Origin: Octopus sinensis
Taxonomy: Eukaryota
Reading direction: 5' to 3'
DNA: 64,000 bases
NCBI RefSeq assembly: GCF_006345805.1
Contig: NC_043022.1
Span: forward strand, 3,844,001 to 3,908,000
This document shows positions 1 to 64,000 of the stretch, in pieces. Position numbers and translations under genes: made by a program. The first letter of the stretch is position 1, and each line of letters starts with the position of its first letter. A model generated the notes under the pieces. It saw nothing but the letters and a program-made list of their open reading frames with translations, was not told the DNA's origin and ran no database searches.

Positions 1-424
1 GTAATTGCTTATTCTTAGAATGACATTGTAGGGTAGGTGTGAGAGGCCAAATCTGGAGCCCGGATGTGGGAGCATGACATAGACCTTTGATGTGTGGGAT
101 CCTGTCAAACCACCACAGAAGACAAATGTTAAAAATGGCAAAACATACCCACAGCTGTCATCTTGTCTCCAGAAACAATACAAAACAAACGAGATTGTCT
201 TTTGCTTAACAACAAGCAAACTGAAAAGGATCATTGTTGATTCGTTGAGATTGCCTTTCCTTCTCATGCAGAGTCAGTGGCCTCTAGGTGTTTGTTTACC
301 TTCTCTCAAAACAAGGATAGTTTCAGTAAAGCAAGAATTTATCTTGTTTGGTATTGAACAGAACTTTCTTGGTCTTCAATGTCCAATTTTATGCCACTTG
401 CATCAAACAATTTTCTCTTATTTT

Positions 425-770
425 GATGTGTGTGCGTATGTGTTGGTGTGTGTGGTTGGGTGTTGATGTATGTGTGTGTATGTGTGTTGGTGTGTGTGTG
501 TTTGTATGTTGGTGTGTGTGTGTGTTAGTGTGTTGGTATGTGTGTGGATGTTGGTGTATGTGTGTTGGTGTGTGTGTGTATGTGTTGGTGTGTGTGTGCT
601 TGTGTGTGTGTGTGCTGGTGTGTGTGTATGTTAGTGTGTTGGTATGTGTGTGTGGATGTTGGAGTATGTGTGTTGGTGTGTGTGTGTGTATGTGTTGGTG
701 TGTGTGTGTGTATGTGTTGGTGTGTGTGTGCTTGTGTGTGTATGTATGTTGGTGTGTGTGTGTGTGTATA
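425..770 (+). repeat. Complex (GT)n minisatellite
   Basis: Repeating gtgtgtatgtgttggt units. Confidence 0.9.
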
Positions 771-980
771 CAATCTTGAAGTAATTTCTTCCTAAGAAAA
801 TAAAAAACCTTCCAAGTAACAGGTAAGATTTCAACAACAAAGGACTCAATACACATGTAGAATCCAAACCGTCCACAGAGAACAACCAACCAAACACAAG
901 ATGGAACTGACAACAGTGACTTTGAAGTTTTACCAGCAATTGGTGTGAGCGGGTGGTTAGTTAAACTATTGGATGATGGA

Positions 981-1363
981 TGGAAGCACTCCGTCGGTTA
1001 CGACGACGAGGGTTCCGGTTGATCCGAATCAACGGAACAGCCTGCTCGTGAAATTTTCGTGTAAGTGGCTGAGCACTCCACAGACATGTGTACCCTTAAC
1101 GTAGTTCTCGGGGATATTCAGCGTAACATAGAGAGTGACAAGGCCGGCCCTTTGAAATACAGGTACAACAGAAACAGGAAGTAAGAGTGAGAGAAAGTTG
1201 TGGTGAAAGAGTACAGCAGGGATCACCACCATCCCCTGCCAGAGCCTCGTGGAGCTTTAGGTGTTTTCGCTCAATAAACACTCACAACGCCCGGTCTGGG
1301 AATCGAAACCGTGATCCTATGACCGCGAGTCCGCTGCCCTAACCACTGGGCCATTGCGCCTCC
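981..1363 (-). mobile_element. Full-length tRNA-derived SINE (family B)
   Basis: A box TGGCCCAGTGG and B box GGTTTCGATTCC; related copies at about 9370-9668 and 61170-61320. Confidence 0.85.
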
Positions 1364-1665
1364 TATTGGATGAAATGCAAGAGAGAGAGAGAGGATGTGT
1401 GTCTGTGTGTGTCTGTGTCTGTGTGTGCGCTGTACAAATCAAAAACATTTAAATAACAAAACCATTACCCAGAATATTGAAAGATTTATCAAAAATCAGT
1501 TTATTTATTTAAAAAAAAAGGAAAAAAAGTGAACAAAGAATCAATTTTACAAATGAATTTGTCAACAAACGGAGGACCCTCTCCAGTAATAGAAAATGTA
1601 GGGTGATTAATTAACAACAGTGATAATTAACAACATTCGTGATGAAAGTGGTTTCATGAAACAGC

Positions 1666-1700
<35 letters not shown>

Positions 1701-2744
1701 CAATAATAACAATAATAATAATGTAGCAGGCCATGTAGTGGATCTCTCTGGCAAATCGCTTCAAAATGATTCCCTTCATTGGTTTTTCATGGAGAACTTG
1801 TCATGTTTCATTAAAAAAAGGCAAACGCAACATACGCATATACACACACATATATATATATATGTGGTGGGGAGGGCTATGTGTGTGTTGTATATGTGTG
1901 TGTATAATAAGTTCAATTCCTGGACCAACCTGTGTGTTGTGTTCTTGAGCAAGACACTTTATTTCACGTTGCTCCAGTTCACTCATCTGTAGAAATGAGT
2001 TGTGATGTCACTGGTCCCAAGCTGTATCGGCCCCTTTGCCTTTCCCTTGGATAACATCAGTGGCATGGAAAGGAGGGGAGGATGGTATGCATGGGTGATT
2101 GCTGGTCTTCCATGAACAACCTTGCCTGGACTTGTGCCTCGGAGGGTAACTTTCCTGGTGCAATCCCATGGTCATTCATGACCAAAGGGGGTCTTTACCC
2201 TTTACCCTTTATTTAGATAACAGGGTTACGGCATAAATAGGAGAGGTTAGAAAGGTAAAAAAAGGGGATGAAACAAAATAAAATAAAACAAGACATGATA
2301 CAGACACACAAAACTATAGATTACACCATTATATATTTATATGCATCTGGTATCTTGTACTTGTCTCAATCATTAGGCTGTGGCCATGCTGGGGCACCAT
2401 CTTGAAGGATTTTAGTTGAACAAACCAACCCCAAGACTTACTGTATTTCAATGTGTATAAGGAACCCATTTTTGTCAAAAATTAGGTAAAAAAATATGGG
2501 AGTCTCTTGTACAAGGATAGTATTATAATCCCTTACAAAACCTTTTTTCCAAATTTTAAGCCACCAAAATTAGGAGGTTCCTTATACACATTAAAATACG
2601 GTATTTATTTATTTATTTTATTCCTGGTAACTTATTTGGCAAAAGAGACCAATAATAGTTCAGCAAAAGAAACTGATAGAATAAGAACCAGTCTGGAAAA
2701 AAAACAGAAAAATAAATCCTGGGGGTTGATTCATTCGACACAAC

Positions 2745-2806
2745 ACACACACACACACACATATATATACATACATATATATATGATGTGTATATATATA
2801 TGTGTG

Positions 2807-2845
<39 letters not shown>

Positions 2846-2856
2846 TATATATTATA

Positions 2857-2898
<42 letters not shown>

Positions 2899-3027
2899 TA
2901 TATATAATGTGTGTATATATATGATGTATATATAATGTGGTGTATATATATATATGATGTATATATAATGTGTGTATATATACGATGTATATATAATGTG
3001 TGTATATATATATACGATGTATATATA

Positions 3028-3060
<33 letters not shown>

Positions 3061-3100
3061 ATGTTTGTGTATATATATATATATATATATATATAAACAC
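2745..3100 (+). repeat. Complex (TA)n minisatellite
   Basis: Repeating tgatgtatatataatgtgtgtatatata units. Confidence 0.9.
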
Positions 3101-4042
3101 ACATATACATAAATGCATTAGATGCTGTCAAAATTATATGTCTACTTCCCCATAGATGGGAAGGTTGAAAGGGTCTTCTCTGGGGCCATGTATTGGAAGT
3201 TCCAAGTCCCTTTCAATACCTAACCACAAGAGATCTTCAGGGGAACACTTTATTTGCATTCTATGACAGAGATCTAATATCTGGAGTCAGACAGAGGGTG
3301 AGGTAAGTTATAAAGTATTTAGAGAAGGAAGCAGAAAGTAAACAAGCATGGCAGTGCCCCAGCATGGCCACAGTCAAATGACTGAAACAAGCAAAAGAAT
3401 AAAGAATGTGGTGAAGGGGTAAAAAGGTAACAGAATGCAAAGAGGTGTTCCTCTGATGATCCGTTGTGGTCAGGGATCCATATGCACTTAGAACACCCAA
3501 TGCTGGGTTCCAAATAACGACAATGGTGAAACACAAGGAATTAATAATGGGTGTGTGTGCGTGTATATATACATATATATAGATATGGATGTGTGCGTAT
3601 GCATGTATGTACAGGTATCAATTTCTCCAGTATGACATTGGTAGGAGCAGGACCTCAATGTAAAGCCTCCAAAATAACAGTGGTTGACCATTTATAAGCT
3701 GCCAGACATTTTGAAGAGTACCGACTGTCACTGTTTCCCATTCCTAGTGAATGTTTATGGCAAGAGGAATGGTCCACCAGAGATCGACTTGATGCCAAAA
3801 ATTTTTTTTAGAATAAATAAAAAAAAAAAGTCAGCAGCACAAGCTTTGAAACCGGAATGTAAGATTATCTGAGTTGAGCACTTTGCAAAAAGCAAATGTA
3901 CAGAATTAACATTTCTGTCTTTTTTTTATCTCTCTTCAAACAACACACGCATGCATGCATGCACACACACACACACCACACACACACACACACAATTACA
4001 CGTAGAAATAGTCTCGGGTTCAAGAGAATCTACCGTGTTTTA

Positions 4043-4890
4043 CATTAACCCTTCACCAATGAGATTACTCTGTCAAATGTAATTCTTACTTATTGGCATT
4101 GCTTTGAATTAATCATGGATTATCTCACAGCTTGGAGATTTCAATGATGTGATTGTTTTACTTTTAAATTGACATTGTAGGTTAAGTGTGAAAGGCCAGA
4201 TCTGACCACCCAACACAGGGATGGTAAAATACTGAGGCCAGATGCGGCCAGGTCAACCCTTTGGCATTCAGGTTATTCTGTCAAATGCAAAGCTTATTTA
4301 TTTCCATTGTTTTGAATTAATCCTGGATTATCTCATAGCTTTGAGATCTCAATGATATGATTGTTTTACTTTCAGAATGGCATTGTAGGGCAGATGTGAA
4401 AGGCCAGATCTGGTCACTTTTACCATAAAACAAGTAAAATATTCAATGTACACATATAATACTGAGGTATAAATCATTAATCTTATATCTTTAGCATTCA
4501 GATTACTCAGTCAAATGCAAAGCTCATTTATTCCCATTGTTTTGAATTAATCAGGGATTATCTCATAGCTTTGAGATTTCAATGACATAATTATTTTACT
4601 TTTTAGAATGGCATTGTAGGATAGGTATGAGAGGCCAGCCAGATCTGAACACGGCCAAGTCTTCAGCATTCTGATTCCTCTACCAAATGTGAAGCTTAAT
4701 TATTCAAACTGTCTCCAATTAATCATGGATTATCTCATAGCTTTGAGGTTTCGATGATGCGATTGTTTCACTTTTTAGAATGGCATTGTAAGGTAGGTGC
4801 AAGAGGCCAGATCTGAACACTCTGGACATAAAACAAGTAGAATATTTGAGCCGAATACGACCAGTTTAAATGCTAAAGGAATAAAAACAT
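4043..4890. repeat. Tandem cluster of about 4 degenerate piggyBac-like MITE copies
   Basis: Repeated ..cattcagattactctgtcaaatg..ggattatctcatagctttgag..ggcattgtagg..gaggccagatctg units at about 4043, 4251, 4487 and 4660. Confidence 0.75.
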
Positions 4891-5198
4891 CAGCAGTCAA
4901 TGAGAAAAATTTCAAATGGTAATTAAATATAAAGGGAGGGGGTGGCGTTGAGCAGCAGGGGGCAAAAAGATCAGATTAGGTTCTGTGACCAAAATGTAAA
5001 GTTTATGATGTCTTTAGGAGATCAGAAAATTAAATTCTATTTTTGTGTTGCAGTCACGTAAAACATAAAACAGTGTTTTGTTGCATATAAACAACCAGGA
5101 GAAAATTTCTTTAAAAAAAACGAGAATTGGAGGAGTTTATGTTTTTTTGATTGTTCTTTTTGTTGGGTTTCCTGTTGGGATATTTTTTTTTTTGTTTG

Positions 5199-5204
5199 TT
5201 TATT
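5199..5204 (-). promoter_or_regulatory. Candidate PEX2 polyadenylation signal (AATAAA)
   Basis: AATAAA on the minus strand about 27 nt after the stop codon; other AATAAA copies lie further downstream, so usage is uncertain. Confidence 0.3.
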
Positions 5205-5230
5205 TTCTTAAGCAATTTGACTCGGAGATG

Positions 5231-5335
5231 TTATGAAGATTCCTCCGTAAGGTCAACTGGGGAAATCAGAGTGAAATTCAGCACAGCTTTTTTACAGACT
5301 GGACACACATAACGAGGATCAGCTAAAAAATTACT
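5231..5335 (-). CDS. PEX2: PEX2 coding exon 8 (SNFLADPRYVCPVCKKAVLNFTLISPVDLTEESS*)
   Basis: Long pyrimidine tract + gcag| acceptor; final CPxC pair of the RING; TAA at 5231-5233. Confidence 0.93.
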   Translation of the reverse strand, partial: SNFLADPRYVCPVCKKAVLNFTLISPVDLTEESS

Positions 5336-5409
5336 CTGCAAAGAGAAAAACAGAAAAAAGAAAAGAAAAAAAGATCAGTTATTAAAGAGTGGAAAAAAAT
5401 ATTAAAATA

Positions 5410-6021
5410 GGCGCAGGAGTGGCTGTGTGGTAAGTAGCTTGCTTACCAACCACATGGTTCTGGGTTCAGTCCCACTGCGTGGCACCTTGGGCAAGTGTCT
5501 TCTACTATAGCCTCGGGCCGACCAATGCCTTGTGAGTGGATTTGGTAGATGGAAACTGAAAGAAGCCTGTCGTATATATATATGTGTATGTGTGCGTGTA
5601 TGTTTGTGTGTCTGTGTTTGTGTGTCTGTGTTTGTCCCCCTAGCATTGCTTGACAACCGATGCTGGTGTGTTTACGTCCCCGTCACTTATCGGTTCGGCA
5701 AAAGAGACCGATAGAATAGCCTTGGGCCGACCAATGCCTTGTGAATGGATTTGGTAGACGGAAACTGAAAGAAGCCTGTCGTATATATATATATGTGTAT
5801 GTGTGCGTGTATGTTTGTGTGTCTGTGTTTGTCCCCCTAGCATTGCTTGACAACCGATGCTGGTGTGTTTACGTCCCTGTCACTTAGCGGTTCGGCAAAA
5901 GAGACCGATAGAATAAGTACTGGGCTTACAAAGAATAAGTCCCGTGGTCGATTTGCTCAACTAAACGTGGTGCTCCAGCATGGCCACAGTGAAATGACTG
6001 AAACAAGTAAAAGAGTAAAGA
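5410..6021 (+). mobile_element. Dominant SINE family A copy with internal tandem duplication
   Basis: ggcgcaggagtggctgtgtgg A box and ggttcagtccc B box, central TA/TG microsatellite, gtaaaagag tail; central about 200 bp is duplicated. Confidence 0.92.
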
Positions 6022-7657
6022 GTATAAAGTTTAATTAGTAAAGTATTTCATCATCATCATCATCATCTATTTTTCATGCAGGCATGGGTTGGATGGCTTG
6101 ATTGGGGCCTGGAGAGCCAGCGGCTGCACCAGGCTCCATCACGTAAGCAAAACAGTGAGAATCTCTGATAAAGTAGACATTTAGCCTAAACACATTCCCG
6201 TATATTTGAGACAACTGTGCTGGTACGGCCATGTGATGCATATAGACAAGGACAGCCATGTAAAGAAGTACTGATCTTTAACCTGTGGAGGAAACCTGTG
6301 GATAAGGTAGACCCAGGAAGACGTGGGATGAGGTGGTGAAATGTGATCTTCAAATGTTGGGCCTTACAACATAAATACTTAGCAGTATTTCATCTGCCAT
6401 TACGTTCAAATTCCGCCAAGGTTGACTTTGCCCTTCATTCTTTCAAGGTCGATAAAATAAGTACCAGTCAAGTACTGGGGTCGATGTAATCGACTTAACC
6501 CCTTTGTCTGTCCTTGTTTGTCCCCTCTATGTTTAGCCCCTTTGTGGGCAATAAAGAAATAAGTGACCAAGACCTTTGGTGATATCGCCTGACTGGCCCT
6601 CTTGCCGGTGGCACATAAAAGCACCCACTACACTCTCAGAGTGGTTGGCGTTAGGAAGGGCATCCAGCTGTAGAAATACTGCCAGATCAGACTGGAGCCT
6701 GGTGTAGCCATCTGGTTCGCCAGACCTCAGTCAAATCGTCCAACCCATGCTAGCATGGAAAGCGGATGTTAAACGATGATGATGATGATCGCACTTAAGA
6801 AGATTTGTCAAACCAAGTGAAATTGTAGTCATGGCTAATGCTGGTGTCACATAACTGGCACCTGTGCTGGTGGTACATAAAAAGCACCCTTCAAACGTTG
6901 GGCCTCACGTAAGTGACCGAGGCTACTGGTGGCATGCCATGTTTGAGAAGAATCATCAAGCCAAGCAAAAACATAGTCATGGTTGATGTTGGTGTCACGT
7001 AACAAGCACCCACGCTGGTGGCACATAAAAGCCACCCTTTGAACTTTGGGCCCCATGGAGGCGATGACAAGTGACCAGTCTTAAAGTAATTTTTGTTCCA
7101 AATATTAATCTAATCCTCATCATCATCATCATTTAATCTCCTTTTATTTTCCAAACTGGCATGGGCTGGACGGTTTGAGAAGTACAACAACCCAGAGGGC
7201 TCCACTAGGTTCTATAAGTGCTTTGGCACGATTTCCTGGACACCCTACCTAACACCAACGACTTTGCTACAGAGTGTCCTGGGTGCTTTCTATGTGGCAC
7301 CAGCACCAATGATGTCACTAAGTACCTGCAAGATAAGACGCTTTAACTAAGCTGGGTATAGGCTGGAGGGAGAAGAATGTATTATAGAGGGAGAGCGAAG
7401 TGAGAGTCTTGCTGAAGAGGTGATACAAGACTTGCACACCTTGCACTTATTTCATTAAGTATTTCATTATTTTCAAAATTAACTGAAATAAAGGTTGTGT
7501 ATTTCAATAGAGACATCGTAACAAAAGGGTTAGCTGTAACTTAAGCTTGCCCCTTAAGGTGCAGGGGTTCCACAAGCAACATAGCAAATTGCACAACTTT
7601 CAATGGAGAATAGCCATAAAATAGGGGAGATAACTGTGATTCGTCAATGTATTACAG

Positions 7658-8041
7658 CAGTGGTTCCCAACCTGGGGTCTGCAGACCCCTGGTGGTCCAT
7701 AAAGGTAGTTCTGGAGGCACGGGAACTAAATTCAAAATTTCATACACACACACACACATATATAAGTGACCTCACATATGCTTGTGCCACCAAAAAGCAC
7801 CAAGTCCACTCTGCTGAGTGGTTGGTATTAGGAAGGGCATCCAGCCGTAAAAATCCTGCCAAAACAGTCACAGAAGTCTGGTGCAGGGTTCTGCCTGACT
7901 GGCTTTTGTGGTACTGTCCCACCCATGCTAGCATGGAGGGCAGACGTTAAATGATGATGATGATATATATACATAAGGATAAGCATATTAAAAGGGATCC
8001 ATGGGAAAACTCATTTGAATAAAAAGGGTTAGGAACCGCTG
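7658..8041. mobile_element. hAT-like MITE with nested RTE-tail fragment
   Basis: TIRs CAGTGGTTCCCAACC / GGTTAGGAACCGCTG; no clear TSD. Confidence 0.6.
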
Positions 8042-8693
8042 TTGAGAACAACCGCATTCCAGCCCTTTTGTTGCTTAGTTTCTATCAAACTGTCTAACCC
8101 ATGCCAGCATGGAAAAACGGATGTTAACTGATGATGATGATGATGATGGCTGTCCCCTAAAGCCTAACACTCCCTTTGACATACCCAGGTGCCTCCTTGG
8201 GGATGGTACCACCCACAGAGAGAACCTCTGCTATATTGTTTACCACTGGTCTTTGAAAAAGGAGAGCAATCGGTCGTCCTGTCAATAGTAGCCCCACTTC
8301 CCCCAAATTATGACAAATGAAATATCAATGTCCACACATTCGTGCATACATACACACTCCATTGCTTCAATGCTATATTGCAACAGTTCTTAACCATTTT
8401 TTTTTCTTGCAGCACCCTTTTAATTAGTTGTTCTGCCCAGCACCCACCTAAGGGGTGAGTGAGGTGACATGACCTAAACTAACTTAAAATAGATAATAAT
8501 TTAAAATTTTACAAAAAAAAAGGGGTATTGTATAAGCTTTTAACATTGAAATGATAAAAGAATGAACAAAGTTCCGGGGTCAGTCCCACTGCGTGACATC
8601 TTGGGCAAGTGTCTTCTGCTATAGCCCCAGACCGATCAATGCCTTGTAAGTGGATTTGGTAGACGGAAACTGAAAGAAGCCTGTCGTATATAT

Positions 8694-8731
<38 letters not shown>

Positions 8732-10389
8732 TTGTGTGTCTGTGTTTGTCCCCCTAGCATTGCTTGACAACCAATGCTGGTGTGTTTACGTCTCCGTCAC
8801 TTAGTGGTTCGGCAAAAGAGACCAATAGAATAAGTACTGGGCTTACAAAGAATAAGTCCCGGGGTCGATTTGCTTGACTAAAAACGGTGCTCCAGCATGG
8901 CCGCAGTCAAATGACTGAAACAAGTAAAAGAGTAAAGAGTAAAGTAAAAAGTTATAAATTTACTTTATACATTTGCAAGTTAATGGCTTCCTCGTACCTG
9001 ACGAGATCTCATTTTGATTTTAATAACCATTACTAGTTTTATCGTGCAGAATATAATTACTATTATAGGTAAACTTTATTAGGCTAATTGTTACCCCCAC
9101 CCCTCTCCCTCACCAAATACCTAATCACTAAGGCACACCTCTTCAGATAGAACAATGTTTCTTAACCTTTGTTTTTGTAGCAGCCCCTTGTAATGTAGCT
9201 GTTCTGCCTAGCGCCACCAAAGTGATAAGAAAGGTATCATGACCTAAACTGGCTTAGATGGTAATTTATAAATTTTACTCTGAAAATGGATTGTAGAAGC
9301 TTTTAACAGTGAAATGATAAAAACGTTAATTAAGACATGTTGTAAATTTACTAGTTTATACATTGTTGTTCCTTCTCAAGCCATGCCTGGCTCATAAGGG
9401 CCAGTTTCCTGGTTTCCTTGGCATATAGGTTCCCCACATGGACGGGACGCCGGACCGTCGCAGGTGAGCTGCAAGATGCAGGAGGAAAGAATGAGAGAAA
9501 ATTGTGGCAAAAGAGTCAGCAGAAGTTTCGCCATTACCTTCTGCCGGAGCCGCGTGGACCTTAGGGGTTTTCGCTCATAAACACACATATCGCCCAGTCT
9601 GAGATTCGAACCCGCGATCCCTCGACCGCAAGTCCACTGTTCTAACCACTAGGCCATGTGCCTCCACAGTTTATACATTGTGAGTTAATGACCATTACTA
9701 GTTTTATCATGTAGAATATAATTATTACTATAGGTAAAATTTAATATGCCAATTATGTTACCACACTGTAGGAAGGGCATCCAGCCATAGAAACCCTGCC
9801 AAAACAGACAGGGAGCCTGAACAGCCCTTTTGTTGCTTAGTTTCTGTCAAACTGTCTGACCCATGCCAGCATGGAAAAACGGATGTTAACTGATGATGAT
9901 GATGATGGCTGTCCCCTAAAGCCTAACACTCCCTTCGACATACCCAGGTGCCTCCTTGGGGATGGTACCACCCACAGGGAGAACCTCTGCTACATTGTTT
10001 ACCATTGGTCTTTGAAAAAGGAGAGCAATCGGTCGTCCTGTCAATAGCAACCCCACTTCCCCCAAATTATGACAAATGAAATATCAATGTCCACACATTC
10101 GTGCATACATACACACTCCATTGTTTCAATGCCTTTTTCTTCAATGCTTTCTTCAGACAGATGAGTTTATTGGCACAGAGTTTCCTACAACCAGATGCTC
10201 TCCCAGTCGCCAACCCTCACTTGTTTTCAACTGAGCTAACGATTGTCCAGTCTGCTGAACAACTAACAACCAGGATAGGTTTTAAGCAAAGAAACAAACA
10301 ATACACACACACACACACACACAAGCATTTATTACATACATACACACACACACACACACACCATGCAGAGTCCTAATCATATTTGTAGT

Positions 10390-10610
10390 CGTGGCTGATG
10401 CCAGTGCCGCCTGACTGGCACCCATGCCAGTGGCACATAAAAAGCACCCACTACACTCTCAGAGTGGTTAGCATTAGGAAGGGCATCCAGCTGTAGAAAC
10501 TTTGCCAGATCAGCGTGGAGCCTGATGCGGCTTCCCAGCTTGCCAGTCCTCAGTCAAACCGTCAAACCCATGCCAGCATGGAAAGCGGACGTTAAACAAC
10601 AACAATGAAA
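10390..10610 (+). mobile_element. RTE-type 3'-tail repeat family (catgccagcatggaaagcggacgttaaac + (GAT)n)
   Basis: Recurs at about 6590-6790, 12170-12480 (-), 16600-16840, 22790-23150 (-), 30700-30925, 51155-51830 and 53280-53440. Confidence 0.75.
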
Positions 10611-10844
10611 TACACGAAGGGCTACTTTCAGTTTCTGTCTAGCAAAGCCACTCACGAGATTTCGGTCATCCTGAGGCTACAGTTAAAGACACTTGCCCAA
10701 GGTACCACACAGTGGAACTAAACTTGAAACCAAAAGATTAAAAACATAATGCAAAATAAAAACCAAAAAACAGTTTAAAATGTAAGCAAAGAACCGAGAA
10801 TGGTTGGGATAGAAAATTCTTTGTAAAAAAACCAAAAACCTTAC

Positions 10845-11057
10845 CGAAATACAGTAGTAACAGAACACATGACTACAACCAATCTGATGTGGGTTGTGAG
10901 GAACGAGATCACATATGGCACAATTGGTCAATTCTGCCATTGTCCGAGAGTCTGGAGAACTGGGTTGAGCTGGCGGCGGCTGAGGCAGAAGGTAGTATGT
11001 TAGGATACTTTTCATGCGACGGAAATTCACTAAGGGTAGAAGGAAGAATAAAAACTC
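10845..11057 (-). CDS. PEX2: PEX2 coding exon 7 (EFLFFLLPLVN...CAICDLVPHNPHQIGCSHVFCYYCIS), RING N-terminal part
   Basis: tttcag| acceptor, TCG|gtaagg donor, 213 nt; CxxC, CxH and CxxC of the C3HC4 RING. Confidence 0.96.
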
Positions 11058-11942
11058 CTGAAAAGACAAAGAGAAAAGAGAGATGGATGGATGGATTCCA
11101 ATGTTATAGGTTGGACAATTTGGGCCGTAGTTTTGATACTACTTTATTATTTAATTCTCACTTGATGAAAACGTTCTTTCATAAATGGTCTAAAACAACA
11201 ACATCATTGTCATCACTTAATGCCTGCTTTTCACTGAATCAGAGCTGATATTCTATGGCTGGGTGTCCTTCCTGACACCAATCCTCCCCTGTTTCCAAGC
11301 AAGGAATTATTGCCCTGTGACCAGATATGTTCTTGAAGAAGATTGGAAATGAATGACAATGCTTGTATGACAGTGGCACTCATTTACAACTACCATGACA
11401 AGGACACATTTACACACACAGACACACGACAGGCTTCTTTCAGTTTCCATCAACCAAATCCACTCACAAGACTTCAATTGATCTGAGGATATAGTAGAAA
11501 ACACTTGTCCAAAGTGTCACGCGGTAGGACTGAACCCAGAACCATGTCACTGGGAAGCTTGCACCTGCAAACATACATTCACATATACATCCAAACATAC
11601 ACATACATACATCATCATCATCATCATCATCATCATCACCACTTGACATTGCCTCTGTGAGACCCCCACATTCAAAGATCATGCTTTACCACCTCATCCC
11701 ATGTCTATGTGGGTCTAATTCTTCCACAGATTCTCTCCACAGTTAGAGATCAGCACTTCTTCACACAGCTGACCTCATTCATACACACCACATGAGCAAA
11801 CCAGTGGAGTCATCTCTCTTGCACACCAAATCTGATGTCTCTTAAGCCCAGTTTTTCTCTCATGACGCTTACTTTGTCATACATGCACACTGATATTGTA
11901 CATCCAGCAAAGCACACACACACACACACACACACATATATG

Positions 11943-12050
<108 letters not shown>

Positions 12051-12453
12051 TATATATATGTGTGTGTGTGTGTATGTGCGCTTTGCTGGATGTACAATAT
12101 CAGTGTGCATGTATATATATTCTCTCACACCATCTCCAATGAAGATATATATATATGTATGTATAAGATTCATCATCATTTAACATCCGTTGTCCATGCT
12201 GGCATGGGTTGGATGGTTTGACCAGAGCTGGCAAGCTGGAAAGCTGCACCAGGCTCCAATTGTCTGTTGTGGTATGGTTTCTACGGCTGAATGCTTTTCC
12301 TAATGCCAACCACTCCAAAAGTGTAATGGTTGCTTTTATGTGCCACTGGCACGGGTGCCATTTGGATGACACCAGTATCTGCCACGACTGCGATTTTGCT
12401 GGGCTTGATGGGTCTTCTTCTCAAGCACGACATAATGCCAAAGGTCTTGGTCA

Positions 12454-12607
12454 TTGCCTCCGTGAGGCCCAACACTCGAAAGGAACTAAGACATTTTGCC
12501 TCCATGAGGTGCAGCAATTCAAAGGAACTCAGCCACCTTGCCTCCATGAGGCCCAACACTCAAAACGAACTCAGCCATTTTGCCTCCGTGAGACCCAATG
12601 CTCAAAT
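12454..12607 (+). repeat. 42-bp minisatellite, about 3.6 units
   Basis: ttgcctcc(g/a)tgag starts at 12454, 12496, 12538 and 12580. Confidence 0.85.
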
Positions 12608-13213
12608 AAAAATATATGTGTGAAAATGGAGATGAGTACAAACATTCCCATGTGAGAAGCTTAAAAATTGTAGAGTGATCCCGGTTTACGTAAAACCATT
12701 GGTAGCCACAAATAAAGAATATTTATCCATCAGTGTGGTGTTGAACATTCATTCTTACCATTCGATATTAACATGTGTACATAGATATATATCTGTACAT
12801 ATATATATATATATATATATATACACAAGATAAGGGCAAAAGAAAAATTCTAATGCCAAATATGCCAAAAAAAGACAAGACTTTTCAATAACCATTATAA
12901 ATTATGCGCATAAATTATAATGGTTATTGAAAAGTTTTGTCTTTTTTTCGGCATAGTTGGCATTAGAATTTTTCTTTTGCCCTTATCTTGTAAATTATTA
13001 ATAAATTTAACCTTTAAAGGAATTTTTTGATATGCTGGCCATTGATAAAATTTTTTTCCCGAAAAAAATTTTATCCTATATTATAATAAGAGATTAGTTA
13101 TTATATCATCATCATCATCATCATATATATATATATATATATATGTATATGTGTGTGTGTGTGTGTATAGTGCATGTATGTGTAACACAATGAATGCGAT
13201 TGTTAATACTCAC

Positions 13214-13261
13214 TGAGAATCCATGCCATAATATCTCTCGTGTTAAATAATCAAAGGAGAC
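13214..13261 (-). CDS. PEX2: PEX2 coding exon 6 (VSFDYLTREILWHGFS)
   Basis: 48-nt exon, tttctctccag| and |gtgagt; conserved FxYxxRExLWHGF motif. Confidence 0.94.
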
Positions 13262-14139
13262 CTGGAGAGAAAGGAAAACACATCAAGATTTACTCAAAGA
13301 CATGGATAGACATACATCAGGATTTCCTCAAACCAATAAACCATTCCGTTTTTATTTTCTTCAAACATCTTGAATCTACAATCACATGATGCCAAGTGTA
13401 CTATACTTTTCAAAAAAGGTAAGGTGTAATTTGAGTGAAGTTTGGCTGCTATTTCTTACCAGTCATGTGCTGCACTGGATTAACCATTACACAAAATAAG
13501 GACATGGTTAAGGCATCAAGAGAAGGGGAGAGGGCACCACAGAAATGGTAAATGGTCTACGGCACAAAATTACTTGAAACTTGCTAAAATAAAACATTAT
13601 TGTGCATGCCTTTCCAAATGTATAAAGGGTCACAAATTGCTCAGCTAAGCATTCATTTTCTCCATTGAAGTACCCTATTTTAATGTGTATAAGGAACCCT
13701 TTTTTTGTCAGAAATTAGGTGAAAAAAATATGGGAGTTTCTTATACATGGATAGTATTATAATCTCTTACAAAACCTTTTCCCCAAATTTTAAGCCCCAC
13801 AAAGAATTAGGGGGTTCCTTATATACAAGGGTTTCTTATACATGTTAAAATACGGTATATTAAAAATCCCATCAGAACACCTATGCAATGAGGCAGGTTG
13901 GATGCCTTATCTCTGTTAATTATAGAAGCAGATGTGTTTTGTAAGATTAATTCTGAGGATCTGATCAAAGACTTTGCAATTTTTCAAAAAAATAAGAGAA
14001 AACTTTTCAAATATAAATAAAATAGAAATATACAAAAAAAAACATTATTTTCCATTTTTCTGTTAGTTTTGTTTCATTTTGAAAAATAAGAATTTATTTT
14101 AAGGTTTATTATTGTTTATATTTCAAATTACACAAACAA

Positions 14140-14350
14140 GGGGACGCCAAAAAGTTCCTGGCTTTGGGTAAAAGAAAACACAGTAGGGTCAGTTAATTAT
14201 GGTTTTATTCAACACATTCCCCTCTCAGATTCACACACTTATTGCAGTGGTCCTTTAGTGTTTTTCTAAGCCCTGTAAAAGAATTTGGAAGGCTGGACCC
14301 CAACCAGGCCTTTTGTGATACCTTTAAAGCCAGGAATTTTTCAGCACCCC
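14140..14350. mobile_element. Mariner-derived MITE
   Basis: About 26-bp imperfect TIRs (ggggacgccaaaaagttcctggcttt / aaagccaggaattttttcagcacccc); internal sequence resembles a transposase 3' end. Confidence 0.7.
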
Positions 14351-15024
14351 TGCATATATATGGTGGCACCAAAATATTTTAAGAGCTTAAGGCCTCTGTG
14401 AGTTTTAACCAAGCCCTGGATCCATGTGATTGCAAAGCTAACTTCCTAACCACACAGCTGTATCAACATATATTTTCTATAATCTATTTTCACAAAAATA
14501 CCTAAGTGTTAAACAATACCGTTCCTTTCTTCTTGAATGCTCAATGTAAACGTCCTGGTTGGCCAGAAAATGCCTGCATTTACAACAGTCTTGCAATTAA
14601 CAAAAACATAGGAGAAAACTTCTCGAATTTAAATAAAGTGGAAGTATAGGCGCAGGAGTGGCTGTGTGGTAAGTAGCTTGCTTACCAACCACATGGTTCC
14701 GGGTTCAGTCCCACAGCGTGGCATCTTGGGCAAATATCCTCTACTATAGCCTCGGGCCGACCAACGAGGCTGGCAAACGGCCACAATCAGATGGTGCTTT
14801 TTATGTGCCACCAGCACGGAGGCCAGTCGGGGTGGCGCTGGCAACGGCCACGTTTGGATGGTTCTCTTACGTGCCATCGGCACTGGTATCACAGCTACAG
14901 TTTCCATTGATGTTGATCGATTTCAATTTTGATTTTCACTTGCCTCACCAGGTCTTCACAAGACCTGTTGAGGTATAAAACATGGTAATTAAAATAAAGG
15001 TGAAACATGAGTATTTCTTCTCAC

Positions 15025-15177
15025 CTGTCGTATTAGTTGCTTTTGTGGATGGACGGAGCGAATCCCCAACACTCGCTCAGTGAGAGACGAATAACAACCC
15101 GATTGCAGAAAGAGGGCAAAGTTGATGAGGGCAGCGATTTTGAGGGATTTCTCACACCACTGGAGGTATTTGTTTAT
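15025..15177 (-). CDS. PEX2: PEX2 coding exon 5 (INKYLQWCEKSLKIAALINFALFLQSGCYSSLTERVLGIRSVHPQKQLIRQ)
   Basis: CTAAT branch-like motif + pyrimidine tract + cag| acceptor; CAG|gtgaga donor; 153 nt; conserved LxNFxxFLxxGxYxSLxERxLG. Not in the supplied ORF track. Confidence 0.94.
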
Positions 15178-15214
15178 CTGAAGAGGAAGAGGAGGAGGAG
15201 GATTAGCAGCAGTT

Positions 15215-15574
15215 TGTGTGCACGTGTGTGTGTGTTCAGTAGTTTATGTGTGTGTATACAGTAGTTTATGTATGTGTGTGCATGTGTATACAGTAGTTTA
15301 TGTATGTGTGTGTGTATGTGTACGTTTGTGTGTACAGTAGTTTATGTATGTGTGTGTGTACAGTAGTTTATGTATGTGTGTACTGTAGTTAATGCATGTG
15401 TGTGCATGTGTATACAGTAGTTTATGTGTGCGTGTATGCTCATGTACAGTAGCTTATGTATGCACATATGTGTATGTGTACAGTAGTTTATATATGCACG
15501 TATATTTGTGTTTATGTGTGTGTTTGTGTGTGTGGTGTGTGTGTGTGTGTTTGTGTGTGTTGTGTTTGTGTGTG

Positions 15575-15627
<53 letters not shown>

Positions 15628-15639
15628 TGTGTGTGTGTT

Positions 15640-15688
<49 letters not shown>

Positions 15689-15722
15689 TGTGTGTGGTGT
15701 GTGTGTGTGTTGTGTGTGTGTG
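15215..15722 (-). repeat. CA-rich microsatellite filling PEX2 intron 4
   Basis: (CA)n plus repeated aaactactgta units on the sense strand. Confidence 0.92.
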
Positions 15723-15759
15723 TAATCCAATGGAAGAATGAAAGGAAAGCTGCGAGAAC

Positions 15760-15972
15760 CTTTTCCTTAGTCTTGGACGTGGACAGACCCAAACTGTCGA
15801 TGGTCAAGTTGAGCCGTTCTTTGAGCCAAGGAATGATGATCAGAATGAAGCCATGGAGCAGCTTCTGCTTCTTCGACATCCAAGGATTGGTTTTGTCTTT
15901 GGCCCTGGCGTTGGCATAGGTGAGTCGGAGGAGCTGCTGGCCGACCGAGGCGCCAGTCGCAAACACGGAGAA
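15760..15972 (-). CDS. PEX2: PEX2 coding exon 4 (FSVFATGASVGQQLLRLTY...WLKERLNLTIDSLGLSTSKTKEK)
   Basis: ccag| acceptor; 213 nt. Donor AAG|gttctc is weak but is the in-frame GT just before the CA-repeat intron and joins exon 5 in frame. Confidence 0.88.
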
Positions 15973-16059
15973 CTGGTCAATGGAAAAATTCAAGACAAAA
16001 AAACTGGTGAAGACATTAGCACTAAAAAGGGGGCGGGGGCAGATGGGGGTAAGAGCGGT

Positions 16060-16600
16060 TTTGGAGATGGTTATGAGGATGATGGTGGTGGTGGTGGTGG
16101 TGGAGGGGGTTGTGTGGATGATGGTGGCGGATGGTGATGACGGTGGTAGAGGTGATGATAGGATGGCAGTGGTGATGATAGGATGGTAGTGGTGGTAGAG
16201 ATGATAGTAGTGGTGGTGATGGTGGTGGCGGTGACGGCAGTGGTGGTAATGGTGGTAGTGGTGATGATGGTGCTGTTGGTATTGATGGCGGTGAGGGTGG
16301 TGATGGTGGTCATATGAATGATGATGGGAGGGGGTGATGGTGATGACGGTAGTTGTGGTAGGGTAAACAAGGATGATTTTGATGATGATGATAATGATGA
16401 CACAGATAAGTATGGTGATGCTGATGGTGATGACAACACTAACTAATAATTATGACAGCTGATGGTGATGACAACGACAAGGATGACAATGATGATGATG
16501 ATGATAACAATACAGATGGGTAATGACAATGATAATAATGATGAAAATGATGATGTTGATGATGATGACATCTGGGATGAGAATGATGACAATACTGATG
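16060..16600 (+). repeat. (GGT/GAT)n low-complexity tract in PEX2 intron 3
   Basis: Degenerate trinucleotide repeats. Confidence 0.85.
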
Positions 16601-16942
16601 ACTGAGACCATAGTCACGGCCAATGCCAGCCTCAGGTCAGTGACACCCACGCCAGTGACACATAAAAAGCACCTGTTACACTCTCAGAGTGGTTGGCGTT
16701 AGGAAGGGCATCCAGCCATAGAAACCTTGCCAGATCAGATGAGCCTGGTACAGACCCCTCAGCTTACCAGCTCTGCTCAAACCATCCAACCCATGACAGC
16801 ATGGAAAGTGGATGTTAAACATCGATGATGATGATGATGATGACCAATGTGGTGATGAAAATGCTGGTCATAATTCTGATGATGGCTAAGAATACGAAAA
16901 GTAAAAAAATACAATCAAGGGGAAACGAAAGCTCAAACTTAC

Positions 16943-17005
16943 TCTCCATATCACAAACTTGAGTAAGGCTGTTATCTCTGGATCCAGTTTCGTTAACAAA
17001 GACAA
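16943..17005 (-). CDS. PEX2: PEX2 coding exon 3 (LSLLTKLDPEITALLKFVIWR)
   Basis: Polypyrimidine tract + ttag| acceptor, AGA|gtaagt donor, 63 nt; aligns to human LLARFEPEVKACLWVFLWR. Confidence 0.92.
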
Positions 17006-17059
17006 CTAAAAAAAGAAAAGGAGAAAAAATTGCAAAATTAAAAAGGGAAAACAAACGTA

Positions 17060-17508
17060 GGTGCAGGAGTGGCTGTGTGGTAAGTAGCTTGCTTACCAAC
17101 CACATGGTTCCGGGTTCAGTCCCACTGCGTGGCATCTTGGGCAAGTGTCTTCTGCTATAGCCCCGGGCCGACCAAAGCCTTGTGAGTGGATTTGGTAGAC
17201 AGAAACTGAAAAGAAGCCCGTCGTATATATGTATATATATGTGTATGCGCGTGTGTGTTTGTGTGTGTGTGTGTGTGTGTGTATGTTTGTGTGTCTGTGT
17301 TTGTCCCCCTAGCATTGCTTGACAACCGATGCTGGCGTGTTTACGTCCCTGTCACTTAGCAGTTCGGCAAAAGAGACAGATAGAATAAGTACTGGGCTTA
17401 CAAAGAATAAGTCCCAGGGTCGATTTGTTTGACTAAAGGCGGTGCTCCAGCATGGCTGCAGTCAAATGACTGAAACAAGTAAAAGAGTAAACAGAGAGTA
17501 AAGAGTAT
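17060..17508 (+). mobile_element. SINE family A, full length
   Basis: Same head, microsatellite and tail; starts about 55 bp from the exon 3 acceptor. Confidence 0.92.
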
Positions 17509-17706
17509 GGCATGTGGAGATTTTTTTGGAAAATCACAGGAATTAGGTGCAGGCGTGGCTGCATGGTAACACGTTTGTTTCCCAACCACATGATTCCGGG
17601 TTCAGTCCCACTGTGTGGCACCTTGGACAAATGTCTTCTACTATATCCTTGGGCCAACCAAAGCCTTGTGAGCGGAGGTGGTAAATGGAAACTGAAAGAA
17701 ACCCAT

Positions 17707-17738
<32 letters not shown>

Positions 17739-17911
17739 CAAGTTCAGCAAAAATTTCAAGATAATACTATTCTATATATTTGGGGATGAGGAATTATGAA
17801 CGGATAGGTGTCCTCGCCTTGTTTGTTTGTTCTCATCACCAACATACGTTAGGAATGGGAAGAGTGTACCCCATTAGTCAAATAAAGAGTTTGGTTCGAA
17901 ATTTCCCGAAG

Positions 17912-17954
17912 ACACCTGATGAAGGCCGGAGAGTAAATCAGCCGAAACTTTGTG
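17912..17954 (+). ncRNA. Degenerate hammerhead-like motif in a Penelope-type remnant
   Basis: CAC-CUGAUGA-A-GGC...GCC-GAAA-CUUU-GUG; canonical core, but stem III palindrome is broken (ACUU instead of ACGU). Confidence 0.45.
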
Positions 17955-17989
17955 GGAACAACAAACAAGATTTCAGGATGCCAAGAAAA

Positions 17990-18180
17990 CCCAAGAAAAT
18001 GCAACAAGGCAGCTGCTCCCTATCCCAAAACAAGGATTTCCAGGAATGGTTCCATGAATGGAGACAACGCTGGATAAAGTGTGTGGCTTCAGAAAGGGGT
18101 TACTTTGAAGGAGATTAAATCCCGAATTGCTGTGGGTTGTATTTTTCCTTTTATAGCACCAGACTTGATACTTTTTAATC
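17990..18180 (+). mobile_element. Mariner transposase 3' remnant
   Basis: FQEWFHEWRQRWIKCVASERGYFEGD* matches the mariner C-terminal W..RW.KC....G.YFEGD motif. Confidence 0.75.
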
Positions 18181-18802
18181 ATATTTTGTATATGTAAATT
18201 CTGGTGACCATTTACAGACAGACCGACTGAGTCGTTAGATAATTGTTTTGACCATAAATTCAGAGGACAAATAACTGACAATAAAGGATTTCACCAAGGT
18301 CTTCAACTAATAATGGGGGCCTTAAGTTTTTTTGGTCCTGAGCAAACAGACTAATGATAAAAGGTATTCCAGCCGTACCCACCCCATTTTTTGCTCTCTG
18401 TGCAGAGAGTGAGGACCGCATTACCTCATATGGTTTTTCTTGGAAGTTGAGGTGCGATTTGAGGCGATCTGCAGGTCAAGCGACAACCAAGAGACATACT
18501 CGTGATCTAGCCTCTATTTGCTCATTCACCCTTCAGGAAAAAGCGGCCAAATCTTCTTCAAATCACAAATTACTAAGTTCAAAATGAAGAGTCATACTGA
18601 AGATTGTAGTCTAGCAAAAACAAAAAAAGACGTCGGGGCAGGTTCTTTCATCAAATACCGGTTCGATCAGAACAGAACTGGGGACCAAACAACGAAATGG
18701 ATTCAGACAAAATTGAGGGGGGGACAACTCCTAGTGGTTCCAGATTCAAGGGAGAGAATTAGGTTTTTTGTCTTGAAAACTTCAAATGTTTAATATATTA
18801 TA

Positions 18803-18872
<70 letters not shown>

Positions 18873-19621
18873 GAGGTATACTTGCCATCTCAATATGGCT
18901 AACCACTAAGGTTGGGTGTTACTGTAGCTTGTAGCCCCAGGAGAACATCGTCTCCAGCTGGCCTAAATTAACATTTCTCAAGATGTGATGGAAGCCCCAC
19001 GGGGCTTGGGTTAGTCGAGAATGGAGTGTAAGTTAGTAAAAAATGAGTAAAATTTGCAACAAAACCTTAATTAAAACCTCTTTTGAAAGTCACTTCTGTA
19101 TGTATGCTTGTATGTATTTATATATGTGTGTATAGATTGCTTGAAGTGGTGCACAGATTTTATATATTAAGAGAAAGGCAAAAGAATTTTCTGTAAAACT
19201 CATATTTGAGGTGTCTCGATGACTGAGACGAAAGCGCTAATAAAGAATTACCCAAAATTCTGACTGCTTCCTTTTTCTTAAGAGGCGCAAGAGTGGCTAT
19301 GTATTAATTAGCTTGCTTACCAACCACATGGGTCCAGGTTCAGTCCCACAGTGTGGCACCTTGGGCAAGTGTCTTCTACCATAGCCTCGGGCTGACCCAA
19401 AGCTGCTTTCTGAGTGGATTTGGTAGATGGAAACTGAAAGAAGCCTGTCATATATATATATATATACATACACATATATATATACATATATACATACATA
19501 TACAGACATATATATGTACATATACATATATATATACATATACATTCTTATACATATATATATATATACACATATATATATACATACATACATACATATA
19601 CATACATACATATACATTTAT

Positions 19622-19669
<48 letters not shown>

Positions 19670-20178
19670 CACACACACACACATATAATTAGGAAGGGAA
19701 GCCAGTTGTAGAAACTCTGCCAGGTCAGATTGGAGCCTGGTGCAGCCATCTGGTTCACCAGGCCTCAGTCAAATCATCCAACCCATGCTGGCATGGAAAG
19801 CGGATGTTAAACGATGATGATGATGATGATAGATATATACATGTACATATAGAGTGGGCTATAGCAGCCCATGTATGACTGAAAGACTTTACCAGGTGGT
19901 GCTATTGAGTTAGACCTTGCCTGGACCTATAATGGCCGAAACCTATCAAAGTTATCAAAGTCTGTGTCTGTGTTTGTCCCCCCACCATTGCTTGACAACC
20001 GATGTTGGTGCGTTTACATTCCCTTAACCTAGCAGTTTGGCAAAAGGGACCAATAGAATATGTAGTAGACTAACAAAGTATAAGTTATGGGGTCGATTTG
20101 TTCAACTGAAGGCAGTGCTCCAGCATGGTCACAGTCAAATGGTTGGAACAAATAATAGTAAAAGAGTATATATATATA

Positions 20179-20348
20179 CAGGAGTGGCTGTGTGGTAAGT
20201 AGCTTGCCTACCAACCACATGGTTCCGGGTTCAGTCCCACTGTGTGGCATCTTGGGCAAGTGTCTTCTGCTATAGCCCTGGGCCAACCAATGCCTTGTGA
20301 GTGGATTTGGTAGACGGAAACTGAAAGAAGCCCGTCGTATATATATAT

Positions 20349-20396
<48 letters not shown>

Positions 20397-20603
20397 ATGT
20401 GTGTGCTTGTGTGTCTTGTTTGTCCCCCTAGCATTGCTTGACAACCGATGCTGGTGTGTTTTACGTCCCCGTCACTTAGCGGTTCGGCAAAAGAGACCGA
20501 TAGAATAAGTACTGGGCTTACAAAGAATAAGTCCGGGGTCGATTTGCTCGACTAAAGGCGGTGCTCCAGCATGGCCGCAGTCAATGACTGAAACAAGTAA
20601 AAG
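20179..20603 (+). mobile_element. SINE family A, full length
   Basis: Near-consensus copy. Confidence 0.92.
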
Positions 20604-21114
20604 ATATATCTTCCATATAAAAAAAATGCAATGTGTCTTGTAGGTCATGCTGGTAAAGGGAGACTAAAACAACAAATGAAGTGGGAGTGAGTGACAGTGA
20701 GAGATGCTAAATATAGGCGAAGTGTTGTCAGCTCTGAAGTTGCTGGTTTTTTAATGAAAATGAACTCCATTTTACTGTAAATTTTATTTATCTATTTCAC
20801 ACAGGCCGACATATCTTACAATAAAATGCAGTGTTTCACTTCCATGAAGCCGCTTGAAACAAAGGAAATGCAACCAGGGAGTGGAGTGATTCCAAGTAGG
20901 AATCTTAAATGTCGGAAAAGCAAGTATTTTGATAAAAAGTATAAAACTGTAAATCTTGTTGTTTTAAATAAACAGTTTCTTTTTTCTTTTTTGTCCTTTG
21001 GAAAAACACCTTCATTTATTCCAGAAATAATTCATAGAAAATAAAAAGAAACAGAAAAAAAGAGAAAGACAAGAAAGGAAAAGAGAGACCCCTTTTTCTT
21101 TTCTTTCTTTTTTC

Positions 21115-21518
21115 TTTACTCTTTTACTTGTTTCAGTCATTTGACTGCGGCCATGCTGGAGCACCGCCTTTAGTCGAGCAAATTGACCCCGGGACTTATT
21201 CTTTGTAAGCCAAGTACTTTTCTATCGGTCTCTTTTGCCGAACCGCTAAGTGACGGGGACGTAAACAACCGGCATCGGTTGTCAAGCAATGCTAGGGGGA
21301 CAAACACAGACACACATACCAACATACACACACATACATATATATATATACTATATACGAAAGGCTTCTTTCAGTTTCTGTCTACCAAATCCATCACAAG
21401 GCTTTGGTCGGCCCGGGGCTATAGCAGAAAAAGACTTGCCAAGATGAACGCCAGTGGGAGAACCCGGAACCATGTGGTTGGTTAGCAAGCTACTTACCAC
21501 ACAGCACACTCCTGCGCC
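21115..21518 (-). mobile_element. SINE family A, full length, inverted
   Basis: Reverse complement of the family A consensus. Confidence 0.92.
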
Positions 21519-21618
21519 TTTTCTCGTCTCTTTTTTTTAGTTTTGCATTTTCTATAAATTATGCCTGGAATAAACAAAAATTTGGTAATAAAATACACTA
21601 AGGGATGATAGGAGTTCA

Positions 21619-21658
<40 letters not shown>

Positions 21659-21797
21659 CATGCAACCAATGTAACTTCTGATGGTGTCAAATGACAGAGA
21701 ATGAGGGTTAGAGAATAAAAATGTTATTGTGAGAGTTTGTATTTTTTTCCTTTTTTTTTTTCCTTTTCTATATTCACCTATTTTTTCAATAAATTTG

Positions 21798-22186
21798 CGC
21801 AGGAGTGGCTGTGTGGTAAGTAGCTTGTTTACCAACCACATGGTTCTGGGTTCAGTCCCACTGCGTGGCATCTTGGGCAAGCTTCTTCTACTATAGCCCC
21901 AGGCTGACCAAAGCCTTGTGAGTGGATTTGGTAAATGAAAACTGAAAGAAGCCCATCGTATATATGTATATATATATATGCATTTGTGTGGCTGTGTTTG
22001 TCCCCCTAGCATTGCTTGACCACCGATGCTGGTGTGTTTATATCCCTGTTACTACGGTCAAAAGAGACCGATAGAATAAGTACTGGGCTTACAAAAGAAT
22101 AATCCTGGGGTCGAGTTGCTCGATTAAATGGTGGTGCTCCAGCATGGCCGCAGTCAAATGACTGAAACAAGTAAAAGAGTAAAGAG
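21798..22186 (+). mobile_element. SINE family A flanked by about 195-bp direct repeats
   Basis: Flanks 21599-21797 and 22187-22376 are near-identical. Confidence 0.9.
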
Positions 22187-22429
22187 TAAGGGATGATGGG
22201 AGTTCACACACATACACACACACACACACACATGCACGCAACCAATGTAACTTCTGATGGTGTCAAATGACAGAGAATGAGGGTTAGAGAATAAAAATGT
22301 TATTGTGAGAGTTTGTATTTTTATAATTTTTTGCTTTTCCTTTTCTATATTCACCTATTTTTTTTCAATAAATTTGGTAATTGTTTATTAAAAAGAAACA
22401 AAATAAATTTAAAAAAAAAAGAACACTCT

Positions 22430-22658
22430 TTAACCCTTTAGTGTTCATATTATTCTGCCAAAATGAATCCTTTTTAATCCACATTGTTTTGAACTAATCA
22501 TGCATTATCTTGTAGCTATGAGATTTTGATGAGGTAGCTGTTAATTTTTAAAACGATATTGTAGGGTTGGTGTGAGAGACCAGATCTGGCCAGTTTGACC
22601 ATAAAACAGGCAGAATACTTTTGGCCGGATATGGCCGATTTAAATGCTAAAGGGTTAA
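22430..22658. mobile_element. piggyBac-like MITE (TTAA-CCCTTTAG ends)
   Basis: TTAACCCTTTAG...CTAAAGGGTTAA termini; the same family recurs at about 1-60, 4043-4890 and 26600-27730. Confidence 0.75.
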
Positions 22659-23725
22659 AGGATCTACCACTGATTCAATGAAACGAGCAGACGACATTCA
22701 AGGAGGTCAAACAGCAGTCAACCCCAATATTAAAGCATGTTGCCGGTCAGTGTAGAAAAATATTGTTTCAAGCAGAATTAAGACCATCATCATCATCATC
22801 ATGTAGTGTCTGTTGTCCATGCCGGCATGGGTTGGACGGTTTGTCCGGGGCTAGCATGCTGGAAGGCTGTACCAGACCCCAGTCTGATTTGGCATGGTGT
22901 TCTACGGCTGGATGCCCTTCCTAACACCAACCACTCTGAAGAGGGTAATGGGTGCTTTTACGTGCCACCGCATGGGTGCCATCTGTGTGACAACGGGGTG
23001 CTTTCACATGCCACCAGCACAGGTGCCAGTTTGTGTGACACAGGTATCAGCCATGACTGAATTTTGCTCGGCTTGGAGGGTCTTCTCAAGCATGACATAA
23101 TACCAAAGGTCTTAGTCAGTGCCTCCATGGGGCCCAATGCTCGAAAGGTGTGTAAATATATCATGAAGAGAATAACTCCAGCAGACCGTGAAGAAGCTAT
23201 ATTTTACGTTGAGTTTTGTCTTTACTTAGACAAGTTTCATTAATTTCGTATCAAGTGTCGTCTTCCCCTGATCCACTTTCATTTGACCAAGATATCTAAC
23301 ATTGTTGTTGCACTTCCATTATTTCTCGTGTCTAAGGATGGGTCCTGATGTGTGTGAGTCTGCTTTGAAATGGAGAAATGAAGAAGCAAATTGACCTCAT
23401 CTTCACTTTTGCATTTTGCCCCAGCTAAATTTTATCTTTGATATGCTCAAAGAGAACAGTGATAATTTTCCAAAATACTGTTTTTAATGCATTTAGAGAA
23501 GATAGAGTTTCTGTAAATTATGAATAATCATTAAAAAAATACATATTTCTTCTCAAAGTCAAAAATTCAGTAAAAACTCCTCATCGTGATCCCCCAATCC
23601 CATATATGTGTGTGTGTGTGTGTTGCCATGTAGTAAAAAGTTTGCTACTCAGCCACACTATAACCCAGGGCCAACTAAAGCCTTGTGAGTGGATTTAGTA
23701 GACAGTTAGCTGAAAGAAGTCTGTC

Positions 23726-23769
<44 letters not shown>

Positions 23770-23843
23770 ATGTGTGTGTGTATGTATGTGTGTGTGTGTA
23801 TATATATATGTATGGTGTATGTATATATATATATGTATGTGTG

Positions 23844-23891
<48 letters not shown>

Positions 23892-25006
23892 ATATATATA
23901 ATATATATATACATATGTGTGTGTGTATGTCATTGTGTTTGTGTTTGTCTCCTATCACTGCTTGGTTTGTTTATGTCCCTGCAAAAGAAAGTGATAGAAT
24001 ATCCATCACTTAAAAAATAAGTAATAGAATATAGGGCTTCATTCAACTGGAACCCTCTATATTACATGGCTGCACTCTAATGGCTGAAACAAATAAAAAC
24101 TTTTATATATATATCACCATCATATATATCATCATCATTTAACACCCATTGTCCATGCTGGCATGGGCTCCACAGTTTGAACAGGGCTGCTAAGCTGGAA
24201 GGTTGCAACAGACCCCAGTCTGATTTGGCAAGGTTTTCTATGGCTGGATGCCCTTCCTAATGCCAACCACTCCAAGACATTACAACTGTATCTCATTGTT
24301 CAAGTGCTTCAATTCTATGTATGTACGTATATTTACTAGATTGCCAGCATGGTTTTTTTAAAAAACTTTTTAAACATTTTATCAGTCTCTTTAGCTGAAC
24401 CACTAAATTATGAGGATATAAAGACACCAACACCAGTCATAAAGCAGTGGTGGGTGACAGACAGACAGATACACATCTATGCTGAGTAAAGCCATGGCTG
24501 GCCATAGGCATGGTCTTTATGTCCCTCTCTCAGTTGAGAGATCCTAGTATCGTGGACTGACAGGTACTGTGGTCACATAGATGTACCTCATGCAGGTGCC
24601 ACGTGAAACTCGCCCATGCTGGTTCCACACACAACCACCCAGTACATTCTGTGGAGTGGTGGGTGTTAGGAAGGATATCTAGCTGTAGAAACCATGACAC
24701 AATGGACATGGAGCCTGGACAGCTCTCCAGCTGACCATCTCCTATGAAAGTATCCAACCCATGGAGAACAGGCACTAAATGATGATGACAATGATGATGA
24801 TATATATTCTTTAATTCTTTTACTTATTTCAGTCAGTTGACTGCAGCCATGCTGGAGCACCTCCTTTAGTTGAACACATCAACCCCAGGACTTACTCTAT
24901 TGGTCTCTTTTGCTGAAGTGCTAAGTTATGGGGATGTAAACACACCAACATCAGTTGTCAAGTAATGGTGGCAGGGAACAAACACAGACACGCAAACATA
25001 TATACC

Positions 25007-25037
<31 letters not shown>

Positions 25038-25358
25038 CTATATATATATCTATATATATATCTATATATATATATATATATACATACATATACATGTGTG
25101 TGTATATATATATATGTATGTATGTATGTATTTGTGTGTTTATGTTTGTCCCCCACCATCGCTTGACAATAATGTTGGTGTGTTTATGTCCCCCATAACT
25201 TAGCAGTTCGGTAAAAGAGACCGAATATATAAGTACTAAGCCTACAAATAATAAGTCCTGGGGTTGATTTGTGCAACTAAAAGCGGTGCTTCAACATGGC
25301 CACAACCAAATGACTGAAACTAGTAAAAAAAAAGAAAAGAATATATGCATGCACGCGC

Positions 25359-25390
<32 letters not shown>

Positions 25391-25934
25391 ACACGCACAC
25401 ACACACACACACACAAACACGCACACACACAAACACACACACGCACAAATAGAAATAAACGTCGAGTGGCATCCTAATTTCTAACCCTTACCATTAGACC
25501 CTATCTGCCAACCACCAAGATACAATATCTCTTTGCTTGCCCTTCGACCTCTAAGCTCAAATGCTGAGAGATCTATGTCCCGGCATTCCACCTGCTGACT
25601 GACCCGCATTTCTTATCTACACCAATTTACAATTGTTGTCAGGTGTGCCTCATGCTATACAAACATACGCGTGGGTGGTGGAAATAAACTTCTTTTAATG
25701 TCTGCCTCTCAGTGCTTGCATGGTTCTGATGAAATCTGTTGAGGTAAATTCTCTATGGCCTGCTGTCATTCCTCTTGCCAAACATCTTTCCAAGCAAAGT
25801 AATATTTCCCAAAGTCCTTGGAAGAGAAACAGCAGAATGACCAGACATGTTTTCACGGAAGATTGCAAATAAACAGATTGCAAATGATGATGGTATTTGT
25901 TTATAATTAGCACAGAATGTCAAGACAAAGACAT

Positions 25935-26392
25935 ACATGGACAGACACGGACAAGGCTGGACACAGACAAGGCCAGACACAGCCATGGCTGGACACGGAC
26001 ACAGCTGGACACAGACATGGCTAGACATGGACAAGGCCAGATACAGACATGCCCAGACCCAGAAGGACACAGACAAGGTCGGACACGGACACAGCTGGAC
26101 ATGGACACAGACACAGTTGGACACAGACAAAGTTGGACATGGACACAGCTGGACATGGACACGGCTGGACAGAGACATGGCCAGATACAGACATGTCCAG
26201 AACCAGAAGGACACAGACACAGCTGGACACAGACACAGCCTGACACAGACACAGCTGGACACAGACACAGCCTGACACAGACACAGCCTGACACAGACAC
26301 AGCTGGACACAGACACAGCTTGACACAGACACAGCTGGACACAGACACAGCCTAACACAGACACAGCTGGACATGGACAGACACCCACACAC
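25935..26392 (+). repeat. Hexamer-based minisatellite (GACACA/GACATG/GCTGGA)
   Basis: 18-nt gacacagacacagc(c/t)tg units and a duplicated ggccagatacagacatg.ccaga.ccagaaggacacagac block about 144 bp apart. Confidence 0.9.
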
Positions 26393-26599
26393 ACACTTCC
26401 ACATCTTTCACATAAATTTTTTCCAGGCTAGAATGTTTGTTTATCATTACGTCCAGCTTAACATGGCAATTGCCTTATTTACCTCAAGAAGATCTCTTGT
26501 ATGTCCAAACACAACCTCCATGTTAAGCTGGAAATAAAAATTACCTTTTAATATAAAAGCTGCTTCTGTTGCTGTTAATTCTTTGGGTGTTTTGATGTT

Positions 26600-27730
26600 G
26601 TAGGAATCAGACCATTATCATCTCTTTAGCATTTACACTTTTTTCCCTTTTTTGTCAAATGGGAAAGCCTATTTATTCACATTGTGAGGAAATAAGGATT
26701 ACATTTGACAGAAGAATCTGAATGCTAGAGGGTTAACTCTTTAGTATTTAATCTGGCTAAATCTGATCCGAATATTCTACATGCTTTATGTTCAAATCAG
26801 ACAGATCCGGAAACTGAAAAGAAGCCCGTCGTATATATGTACATATATATGCGTGTGTGTGTTTGTGTGTCTGTGTTTGTCCCCCTAGCATTGCTTGACA
26901 ACCGATGCTGGTGTGTTTATGTCCCCGTTACTTAGCGGTTCAGCAAAAGAGACTGATAGAATAAGTACTGGGCTTACAAAAGAATAAGTCCCGGGATCGA
27001 GTTGCTCGATTAAAGGCGGTGCTCCAGCATGGCCGCAGTCAAATGACTGAAACAAGTAAAAGAGTAAAAGAGAGAGAAAAGAGTATCCAACCTCTCATAC
27101 CTTTCCTACAATCTTATTCTAAAAATAAACAATCCCATCATCAAAATCTTAAATCTACAAGATAATCCATGATTAATTAAAAACTGGAAATAAATAAGGA
27201 TTACATTTGACAGAATAAACTGAATACTAAAGGGTTGAATCAACTATTTTGAACCCATATATTCTTTCTGTTTCATGTTCAAACTGGCCAGATCCAGCCT
27301 CTCACACCTACCCTGCAATGCCATTCTAAGAATAAACAATCGCATCATCAAAATTTCAGAAGCTATGAGATTCTTCTGTGAAATGTAATCCTTATTTATC
27401 CCCATTGTTTGCAATTAATCATGGATTATCTCAAAGATTTTGAGATTTTGATGAGGCAACTGTTAATTTTTAGAATGACATTGTAGAGCAGGTGTGAGAG
27501 GCCAGATCTAGTCAGTTTGAACATAAAATGACCAGATATATCCAATTCAACCCATTAGCATTTAAACTGGCCAGATCCAGCCTCTCACACTTACCTGACA
27601 ATGTCATTCTAAAAATAAACAATTGCATCATCGTAAACCTGAAGCTACAAGATGATACATGACTAATTCAAAACTATTTGGATAAAAATGCTTTACATTT
27701 GACAGAGTAATCTGAATGCCGAAGGGTTGT
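26600..27730. repeat. Cluster of the same MITE family (mixed orientation) with SINE insertion
   Basis: Repeated catttgacagaa..ctgaatgctaaagggtt and ctggccagatccagcctctcacacc segments. Confidence 0.65.
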
Positions 27731-28424
27731 AGAATGTCTCTGACATCTGTTTCATTTTTTAATCTCATTCCCATTCAGTTCCTGCCAGTACAATGCTGAC
27801 CATCACTAGTCAACCAATTCTACCGACTCTCTTTCTATTTACTAAAGAAAGCTGAAAAATGAAAAAAAACTGTGAAGAATATTCTTTTCTACTCTAGGCA
27901 CAAGGCCTGAAATTTGGGGGGAGAGGCCACTTGATTACACTGACCCCAGTACGCAACTGGTACTTAATTTATCGACCCGGAAGGATGAAAGGCAAAGTCG
28001 ATCTCAGCAGAATTTAAAATCAGAATGTAAAGACAGACGAAATACCGCTAAGCATTTCATTCGGTATGCTAACGTTTCTGCCAGCTCGCTGCCTTAGGCT
28101 GTGAAGAATATTGGCAAAGAAGAAGAGATTTGGTAAAGCGGTGAGTTGTAACAATGGAAACATCCAGAAGACAAGACAAAGCCGGTTAATATGATTCTAT
28201 GTTTATAAGCCTTAAAAATTCACTCTGACACTGCCTATGAGTAAAGCGTAGGGGATAAAGGTGGTGGTTAATGCAGTGTAGTTACTTTGATGTTCTGAGT
28301 TAATTCCAGGTAAGGAGCTAAGGTGAATCACAAAGACAAGTGAAGAAGGCTGGAGCATACAACAGCTGAAATGTAGTGAAAGCAACAATCAAGATGAGGA
28401 CACCAAACGGAACTAATAAGGATC

Positions 28425-28750
28425 CCCTTCGGTCATGAATGACCATGGGATTGCACCTAGAAAGTCTTCCGCCAAGGCACAGGTTCAAGCAAGGTTGTTT
28501 ATGGAAGACCAACAGTCGCCCATGCATACCAGCCTCCCTTCTCCACACCACCGATATTATCCATGGGAAAGGCAAAGGGGCCGATACAGCTTGGCACCAG
28601 TGATGTTGCAACTCACTTCTACGTCTGAGTGAACTGGAGCAACGTGGAATAAAGTGTCTTGCTCAAGAACACAACACACAGCCTGGTCCAGGAATTGAAC
28701 TCACTATCTTGTGATTGTGAGCCCAATGCTCTAACCACTGGGCCATGCAG
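28425..28750 (-). mobile_element. tRNA-derived SINE (family C)
   Basis: tRNA head (tggcccagtggttagagc..gagttcaattcc); copies at 1911-2210 (+) and about 38420-38740 (-). Confidence 0.8.
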
Positions 28751-28787
28751 CTTCACTATTATCTGAACTAATACATAATATACATAC

Positions 28788-28865
28788 CTGGTTGTATTCA
28801 AATATTCGACCAATTTGATTTCGAACAAGTGACACGAGTTCTTGGTCCAGCTGCCGAGCATCGAG
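28788..28865 (-). CDS. PEX2: PEX2 coding exon 2 (LDARQLDQELVSLVRNQIGRIFEYNQ)
   Basis: ttttcag| acceptor, CAG|gtatgt donor, 78 nt; N-terminal Pex2/Pex12 domain motif LDAxxLDxEL. Confidence 0.93.
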
Positions 28866-29546
28866 CTGAAAATCAAATTTAAAGAATGTAAAACATTGAT
28901 TGATAATTAGAGATTGATAAAATGAACGTGGTGGGGGTGGGGAGGGGACGGACACAGCAAGGGTGATGGGAGGAGGAGAAATAAGTAGGATGGTGACAGA
29001 GGTGTACGTGGAGGTAGTGAAGCAAGTCCCCACAGCTGGTTCTAATGAGTAGGGGGGGGGCGGAAAGAGAGGAGATGGCGGCTGGTACTTATTCTATCAG
29101 TCTCTTTTACCAAACTGCTAAGTTGCAGGGATGTAAAAAAACCAAGTCCTTCACTATGATCTAGTTAAGGGTACATACGCTTGTGGAGTACTCAGCCACT
29201 TGCAAGTTAATTTCACAAGAAAGCTGTTCCGCTGATCAGATCAACTGGAACGGTTGTCATAGTAACCATCTGGGAGCCAATAAGTACAGCATCTTGAGGT
29301 ATTTGTCATGATTCTCAACATCAGTCGTGGACAAACTGCAACCAGCAAAGCCTTCAATGGCACACTAACGAGGAAATTACCTGGAATTTCTTTTAGTAGT
29401 GCAGCCGACCATACCTGATGTTGTCTGCTTCTTGGAAAAGTTTGTCCATGCCTGAGCTCAAATCTCACCAAAGTCAACTTCGATTTCCATCTTTTTGGAA
29501 CCAATAAAAACCAGGCATGGTCAAATCCAACCAAAATATTCTGTTT

Positions 29547-29950
29547 TCTCTCTTTACTCTTTTACTTGTTTCAGTCATTTGACTGCGGCCATGCCGGAGC
29601 ACCGCTTTTAGTCGAGCAAATCGACCCCGGGACTTATTCTTTGTAAGCCCAGTACTTATTCTATCGGTCTCTTTCGCCGAACCGCTAAGTGACGGGGACG
29701 TAAACACACCAGCATCGGTTGTCAAGCAATGCTAGGGGGCAAACACAGACACACATACACACACACACATATATATATACATATATACGACAGGCTTCTT
29801 TCAGTTTCCGTCTACCAAATCCACTCACAAGGCATTGGTCGGCCCGGCGCTATAGCAGAAGAAACTTGCCCAAGATGCCACGCAGTGGGACTGAACCCGG
29901 AACCATGTGGTTGGTTAGCAAGCTACTTACCACACAGCCACTCCTGCGCC
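29547..29950 (-). mobile_element. SINE family A, full length
   Basis: Near-consensus reverse copy. Confidence 0.92.
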
Positions 29951-30306
29951 TTTTATGTTCAAAACAATCTGATCAGGCCCCTCACACCCTCCTTGCAATG
30001 TCATTCGAAAAATATAGAATCACATCAACAAAATCTCTAAGGTACAGGATAATGTCTGATTAATTTAAAACAATGTCAGTAAATAAGAATTATAATACAA
30101 TTTAATCTGAATACTGAAGGATTACAGAGGAGTAAATGGTGTGAACAAGGTTGCTTGCTGTTGTTTAAGCCCAGGTCAGACCTAGTGTCAAAGACATTCC
30201 AAGACCATCTCTTCCCAATTTTATGCAATGCACTTTCTCTGAGGAATTCTGTCCACTATACTACTAACAACTCCTCCAGTCCACCACATTACAACAACAA
30301 CAACAA

Positions 30307-30341
<35 letters not shown>

Positions 30342-31035
30342 TGATGAAAACTCACAGCTCATTTTGCTGGATATGATGGAAAGTGTCAGGTGTCCACAGC
30401 CAGCAGACTAAGGAGACACTTGTTTACTGGTCTTGCTTCAAGAACCCTGCGAAGAATTCTTGCAGTTCCAAGCAATGCTGATTTTTGTAGGTGTTCTACC
30501 TTCACACATGCACCAATCTTTTTCAGTCATGTTGGTAGTTGAGTGCTGATACTTCCAAGTGAACCAATTACTATTGCTATCACGTCTACTCTCTTCATTG
30601 ACCACAACCTTCGTATTTCCCATTTCAAATCGTCACAGTTGCTTATTTTTTATTCTTTCACATTGATCCTGTTGTTACCAGGACATGCTATGTCGATTAT
30701 CATACCGTGGCCGATGCCAGCCTCACCTGGCACCAGTGCAGGTGGCACATAAAAAGCACCCACTACACTCATGGAGTGGTTGGCGTTAGGAAGGGCATCC
30801 AGCTGTAGAAACGTTGCCAGATAAGACTGGAGCTTGGTGCAGCCTTCTGGCTTCCCAGATCCCTGGTCGAACCGTCCAACCCATGCTAGCATGGAGAACG
30901 GACGTTAAACGATGATGATGATGATTATTATTATTCTTCAGCAGTTTTATTTTTATAGCGTACTTTCACTTCACTACCGAGCGCAGCTCTGTGTGCCTTG
31001 GCTATGTGCTGTGATTTGCTGTGATGCTCTGATGG

Positions 31036-31288
31036 TTATTGTATGGAAAGTGTTCTGCGTAGGATGCGTGCAGTGCCTAGTAGTGCAATTTTCTGTATGT
31101 TATATGTGTTTGTAAGTCCTGGTGTTTTTGTTATGTATTTGTCTGAATATTTTTTTATCTTGCCTAATGCACCTATTATGATAGGAATTGTTTCTGTTTT
31201 TAGATTCCACATTCTGGTTACCTCTATTTCCAGGTCTTTGTATTTTGAAAGTTTCTCCATTTCTTTTAGAGACACATTGTCATCTGCT

Positions 31289-31319
<31 letters not shown>

Positions 31320-31440
31320 CATCATTATTGTTGTTGTTATTTTTGTGTATTGACGATAAATCATTAAAAGTTGATGGAATTCTATTTTTTCTAAAAGTCA
31401 AACCATTTAACAGAGAAAAACGATGTCTGACCCAGTCGTA
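31036..31440 (-). mobile_element. R4/Dong-like non-LTR retrotransposon 3' end (restriction-like endonuclease domain)
   Basis: KYKDLEIEVTRMW...IPIIIGALG...IQKIALLGTARILRR; interrupted by an (AAT/AAC)n tract. Confidence 0.8.
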
Positions 31441-32199
31441 AAAAGGCATGTGGCCTGTTTGTTGGTGCAGCTGATCAATAACTGAACACTACAACTGCAT
31501 TAATAAAAATTGATTTCTTTCGTTGATTCGGTACAAAATACTAAAAGACTGGCTGAGTGCACCAGTCAGTTGAATTAAGAACCAAGTGCGGATGAATATA
31601 AAACTAAAACAAGACGAGAACTGAACTCAGGGTGTAGAAATTGATGAGACCAAACACTGATCTGAATAATTAAATTCATTTCTAATGATGAAAAGAAAAT
31701 ATGCTTCAATATTAGTTTGGTCTCTCAAGTTTTGAGTTCAAACCCAAATGGAGTAAAAAGATATATCATTGTATCTGGGGAGAGTCATTCTCTTTTAGTG
31801 CCTTATTATTTAACACACTCACTGATTTGATTTCCACTCATTTACTTATTTATTTTTACTAAAATTTCCACTTATTCTTTGTAAGTGTTGTGTGGAAGTC
31901 GAACACCCCTATTGTTTGGCTTCTAATGGACTGTGCCACAATATAAATGGACGTACGCAGAGAGCTTTCAGAACAGTGTAAAAGCCGAGAGTTGCGTACT
32001 GTCGAGGATAATTACTGGTATCTTGAGTAGAAAGATTTGCAAAGAGATTATTATTATTATTATCCCGTTATATCGTTCGTCGAATATGCGATACAACAGT
32101 AAGCCTAGTATTTATTCTATTAATCTCTTTTGCTGAACCACAAAGTTACAGGGACGTAAACACAGCAACCTCAGTTGTTAAGAAATGGTGGGGGAACAA

Positions 32200-32231
<32 letters not shown>

Positions 32232-32282
32232 TTTTTTATCGAGTTTCAGCTCACGAGCTGTGGCCATGCTGGGGCACCGCCA

Positions 32283-32317
<35 letters not shown>

Positions 32318-33279
32318 GACAGGCTTCTTTCTGTTTCTGTCTACCAAATCCACTCACAAGGCTTTGGTCAGCCCATGGCTAAAGCAGAAGGCACTTGACC
32401 AAGGTGCCACACAGTGGGACTGAACCCAGAACCATGTGGTTGGGAAGCAAGCTACTTACCACACACCCACTCCTGTGCCTGTGTGTTTGTGTGTGTGTGT
32501 ATATATATGAAGGGCTTCTTTCAGTGTCCGTCTATCAAATCTACTCACAAGGCTATGGTCGGCCCAAGGTTATAGTAGAAGACACTTGCTGAAGGTGCCA
32601 CACAGTGGGACTGAACCTGGAACCAAGTGGTTGGGAAGCAAACTTCTTACCACAAAGCCATGCCTGGAAACAAAGTTTTCCTTTTGCCTATTTCTTCTGT
32701 TACAATCTGCTACACTCTCAATAAATTGCTGTGGCAACCCCTGTTGGGAGTAAATAGGCTGTGACATCTGGAAGAGTCCATTTTGCGCAAGAAGTTCATA
32801 GCTTGTTAGGAGCATATGAGAGTGGTGGTGACGGTGGAGGGGTGGGGTGGGGGGACATTCTATATATTTTTATTCCTGATGTGTTGTATGTAAATCACAC
32901 GTTTACACAAAAGTCATAAAAATAGGAACTGAAAAAAACTCACGGCATTAACAGGCAAGCTGTGGCTGGTTGCAGAAGTGGGAAGGATGGGGGGGGGAGG
33001 AAGGAGATGAGGGACACTCAGGGACGCCTACTGCCTCAAAACCAAACAGTAAAGTGTGTGGGAGGTGTAACATACTTAAAAGAAATTTCAATAAATTAAA
33101 ATGACACCGTGTAATGAAGAGAAAATATTGATTTCCAGCTTTGGCACAAGGCCAGCTGGGTTTTTTTCTTGGGGGGGGGGATAAGTCGATTACATCCCCC
33201 ACCCCGTATCAACAGGTACATATTTTATTGACCCTGAAAGGATGAAAGGCAAAGTTGACCTGAACAGAATTTGAACTCA

Positions 33280-33315
<36 letters not shown>

Positions 33316-33319
<4 letters not shown>

Positions 33320-33873
33320 GCCCTGATGCAGTACCAGGCAGTGGCTCTCATGGCTTCTGATCTTAACTGATAGGAAGTGTTATCATGTACATTGTTTTGT
33401 CTTGGTATAAAAGATGGGCTACAGCAAATATTCTACTCAATACCACAGATTTGCTTGTCAGTTGTTTGACCTTAACCAGTTGAGCATGTCCCTTAGTGGC
33501 TGACAATATGTGCATCTCTGATCACGAGCAGAAGTAGTGGGGGAGCATTATAGCCATGTGTTGAGAGGGATTCTTTGAGGTTTGAATAATTCACCTCTGG
33601 AAACATGGGTGGTTCTTTCAACATCCTTAAACAACCCTTATTCAGGGACCTTTTGAGCGGGATGGGCTACTGAACCTGAAGAAAATTCTAACTGGGCCCC
33701 ACCTGCAAGGTCATGCGCTGTTTATCGTGATATGAGATCACCATATCGCGCACATATGGTTGTGATACATGTGCCTGGTGTACCCTTATCAGACGGGTAG
33801 TCATGATGGGTATATTGGGCTTCGTATATTTTACCCCAGTGTCACTTTGATGGCATGAACTGCTCTCTCACTC
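33316..33873 (-). mobile_element. Non-autonomous interspersed repeat embedded in (TAA)n
   Basis: Flanked on both sides by AAT repeats; its end gagtgagagagcag..catgccatc.aagtgacactgggg recurs in opposite orientation at about 39321-39400. Confidence 0.65.
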
Positions 33874-33889
33874 AATAATAATAATAATA

Positions 33890-34375
33890 ATAACAGTAGT
33901 GACATAATCAAAAGTGCTACGTTGGAAACTGTGCAAAAAGTGGGGGCTAGAGAGAGGCAAGATGTGGTATGAGCACAAACTGCAGAGTGGCAGAGTGAGG
34001 GGCTAGCAAAATCCTCTGGGTTTCCCCAATTCAAACAGATTAGGTTCTAGAACATAACAGACCGGACCTAGGGGTGGTCGACAAGGTGCACCCCATGTGC
34101 TATATAGTTGATGTTGCGTGCCCCTTTGACCCACATATAGTCAAGAAGGAAGTTGAAAAGATAGATAAATACAATCCTCTTAAGTATGAAATAGCCCGGC
34201 TATGGGAAATGAAGACGGTGAAGATAGTGCCAATTATTGTTGGGTCTTTGGGGGACAGTATCAGAAGGCATCAAGGGGAATATCAAGGAATTTGGAATAG
34301 AGTGCCCAGAAGAACTGTCGCAAAAGGTTTGTCTCCTCGGCATGTCCAGAATAATCAGGAAAGTATTAGATAGCT
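33890..34375 (+). mobile_element. Degraded RLE-type (R4/NeSL-like) non-LTR fragment
   Basis: RPDLGVVDK..CYIVDVACPFD...EKIDKYNPLKYEIARLW...VPIIVGSLG, then frameshifted QKVCLLG.SRIIRKVL; PD-(D/E)xK motif. Confidence 0.8.
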
Positions 34376-35028
34376 GAAAAGAACAAACAGCATGGTACCA
34401 TAGGCTGTAGATAGTAAACCCCCGACACATGCAAGACTCCATGGTTTCAAATTTTGGTAGAAGGCCAGTAATTTCATGAGGAGTAAGTTGATTATACCAA
34501 CCCCAGTGCATAACTGGTACTTATTTAATCGACTCCAAAAGGATCATATAGAGAGTGCTGGAGAAGGTTCACATGCATAGGACCTGCCTAAGAGCAGACC
34601 AACACTAGACTATATACAGATATGTTTTATCTTTTACTTGTTTCAGTCATTAGACTGTGGCCATACTGGAGCACCACCTTGAAGAATTTTTAGTTAAATA
34701 AATTGATTTCAATATTCATTTTTTAAGCCTGGTGCTTATTCTGTCTCTGTTTTATCAAACTGCTAAGTTACAGAGGTATAATATATATATATATATATAA
34801 TCAACTGATAAGGGTGAGAAAGTTGTATACTTATTTAATAGTACATCCATTTAACACCGAGTGGCTTAGTGCATATAAAACCCGGATTTCGATACATTTT
34901 ATACATAAATATAAGAGAGCGACCACTATGTGGTCTACTCTAGCACTAAAAATAGATCCACTGGGCTTTAGCCACATAAAAAATGTTTCCGATGAATATT
35001 AGCACAACTACTGGCGCAGACAGGGCAA

Positions 35029-35059
<31 letters not shown>

Positions 35060-35388
35060 ATATATATGTATATATTATATTAAATTAGAGACAAACCAAA
35101 CAATGAAAAACTTAAGCCAATACATAAGATTATTTAATTTATATTATTTAAATATATAACAAAATTATTAAAAAAATATAATTAATATAATTTTTTTATA
35201 ATTTTGTTATATATTTAAATAATATAAATTAAATAATCTTATGTATTGGCTTAAGTTTTTCATTGTATGATTTGCCTAATAGTGGTTTTGTCTCTAATTT
35301 AATATAATATAATATTTTACTATAAAATTGGATTCAATCCTAAATCTGATTTTTCCCTGTAAGTTTGGATTTATTCCCTAATATTTAT

Positions 35389-35426
<38 letters not shown>

Positions 35427-35949
35427 ATTCATAGAACAGGCTTCTTTCAGTTTCTTCTTGTCAAATCCATTTATAAGGGCAGTGGTTAACCCAGAGCCAC
35501 AGATACTAACCTAAGGTACCATGCAATGAAACTGAACGCAAAATGACTTGTTTGGGAAGCGAACCTCCTTAACCAAACTAGTTCTTTTCTCATCATCCCA
35601 AGAAGATGTGATTACAATTCCTTAAGACATTTTAATTTAAATTCCTTCTTGCTCGCTACGTGAAACTAAGTCAGCTATGGCACTCACTGTTTGCATCAAG
35701 ACAGGCAACACTGTTGTCAATTGAGGTGACACACTTGTTTAAAAAAATAGCAATATGGAGGGAAGAAAGAGGCATAACAGATGCTACAGCAAATCCGTAG
35801 GCTTTCATGTTATTTTACCATTATAATTACATTCCTTTTCGACTGCTTAACCATCTGCCCTGAATCTATTTCTCGTTTTCTACACTATTTATAAAACACA
35901 CCAGCCTGTCGTTCACAAGTACATGTCACTTGGTAATATGAAGCCATAG

Positions 35950-37507
35950 TTATCCCTTTTGTTACCATATTTCTGTTGAAATGTTCTGTGTTCCTTTCAA
36001 TTCATTTTAAATATAACAAAGAATTTAGTACAATAACTTAGTTATCATTAAACTAATGATAGGAACATAAATTGTGACTAAGGTTTGGTGGAGGATTTTA
36101 ATTCAGAACTTTTGAAGACAAGACATTTGTACTACAGAACCAGAGATGGTTTCAGCTGGGTTGGTATCAAAAGGGTTTATTGGCAGATTTTGTTTCACAG
36201 TTGTTTGGCTTGTTAGAAATAGCAGCCAAATCTTGTACAAATTGAAGACACATTTCACTGACTGTCTTTAACCCTTTTGTTACCATATTTCTGTTGAAAT
36301 GTTCTGTATTCCTTTCAATTCATTTTAAATATAACAAAGAATTTAGTACAATAACTTAGTTATCATTAAACTAATGATAGGAACACAAATTGTGACTAAG
36401 GTTTGGTGGAGGATTTTAATTCAGAACTTTTGAAAACCAGACATTTGTACTACTGAGCCAGAGGCAGTTTCAGCTAGGTTGGCACCAAAAGGGGTTAATG
36501 ACAGAAGTCCAAATACTACAGAGCCAGAGGCAGTTTCCAAATGGTTAATGCCTTAACACTTTTCTTACCATATTTCTGTTGAAATGTTCTGTATTTCTTT
36601 CAATTCATTTTAAATATAACAAAGAATTTAGTACAATAACTTAGTTATCATTAAACTAATGATAGGAACATAAATCGTGACTAAGGTTTGGTGGAGGATT
36701 TTAATTCAGAACTTTTGAAAACCAGACATTTGTACTGCAGAGCCAGAGGCAGTTTCAGCTAGGTTGGCACCAAAAGGGGTTAATGACAGAAGTCCAAATA
36801 CTACAGAGCCAGAGGCAGTTTCCAAAAGGTTAATGCCTTAACCCTTTTCTTACTATATTTCTGTTGAAATGTTCTGTATTTCTTTCAATTCATTTTAAAT
36901 ATAACAAAGAATTTAGTACAATAACTTAGTTATCATTAAACTAATGATAGGAACACAAATTGTGACTAAGGTTTGGTGGAGGATTTTAATTCAGAACTTT
37001 GAAAACCAGACATTTGTACTACAGAGCCAGAGGCAGTTTCAGCTAGGTTGGCACCAAAAGGGGTTAATGACAGAAGTCCAAATACTACAGAGCCAGAGGC
37101 AGTTTCCAAAAGGTTAATGCCTTAACCCTTTTCTTACCATATTTCTGTTGAAATGTTCTGTATTTCTTTCAATTCATTTTAAATATAACAAAGAATTTAG
37201 TAAAATACCTTAGTTATCATTAAACTAATGATAGGAACATAAATCGTGACTAAGGTTTGGTGGAGGATTTTAATTCAGAACTTTTGAAAACCAGACATTT
37301 GTACTACAGAGCCAGAGGCAGTTTCAGCTAGGTTGGCACCAAAAGGGGTTAGTGACAGAAGTCCAAATACTACAGAGCCAGAGGCAGTTTCCAAAAGGTT
37401 AATGCCTTAACCCTTTTCTTACCATATTTCTGTTGAAATGTTCTGTATTTCTTTCAATTCATTTTAAATATAACAAAGAATTTAGTAAAATACCTTAGTT
37501 ATCATTA
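35950..37507 (+). repeat. Tandem array of about 285-bp MITE+spacer units (5 full copies + 1 partial)
   Basis: ccatatttctgttgaaatg anchor at about 35965, 36283, 36568, 36853, 37137 and 37422; each unit bounded by TTAACCCTTTT...AAAAGGG(G)TTAA. Confidence 0.92.
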
Positions 37508-40268
37508 ACCCAAATTCTGCCAGGGTTGGCTTTGCTTTTCATCTTTTCAGGTTCAATAAAATAAGAACCAGTTGAAGACTACCGTTAATGTAATCAACTT
37601 ACTTCCTTCCCTGAAATTCCTGGCCTTGTATCAAAATCTGAAATCAACATGTAACCTTGCTTTAAGATGGCGACAAGCTGGCAGAATTGTTAGCACTCTG
37701 GATAAAATATTTAACTGTATTTCATATGTTCTGAGTTCAAATTTCACCAAGACTGGCTTTATTTTACATCCTTTTGGGGCTGATAAAATAAGAACAAATT
37801 GAGCACTGGGGTCGATGTGATTGACTTACGCCCCTCCCCACAAAATTACTGGTGTCGTATCAAAATTGGAAATCAATATGTAACCCTGCTTTACATATTG
37901 TGTGTGTGGGTGTGTCTTTGTATCTGTGCTTGTCCCCCCAGTGCTGGTGTGTTTATATCCCCATAACATAGTGGTTCGGCAAAAGAGATTGATTGAATAA
38001 GTACCAAGCTTTTAAAAAAAATAAGCATGGAGTCAAATTCTTTCAACTAAAAATTCTTCAAGATGGCGCCCCCGCATGGCCACAACCTTCTGGCTGAAAC
38101 AAGTAAGAGATAAAAGATAAGAGGTAGTTGTAGCAATTCCAAAAGTTCACCAATTAGTGGTTACACCTGTCTCCTGAGACAGGTGTAAACATTTACCATT
38201 CTAACCACAACCCAGATGAACATTGAGGGTGCCACAGCTGGAAAGACGGAGAATGAGAGAGGGTCGCATTAGGATTGGGCTGGCATTTTCTTTGAATGAA
38301 AGACAAAGAAGACCTCAATGGAGTTTGAACTCCTATGAGTTCAAACTGTGCTATCACAGACAGCCAGAGTAAACTTTGCAACATATTTTAACCAGAGTTC
38401 TAGAGTAAAGCTCCACTTCTGTCATAAATGACCATGGGATTGCACCTACAAAATTCCCCCTCTGAGGCACAAGTCTAGGTAAGGTTGTTTATGGAAGACC
38501 ATCAGTTGTCCATGCATACCAGCCTCCCCCCTCTCCATGCCACTGATGTTACCCAAGAGAAAGGTAAAGGGGCCGATACAGCTTGGCCCTAGTGACATTG
38601 CAACTCATTTCTACAGCTGAGTGAACTGGAGCAATATGAAATAAAGTGTCTTGCTCAAGAACACAACACAAAGCCTGGTCCAGGAATTGAACTCACCACC
38701 TCATGATTGTGAGCCCGATGCTCTAACCACTGAACCAATGCTTTAACCACTGAACCCACAGCTGTAACAGCTGCCAATTAAATGCTCAAAATATATACAC
38801 AAATATAACAAGGTGTCATTTAAACATATGGTGTGTGTGTGTGTTTACTTAAGATGCAGTCCACGGATGGTTTATCGTGATGTTTGACGCAGTTTCAATA
38901 ACCATCATGTATTTTGATTATTATCATTATTCTGCTATGTATGGTGGTGAGCTGACAATGTCAGACAAATTGCTTAGCAGAAGTTCAAATTTTTCCATGG
39001 TCGACTTTGCCTTTCGTTCTTTCGGGGTTGATAAAAGACGTACAAACTCAGCACTAGGGTCAATGTAATCAACCTGCCCCTCCCCTTAAAATTTGGAATC
39101 ATTATTATTATTATTGTCATTATCTTCCAATTGATTTGCATTTATTTCACCTTCTAAACAGGTTTACAACCAGAAACCTAAGACACGAATATATTGGATG
39201 GAAGGAAACTTGCGGAGAATGTCGGAAGTTGAGGTCGACACAATTTTTTTGAGTCTCATAGATTGTTGGTTCCCAAGCTGCCCTTGTGGCAAAAAAAAAA
39301 TGAAATAATTATTATTATCATTGAGTGAGAGAGCAGCACATGCCATCCAAGTGACACTGGGGTACAAATATACAAAGCCCAGTATACCCATCATGACTAT
39401 CAGTCTTATAAGTTATGAGGATGTAAACACACCAGCATCGGTTGTCAAGCGATGGTGGTGGGGACAAACACAGACACACACACATACATATCTATATACA
39501 ATGGGCTTCTTTCAGTTTCCATCTACCAAATCCACTCACAAGGCTTTGGTTGGCCTGAGGCTATAATAGAAGACACTTGCCCGAGGTGCCACAAAGTAGG
39601 ACTGAACCCAGAACCATGTGGTTGGTAAGCAAGTTTCTTACCACACACAGCCACTCCTGCACCTAGAGACAGAAAGAAACAAAGAGAGAGGATGGCTTAG
39701 TGGTTAGGGTGTTGGACTCATGATCATAAGATTGTGGTTTCGATTCCTGGGCTGGGCAATTCACTGTATCCTTAAGCAAAACACTTCACTTCATGCTGCT
39801 TCAATCCACTCAAGTAGCAAAAATAATTAATCCTGCGAGGGACTGGGGTCCTGTCCATGAGGAACATATACACCACAAAAACTGGAAAAATCAGCCCTGT
39901 GAGTCTATGATACAGGAAGGATCTTTATCCTTTTTCTTTTTATCCCATATCAACCTAGGGGTTCTCAAATTAATACAGGCAATAGCCAAATAGATGGCAG
40001 GGGCCCATATAAGCTTTTATTTACAGTAAAAAAACCCACGTGAAATAACAAACGTCGGCCACAACATCTTGTTCTGATAGAGGTGACCATCTGTCACAGC
40101 TCTCAAATACTGACCGCAACAGCCTGCTACATAAAGCACTGCTTTGTCTTTCAGACCACAACTCACAGATGAGACAGAGCAGACACACAGATCAACAATA
40201 ATGTCCTGACAGTTTGGCCTTTTTTTTAATTTCTTTTTTTCCACATCAAGAGAAGTAGGATAGGCCTC

Positions 40269-40299
<31 letters not shown>

Positions 40300-41021
40300 A
40301 TGAGAGCAATAAAGAGATAGGGAGAAAGACATAGTTGTGTTTAGTTAGCATACTACTAGTGCAGTCTTCCCTCTATCTCTTTTGTTTTTTCATACACACA
40401 CACACACACACACTTGTATATATATGTAGGTTTAGCAAACCAAACAGGAAAAAATAAAACTCAAGAAACATGAGTATATATATATCCTGTTTCAGTCATT
40501 TGAGCACCGCCTTCAGTCAAGCAAATCGACCCCAGAACTTATTCTTTGTAAGCCTAGTACTTATTCTATCAGTCTCTTTTGCCAAACTGCTAAGTTATGG
40601 GGATGTAAACACACCAGCATCGGTTGTCAAGCAATGGTGGCAGGGGACAAACACAGACACATGCACACATATACCACGGGCTTCTTTCAGTTTCCATCTA
40701 CCAAACCCACTCACAAGGCTTTGGTTGTCTGAGGCTATAGTAGAAGACACTTGCCCAAGGTACCATGCAGTGGGATTGAACCCAGAACCATGTGGTTGGT
40801 AAGCAAGCTACTTATCACACAGCCACTCTTGCACCTATACATATATCTTTTATTAATATTTGGCTAAAATAAAAGAGTGACTCAAGGGCTGAGAGTTTCA
40901 TGCGTCTGATAAATGCTAAAACATGAAACTCAGCTTTTGAGTCACTCAAAATGCTAGGGGGACAAACACGGACACACAAACATATACACACACATACATA
41001 TATATATATATATACATATAT

Positions 41022-41415
41022 ACTCTCTTTTACTTGTTTCAGTCATTTGACTGCAGCCATGCTGGAGCACCGCCTTTAGTCGAGCAGATCGACCCCGGGA
41101 CTTATTCTTTGTAAGCCCAGTACTTATTCTATCGGTCTCTTTTGCCGAACCGCTAAGTGACGGGGACATAAACACACCAGCATTGGTTGTCAAGCAATGC
41201 TAGGGGGACAAACACAGACACACAAACACACACACATATATATATACATATATACGACAGGCTTCTTTCAGTTTCCGTCTACCAAATCCCCTCACAAGGC
41301 ATTGGTCGGCCCGGGGCTATAGCAGAAGACACTTGCCCAAGATGCCACGCAGTGGGACTGAACCCGGAACCATGTGGTTGGTTAGCAAGCTACTTACCAC
41401 ACAGCCACTCCTGCG
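41022..41415 (-). mobile_element. SINE family A, full length
   Basis: Near-consensus reverse copy. Confidence 0.9.
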
Positions 41416-41799
41416 ACGAGTACCAGGCTTTAAAAAAAAATAAATAAAAAGGAGCTGGGGACTAGAAATTCATTCGACTAAAAATTCTTCAAGGTTCTGC
41501 CCCAGAATGGTCGCAGTCTGGTTACTGGAACAAGTAGCAAGACTTTAAAAAGATGGACAGACATATTGCCCCAGAAGCTCACACTCTGACATGAAAGACA
41601 AGAGAGGAAGATTGAAGCAATCTTTGCCAGTAATTCTTCAAACGTATCCATGAAGAACGACAGCTCTGAACAATAACCCAACCTGATATTCAAGTTTTTC
41701 TGCTTCGTTATGGTTTTAATGCTTCTTTCTGGCTGCAGGATTATTTCATAAATGCTCAGGTACTGTCAACACCTGGTTGTCGGTCTTTATTCTATTGTA

Positions 41800-41879
41800 C
41801 TGTGTGTGTGCTTGAGTGTGTGTGTGTGTGTGTGTATGCATTTGTGTATGTGTGTGTATTTGTGTGTGAGTGCTTGAGC

Positions 41880-41911
<32 letters not shown>

Positions 41912-42340
41912 TATGGTTGTGTGCGTTTGTGTGTGTGTGTGTGTGTGTGTTGTGTGTGTGTGTGTGCATTTGTGTGTGAGTTTGTGAGTGTTTGAACGTT
42001 TGTGTGTGTGTGTGTGTGTATGTTATGGTTGTGTTTGTGTGTGGTGTGTGTGTGTATGTTATGGTTGTGTGCGTTTGTGTGTTGTGTGTGTGTGTGTGTG
42101 TGCATTTGTGTGTGAGTTTGTGAGTGTTTGAACGTTTGTGTGTGTGTGTGTGTGTATGTTATGGTTGTGTTTGTGTGTGGTGTGTGTGTATGCGTGTGTG
42201 CATGCGTTTGTGTGTGAGTTTATGAGTGTCTGAACGTTTGTGTATGTGTATGGTTTTGTGTGTATATGTGTGTGCGTTTGTGTGTTTGTGTGGCTGTGTG
42301 TGGGTGTGTATGTGTGTGTGCACACATGTGCATGTTTCTG
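41800..42340 (+). repeat. Compound (GT)n satellite with higher-order units
   Basis: Recurring tatgttatggttgtgt and gtgagtttgtgagtgtttgaacgtttg blocks. Confidence 0.85.
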
Positions 42341-42989
42341 TGTGCACAACATTCCAAAAGTCACTAGATACCTCTCCTTCTACTCTTTTATATCTAAGAA
42401 AGTCAACTCGTTAACTACAATGCCTAAATAGGTTAAATACAAGATTAAGTCGTTTAGATGTGTCAATCAACATTATTTGGTTTCTAGCAATGAACCTTTC
42501 GAAAAGAAAAAAAAGAATGGCATCTATTTATTTTTGAGCTGTGTGTGTGTCACATTAAAAGTACATGTGCTGGTGTCAAATAAAAAGCACCCCGGGTGCT
42601 GGTGGCACGTAAAAGCACCTGTGCCAGTGCCACATATAAAGGACCGGTGCTGGTTCCACATTAAAGGGAGAAAAGTACACTCTGTAAAGTGGTTGGCCTT
42701 AGGAAGAGCATCCAGTTGCAGAAACCATGCTGAGACAGGCAATTGGAGCCTGGGGCAGCTCTTCAGGTGGCCACCACCTGTCGAATCATCCAACTCATAA
42801 TGGAAAGCAGACATTAAATGAAGATAGTGGTGGTGGTGGTGTTTGGCAAGATACCTATACCTGTCCTTCTATACCTGTAATCAAAGCCACCCCCACCTCA
42901 CCACTTCTTCCCACTCCCAGTTGACAGGGGTCTTTGTCTTGCAAGTTACCCTGGTGACCCTGTTGGTGCTGGTACCACATAAAAAGTAA

Positions 42990-43210
42990 GGCGGCGAGCT
43001 GGCAGAAACGTTAGCACGCCGGGCGAAATGCGTAGCCGTATTTCATCTGCCGCTACGTTCTGAGTTCAAATTCTGCCGAGGTCGACTTTGCCTTTCATCC
43101 TTTCGGGGTCGATAAATTAAGTACCAGTTACGCACTGGGGTCGATATAATCGACTTAATCCATTTGTCTGTCTTTGTTTGTCCCCTTGTGGGTAGTAAAG
43201 AAATAGGTAC
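42990..43210 (+). mobile_element. SINE family D (gcggcgagctggcagaa..gtcgactttgcctttcatcc..)
   Basis: Recurs at about 6370-6580, 27890-28100, 33150-33280, 37670-37860, 38960-39090, 48050-48255 and 49880-50040. Confidence 0.8.
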
Positions 43211-43507
43211 CACATAAAAAGTTTGAAATGTAATTTTAAACCTTCAACAGCAAAATCAAATTCTATGGTTAGTCCAGTAATGATCTTTAAACATTTCCTA
43301 AAAAAGAATAGAATCGGTATTTTCTGCCAGTCACATTGTCTCAATAACCTTGATAGATCTCAACAAATAAATAGTTCCAAAGAGTGGTCATGTCAGATTC
43401 TAGCAATTTTAACCCTTTTACACAAAAATTAATTTTCATGGAAGTATTGATGTTAGATATTTCGTTTTTGTATTTGGTTTGCAAGACTCTTGAAGTGAAT
43501 TTGTATA

Positions 43508-44020
43508 TCTATATATATAAAACTGTAGTTGTGTGAGTGTCTGTCCCCTTCGATTTAGATTCCTAACTACTCCCACATTTTGCGGTGCAGTTTAACCAAA
43601 TTCGGGTATCTTATAGTCGTGATTCATATCGAGCCCGTCTGAGTATTAGCGCGCGTCTACGATGAGTCTACGATTTAAAAAATAATTTAACATCATTTTT
43701 TATTCCATTTTAATGCATAATTTTTCGTGTGTCGATGGCGGCAGAGTTGGTGTCCATGGTCACACCTGCACCTGTTTGCTTCTCCCCCTTCTTCCCTCCC
43801 TCGTGAAGCTGTGGGGAAGGGGGTGTAAGGAAATCTACGTCGTAAAGCGTTGTCAAGGAGACCAGCGTTATTTTAGAACAACGACTTCATGGCTTGAAGA
43901 CACCAAAACAGAAATGGCTAAGAGAGCCCGAATTGGCATCTATAAGGGAAGTAACTCTCTAAAAATGCTTATATAGTTATTTCCCTTACAAACCCGAGCA
44001 ACGCCGGGCGATACTGCTAG
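43508..44020 (+). mobile_element. Non-autonomous Helitron-like element
   Basis: 5' A|TCTATATATATAAAA; 3' hairpin CCCGAGC-AAC-GCCGGG followed by CTAG|T; inserted at A|T without TSD inside another repeat. Confidence 0.85.
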
Positions 44021-46253
44021 TTAAAGTATATTTCATTGTGTCTGGGGAGAGTCATTCTCTTTCAGTGCCTTATTACTCGACACACTCACTGATTTAATTT
44101 CCACTCATTTACTTATTTATTTTTACTAAAATTTTTGTTGCGTCTTGCAACCGCTTCAATACTTATTAACTGTCCATTATCAGAGCTGCGTTCTTTCTGT
44201 ATGTTTGTGTGCATGTGTATACACATATGTATGTATGAATGTATGTATGTGTATACATATATATGTATGCATGTGTGTGCATTTGTATGTATGTATTTGA
44301 GGCTGGCAGACGGCCACGCTCGGATGGTGTCTTTTTTTTTTTCGTCTGGCACCTCTGTCTTCTTGTGTGTGCATGTTTGAGCGTGTCTATGTGTATGTGT
44401 TTGTGTCTGTTACCAAAAAATAAAATTGGTATCTTCTGCAAGTCATGCTGTCTCACTGAACTTGACATATTTCAACAGAAAACTCTTTCAAACAAGATAT
44501 CCCCCCCCCCATCAAAAGATAGATTGGTGTATGAAACTACTTTCCATAGTTTCAGGGAAAGAAATTTTGATTGGATATATTTAATTCACACAGTCAAAGA
44601 GTTAATATACCAATATAAGTTTGTCTTTTGTTATGTTCCAAACACCATTTTAATTCTTTAACAGTGAAATTAATACAAAGCGACAGAGGTATACACAACC
44701 ACGCATGCAAACACACACTAACACATGAATATGCAGAATACATACATACAAACGTACACACATATATATACATATGCATACACATACATGCATATATACA
44801 TACATGTGTATGTGCACACACACTGACCCACATACATGCACACAAACAAACAATAAAAAACACAGCTCAGATAACGAACACAGTCAACGACTATTGAAAA
44901 GGTTGCAAGACACGACGAAAACTTTAGAAAGTGAATGAGTGGAAATTTTACCGGTGAGTGTGTTAAATTAATAAGGCACTAAAAGAAAATGACCCTCCCC
45001 AGACACAACAAAATATGCTTCAACACACGAACTCACATAAAGAATCTTGCAAACCAAATCCCAAAACGAAATAAATTTTATAGTTATTCCAGGAATGATA
45101 AAATAAAATCTTCCTAAAAATAGAACTGGTATTTGCTGCAAGTTGTGCTGCCTCAATAAACTTGACATTTCTCAACAAAGAATCGTTCCAAACATGACAT
45201 TCCTCAACAAAAATAGAGACTAGTATATAAAACTGCTTTCCATTGTTAAGGGTAATGACATTTTGAGTGGGCCTTTATGATTTCTGCAGTAAAGGGTTAA
45301 AACCTTCCTTGATGTCGTAAGATTTCTGGGTAGACACATAAATGCTCATAGTGGAAGCTGTCCTTATCTTCCCCCTAAAGGTGAAGGTACACCATCCAGC
45401 GGTTAAAATGTCAAGCTCAGGGCTGTTAGTACATGGGTTCATCTCCCAGACAGAGCACCACAGTGTGTCCTTGAGCAAGGAGGTTCATTTCACAATATTC
45501 TAGTTTACTCAGCTGAAAATGAGTACCAGCTGAATACTAAATGTTAACCGTGGGAACAGTAAGTTTTTATTTATCTGAACACTTGGGAACAAAGGATAAG
45601 TAGAAACCTGAACCTTCTAGACAGACTCAGGTTTTTTATGCTTATAAAGACATCGTAGACATCAAAACAATGAATTGTCAATGGATTCATAAAAGAAACC
45701 AGAAAATAATTAGAGTGAAAAATTCAGGCCATTTTAAACTGAGAAAACAACAACAAAGGTGTGAAGTGAACACCTACTCAGGTGTGTCCCACCAAATTTG
45801 TTTCTCCATAACTTTTGAAAAAATGGGTATTTTCTAATGAAATTTTCAACAAATATCTTTCAGATGGTGTACATTCTAATTATAATGGAATTTGTTGAGA
45901 GAGTTTTTTTAAAGGCAGCAGGGAAAGGAGTTTCAGATAATTCACACAAGTTAACTTAGTTTCCTCAAAACTGTCAGAAAAATGAGTATTTTCTAATGAA
46001 ATTTTCTCCAAATATCTTACAGATGGTATAAATTATGATTATTTAATGCATAAAAATGAGAATTTAATGCATAAAAAAATTGGCCTACACACACACACTG
46101 AAACAATTTCTTTTCATTTTGTAAGTGTATACCCACAAATTTGTTCTTCTTTCTCTTTTTTTTTTTCACATTAAATTCTGATTATAATTGCAACTTATAG
46201 TATCTGAAAGATATTTGAAGACAGTTTCATTAAAAATATCTGTTTTTCTGAAA

Positions 46254-46648
46254 GGGCTGTGTGGTAAGTAGCTTGCTAACCAACCACATGGTTCCGGGTT
46301 CGGTCCCACTGCGTGGCATCTTGGGCAAGTGTCTTCTGCTATAGCCCTGGGCTGACCAATGCCTTGTGAGTGGATTTGGTAGACGGAAACTGAAAGAAGC
46401 CTGTCGTATATATATATATATATATGTGTGTGTTTGTGTGTCTGTGTTTGTCTCCCTAGTACTGCTTGACAACCGATGCTGGTGTGCTTATGTCCCCGTC
46501 ACTTAGCGGATCGGCAAAAGAGACCGATAGAATAAGTACTGGGCTTACAAAGAATAAGTCCCGGGGTCGATTTGCTCGACTAAAGGTGGTGCTCCAGCAT
46601 GGCCACAGTCAAATGACTGAAACAAGTAAAAGAGTAAAGAGCAAAAGA
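46254..46648 (+). mobile_element. SINE family A
   Basis: Near-consensus copy, slightly 5'-clipped. Confidence 0.9.
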
Positions 46649-47107
46649 GTATAACAAAATCAAGTGCAGGAGACACACACTTGTGTAGGTATGCCAGTGT
46701 CAAGTCTGTTGGAGAAATTGTTGTAAAAAGCAAGTTTGTGGCCATCTGTTAGAGACCTTATCAGTTTACATCCAGAAAACAGAATCTGCTATTTTTACTT
46801 TAGACCCAACCCTGGCCAACTCCAATTATATTGCGGGCCACTTTAATCACTGAAAGTTTTTTTGAAGGCCACTTGTATACTTTATGCACTAATAGTCAAA
46901 TACTAAAATTACAGAATCAAGAATTTGTTTAAAATTATAAAATTGTAGGTTATTTGCTTCATTGCCACTTATAAATTTTAAATTTATTTTGAAACAAATG
47001 TTTTATACAAACAATTTTATTCAAACTTTAAATAAACCCATTTCAAGAAAGTATCAAGCGGGCCGCAAGATAAAAGTCTGCGGGTCGCAGGCCTCAGGCT
47101 GGCCAGC

Positions 47108-47541
47108 ACTCTCTCTCTCTTTTACTCTTTTACTTGTTTCAGTCATATGACTGCGGCCATGCTGGAGCACCGCCTTTAATCGAGTAACTCGACCCCGGGA
47201 CTTATTCTTTTGTAAGCCCAGTACTTATTCTATCGGTCTCTTTTGCCGAACCGCTAAGTAACGGGGACATAAACACACCAGCATCGGTTGTCAAGCAATG
47301 CTAGGGGGACAAACACACACACATATATATACTTTGATACTTTGATAGGTTTCGGCCATTATTGGCCCAGGCCATGTCTAACTTAATAGCACCACCTGGA
47401 CTTCTTTCAGTTTCCGTCTACGAAATCCACTCACAAGGCTTTGGTCGGCCCGAGGCTATAGTAGAAGACACTTGCCTAAGGTGCCACACAGTGGGACTGA
47501 AGCCGGAACCGTGTGGTTGGTAAACAAGCTACTTACCACCC
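47108..47541 (-). mobile_element. SINE family A with foreign insert in its microsatellite
   Basis: Reverse copy; 47330-47402 is non-SINE sequence also seen at 19888-19962. Confidence 0.88.
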
Positions 47542-48780
47542 AGCCACTCCTAGACTCTTAAATACATTTTTGCTCGGCTTTAATTTCAAGTCTAGTTGAA
47601 GAAAGACAGACTTGACCCACATTTCTTATAAAAATAGAGAAAAAAATTATGAATTCTTTTTATCTCAGTCATTAGATTGAAGCCATGCTGGAGCGCTACC
47701 TTGAAAACCCAGTGCTTATTCTTTTAAACTTGGTTCTTATTCGGTTTGTCTCTTTTGCTGAACTGCTAAGTTATGGGGATGTAAACACACCAACAGTAGT
47801 TGTGAAGCGGTGGTGGGGAACAAACACAAGGCGCACACACATCTATATATATACACAACAGGCTTCTTTCAGTTTCCGTCTACCAAATCCAGTCACAAGA
47901 TTTTGGGTCAGCCTGAGGCTATAGTAGAAGACACTTGCCCAAGCTACTACGTAGTGGAACTGAACCCACAACCATGTGGTTGGGAAGCAAACTTCTGACC
48001 ACACAGCCACGCCTAAATAAATAAATTGAGATAAAATAAAATAATAATGGCTTCAAATTTTAGTTCAGAGTCAGGAGTTTTTGAGGGGAGGGGTTAAGTC
48101 GATTACATCGACCCCAGTTCTCAACAGGTAATTGACCCTGAAAGGATGAACAAACGAGTTGACCTCAGCGGAATTTGAACTCAAAACGTAAAGGCGGATG
48201 AAATGCCGCTAAGCATTTTGTCCGGCGTGCTAACGATTCTGTCAGCTCGCCGCCTTGATGATGGTGATGATAATAATAATAAAACGCGATGGTAACGATT
48301 GGAACGACTGTAGCTATAGGTCTGCTCTGTGAGAACCGAACTAACGTTAAACAACAACAACAACGAAAGTGTTAGATTTCCGCCACCAAAAAAACTTCAA
48401 AACCTGATTTAAAGAATATAATTCTTCATAATAACGGTCTTTAGAAATAAGTTTTATTTTTAAAAAATAAAATTGTCGTTAATTTCGAAAACTGACTTTT
48501 TTGGCACCGAAAAGGGTTTGTTGAGGGTTTAAAACTTAGAGAGGGAACCACTTCTTGAGGTACAACCTACGCCAGCTTGACAAAGAAATAATAATAATTA
48601 ATTAACTACCTTTTCTTTAGTTGTTACAGTCATCGGACTGCGGCCATGCTGGGGCCACCACCTTGAAGGGGTTTCAGTCAAACGAAACGACCCCAAGACT
48701 TATGTGTTGTTCTTGATTTTTTTTTTTAAAGCCTGGTACTTATTCTCTGGGTACCTCATACTGAACCGCTAAGTCACGCG

Positions 48781-48821
<41 letters not shown>

Positions 48822-49683
48822 CCTTTCTGTTATAAACACAAAGCCTGAAATTTTGGGGGTAGATACAAGATCTGAACTTCGTGGGGGAAAGGGATTTGTT
48901 TACATAGACCCCACAGCTCAACTGGTATTTGTTCTATCCCGAAAGGACTAATAATTATTATTGTGTGAATAAAAAGCTTGGAATGTTGCGGTAAAATAAA
49001 GCAAAATGGGATGTGGTGAGTTTCATGGCTTTCCAAATGTAAGTGAAATAGACTTGTAACTGCTTAACCCCTAAGTCAGTCCATGGTAAAGCAGACCCAA
49101 TGATCAATGGCATTCCAACAGTGACCATCCACTCTTATTATTATTTACCCTCCTCAAGCACAAGTACACCCGGGATTAAAATATCCAATGTGTCCTAAGG
49201 GAGTAAGTGTGTGATTTGAGGGATATTAGTTGTTATTTCTAGTATGTCCAACGACTGGAGCAGACCTATGAACTACTGCATTCCAGCAGTGACCATCCAG
49301 TTGTAATGTTTATAATTTTTTCCCCTCTCAAGCACAAGGACATCCAACGTGTTGTAAGAGGGTAGAGTGTGGTTTGAAGGGAAATTAAGCTGTTATTTTT
49401 AGCATGTCCAATGACTACCGTATAGGTATACGATAGACAGGGGAAAAACAGAGGCTGCTGCGACGGAAAAAGGGGTCGAAATTGTTCCCATTTCCCTAAA
49501 GATAAATAAACAGCGCGTGTTTCTAGAAACGACCAAGAACTAAATATTAAATGTTTCCAGAGTCGGGCTTCTTCTGAGAGACAAAATATAAACACGGTCT
49601 GGCTCTAGGGCCACAATAGTCCCCATGGGAAGTTAAAAACTGTTGTTCATTCAGGTGTATGCTATGTGAATAGGTCGTCTTAC

Positions 49684-49719
49684 CTGGGCGATCCTTAAGG
49701 CGTCGACAGGTCTTGCCAT
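49684..49719 (-). CDS. PEX2: PEX2 coding exon 1 (MARPVDALRIAQ)
   Basis: ATG in acgATGg context; ends CAG|gtaaga; matches the LR(I/V)xQ motif that precedes LDA; lies in a CpG-richer patch. Confidence 0.9.
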
Positions 49720-49870
49720 CGTCCATCGGTAAAGAAAGTAAACTTAGAGAAACAAACCATACAACGGTGAACGATGTTGACGTGTATCCGGTGGAACTTA
49801 ATACCGGGTCGGATTGTTTTTCAAAGATGCGGTAGAGCGTCCGACAGAATTGTCTATTGCCGTTTTTTTC
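49720..49870 (-). promoter_or_regulatory. Probable PEX2 5' UTR / proximal promoter
   Basis: Non-repetitive, CpG-enriched segment immediately upstream of the PEX2 ATG, bounded by a SINE from about 49880. Confidence 0.55.
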
Positions 49871-50199
49871 TGCTGGTTCCTTTTATGTTCTGAGTTTGAA
49901 TACGGCAGGGAGAGACTTTTGCCTTTCGTCCCCCCTTCGGTGGGGAGGGAAGGGGTCGATGAAATATAGTACCAATTGAGTAATGGGATTTTTGACGTAA
50001 TCGACTAGTCCCTTTTCTCCACATTTCAGATCTTAGCCCCTACAGCAGAAAGAATTATTTAAAATTGTTTAAAAAAAAAAGAACTGAAAAAATAAGGAAA
50101 AAAACTAATAGAAACAAAAACGTATTTATTCTGTTGTTTTAAGTTTCGGAGATTGGACCGCAGCTATGCTGGAGCACCACACTCAAATGATTTTTAAGG

Positions 50200-50267
<68 letters not shown>

Positions 50268-50274
50268 ATATATA

Positions 50275-50672
50275 TACTCTTTTACTTGTTTCAGTCATTT
50301 GACTGCGGCCATGTTGGAGCACCGCCTTTAATCAGGCAACTCGACCCCGGGACTTATTCTTTTGTAAGCCCAGTACTTATTCTATCGGTCTCTTTTGAGA
50401 CCGCTAAGTAACGGGGACATAAACACACCAGCATCGGTTGTCAAGCAATGCTAGGGGGACAAACACAGACACACAAACATATACACACACACACATATAT
50501 ATATATACATATATACGACGGGCTTCTTTCAGTTTCCGTCTACCAAATCCACTCACAAGGCCTTGGTCGGCCTGAGGCTATAGTAGAAGACACTTGCTCA
50601 AGGTGCCACACAGTGGGACTGAACCCGGAACCATGTGGTTGGTAAACAAGTTCCTTACCACACAGCCACTCC

Positions 50673-50704
<32 letters not shown>

Positions 50705-51135
50705 TTGAGAAAAAGAAAAGAGAGAGAGAGAGAGAGAGGCACAGGAGTGGGTGTGTGGTAGCAAGTTTGCTTCCTAACCACACGGTTCCGGATTCAATCC
50801 CACCATGTGGCACCTTGGGCAAGTATCTTCTACTATAGCCTCAGGCGAATAAAAGCCTTGATAATGGATTTGGTAGGCAGAAACTGAAAGAAGCCTGTCG
50901 TATATATGTATGTGCGTGTGTCTGTGTTTGTCCCACTACCACCACTTGACAACCGGTGCTGGTGTGTTTATGTCCCCACAACTTAGTGGTTCGGCAAAAA
51001 GAGGCCAATAGAATAAGGATTAGGCTTACAAAGAATAAGTCCTAGGTTCAAATTGTTTGACTAAAACCCCTTAAGGTGATGCTCCAGCATGGCTGCAGTC
51101 AAAATGACTGAAACAAGAAAAGGAATAAAAGAGTA
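50275..51135. mobile_element. Two head-to-head SINE family A copies upstream of PEX2
   Basis: 50275-50671 (-) and 50739-51135 (+). Confidence 0.85.
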
Positions 51136-52267
51136 AAAGAATATATATATATCATTATCATCATCATCGTCATTTAACGGCCACTTTCCATGCTGGCATG
51201 GGTGGAACGGTTTGACTGAAGTCTGGAGAGCCAGTGGCTGCACCAGGCTCAATTTTATCTGGCAAGGATGCCCTTCCTAATGCCAACCATTCTGAAAGTG
51301 TAGTGGGTACTTTTTACATGCCACCGGCATGGGAGCCAATCAGGCAGTACTGGCATCGACCATGCATGAATTGTGCTTTTTACATGCCACCGGCACGGGT
51401 GCCAGTCAAGTGGTACTGTCATCAGCCACAACAATGACTTCACTTGACTCAACAGATCTTCACAAGTGCAGTTTACTGCCCGATGATTGAAGGGAGCCCT
51501 TAAATGGGCTGGTTGTGCTGCACTGGCTTAGGCCACAGTTACGGTCTCACTTGGCTCACAGAGATAATGATTGAGACCTTTGGCATTGTGTCGTGCTTGA
51601 GAAGAAGACCCTTCAAGCCAAGCAAAATCAGTCATGGCAGATACCAGTGTCACACGAATGGTACCCATGCCAGTGGCACATAAAAGCACCCATTACACAC
51701 TAAGAGTGGTTAGTTTTAGGAAGGGCATCTAGCCAGTGAAACCATGCCAAAACAGACTGGAGTCTGGTGCAGCCCCTCAGCTTTCCAATGATGGTCAAAC
51801 TGAACGTTAAATGATGATGATGATGATGATTCAAAGGTCTTCTTTCAGTTTCTGTCTACCAAATCCACTCACAAGGTTTTGCTAAACCCAAGGCTATAGT
51901 AGAAGATACTTGCCCGATCTGGAACCAAGTGGTTGGTAAAGAAACATCTTACCACACAGCCATGCTTCTGTCTATATATTGGTGAATTATGCAATCATTC
52001 TGATGTCTGTGGCAAGAGAGAATCTAAATTTTGGTACTGTCTTCCGCTGGCTAAGTCCACCTATAGACTGACCCAGAATACACCTGCTTTCAAAATCAGA
52101 CAACTCTTCTTTCTGGTGTTCATGGCATGACTAGTTGCTATAAACAATTTTTTATAAAGCGATCTTTTGCCACTGTTGCATCTGTCTTTTGACAACAGTT
52201 GTCACTCTGACAAATATTGTTATCTTACAAAGTTGTTGACAGAATGGTTTTATCAAGCATTGTGCAA

Positions 52268-52860
52268 GATCGCGATTAAATATGGTTTCTGATTATAAAT
52301 ATCTTGGGTCATACATATCATCATCAGGAAAAGACTTTCTAACTAGAAAGGGTATGGCCTGGTCAGCCTGTAATGACATGCATAAGATCTGGTCATCAAA
52401 TCTAAGTAGAGACTTCATACTTGAAATCTTCAAAGCCACAGTCGAACCAATTCTACTATATGGCTCAGAAACCTGGACGTTATCAAAGAAGCTTGAGAGG
52501 CGGTTGGATGGAACCTACACTCACCTCCTTCTGAGAGCTCAAAATCTCTCGTGGAAGAGTCATTCAACCATGCAAATATATGGGAAACTACCACCTGTGT
52601 CATCTCTTGTGAAAGGTAGGAGAGTCCAGTTTGCTGGACATTGTTGTAGAGCTGAAAAAGAAGTAATTTCTACTCTTCTCCTCTGGAAGCCATCTACTCG
52701 CAATACCAGAGGGCGCACACTCTCCTACCCTGATGTAATCTCCAGGGATACAGGCATCCAGCAACAGGACCTCCATAATGCCATGATGGACCGTGAAGTC
52801 TGGCATAGCATGGTAAATTCCATTGTCTCGACCACGGTCGAACAATGATGAATGATGATG
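52268..52860 (+). mobile_element. 5'-truncated RTE-clade LINE (RT C-terminus) with 13-bp TSD
   Basis: ORF 52282-52848: YKYLGS, LLYGSETWTL, FAGH, RGR..DR..W motifs; TGA-repeat tail; AAGCATTGTGCAA at 52255-52267 and 52861-52873. Confidence 0.92.
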
Positions 52861-53520
52861 AAGCATTGTGCAACCCTCAGTCGTACAATGTCATTACCCT
52901 CAAAGGGCTGGATCATGATAATATCCACTCAGGATCACAGTATAATTACTATATCAGCACAGACATGACTAGCAACACAATCTACATGTACTCTCAACCT
53001 TCCTCCTGTTGACCAGGCTACTGGTGTATTTATAGTGGCTGGGTCCTACCACTTTTTACCAGGTGGTGTATACAGTTTCTCTATACAACACAATTAATAT
53101 ACTGTAATCTGCAAAAACAATACATTAACAAGTTTGAAGCACATTGTAGTGACCACACAGATAAAACAGTATAAATAGGTGGGGGTGTATTTACTTTTGA
53201 GATGTCTGTATGTGAAGAGGGGGTTATACCTATATCTGTCTATCTAGCAAGCTAGCTATCTACACACACACACACAAAACACTTTGTAAGGTGGTTGGTG
53301 TTAGGAAGTGCATCCAACTGTAAAAACCCTGCCAGAACAGTGAAGTTTGGTGCAGTCTTCTGCTCAGTCAGCTCCTATCAAACCGTCCAACCCATGCCAG
53401 CATGGAAAATGGACGTTAAATGATGATGATGATGATGATATATTTATATATTCAACCATAGTTATTTATTATCACATTTCTTCAATGAGTATCTCCCTTT
53501 AGGGACATAAATACCACTGT

Positions 53521-54559
53521 CATGTCATGTCATGTCATGTCCTGTCATGTCATGTCATGTCATGTCCTGTCATGTCATGTCCTGTCATGTCATGTCATGT
53601 CCTGTCATGTCCTGTCCTGTCATGTCATGTCATGTCCTGTCCTGTCATGTCATGTCATGTCATGTCATGTGTCCTGTCATGTCCTGTCATGTCATGTCAT
53701 GTCCTGTCCTGTCTGTCATGCCATGTCATGTCCTGTCATGTCCTGTCATGTCCTGTCATGTCCTGTCATGTCATGTCATGTCCTGTCATGTCATGTCATG
53801 TCCTGTCATGTCCTGTCATGTCATGTCATGTCCTGTCTGTCCTGTCCTGTCCTGTCATGTCATGTCATGTCCTGTCCTGTCATGCCATGTCATGTCATGT
53901 CATGTCCTGTCATGTCCTGTCATGTCCTGTCATGTCATGTCATGTCATGTCCTGTCATGTCATGTCCTGTCATGTCCTGTCCTGTCATGTCATGTCATGT
54001 CCTGTCATGTCCTGTCATGTCATGTCCTGTCCTGTCATGTCCTGTCATGTCATGTCATGTCCTGTCCTGTCATGTCCTGTCATGTCATGTCATGTCCTGT
54101 CCTGTCCTGTCATGCCATGTCATGTCCTGTCATGTCCTGTCATGTCCTGTCATGTCCTGTCATGTCATGTCCTGTCATGTCATGTCCTGTCATGTCCTGT
54201 CATGTCATGTCATGTCCTGTCATGTCATGTCCTGTCATGTCCTGTCATGTCATGTCATGTCCTGTCCTGTCATGTCATGTCATGTCATGTCCTGTCCTGT
54301 CCTGTATGTCATGCCATGTCATGTCCTGTCATGTCATGTCATGTCCTGTCATGTCATGTCATGTCCTGTCATGTCCTGTCATGTCATGTCATGTCCTGTC
54401 ATGTCATGTCATGTCCTGTCATGTCCTGTCATGTCATGTCATGTCATGTCCTGTCCTGACCTGTCATGCCATGTCATGTCCTGTCATGTCCTGTCATGTC
54501 CTGTCATGTCCTGTCATGTCCTGTCCTGTCATGTCATGTCCTGTCATGTCATTTCATGT
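53521..54559 (+). repeat. (CATGT/CCTGT)n pentanucleotide satellite, about 1 kb
   Basis: About 205 pentamers, nearly all CATGT or CCTGT. Confidence 0.97.
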
Positions 54560-54879
54560 GTAATACCACCCCATAGGGCTGACTGTGGGCTGCTAGTGGT
54601 GGAGAGCCACTAGCACCACCACCACCACTACTATTACCAACAGCACCACCAACACCACAAGCACCATTGGCACCACTAGCACTACCACCAACACCACCAC
54701 CACTAGCAACGCCAACACAGTAAGCACCATCAACACCACCACTATCACCAGTAGCACAACCAACAACACCACCACTAACACCACTAGCGCCACAAGAACC
54801 ACTAGCACCTCCAACACCACCACCACCACCACCAGCAGTACCCCCAGCCTGCCTGGGTCTATGCTTGATCCAGGACTGC

Positions 54880-55290
54880 AGCTGAGACAAGAGACGAGCT
54901 GTGAGAAATCGTGTCTGACAAACGGTGACCACACCTGCTCACCGTCTAGGAAGCTCTGGAGATGTCGCAGCCTCAGCGCATGTCCGCACATCAGCAGCCA
55001 CTGCAAACCCGGCCCTCCATTCAGTGAGTGTTGACAGCGAAAAGAGCACCTGACAAGTGGAACACGTTCCTTCCACAGAAAGCAGAAGCACGCGAGCTCC
55101 AGTTTGGTCCGATATGGATGGGTAAGGCACGACGGTCAGGTGATAATATATGACGGAGACGATGTGTGCATTTGTCACTTTGCCAGACCCTTCAGGGATA
55201 GCTTTGTCTAAACCCTTTCTTCGTGACATTGATCTCCATGCTCGTCACCTATTCTCAGTTCTTCTCCAGCTGAAGATCTGGACCAAACCA
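54880..55290 (+). mobile_element. Possible degraded LINE ORF2 C-terminal fragment
   Basis: GC-richer coding-like remnant with ETMCAFVTLP, loosely like Tx1 ET..HA...CP; no intact frame. Confidence 0.3.
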
Positions 55291-55491
55291 GACACTGTTT
55301 TTTTCTTTTTTTCTTTTTCCTTTTTTTTCCCACATTTTCCTCTGTCTTCCCTTTTTCTGTCACATGACTTTGTAAATAAACAATCTGGTGTGTTTATTTT
55401 AATGACCTACCAAGGAATACAGTGAGTTTCTTTGCACTAGGTGTTGGGAAGCCACTCAGCAAGAAATGGGAAACCAAATTGAAAGAAGAAA

Positions 55492-55564
<73 letters not shown>

Positions 55565-56367
55565 GAAATAGTAAGAGAAAAATTAACCATTTGCTCTCAA
55601 TGGATAACTTGAAGCTTTTTTATTAAAAGTGAAAGAGATTTATTCATTAATACAGACTGTAAGACTCTTCAGAAAAAATACAAGCAAGGAAATTGGCACA
55701 GATAGTTGCGTAATATTAGTCACGAGAAGGGGACAGGTAGTCAACATGAAGGCATCCAATTACCAGATGACCAGACATTAAAATCAGTGAAAGAAGGAGA
55801 GAGTTATAAGTATGTAGGAGTATTAGAATCTGACAGAGTACTAACTACAGAAATGAAAGCGAAAATTGAGAAGGAGTAGATCAGAGGAGTGAGGAAGCTA
55901 AGTCAAAGATAATGGCCCAACCTCGTGAGGCTGTAAATATTTGGGAAGTATCATTACTTTTATGACTGGCAGCTTTTGTAGATTGGACGACAACAACAAC
56001 ACAACAACAACAGCGATAAATGATTAATTCATACTTTATTTAGCTGCTAATTACCTTATGTCTTCATTATTTGTTAAGATTTAATTTCTGTTGTGAGACT
56101 GTGGTTAGGTAAAAAAAAGAAAAAAAGCTGTGTGTGTAGCTCGATGTGATAATGTCTGAATAAGTCTGTGTGTGTGTGCATGTGTGTGGTGTTTGCGTAT
56201 GTTTGGTGTGTGTGTGTGTGTGGTGTGTGGTGTGTGTGTGTGGTGTGTGTGTGATGTGTGTGTGTGTGTGTTGTGTGTGGTGTGTGTGTGTGTGTGCTGG
56301 AAGATATGAATGAAAGCAAATAAAGTGAGACAAAGCTCGAAGCTTTCTCTCGATTCCTCATCCGAAA

Positions 56368-56586
56368 TTAAGATTGTGGTTTCTTTTTCTTTTTTTCTTT
56401 CTTTCCTTTCTTCTTTCTGCTATCTTCACTACATTCATCTTCATCACTCGCGCTCAAACTTTGTTCGCTTACACTTTCTTCTCCGCTCACACTTCCTTCT
56501 ATGATCACACTTTTTTGTATGATCACACTTTCTTCTTCGCTGTCGTCTTTTCCTGCAGCTGCGTATTCGGCTGCCTTGCTCGTCAT
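56368..56586 (-). CDS. Terminal exon of unrecognised gene (MTSKAAEYAAAGKDDSEEES...SDEDECSEDSRKKKGKKEKKKKKPQS*)
   Basis: Acceptor tctctctctttttatttatttcag|; in frame with the 59342 exon (phase 0); acidic tract then Lys-rich tail; AATAAA at 56035-56040 downstream. Confidence 0.6.
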   Translation of the reverse strand: MTSKAAEYAAAGKDDSEEESVIIQKSVIIEGSVSGEESVSEQSLSASDEDECSEDSRKKKGKKEKKKKKPQS

Positions 56587-57161
56587 CTGAAATAAATAAA
56601 AAGAGAGAGAATCAACAATCTCTAAAGGGGAAACTTTGAATTATTCTCCCTTCCCCTATGAAGATAGAAAGCTACTATACAGGTTACGTGTATTATATAA
56701 TCCCTTGGTACCGTATGAATTGACAGGCCCCTGTTGACAGGCCACTGACATTTAAGGTACTAACACATACAATATGCGAATTAGCAGCCACAGATTTCTG
56801 CAATTACTGTAACTAATGAGTATATAAATAGATTTCCTTGTGATTAGTCATAATGATGTAGACTCCTCTGATGAGACTACAGTAATCTTCTAAAAGCGAT
56901 TAGTGTTTTCCATTAATCTTTTTTTCTTTAATCTACTGAAAGACAGCTAATCTAGACCCGTTTATATATCAACTGCGTAAATTACATATTCTTCTGCTTT
57001 CAGTCATTTGACTGCGGCCAGGCAGGAGCACAACCTTCAGTCGAACAAATCGACTCCAGGACTTATTCCTTGTAGCCTAGTCTTTCTGTCGGTCCCTGTT
57101 GCCGAACCCCTAAGTTACGGGGACATAAACACACCAACTTCGGTTGTCAAACGATGGTGGA

Positions 57162-57211
<50 letters not shown>

Positions 57212-58229
57212 CATATATATGTATGCGACGGGATTCTTTCAGTTTCCGTCTACCAAATCCACTCACAAGACTTTGGTCAGCCCAAGGCTATAGTAGAACA
57301 CACTTTCCCAAGGTGCCGCGCAGTTGGACTGAACCCGGGACCACGAGGTAGTAAGTAAGCTTCTTGCCACACACCCACTCCTGTGCCTATAATGTATGTA
57401 CTTGTCTCAGGATGATCTCAGGATTATCCTGTTGATAATTTTAATAATTTTTAAAGTCTAAACAAAGCAAGTTAAGACATTAAACCTACAGGTTGATGGT
57501 TAGTTCTATTATCTGGTATTTCAACATTTTAGGGTCAGAACCTGTTCTTCTGGGAATCTACAGAGAAAAGTTGTTGATAAATGATGTTTCTGCTTTGTAG
57601 TGTGTGTATGAATGGCAGTTTTCTCTAAAGTGTTTTGTTTAAATCGGATATGTTTTAAATATGCGAGCTACACTTGTCAATTAAAACAGCTTCTTTTATC
57701 CTTAAGTTCCCATTATTTCTTTCTGTAGATTCAGTGGCAACTTTGACGTCTTGGGTGCAGCATTTGCACAATTTTTTTTTCTTTTGACAGAAGAAGCGTT
57801 AGCATAGAAATGTTCTTGGATCTTTTCGGCAGTTTTTTCTAGCTGTGTCATATGAAATTGTCACCCATAATTATGACCCTAGTATCAATCTATTGCATTT
57901 CAATCTGTTTTAGAGTTAGGGTTAGGGGTTGGGGGAAGGATATTTTTTTTCTTCAGAAATGTAAATAAACCCAATCTGTTTCTTAAACGAGGGACATATT
58001 CATACAGCACGGAATATTTTCACCTCAATAGATGTCATTGATTGGTTGAAATTGCAGAAATTGAAGAAAAAAATCATATATCTTACAAACTATAGAATTT
58101 TCTCAATAAAGCCAAGAGAAAAAGATGTTTTATAAACACATTCTACCAGTATACGAAGTTTAAGAGTGTTTAGTTACTTGGAAATTATTTTTAAAAACTG
58201 CCATTCAAACCGAAAAGATCCATGTTCTT

Positions 58230-59110
58230 TAATGCTTATGAGAACCTTCATATTTCACGTTGAAGAATTGGTCGAGGGCCAATCTCTCTGCGAACACTTC
58301 GGTTGCGATGCCTTTTCTAAAAGCCTCATCTAACTTCCTCACTAGATCTACTTTTACTCTGTTTCTTTCAACTGCAAGTCCCTTGCAAGTCTGTTCTGAT
58401 GGTCCTTTTCAGGGTGAACCACTATTTATAGTTGACGATTGCCTCTGTCAACGGCTTAACTAATTCACTAATCCGGTCTCTGAAATCTTTGTGCACAGAC
58501 GAAGGCGCGTTCAGCTTCCGGTAACCGGATCCATGTCTATGAAGCCTAAGTGGCTCGTTGTGGTCTATGTAGTTGACTATTTTCAATTGTAGAAAACCAT
58601 ACTATCCGTATCTGAAGGATACCCTATCGCAATACGATCTGCATGATCCGATGTGGTTTAACCAGCTCTACACTGGCACATAAAGGAAATTCAGTCGATA
58701 CCTGTCAGACAGTTGGAATCATTTGGGCAAGTTTGCGGGGCTTTCTTCACCCTCCTCCCCTATCTGCTAGCCTACAAAGTCCCCACCAATGTCTAAAATC
58801 CATTCTAATCTTCCACTAATACTAAGGAGTGGAACATTCCCAGAAAGTTCCAGATGCCTGAAGAAATCTGGTCCTCCTGCTCCAATCGGGGCATAGACAG
58901 CAACTATGCCCTTCGATGTCAGTCGCGATCAGTACCACCGACTTACTTTCTGGATCCAGGAGAACATCCGTATTGCAAGATCCAGATTTTTCCGAACCAT
59001 CATGGCGACTCTGCCTCCCGGACGACTTAGAGATGCTAACACCGAGAGCATCGATGATGGATGAATGTGCATCCAGGCTCAGCAGTTGAGTAGGACAACA
59101 GAATAAAAGA
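58230..59110 (-). mobile_element. Degraded L1/Tx1-clade LINE (AP-endonuclease region)
   Basis: Minus-strand pieces DPESKSVVL, AVYAP..PDFFRHLE, IVNYIDH, GSGYRKLNA..KDFRDRI..WFTLKRTIR resemble Tx1/L1 ORF2; many stops and frameshifts. Confidence 0.65.
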
Positions 59111-59341
59111 ACACCCAAGTGTGGGTACGATCCGTTTCGAGTGGGGCCAAGCAGTGTCCGTCCACTCAACATCATTGGAAGTAGACAGATACTCATGTTG
59201 TAAAGGGATCAGAATAATGGAGACTGAAATAACCGTGATTTCTAATCGTACTTCTGCAGCAGACGGAAATATCTACACCTTATTCCGTATTGTAACTATC
59301 ACAGATTATACAGCAAAACAACAACTGAAATAAACACTTAC

Positions 59342-59442
59342 ACTTGCGGCTACCTTTGAACCATGGTGTGCTACTGCACCTGCAGCAGGCTTGACAGCTT
59401 CAAAAGCAACGCGTGCAGCTCGAAGCATATTCAAAACTTCAC
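59342..59442 (-). CDS. Exon of unrecognised small gene (EVLNMLRAARVAFEAVKPAAGAVAHHGSKVAAS)
   Basis: Strong acceptor ttttttctcttctttcag| and consensus donor |gtaagt; only one frame is both stop-free and joins the 56586 exon in frame; ATG at 59428; unique GC-richer sequence among repeats. Confidence 0.65.
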
Positions 59443-60624
59443 CTGAAAGAAGAGAAAAAATAGCGTGAATAGTAATTTCTTAGAAGCAGAGTGTATGATA
59501 TGTATATGAATTGACTATTATATAAATAAATTGATTAATCCGTGTATGTATTCTCCATTTTCTTTTTTGTATTGTAATAAATTTTTTTCCCTCCAATAAA
59601 GAAAAGGTGAAAACATCTATAACGGCAACTGGAATTCCGGATCTTTTCCTTTGAACGGCACATGTCAACACAATTTCTAGTTAACTAAATACTTTTAAAC
59701 TTCGTATACTTGTAGAATGTTTATAAAACATCATTTTTTCTTGGCTTTCTTGAGAAAATTCTCTATGTTGTAACATATTTCCACTTTAATTTCAAGCATT
59801 TCGGCAATTTTAACCAATCGCTGACCTCCTTTTGGGGTGAAAACATTCTGTGCTGTATGAATATGTCCCTCGTTTAAGAAACAGATTGGGTTTATTTACA
59901 TTTGCAAAGAAAAAAAATACCCTTTCCCCACCCCTAACCCTAACCCTAACCCTAACCCAAAAAGAGATTGAAATGCAATAGATTGATACTAGGGTTATAA
60001 TTATGGGTGACATTTTCATTTGACACCGCTAGAAAAAAATCCCATTTTCGTTGCGGTGTCGTATAAAATTGTCACCCATAATTATAACCCTAGTATTGAT
60101 CTATTGCATTTCAATCTATTTTAGATTTAGGGTTAGAGTTAGGGTTAGGGTAAGGGTTAGGGTGAGGGGTGGGGGAAGGGTATCTTTTTTTCTTCGCAAA
60201 TGTAAATAAACCCAATCTGTTTCTTAAACGAGGGACATATTCATACAGCAAGGAATCTTTTCACCCCAAATGGAGGTCAGCGATTGGTTAAAATTGCCAA
60301 AATGCTTGAAATTAAAGTGGAAATATGTTACAACATAGAGAATTTCCTCAAGAAAGCCAAGAAAATATGATCTCTTATTATAAAAGGCAGATTCTATCTG
60401 CCTCCCTTTGTCAGTTATAGAAATCTACAATATAGGATTTCTTCAATTACAATTTACCTAGCATTTTTAAGAGTAGAATGCATCGGTTTTGCCAGGTCCC
60501 ACTTTTTAAAATTTCAACCCCAATTAAGCAAATTTACAGAAAACTCACATTCTGGTTATGAGTCAAATGCTTCTCTTACTGTGGTTTACACCACACGCAA
60601 ACGCACACACAGTGTGCAACGAAG

Positions 60625-61040
60625 AAAATGAAGTAATTCACTTTCTGTAGTGAGTGACTCTTTCACTCTGCCTCCCACTTCCTCTTTACACACATTGACA
60701 CGCAAATATATAAATAAAATTGTCAGCTAACATGCGTGTGTGTGTGTGTGTGTGCGTGTGTGTGTGTGTGAGGGTGCGTGTGTGTGTGTGTGTGTGCGTG
60801 TGCGTGAGTGTCTGACAGGAAAAATGAAAGTAATTCACTTTCTGTAGTGAGTGACTCATTCACTCTGCCTCCCACTTCCTCTTTACACACATATACACGC
60901 AAATATATAAATAAAATTGTCAGCTAACGTGCGTGTGTGTGAGTGTGTGTGTATGTGTGTGTGTGTGTGTGTGTGTGCGTGTGTGTGTGTGAGGGTGCGT
61001 GTGTGTGTGTGCGTGCGTGTGCGTGAGTGTGTGACAGGAA
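60625..61040 (+). repeat. About 200-bp tandem duplication
   Basis: aagtaattcactttctgtagtgagtgactc...gtcagctaac..gacaggaaa occurs twice. Confidence 0.88.
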
Positions 61041-61418
61041 AGTTTTTTAGGACGAATATAAGACCTATATCCAAGTAGCAGAAAGATCGCCCGAAAGTGT
61101 ATATAGATATTTAAATGTATTTATATATTCATCTATAGACAGATGTATGTATAATGTGTGTGTATATATTTCTGGTGTACCTGTATTTCAAAGGGCCAGC
61201 CTTGTCACACTCTGTGTTATGCTGAATCTCACAGAGAACTATGTTAAGCGTACACATGTCTGTGGAGTGCTCAGCCACTTGCCCGTTAATTTCACGAGTA
61301 GGCTGTTTCGTTGATCGGATCATCCTCGCAATTTCAGCTGATTAATCTTGAGATTGTCCCTTTTTGTATCACCAAGTTGTCTGGATGTTTTGCGCTCTTG
61401 TTCCATTTTGTATTTTAT

Positions 61419-61450
<32 letters not shown>

Positions 61451-62182
61451 GCGACCACTAAATTTTGTACGACTTTTTCAACCTTTTCCCGCTTCATTCT
61501 TTCTTTCTCCCCCCTCTCTCACACATTTCTTTCCCTTTCTTACTCATTTTTCGCTTTACTATGTCCCTGTCTCTCTTTTTCTCTCGCCACTCCTTGATTC
61601 TTCTGTCTATCTGCTTCTACAACTCTCTCTCACTCTCGCTCTCTCTTCTCCCCCTCATAATTTTGTTCCTCTTTTTCTCTCTCTTCTCTTCTCACGTAAC
61701 CTATAGGCCAGACTGCTAGCCCTTTTGCGTCTGACCATGGTCACTGCCACATCGATATTCTTCCCTCTGCTGTAAGGCTTCATTTCCACACATGCCAGCT
61801 GAATTCAATTTGTTCCCAGTCGAAAGACACCTGTTGTTATGTCCTGTTATTATTATCATTATTGTTATTTTTATTGTATTTTTGTATTTTTATTCGTGTA
61901 AAATCGTCTGTTTTTCCGTCCTTGTTTTCGTATACATTTCATTCTTTTTTCCAAGGAATCTCTTAGCTTAGTTTTTCCTTGGGGCTAGCCAGATTGGAGG
62001 AATCTCAATTTTAATCAGCCGAAATTGCGAGGCTGATCTGTTTCTTGACTGAGGATAAAAAGCTTCAAATGACCTGTCCTTGTTTTTTTTGTATCGCCTA
62101 TCTGGATGTTTTGTTGTCCCTTTTTGTATTACCTAGTTATCCGAATATTTTTGCATTCTTGTCCTATTTTATATTTTATTTG

Positions 62183-62213
<31 letters not shown>

Positions 62214-62934
62214 TCCTTCTTCTCTCTTCTCTCTCTCTTTGTTGCGTTTGTCCCTCCTCTCTCTCCTCTCTCTCCTCTCTCTCTCTCTCCGTTGCTTCTC
62301 TTTCTTTTCTTTCTCTCTTCTCGTCACGTGACTGCTGCCGAAATCTGCCTTTCAGCTTCTGACCAGCGTCGTGTTAACATCGTTTGTTTTTCGTCCGCCG
62401 CTATAGGCATCGCCGATGAAGGCTCCTTTCCTTGCGCCAGAGAAAGAATGTTTTTGCTTGTTATCAGTCGTAAGACACTTGTTGTTGTTTTTCACCGTTA
62501 ATGCTTCTGTATTTCATGTTTCTGTATTCCATTTATTTTTTTGTTTTATATTCGTCCCTTTTGCTATCCTGGTGTCCGTATGCATTCGATCGTTCTTCCA
62601 GGAAATCTACGCTCCCAGCTTAGTTTTTCTAATGCTCGTTGCTTAGTTTTCTTGGAGGGCTGGCCGTGATCTAGTAATCTCAAGATTAATCAGCCGAAAT
62701 TACTACGATGATCCGGTTCTTGACTGAAGACTGAGGGTTTCGAATGTCCTGTCCGTGTTTATTGTATCGTCTTCTAAGAGTTATACGTTCTTGTCCATGT
62801 TGTATTTTTCTACATACCTTAATATATATATATATATATATATAAAGGGAAAGTTGACGAAAATAAACAAAAGACGAAGGCAGGTTGAGTACAAACAAAC
62901 AAATGTATTAGTATAGTGCTCAGGAATAGAAAAG

Positions 62935-62972
62935 TCTTTTACGTTTCAAGCCTATGCTCTTCGACAGAAAGA
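62935..62972 (-). ncRNA. Minimal type-I hammerhead ribozyme-like motif (Penelope-type)
   Basis: UCUUU-CUGUCGA-A-GAGC(AUAG)GCUU-GAAA-C-GUA|AAAGA: 5-bp stem I, 4-bp stem II, palindromic ACGU stem III; core A6 is replaced by U. Confidence 0.55.
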
Positions 62973-63142
62973 TACACAGAAAAAAACAAGGAGAGAAAAA
63001 AATGCGTGTAGTAGTTAACGATAGCGGCAACATACACTTTGTTTTTATATATATTTTTTAATCCAACGGGAAAACAAAAAAAAAACAACAATGGAACAAT
63101 ACAGTATTATATTAATAGGCGCTCAGGAAATGGAAGCAGGAA

Positions 63143-63180
63143 GGTATGACGTTTCGAGCGGAGCTCTTCGTCGGAAATAA
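63143..63180 (-). ncRNA. Minimal hammerhead-like motif (Penelope-type), second copy
   Basis: CCGACGA-A-GAGC(UCC)GCUC-GAAA-C-GUC; perfect stem II and GUC cleavage triplet; U4 is replaced by C and stem I is weak. Confidence 0.5.
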
Positions 63181-64000
63181 AGAAGGAAAGAGAGGAAGAG
63201 AGAGGAAAGAAAGATCCCAAAGCGGGCAACAGGGTAGAGAAAAAAAACGACTGGTTGTTACGAGTTACACATGGTGAAAGGCGGAATAGTTTACGATAAC
63301 AAGAGCAAAGTAGGTTTTTAAGGGCCAAAAGAGTGGAGACAGGTTGGTAACGCAACAGTGTGTGTTATGTGTGAGTGTGTGCGTGTGCGTGTGTGTATGT
63401 GTGTGTGTGAGGCGAGATAAAAAACAAAAAAAATATGTATGTGTTAGTGTGTGCGTCTGTGTGTAGGCGTGTGAGGTAGGGCGAGACAGTGGTAGGCATA
63501 GCAGAAAGTGGTCAGTAGTAAGAAAAAGAAGGAAGGAGGAGGGAGGGGAAGGGGTGGGGGCGTATGTAGCGTGCCAGCGTGTGTTGAGTAGTAGTGTGTT
63601 GTGTGGTTGTCCAGGTTGTGTAGTATTAATGGCGAGTAGATTGAATGTGTGTAAGAGTAATATATATTTAAGCAATGTGTGTATATGTGGCGCGTGTGGT
63701 AACAAAAAGGAGGTGGTTAAGGAAAAGGACTCCAGCTGAGGGGAAGATGGAAGAGTGGTCCCGCGGAGAAGGGCGTGGGAAAACCCAACGACAAGCGACG
63801 GTCCCAGGAACGAGCGGGAGGTCTCGTCGGGTCCAAGAGCGAGGTGCATGCGGCGCGTATGCGTGCGCGAACCGGCGCAAGCGCGTGTGTGCGCGCGCCT
63901 GCGAGTATGCGCGTAAGTATGTATGTGTGTGGATGTGAGTGTGTCTGTGTGTATGTCTGGGTGTCCAGTTGTCCGAAGAATGTATGTGAGTATGTGTGTA

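What the first reader, a model, noticed from the sequence alone, without database searches (positions are those of the whole stretch)
56368..59442. Unrecognised gene whose last exon holds an overlapping Arg/Cys-rich protamine-like frame
Seen: two exons with strong splice signals join in frame to give MLRAARVAFEAVKPAAGAVAHHGSKVAAS-MTSKAAEYAAAGKDDSEEES...KKKGKKEKKKKKPQS* (101 aa from ATG 59428). The last exon has a second frame (56584-56444): DEQGSRIRSCRKRRQRRRKCDHTKKCDHRRKCERRRKCKRTKFERE*, with 23/46 R+K and 5 Cys, four of them spaced every 6 residues by an 18-nt repeat. Differences between repeat units are synonymous or conservative in this frame (cgg/cga, agg/aga, aaa/aag, K/R) but mostly radical in the acidic frame. 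A GAG acceptor 8 nt downstream (exon start 56578) would put the upstream exon in frame with the basic peptide. Known: cephalopods have Arg-rich and Cys-containing sperm nuclear proteins made as precursors, and the cuttlefish spermatid protein T leader (recalled as MKVAANTSK...) loosely resembles KVAASMTSK. Inference: a lineage-specific gene that could make an acidic or a protamine-like product by alternative 3' splicing, or whose true frame is the basic one.
Basis: partly seen in the sequence, partly recalled or inferred. Interest (0 to 1): 0.72.

Follow-up and report, generated by a model that had tools for sequence, protein, structure and literature searches.

The report
Fast-evolving orphan octopus gene, not protamine
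A small two-exon gene known only from the common-octopus species pair is probably real and its last exon has changed unusually fast, but the arginine/cysteine-rich "protamine-like" frame laid over it is a by-product of purine-rich repeats, not a conserved second protein.

Summary
The window is Octopus sinensis chromosome CM016884.1, 3844001-3908000 (100% identity).

The gene model is independently annotated at the syntenic place in O. vulgaris (CAI9741335.1, 73 aa). That model has the same first exon, the same acceptor and the same KKKKKPQS stop. It is the only relative found among 1.84 billion representative proteins.

In O. vulgaris the repeat array is absent, the basic frame is only 19 codons long, and the proposed GAG acceptor reads GGG. 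No AG there can join exon 1 to that frame. Codon composition alone gives 38% K+R in that frame. Once the tandem array is collapsed, the open stretch is unremarkable (P=0.16).

One thing was unexpected. The exon-2 coding sequence differs at 32 of 132-135 aligned bases (24%) between species whose local background divergence is about 1.9%. The difference starts at the first exon base, and all 23 changed codons are nonsynonymous in the acidic frame. I cannot tell whether positive selection or simple-sequence turnover caused this. No expression data could be reached.

The parts
59429..59442 (-). Short leader between an upstream acceptor-like site (ttttttctcttctttcag at 59443-59460) and the ATG. The frame is open across it, so an upstream non-coding or coding exon is possible.
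   Evidence: identical in O. vulgaris
59342..59428 (-). Coding exon 1, 29 codons (MLRAARVAFEAVKPAAGAVAHHGSKVAAS), with donor AGT|GTAAGT. It is 54% GC against 28-39% in the flanks.
   Evidence: 2 of 87 bases differ from O. vulgaris, both nonsynonymous (V7G, H21R)
56587..59341 (-). Intron of 2755 nt. It contains transposon debris: a SINE-like repeat at 56998-57388, a (GT)n run, and a LINE-like fragment around 58822-59196.
   Evidence: 40 of 2710 aligned bases (1.5%) differ from O. vulgaris
56368..56586 (-). Last coding exon read in the acidic frame, 72 codons plus TAA. It encodes an Ala-rich start, a Ser/Glu-rich repeat segment and a Lys-rich tail (KKKGKKEKKKKKPQS, 56371-56415).
56446..56535 (-). 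18-nt (6-codon) tandem array of five units. It reads EESVII/QKSVII/EGSVSG/EESVSE/QSLSAS in the acidic frame and RRKCDH/TKKCDH/RRKCER/RRKCKR/TKFERE in the +2 frame.
   Evidence: (TRF places it at 56466-56541)
56444..56527 (-). 84-nt in-frame segment present in O. sinensis and absent in O. vulgaris. It is essentially the repeat array. Its placement is ambiguous by a few bases.
56444..56584 (-). Arg/Lys/Cys-rich +2 frame (46 codons plus TGA). I read it as a compositional shadow of the acidic frame, not a product.
56579..56580 (-). The AG of the proposed alternative GAG acceptor, 8 nt inside the exon. O. vulgaris has GG at this position.

Best explanation
This is a taxonomically restricted (orphan) gene of the Octopus vulgaris/sinensis pair. 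It lies 6.6 kb upstream of PEX2 on the same strand and has two coding exons. It is translated in the acidic frame into a small, largely disordered protein.

The protein has three parts:
- a conserved Ala-rich basic N-terminal helix;
- a hypervariable acidic middle, which in O. sinensis has been lengthened by a 6-codon tandem repeat (EESV..);
- a conserved polylysine tail.

The Arg/Lys/Cys frame is what purine-rich GAA/AAG/AGT-GTG codons read as when shifted by two bases. It was extended to 46 codons only because one stop-free 18-nt unit was duplicated. It is not a second product.

Shown:
- the sequence anatomy;
- orthology and synteny with O. vulgaris;
- preservation of the acidic frame;
- non-conservation of the basic frame and of its acceptor;
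- divergence confined to the exon.

Inferred:
- that the gene is transcribed and translated;
- that the excess change reflects selection on the acidic-frame protein;
- the protein's function. From composition alone I guess a nuclear or chromatin-associated, or otherwise charge-driven, disordered protein, possibly reproductive given its rate of change.
For: - The window is 100% identical to O. sinensis CM016884.1.
- O. vulgaris CAI9741335.1 (P0001) sits at the syntenic place next to PEX2. It has the same exon 1, donor, acceptor and terminal KKKKKPQS*.
- The acidic frame is open in both species across 32 substitutions and an 84-nt indel. The +1 frame has stops in both. The +2 frame is 19 codons long in O. 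vulgaris.
- Divergence is 32 of 132-135 aligned bases in the exon-2 CDS, against 1.5% in the intron and 1.9% regionally (binomial P=7e-26). The first difference falls on the first exon base, 56586.
- All 23 differing codons are nonsynonymous in the acidic frame. dN is 0.374 and dS is 0.03, which equals background. Fisher P=0.014.
- Random placement of the same substitutions keeps the acidic frame open in only 13.5% of trials. It keeps the frame open together with at most one synonymous codon in 1.2%.
- Exon 1 stands out in GC content.
- AlphaFold predicts helices at residues 3-27 and no structure elsewhere (mean pLDDT 57).
- Composition explains the basic frame.
Against: - No transcript, junction or peptide evidence could be reached.
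- The GenBank loci of O. sinensis and O. bimaculoides list no protein-coding gene upstream of PEX2.
- The O. vulgaris model may be purely ab initio. That pipeline mixed Augustus/GeneMark predictions with RNA evidence (PMC10700109).
- With the mutation spectrum kept fixed, the absence of synonymous changes alone is not significant (P=0.086).
- Both exon-1 differences are nonsynonymous, so purifying selection is not demonstrated.
- Differences between repeat units do look milder in the basic frame. My test did not show this to be an automatic property of the genetic code.
- No outgroup is available to polarise the changes.
Confidence: 0.6

Rival explanations
1. There is no protein-coding gene here. 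The two 'exons' are either a spurious ab initio model or exons of a non-coding RNA. Exon 2 would then be an unstable purine-rich simple sequence whose several open frames, on both strands, mean nothing.
For: - No gene is called here in the O. sinensis or O. bimaculoides records.
- No homologue exists beyond one 'hypothetical predicted protein'.
- Three or more frames are open over the exon.
- Other tandem or simple repeats in the same 18 kb also show raised mismatch of 10-14%.
- Many changes move towards simple sequence: a GCGGCGGGCGGGGC run in O. vulgaris and a 40-nt pure purine tract in O. sinensis.
Against: - The burst of change starts exactly at the acceptor and ends before the stop of the acidic frame.
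- That frame alone stays open through 32 substitutions and an in-frame indel.
- Synonymous sites of that frame sit at the background rate.
- Splice signals are strong and conserved, and exon 1 has exon-like GC content.
Confidence: 0.3
2. The gene makes, by alternative 3' splicing at the GAG acceptor (exon start 56578), a protamine-like Arg/Cys-rich sperm protein in addition to the acidic protein.
For: - The AG at 56580-56579 gives the right phase, and the basic frame is open for 46 codons with regularly spaced Cys.
- Repeat-unit differences are synonymous or conservative in that frame, and this is not simply a property of the code.
- Cys-containing protamines made from precursors exist in octopods: Gimenez-Bonafe et al. 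2002, cited in PMC11607694 and PMC12216123.
- The 19-codon O. vulgaris version of the frame is also Arg-rich.
Against: - The acceptor is GGG in O. vulgaris, and no AG there reaches the frame productively.
- The array that makes up most of the peptide is absent in O. vulgaris.
- GAG is the weakest acceptor type (established splicing knowledge). It lies 8 nt behind an optimal pyrimidine-tract CAG.
- The composition misses the protamine criteria: 33% R, 15% acidic, pI 11.3-11.65.
- There is no homologue and no Pfam hit.
- Divergence continues at the same density 3' of the basic frame's stop, where only the acidic frame is open.
- Composition plus duplication explains the frame.
Confidence: 0.04
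3. The basic frame is the only true coding frame, and the acidic frame is the shadow.
For: In the 5' part of the exon, species differences give a lower apparent dN/dS in the basic frame (0.29/0.59) than in the acidic frame.
Against: - It needs the weak GAG acceptor, which is absent in O. vulgaris.
- It implies a synonymous rate of 0.59 against a neutral background of 0.02.
- The non-coding +1 frame shows an even lower apparent dN/dS (0.14), so the pattern is a mirror image of the acidic-frame pattern.
- It cannot explain the 14 changes downstream of its stop.
Confidence: 0.02
4. This rival concerns only the cause of the exon-2 divergence. It would not be positive selection. It would be replacement by gene conversion from an unseen paralogue, or an old allelic lineage, or repeat-driven (slippage) homogenisation under relaxed constraint.
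For: - The block has sharp edges.
- The composition is strongly directional: 15 sites are T in O. vulgaris but not in O. sinensis, against 3 the other way.
- Internal short repeats lie on both sides.
Against: - An old paralogue or allele should also differ at synonymous sites, and these are at background.
- No second copy of exon 1 or exon 2 exists in the 64-kb window or the 23-kb O. vulgaris locus.
- No paralogue is annotated anywhere.
- Slippage-driven homogenisation is not excluded.
Confidence: 0.35

Closest known systems
Octopus vulgaris hypothetical predicted protein CAI9741335.1 / UniProt A0AA36FJJ9 (73 aa)
   Same: It is the syntenic orthologue, lying next to PEX2 (CAI9741334.1). Exon 1 is identical apart from 2 residues. 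The donor, the acceptor and the C-terminal KKKKKPQS are the same.
   Different: The middle 44 residues differ at 23 codons, and the 28-residue repeat segment is missing. The O. vulgaris version carries ten hydrophobic residues (I, F, V, I, F, W, L, M, L, M) where O. sinensis has Ala or charged residues.
Cephalopod protamines and their precursors (the Eledone cirrhosa cysteine-rich protamine; cuttlefish and squid protamine precursors)
   Same: The +2 frame is basic, contains Cys and would follow an N-terminal leader. Only the overall charge and the presence of Cys are shared.
   Different: There are no long arginine clusters. The peptide is 33% R with 15% acidic residues and pI 11.3, against >=12 for protamines. 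There is no sequence similarity to anything. Expression is unknown.
Taxonomically restricted (orphan or de novo) genes encoding short, disordered, low-complexity proteins
   Same: It is short and low-complexity, predicted to be disordered, restricted to a young clade, evolving very fast and expanding by repeats.
   Different: De novo origin is not shown. No alignable non-genic orthologous sequence was recovered from O. bimaculoides. Transcription is untested.
Genes with a conserved leader exon and flanks but a hypervariable last-exon product (the architecture known from secreted peptide families of molluscs and amphibians, and from some reproductive proteins)
   Same: The pattern of conservation matches: intron, UTR and first exon differ by about 1.5-2%, while the coding part of the last exon differs by 24%.
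   Different: The N-terminus is not a signal peptide, because charged residues interrupt the hydrophobic stretch (judged from the sequence; no predictor was run). There is no cysteine framework and no gene family, so membership is not claimed.

Membership tests
Protamine / sperm nuclear basic protein | Arginine-cluster composition with very high pI (>=12), few or no acidic residues (PMC12216123) | tested here: not met
   The 46-aa peptide has 15 R (33%), 8 K and 7 D+E, with pI 11.28. The spliced alternative product has pI 11.65. The criterion is quoted.
Protamine / sperm nuclear basic protein | Sequence relationship to a known protamine or protamine-like family | tested here: not met
   No candidate shares words with the peptide among 5.8 billion clusters. 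There is no Pfam family at E<=10.
Protamine / sperm nuclear basic protein | The coding frame is reachable by splicing and kept in close relatives | tested here: not met
   In O. vulgaris the GAG acceptor is GGG, the frame is 19 codons long and the array is absent. The only in-phase AG there meets TGA at once.
Protamine / sperm nuclear basic protein | Spermatid-specific expression, presence in sperm chromatin, N-terminal processing | not testable with these tools
   No RNA-seq or proteomics access. The recalled leader resemblance KVAAS|MTSK is not conserved (KVAAS|AAGG in O. vulgaris).
Dual-coding (overlapping-frame) exon | The second frame is open longer than composition and repeat structure predict | tested here: not met
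   P=0.005 in naive shuffles, but P=0.16 after collapsing the tandem array. Composition alone predicts 38% K+R.
Dual-coding (overlapping-frame) exon | Substitution pattern shows constraint in both frames (depressed synonymous rate in the main frame) | tested here: inconclusive
   dS in the acidic frame is 0.03, equal to background, from only about 23 synonymous sites. The apparent dN/dS <1 in the basic frame is matched by the non-coding +1 frame. Repeat-unit differences are milder in the basic frame, but there are only about 8 variable columns.
Taxonomically restricted (orphan) gene | No detectable homologue outside a narrow clade | tested here: met
   Only P0001 (O. vulgaris) was found in the word-indexed search and in the exhaustive profile search of 1.84 billion representatives. 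An exon-1 sequence model finds nothing within 10 kb of O. bimaculoides PEX2.
Taxonomically restricted (orphan) gene | Evidence that it is a gene: conserved intron-exon structure and an ORF kept between species | tested here: met
   This rests on two species only.
Taxonomically restricted (orphan) gene | Transcription and translation | not testable with these tools
   The exact products are not in the protein collection. The collection appears to hold no transcript-derived O. vulgaris or O. sinensis proteins: the PEX2 cluster has only NCBI members. Absence is therefore uninformative.
Gene under positive selection | dN significantly above dS and above the neutral (intron) rate | tested here: inconclusive
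   dN is 0.374 against dS 0.03 (Fisher P=0.014), and exon against background gives P=7e-26. A spectrum-preserving permutation gives only P=0.086 for the lack of synonymous changes. Simple-sequence turnover is an alternative. There is no outgroup and no polymorphism data.

The most novel reading that the evidence does not exclude
The gene is very young and restricted to the O. vulgaris species complex. Its last exon has been remodelled by extreme adaptive change (dN/dS about 12 within roughly 2.5 million years). In O. sinensis a fresh 18-nt repeat expansion, together with a new AG 8 nt inside the exon, has just created a splice-accessible Arg/Cys-rich open frame. That would be overprinting caught at birth, possibly yielding a nascent sperm-chromatin-type peptide.
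Probability: 0.06. Interest if true: 0.75.

Novelty: new member of a known kind. Interest (0 to 1): 0.33.

Why it matters
There are two lessons.

First, purine-rich acidic or serine-rich coding repeats automatically cast Arg/Lys/Cys-rich shadows in a shifted frame. Tandem duplication lengthens such shadows. A scan should therefore discount 'protamine-like' overlapping frames unless they survive in a relative.

Second, the underlying gene is not called as a protein-coding gene in the O. sinensis record. It is a candidate orphan gene whose last exon has diverged about 13-fold faster than its own intron between two species that split roughly 2.5 million years ago. If the gene is expressed, it becomes a compact test case: is fast change in disordered orphan proteins driven by selection (for example reproductive or species-recognition functions) or by simple-sequence mutation?

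Tried and rejected
- **Code-structure explanation.** I expected the genetic code itself to make changes in the AAR/AGR frame look conservative. Enumerating every single-base change in the array did not support this: mean BLOSUM62 is -0.6 in the basic frame and -0.22 in the acidic frame. I dropped the argument.
- **Outgroup.** I fetched the O. bimaculoides PEX2 locus (L003). Exact and degenerate patterns, BLAST of pasted parts and an exon-1 sequence model found only shared SINE-like repeats. The gene may be absent there or lie beyond the 10-kb flank. The L003 file never appeared in the scripting folder, so only about 3.7 kb of it was BLASTed.
- **Searches for the exact products** (101 aa, 73-aa alternative, 72-aa exon-2 ORF, unspliced exon-1 ORF): none is in the collection.
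- **Family and structure searches.** Pfam gave only sub-threshold low-complexity hits (SR-25, AP3D1, E>0.1). PDB gave nothing. Rfam gave nothing in 55000-64000. No tRNA genes were found.
- **AlphaFold** gave a low-confidence model, so I ran no fold search.
- **Second copy.** I searched for another copy of either exon in the window and in the O. vulgaris locus and found none.
- **Literature.** I found citations for Cys-rich octopod protamines but no open text with their sequences.
Full report
**Where the window comes from.** The window matches Octopus sinensis chromosome record CM016884.1 (assembly GCA_006345805.1) at 100% identity over window 1-59719. Window coordinate x corresponds to record position x + 3,844,000. 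The same region of O. vulgaris (OX597839.1, locus L001) aligns collinearly. There are 365 mismatches in 17,984 aligned bases, and the median 135-nt window differs by 0.7%. The two species are thought to have split about 2.5 million years ago (PMC10700109).

**Checking the observation.**
- The ATG is at 59428, followed by 29 codons to the donor AGT|GTAAGT.
- The intron is 2755 nt and ends in a long pyrimidine tract plus CAG.
- Exon 2 runs from 56586 to TAA at 56370-56368, giving the quoted 101-aa product.
- The +2 frame from 56584 gives the quoted 46-aa peptide: 15 R, 8 K and 5 C, four of the Cys six residues apart.
- Tandem Repeats Finder confirms an 18-nt array.
- An AG at 56580-56579 would put exon 1 in phase with the basic frame.

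**Is the gene model credible?** A search of 5.8 billion protein clusters with the 101-aa product found one relative: the O. vulgaris 'hypothetical predicted protein' CAI9741335.1 (73 aa). It lies at the syntenic position, 6.8 kb upstream of PEX2 on the same strand. It uses the same ATG exon, the same donor and the same acceptor, and it ends in the same KKKKKPQS-stop.

An exhaustive profile search of 1.84 billion representative proteins found nothing else. The gene is therefore an orphan, known only from this species pair.

Several points limit this support.
- The GenBank loci of O. sinensis and O. bimaculoides list no protein-coding gene upstream of PEX2.
- An exon-1 sequence model finds nothing within 10 kb of O. 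bimaculoides PEX2.
- The O. vulgaris annotation combined transcript, protein and ab initio evidence. The model may or may not have RNA support.
- I could reach no transcript data. The protein collection seems to contain no transcript-derived proteins of these two species, so their absence says nothing.

**The unexpected result.** Between the two species the intron differs at 40 of 2710 aligned bases (1.5%) and exon 1 at 2 of 87. The coding part of exon 2 differs at 32 of 132-135 aligned bases (24%) and also carries an 84-nt in-frame indel.
- The first difference is the first base of the exon (56586). The last (56397) lies 27 nt before the stop.
- No other 135-nt window in 18 kb exceeds 15%, and the runners-up are microsatellites.
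- In the acidic frame all 23 changed codons are nonsynonymous. dN is 0.374 and dS is 0.03, which equals background (Fisher P=0.014; exon against background P=7e-26).
- Ten hydrophobic residues in O. vulgaris are Ala or charged residues in O. sinensis.

There are caveats.
- A permutation that keeps the mutation spectrum gives P=0.086 for so few synonymous changes, P=0.135 for the frame staying open, and P=0.012 for both together.
- Many changes move towards simple sequence: a GCG/GGC run in O. vulgaris and a 40-nt purine tract in O. sinensis.

So either strong positive selection or repeat-driven turnover under weak constraint could be the cause. An old paralogue or allele is unlikely, because synonymous sites are not diverged and no second copy is seen.

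**Which frame?**
- The acidic frame is the only one open from the acceptor to a shared stop in both species.
- The +1 frame has stops in both.
- The basic +2 frame is open in both species up to the same TGA. In O. vulgaris it is only 19 codons long, because the repeat array is absent.
I checked every AG in the first 60 nt of that exon. All give the +1 frame except one, which lands directly on TGA.
- Species differences continue at the same density downstream of the basic frame's stop, with 14 in 72 nt, all nonsynonymous in the acidic frame.
- The apparently low dN/dS of the basic frame in the 5' part (0.5) is exceeded by the non-coding +1 frame (0.14). That shows it mirrors the acidic-frame pattern.

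**Why the basic frame looks as it does.** Exon 2 is 76% purine on the coding strand. Shifted by two bases, GAA-GAA-AGT-GTG reads AGA-AGA-AAG-TGT, that is R-R-K-C.
- Shuffling the order of the acidic-frame codons still gives 38% +/- 3.5% K+R in the +2 frame.
- The 46-codon open run is rare in naive shuffles (P=0.005). It is ordinary (P=0.16) once the five copies of one stop-free unit are counted once.
- Four of the five Cys are copies of one AGTGT.
- Two opposite-strand ORFs of 73 and 64 aa also span the exon.

Differences between repeat units are milder in the basic frame, and I could not show this to be a property of the code. It rests on about eight variable columns, so I give it little weight.

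**Comparison with protamines.** Octopod protamines with cysteine exist (Gimenez-Bonafe et al. 2002, cited in PMC11607694 and PMC12216123). That review characterises protamines by arginine clusters, pI >=12 and processing from precursors.
- The basic peptide has 33% R, 15% acidic residues and pI 11.3.
- It has no homologue and no Pfam match.
- The recalled similarity of KVAAS|MTSK to a cuttlefish leader could not be verified. It spans the splice junction in the acidic frame and is not conserved in O. vulgaris (KVAAS|AAGG).

Membership is therefore rejected on the three features I could test. Expression and presence in sperm chromatin remain untested.

**What the product would be.** The acidic-frame protein (pI 6.7 in O. 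sinensis, 8.6 in O. vulgaris) has three parts. The first is a basic Ala-rich N-terminus, predicted helical at residues 3-27. The second is an acidic Ser/Glu-rich disordered middle with many S-x-x-E/D sites. The third is a polylysine tail (mean pLDDT 57, so only the lack of a fold is meaningful). Pfam, PDB and Rfam give nothing. Function is inferred from composition only. I suggest a charge-driven disordered protein, possibly nuclear because of the polylysine end. The N-terminus also resembles a targeting helix. Its rate of change would fit a reproductive role, but nothing here shows that.

**Verdict.**
- The lineage-specific gene is plausible. I put about 0.6-0.7 on it being real and about 0.6 on translation in the acidic frame.
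- The protamine-like or dual-coding reading is not supported (about 0.04-0.06).
- The notable residue is an orphan gene, not called as a protein-coding gene in the O. sinensis record, whose last exon is by far the most diverged segment of the 18 kb compared.

Noticed in passing
window 5231-49719 (minus strand); RING-finger exon 10845-11057: Peroxisome biogenesis factor 2 (PEX2, XP_029651606.1, 302 aa) spans about 44 kb immediately downstream of the small gene on the same strand. Its first coding exon starts at 49719.
   Followed up: partly
window 53518-54559: A (TGTCA)n pentanucleotide array of about 209 copies, open in three frames as 'MSCHV' repeats. Mismatch against O. vulgaris is raised to about 10%.
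   Followed up: partly
window 56998-57388 (inside the intron), plus many copies elsewhere, e.g. 50255-51152, 46255-46653, 47117-47568: A SINE-like repeat of about 390 nt is present in at least 10 copies in the O. sinensis locus and also in O. vulgaris and O. bimaculoides. ARAGORN finds no intact tRNA head.
   Followed up: partly
window 56472-56477 (repeat unit 4): The repeat unit AAAGT|GTAAGC mimics the exon-1 donor (AGT|GTAAGT). It is a potential cryptic donor inside exon 2 that exists only in O. sinensis.
   Followed up: no
window 52282-52848 (+) and 31036-31449 (-): ORFs that look like tails of non-LTR retrotransposon reverse transcriptases (by eye). They are probably degraded mobile elements between and within the genes.
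   Followed up: no
window 59723-60378 versus 57833-58221: Inverted copies of one repeat flank exon 1. The same arrangement is seen in O. vulgaris (L001 9048-9790 and 11215-11605).
   Followed up: no
window 56167-56296: A (CA)n/(TG)n microsatellite of about 68 copies lies about 70 nt after the stop codon, inside the likely 3' UTR. The first AATAAA or ATTAAA motifs follow at 56085 and 56040.
   Followed up: no
L001 12819-12833 (O. vulgaris exon 2 start): Of the first 11 exon bases, five are A in O. sinensis and G in O. vulgaris, and one more is a T-to-C difference. Together they produce a GCGGCGGGCGGGGC run. This clustered A/G pattern is unexplained; simple-sequence spread is one idea.
   Followed up: no
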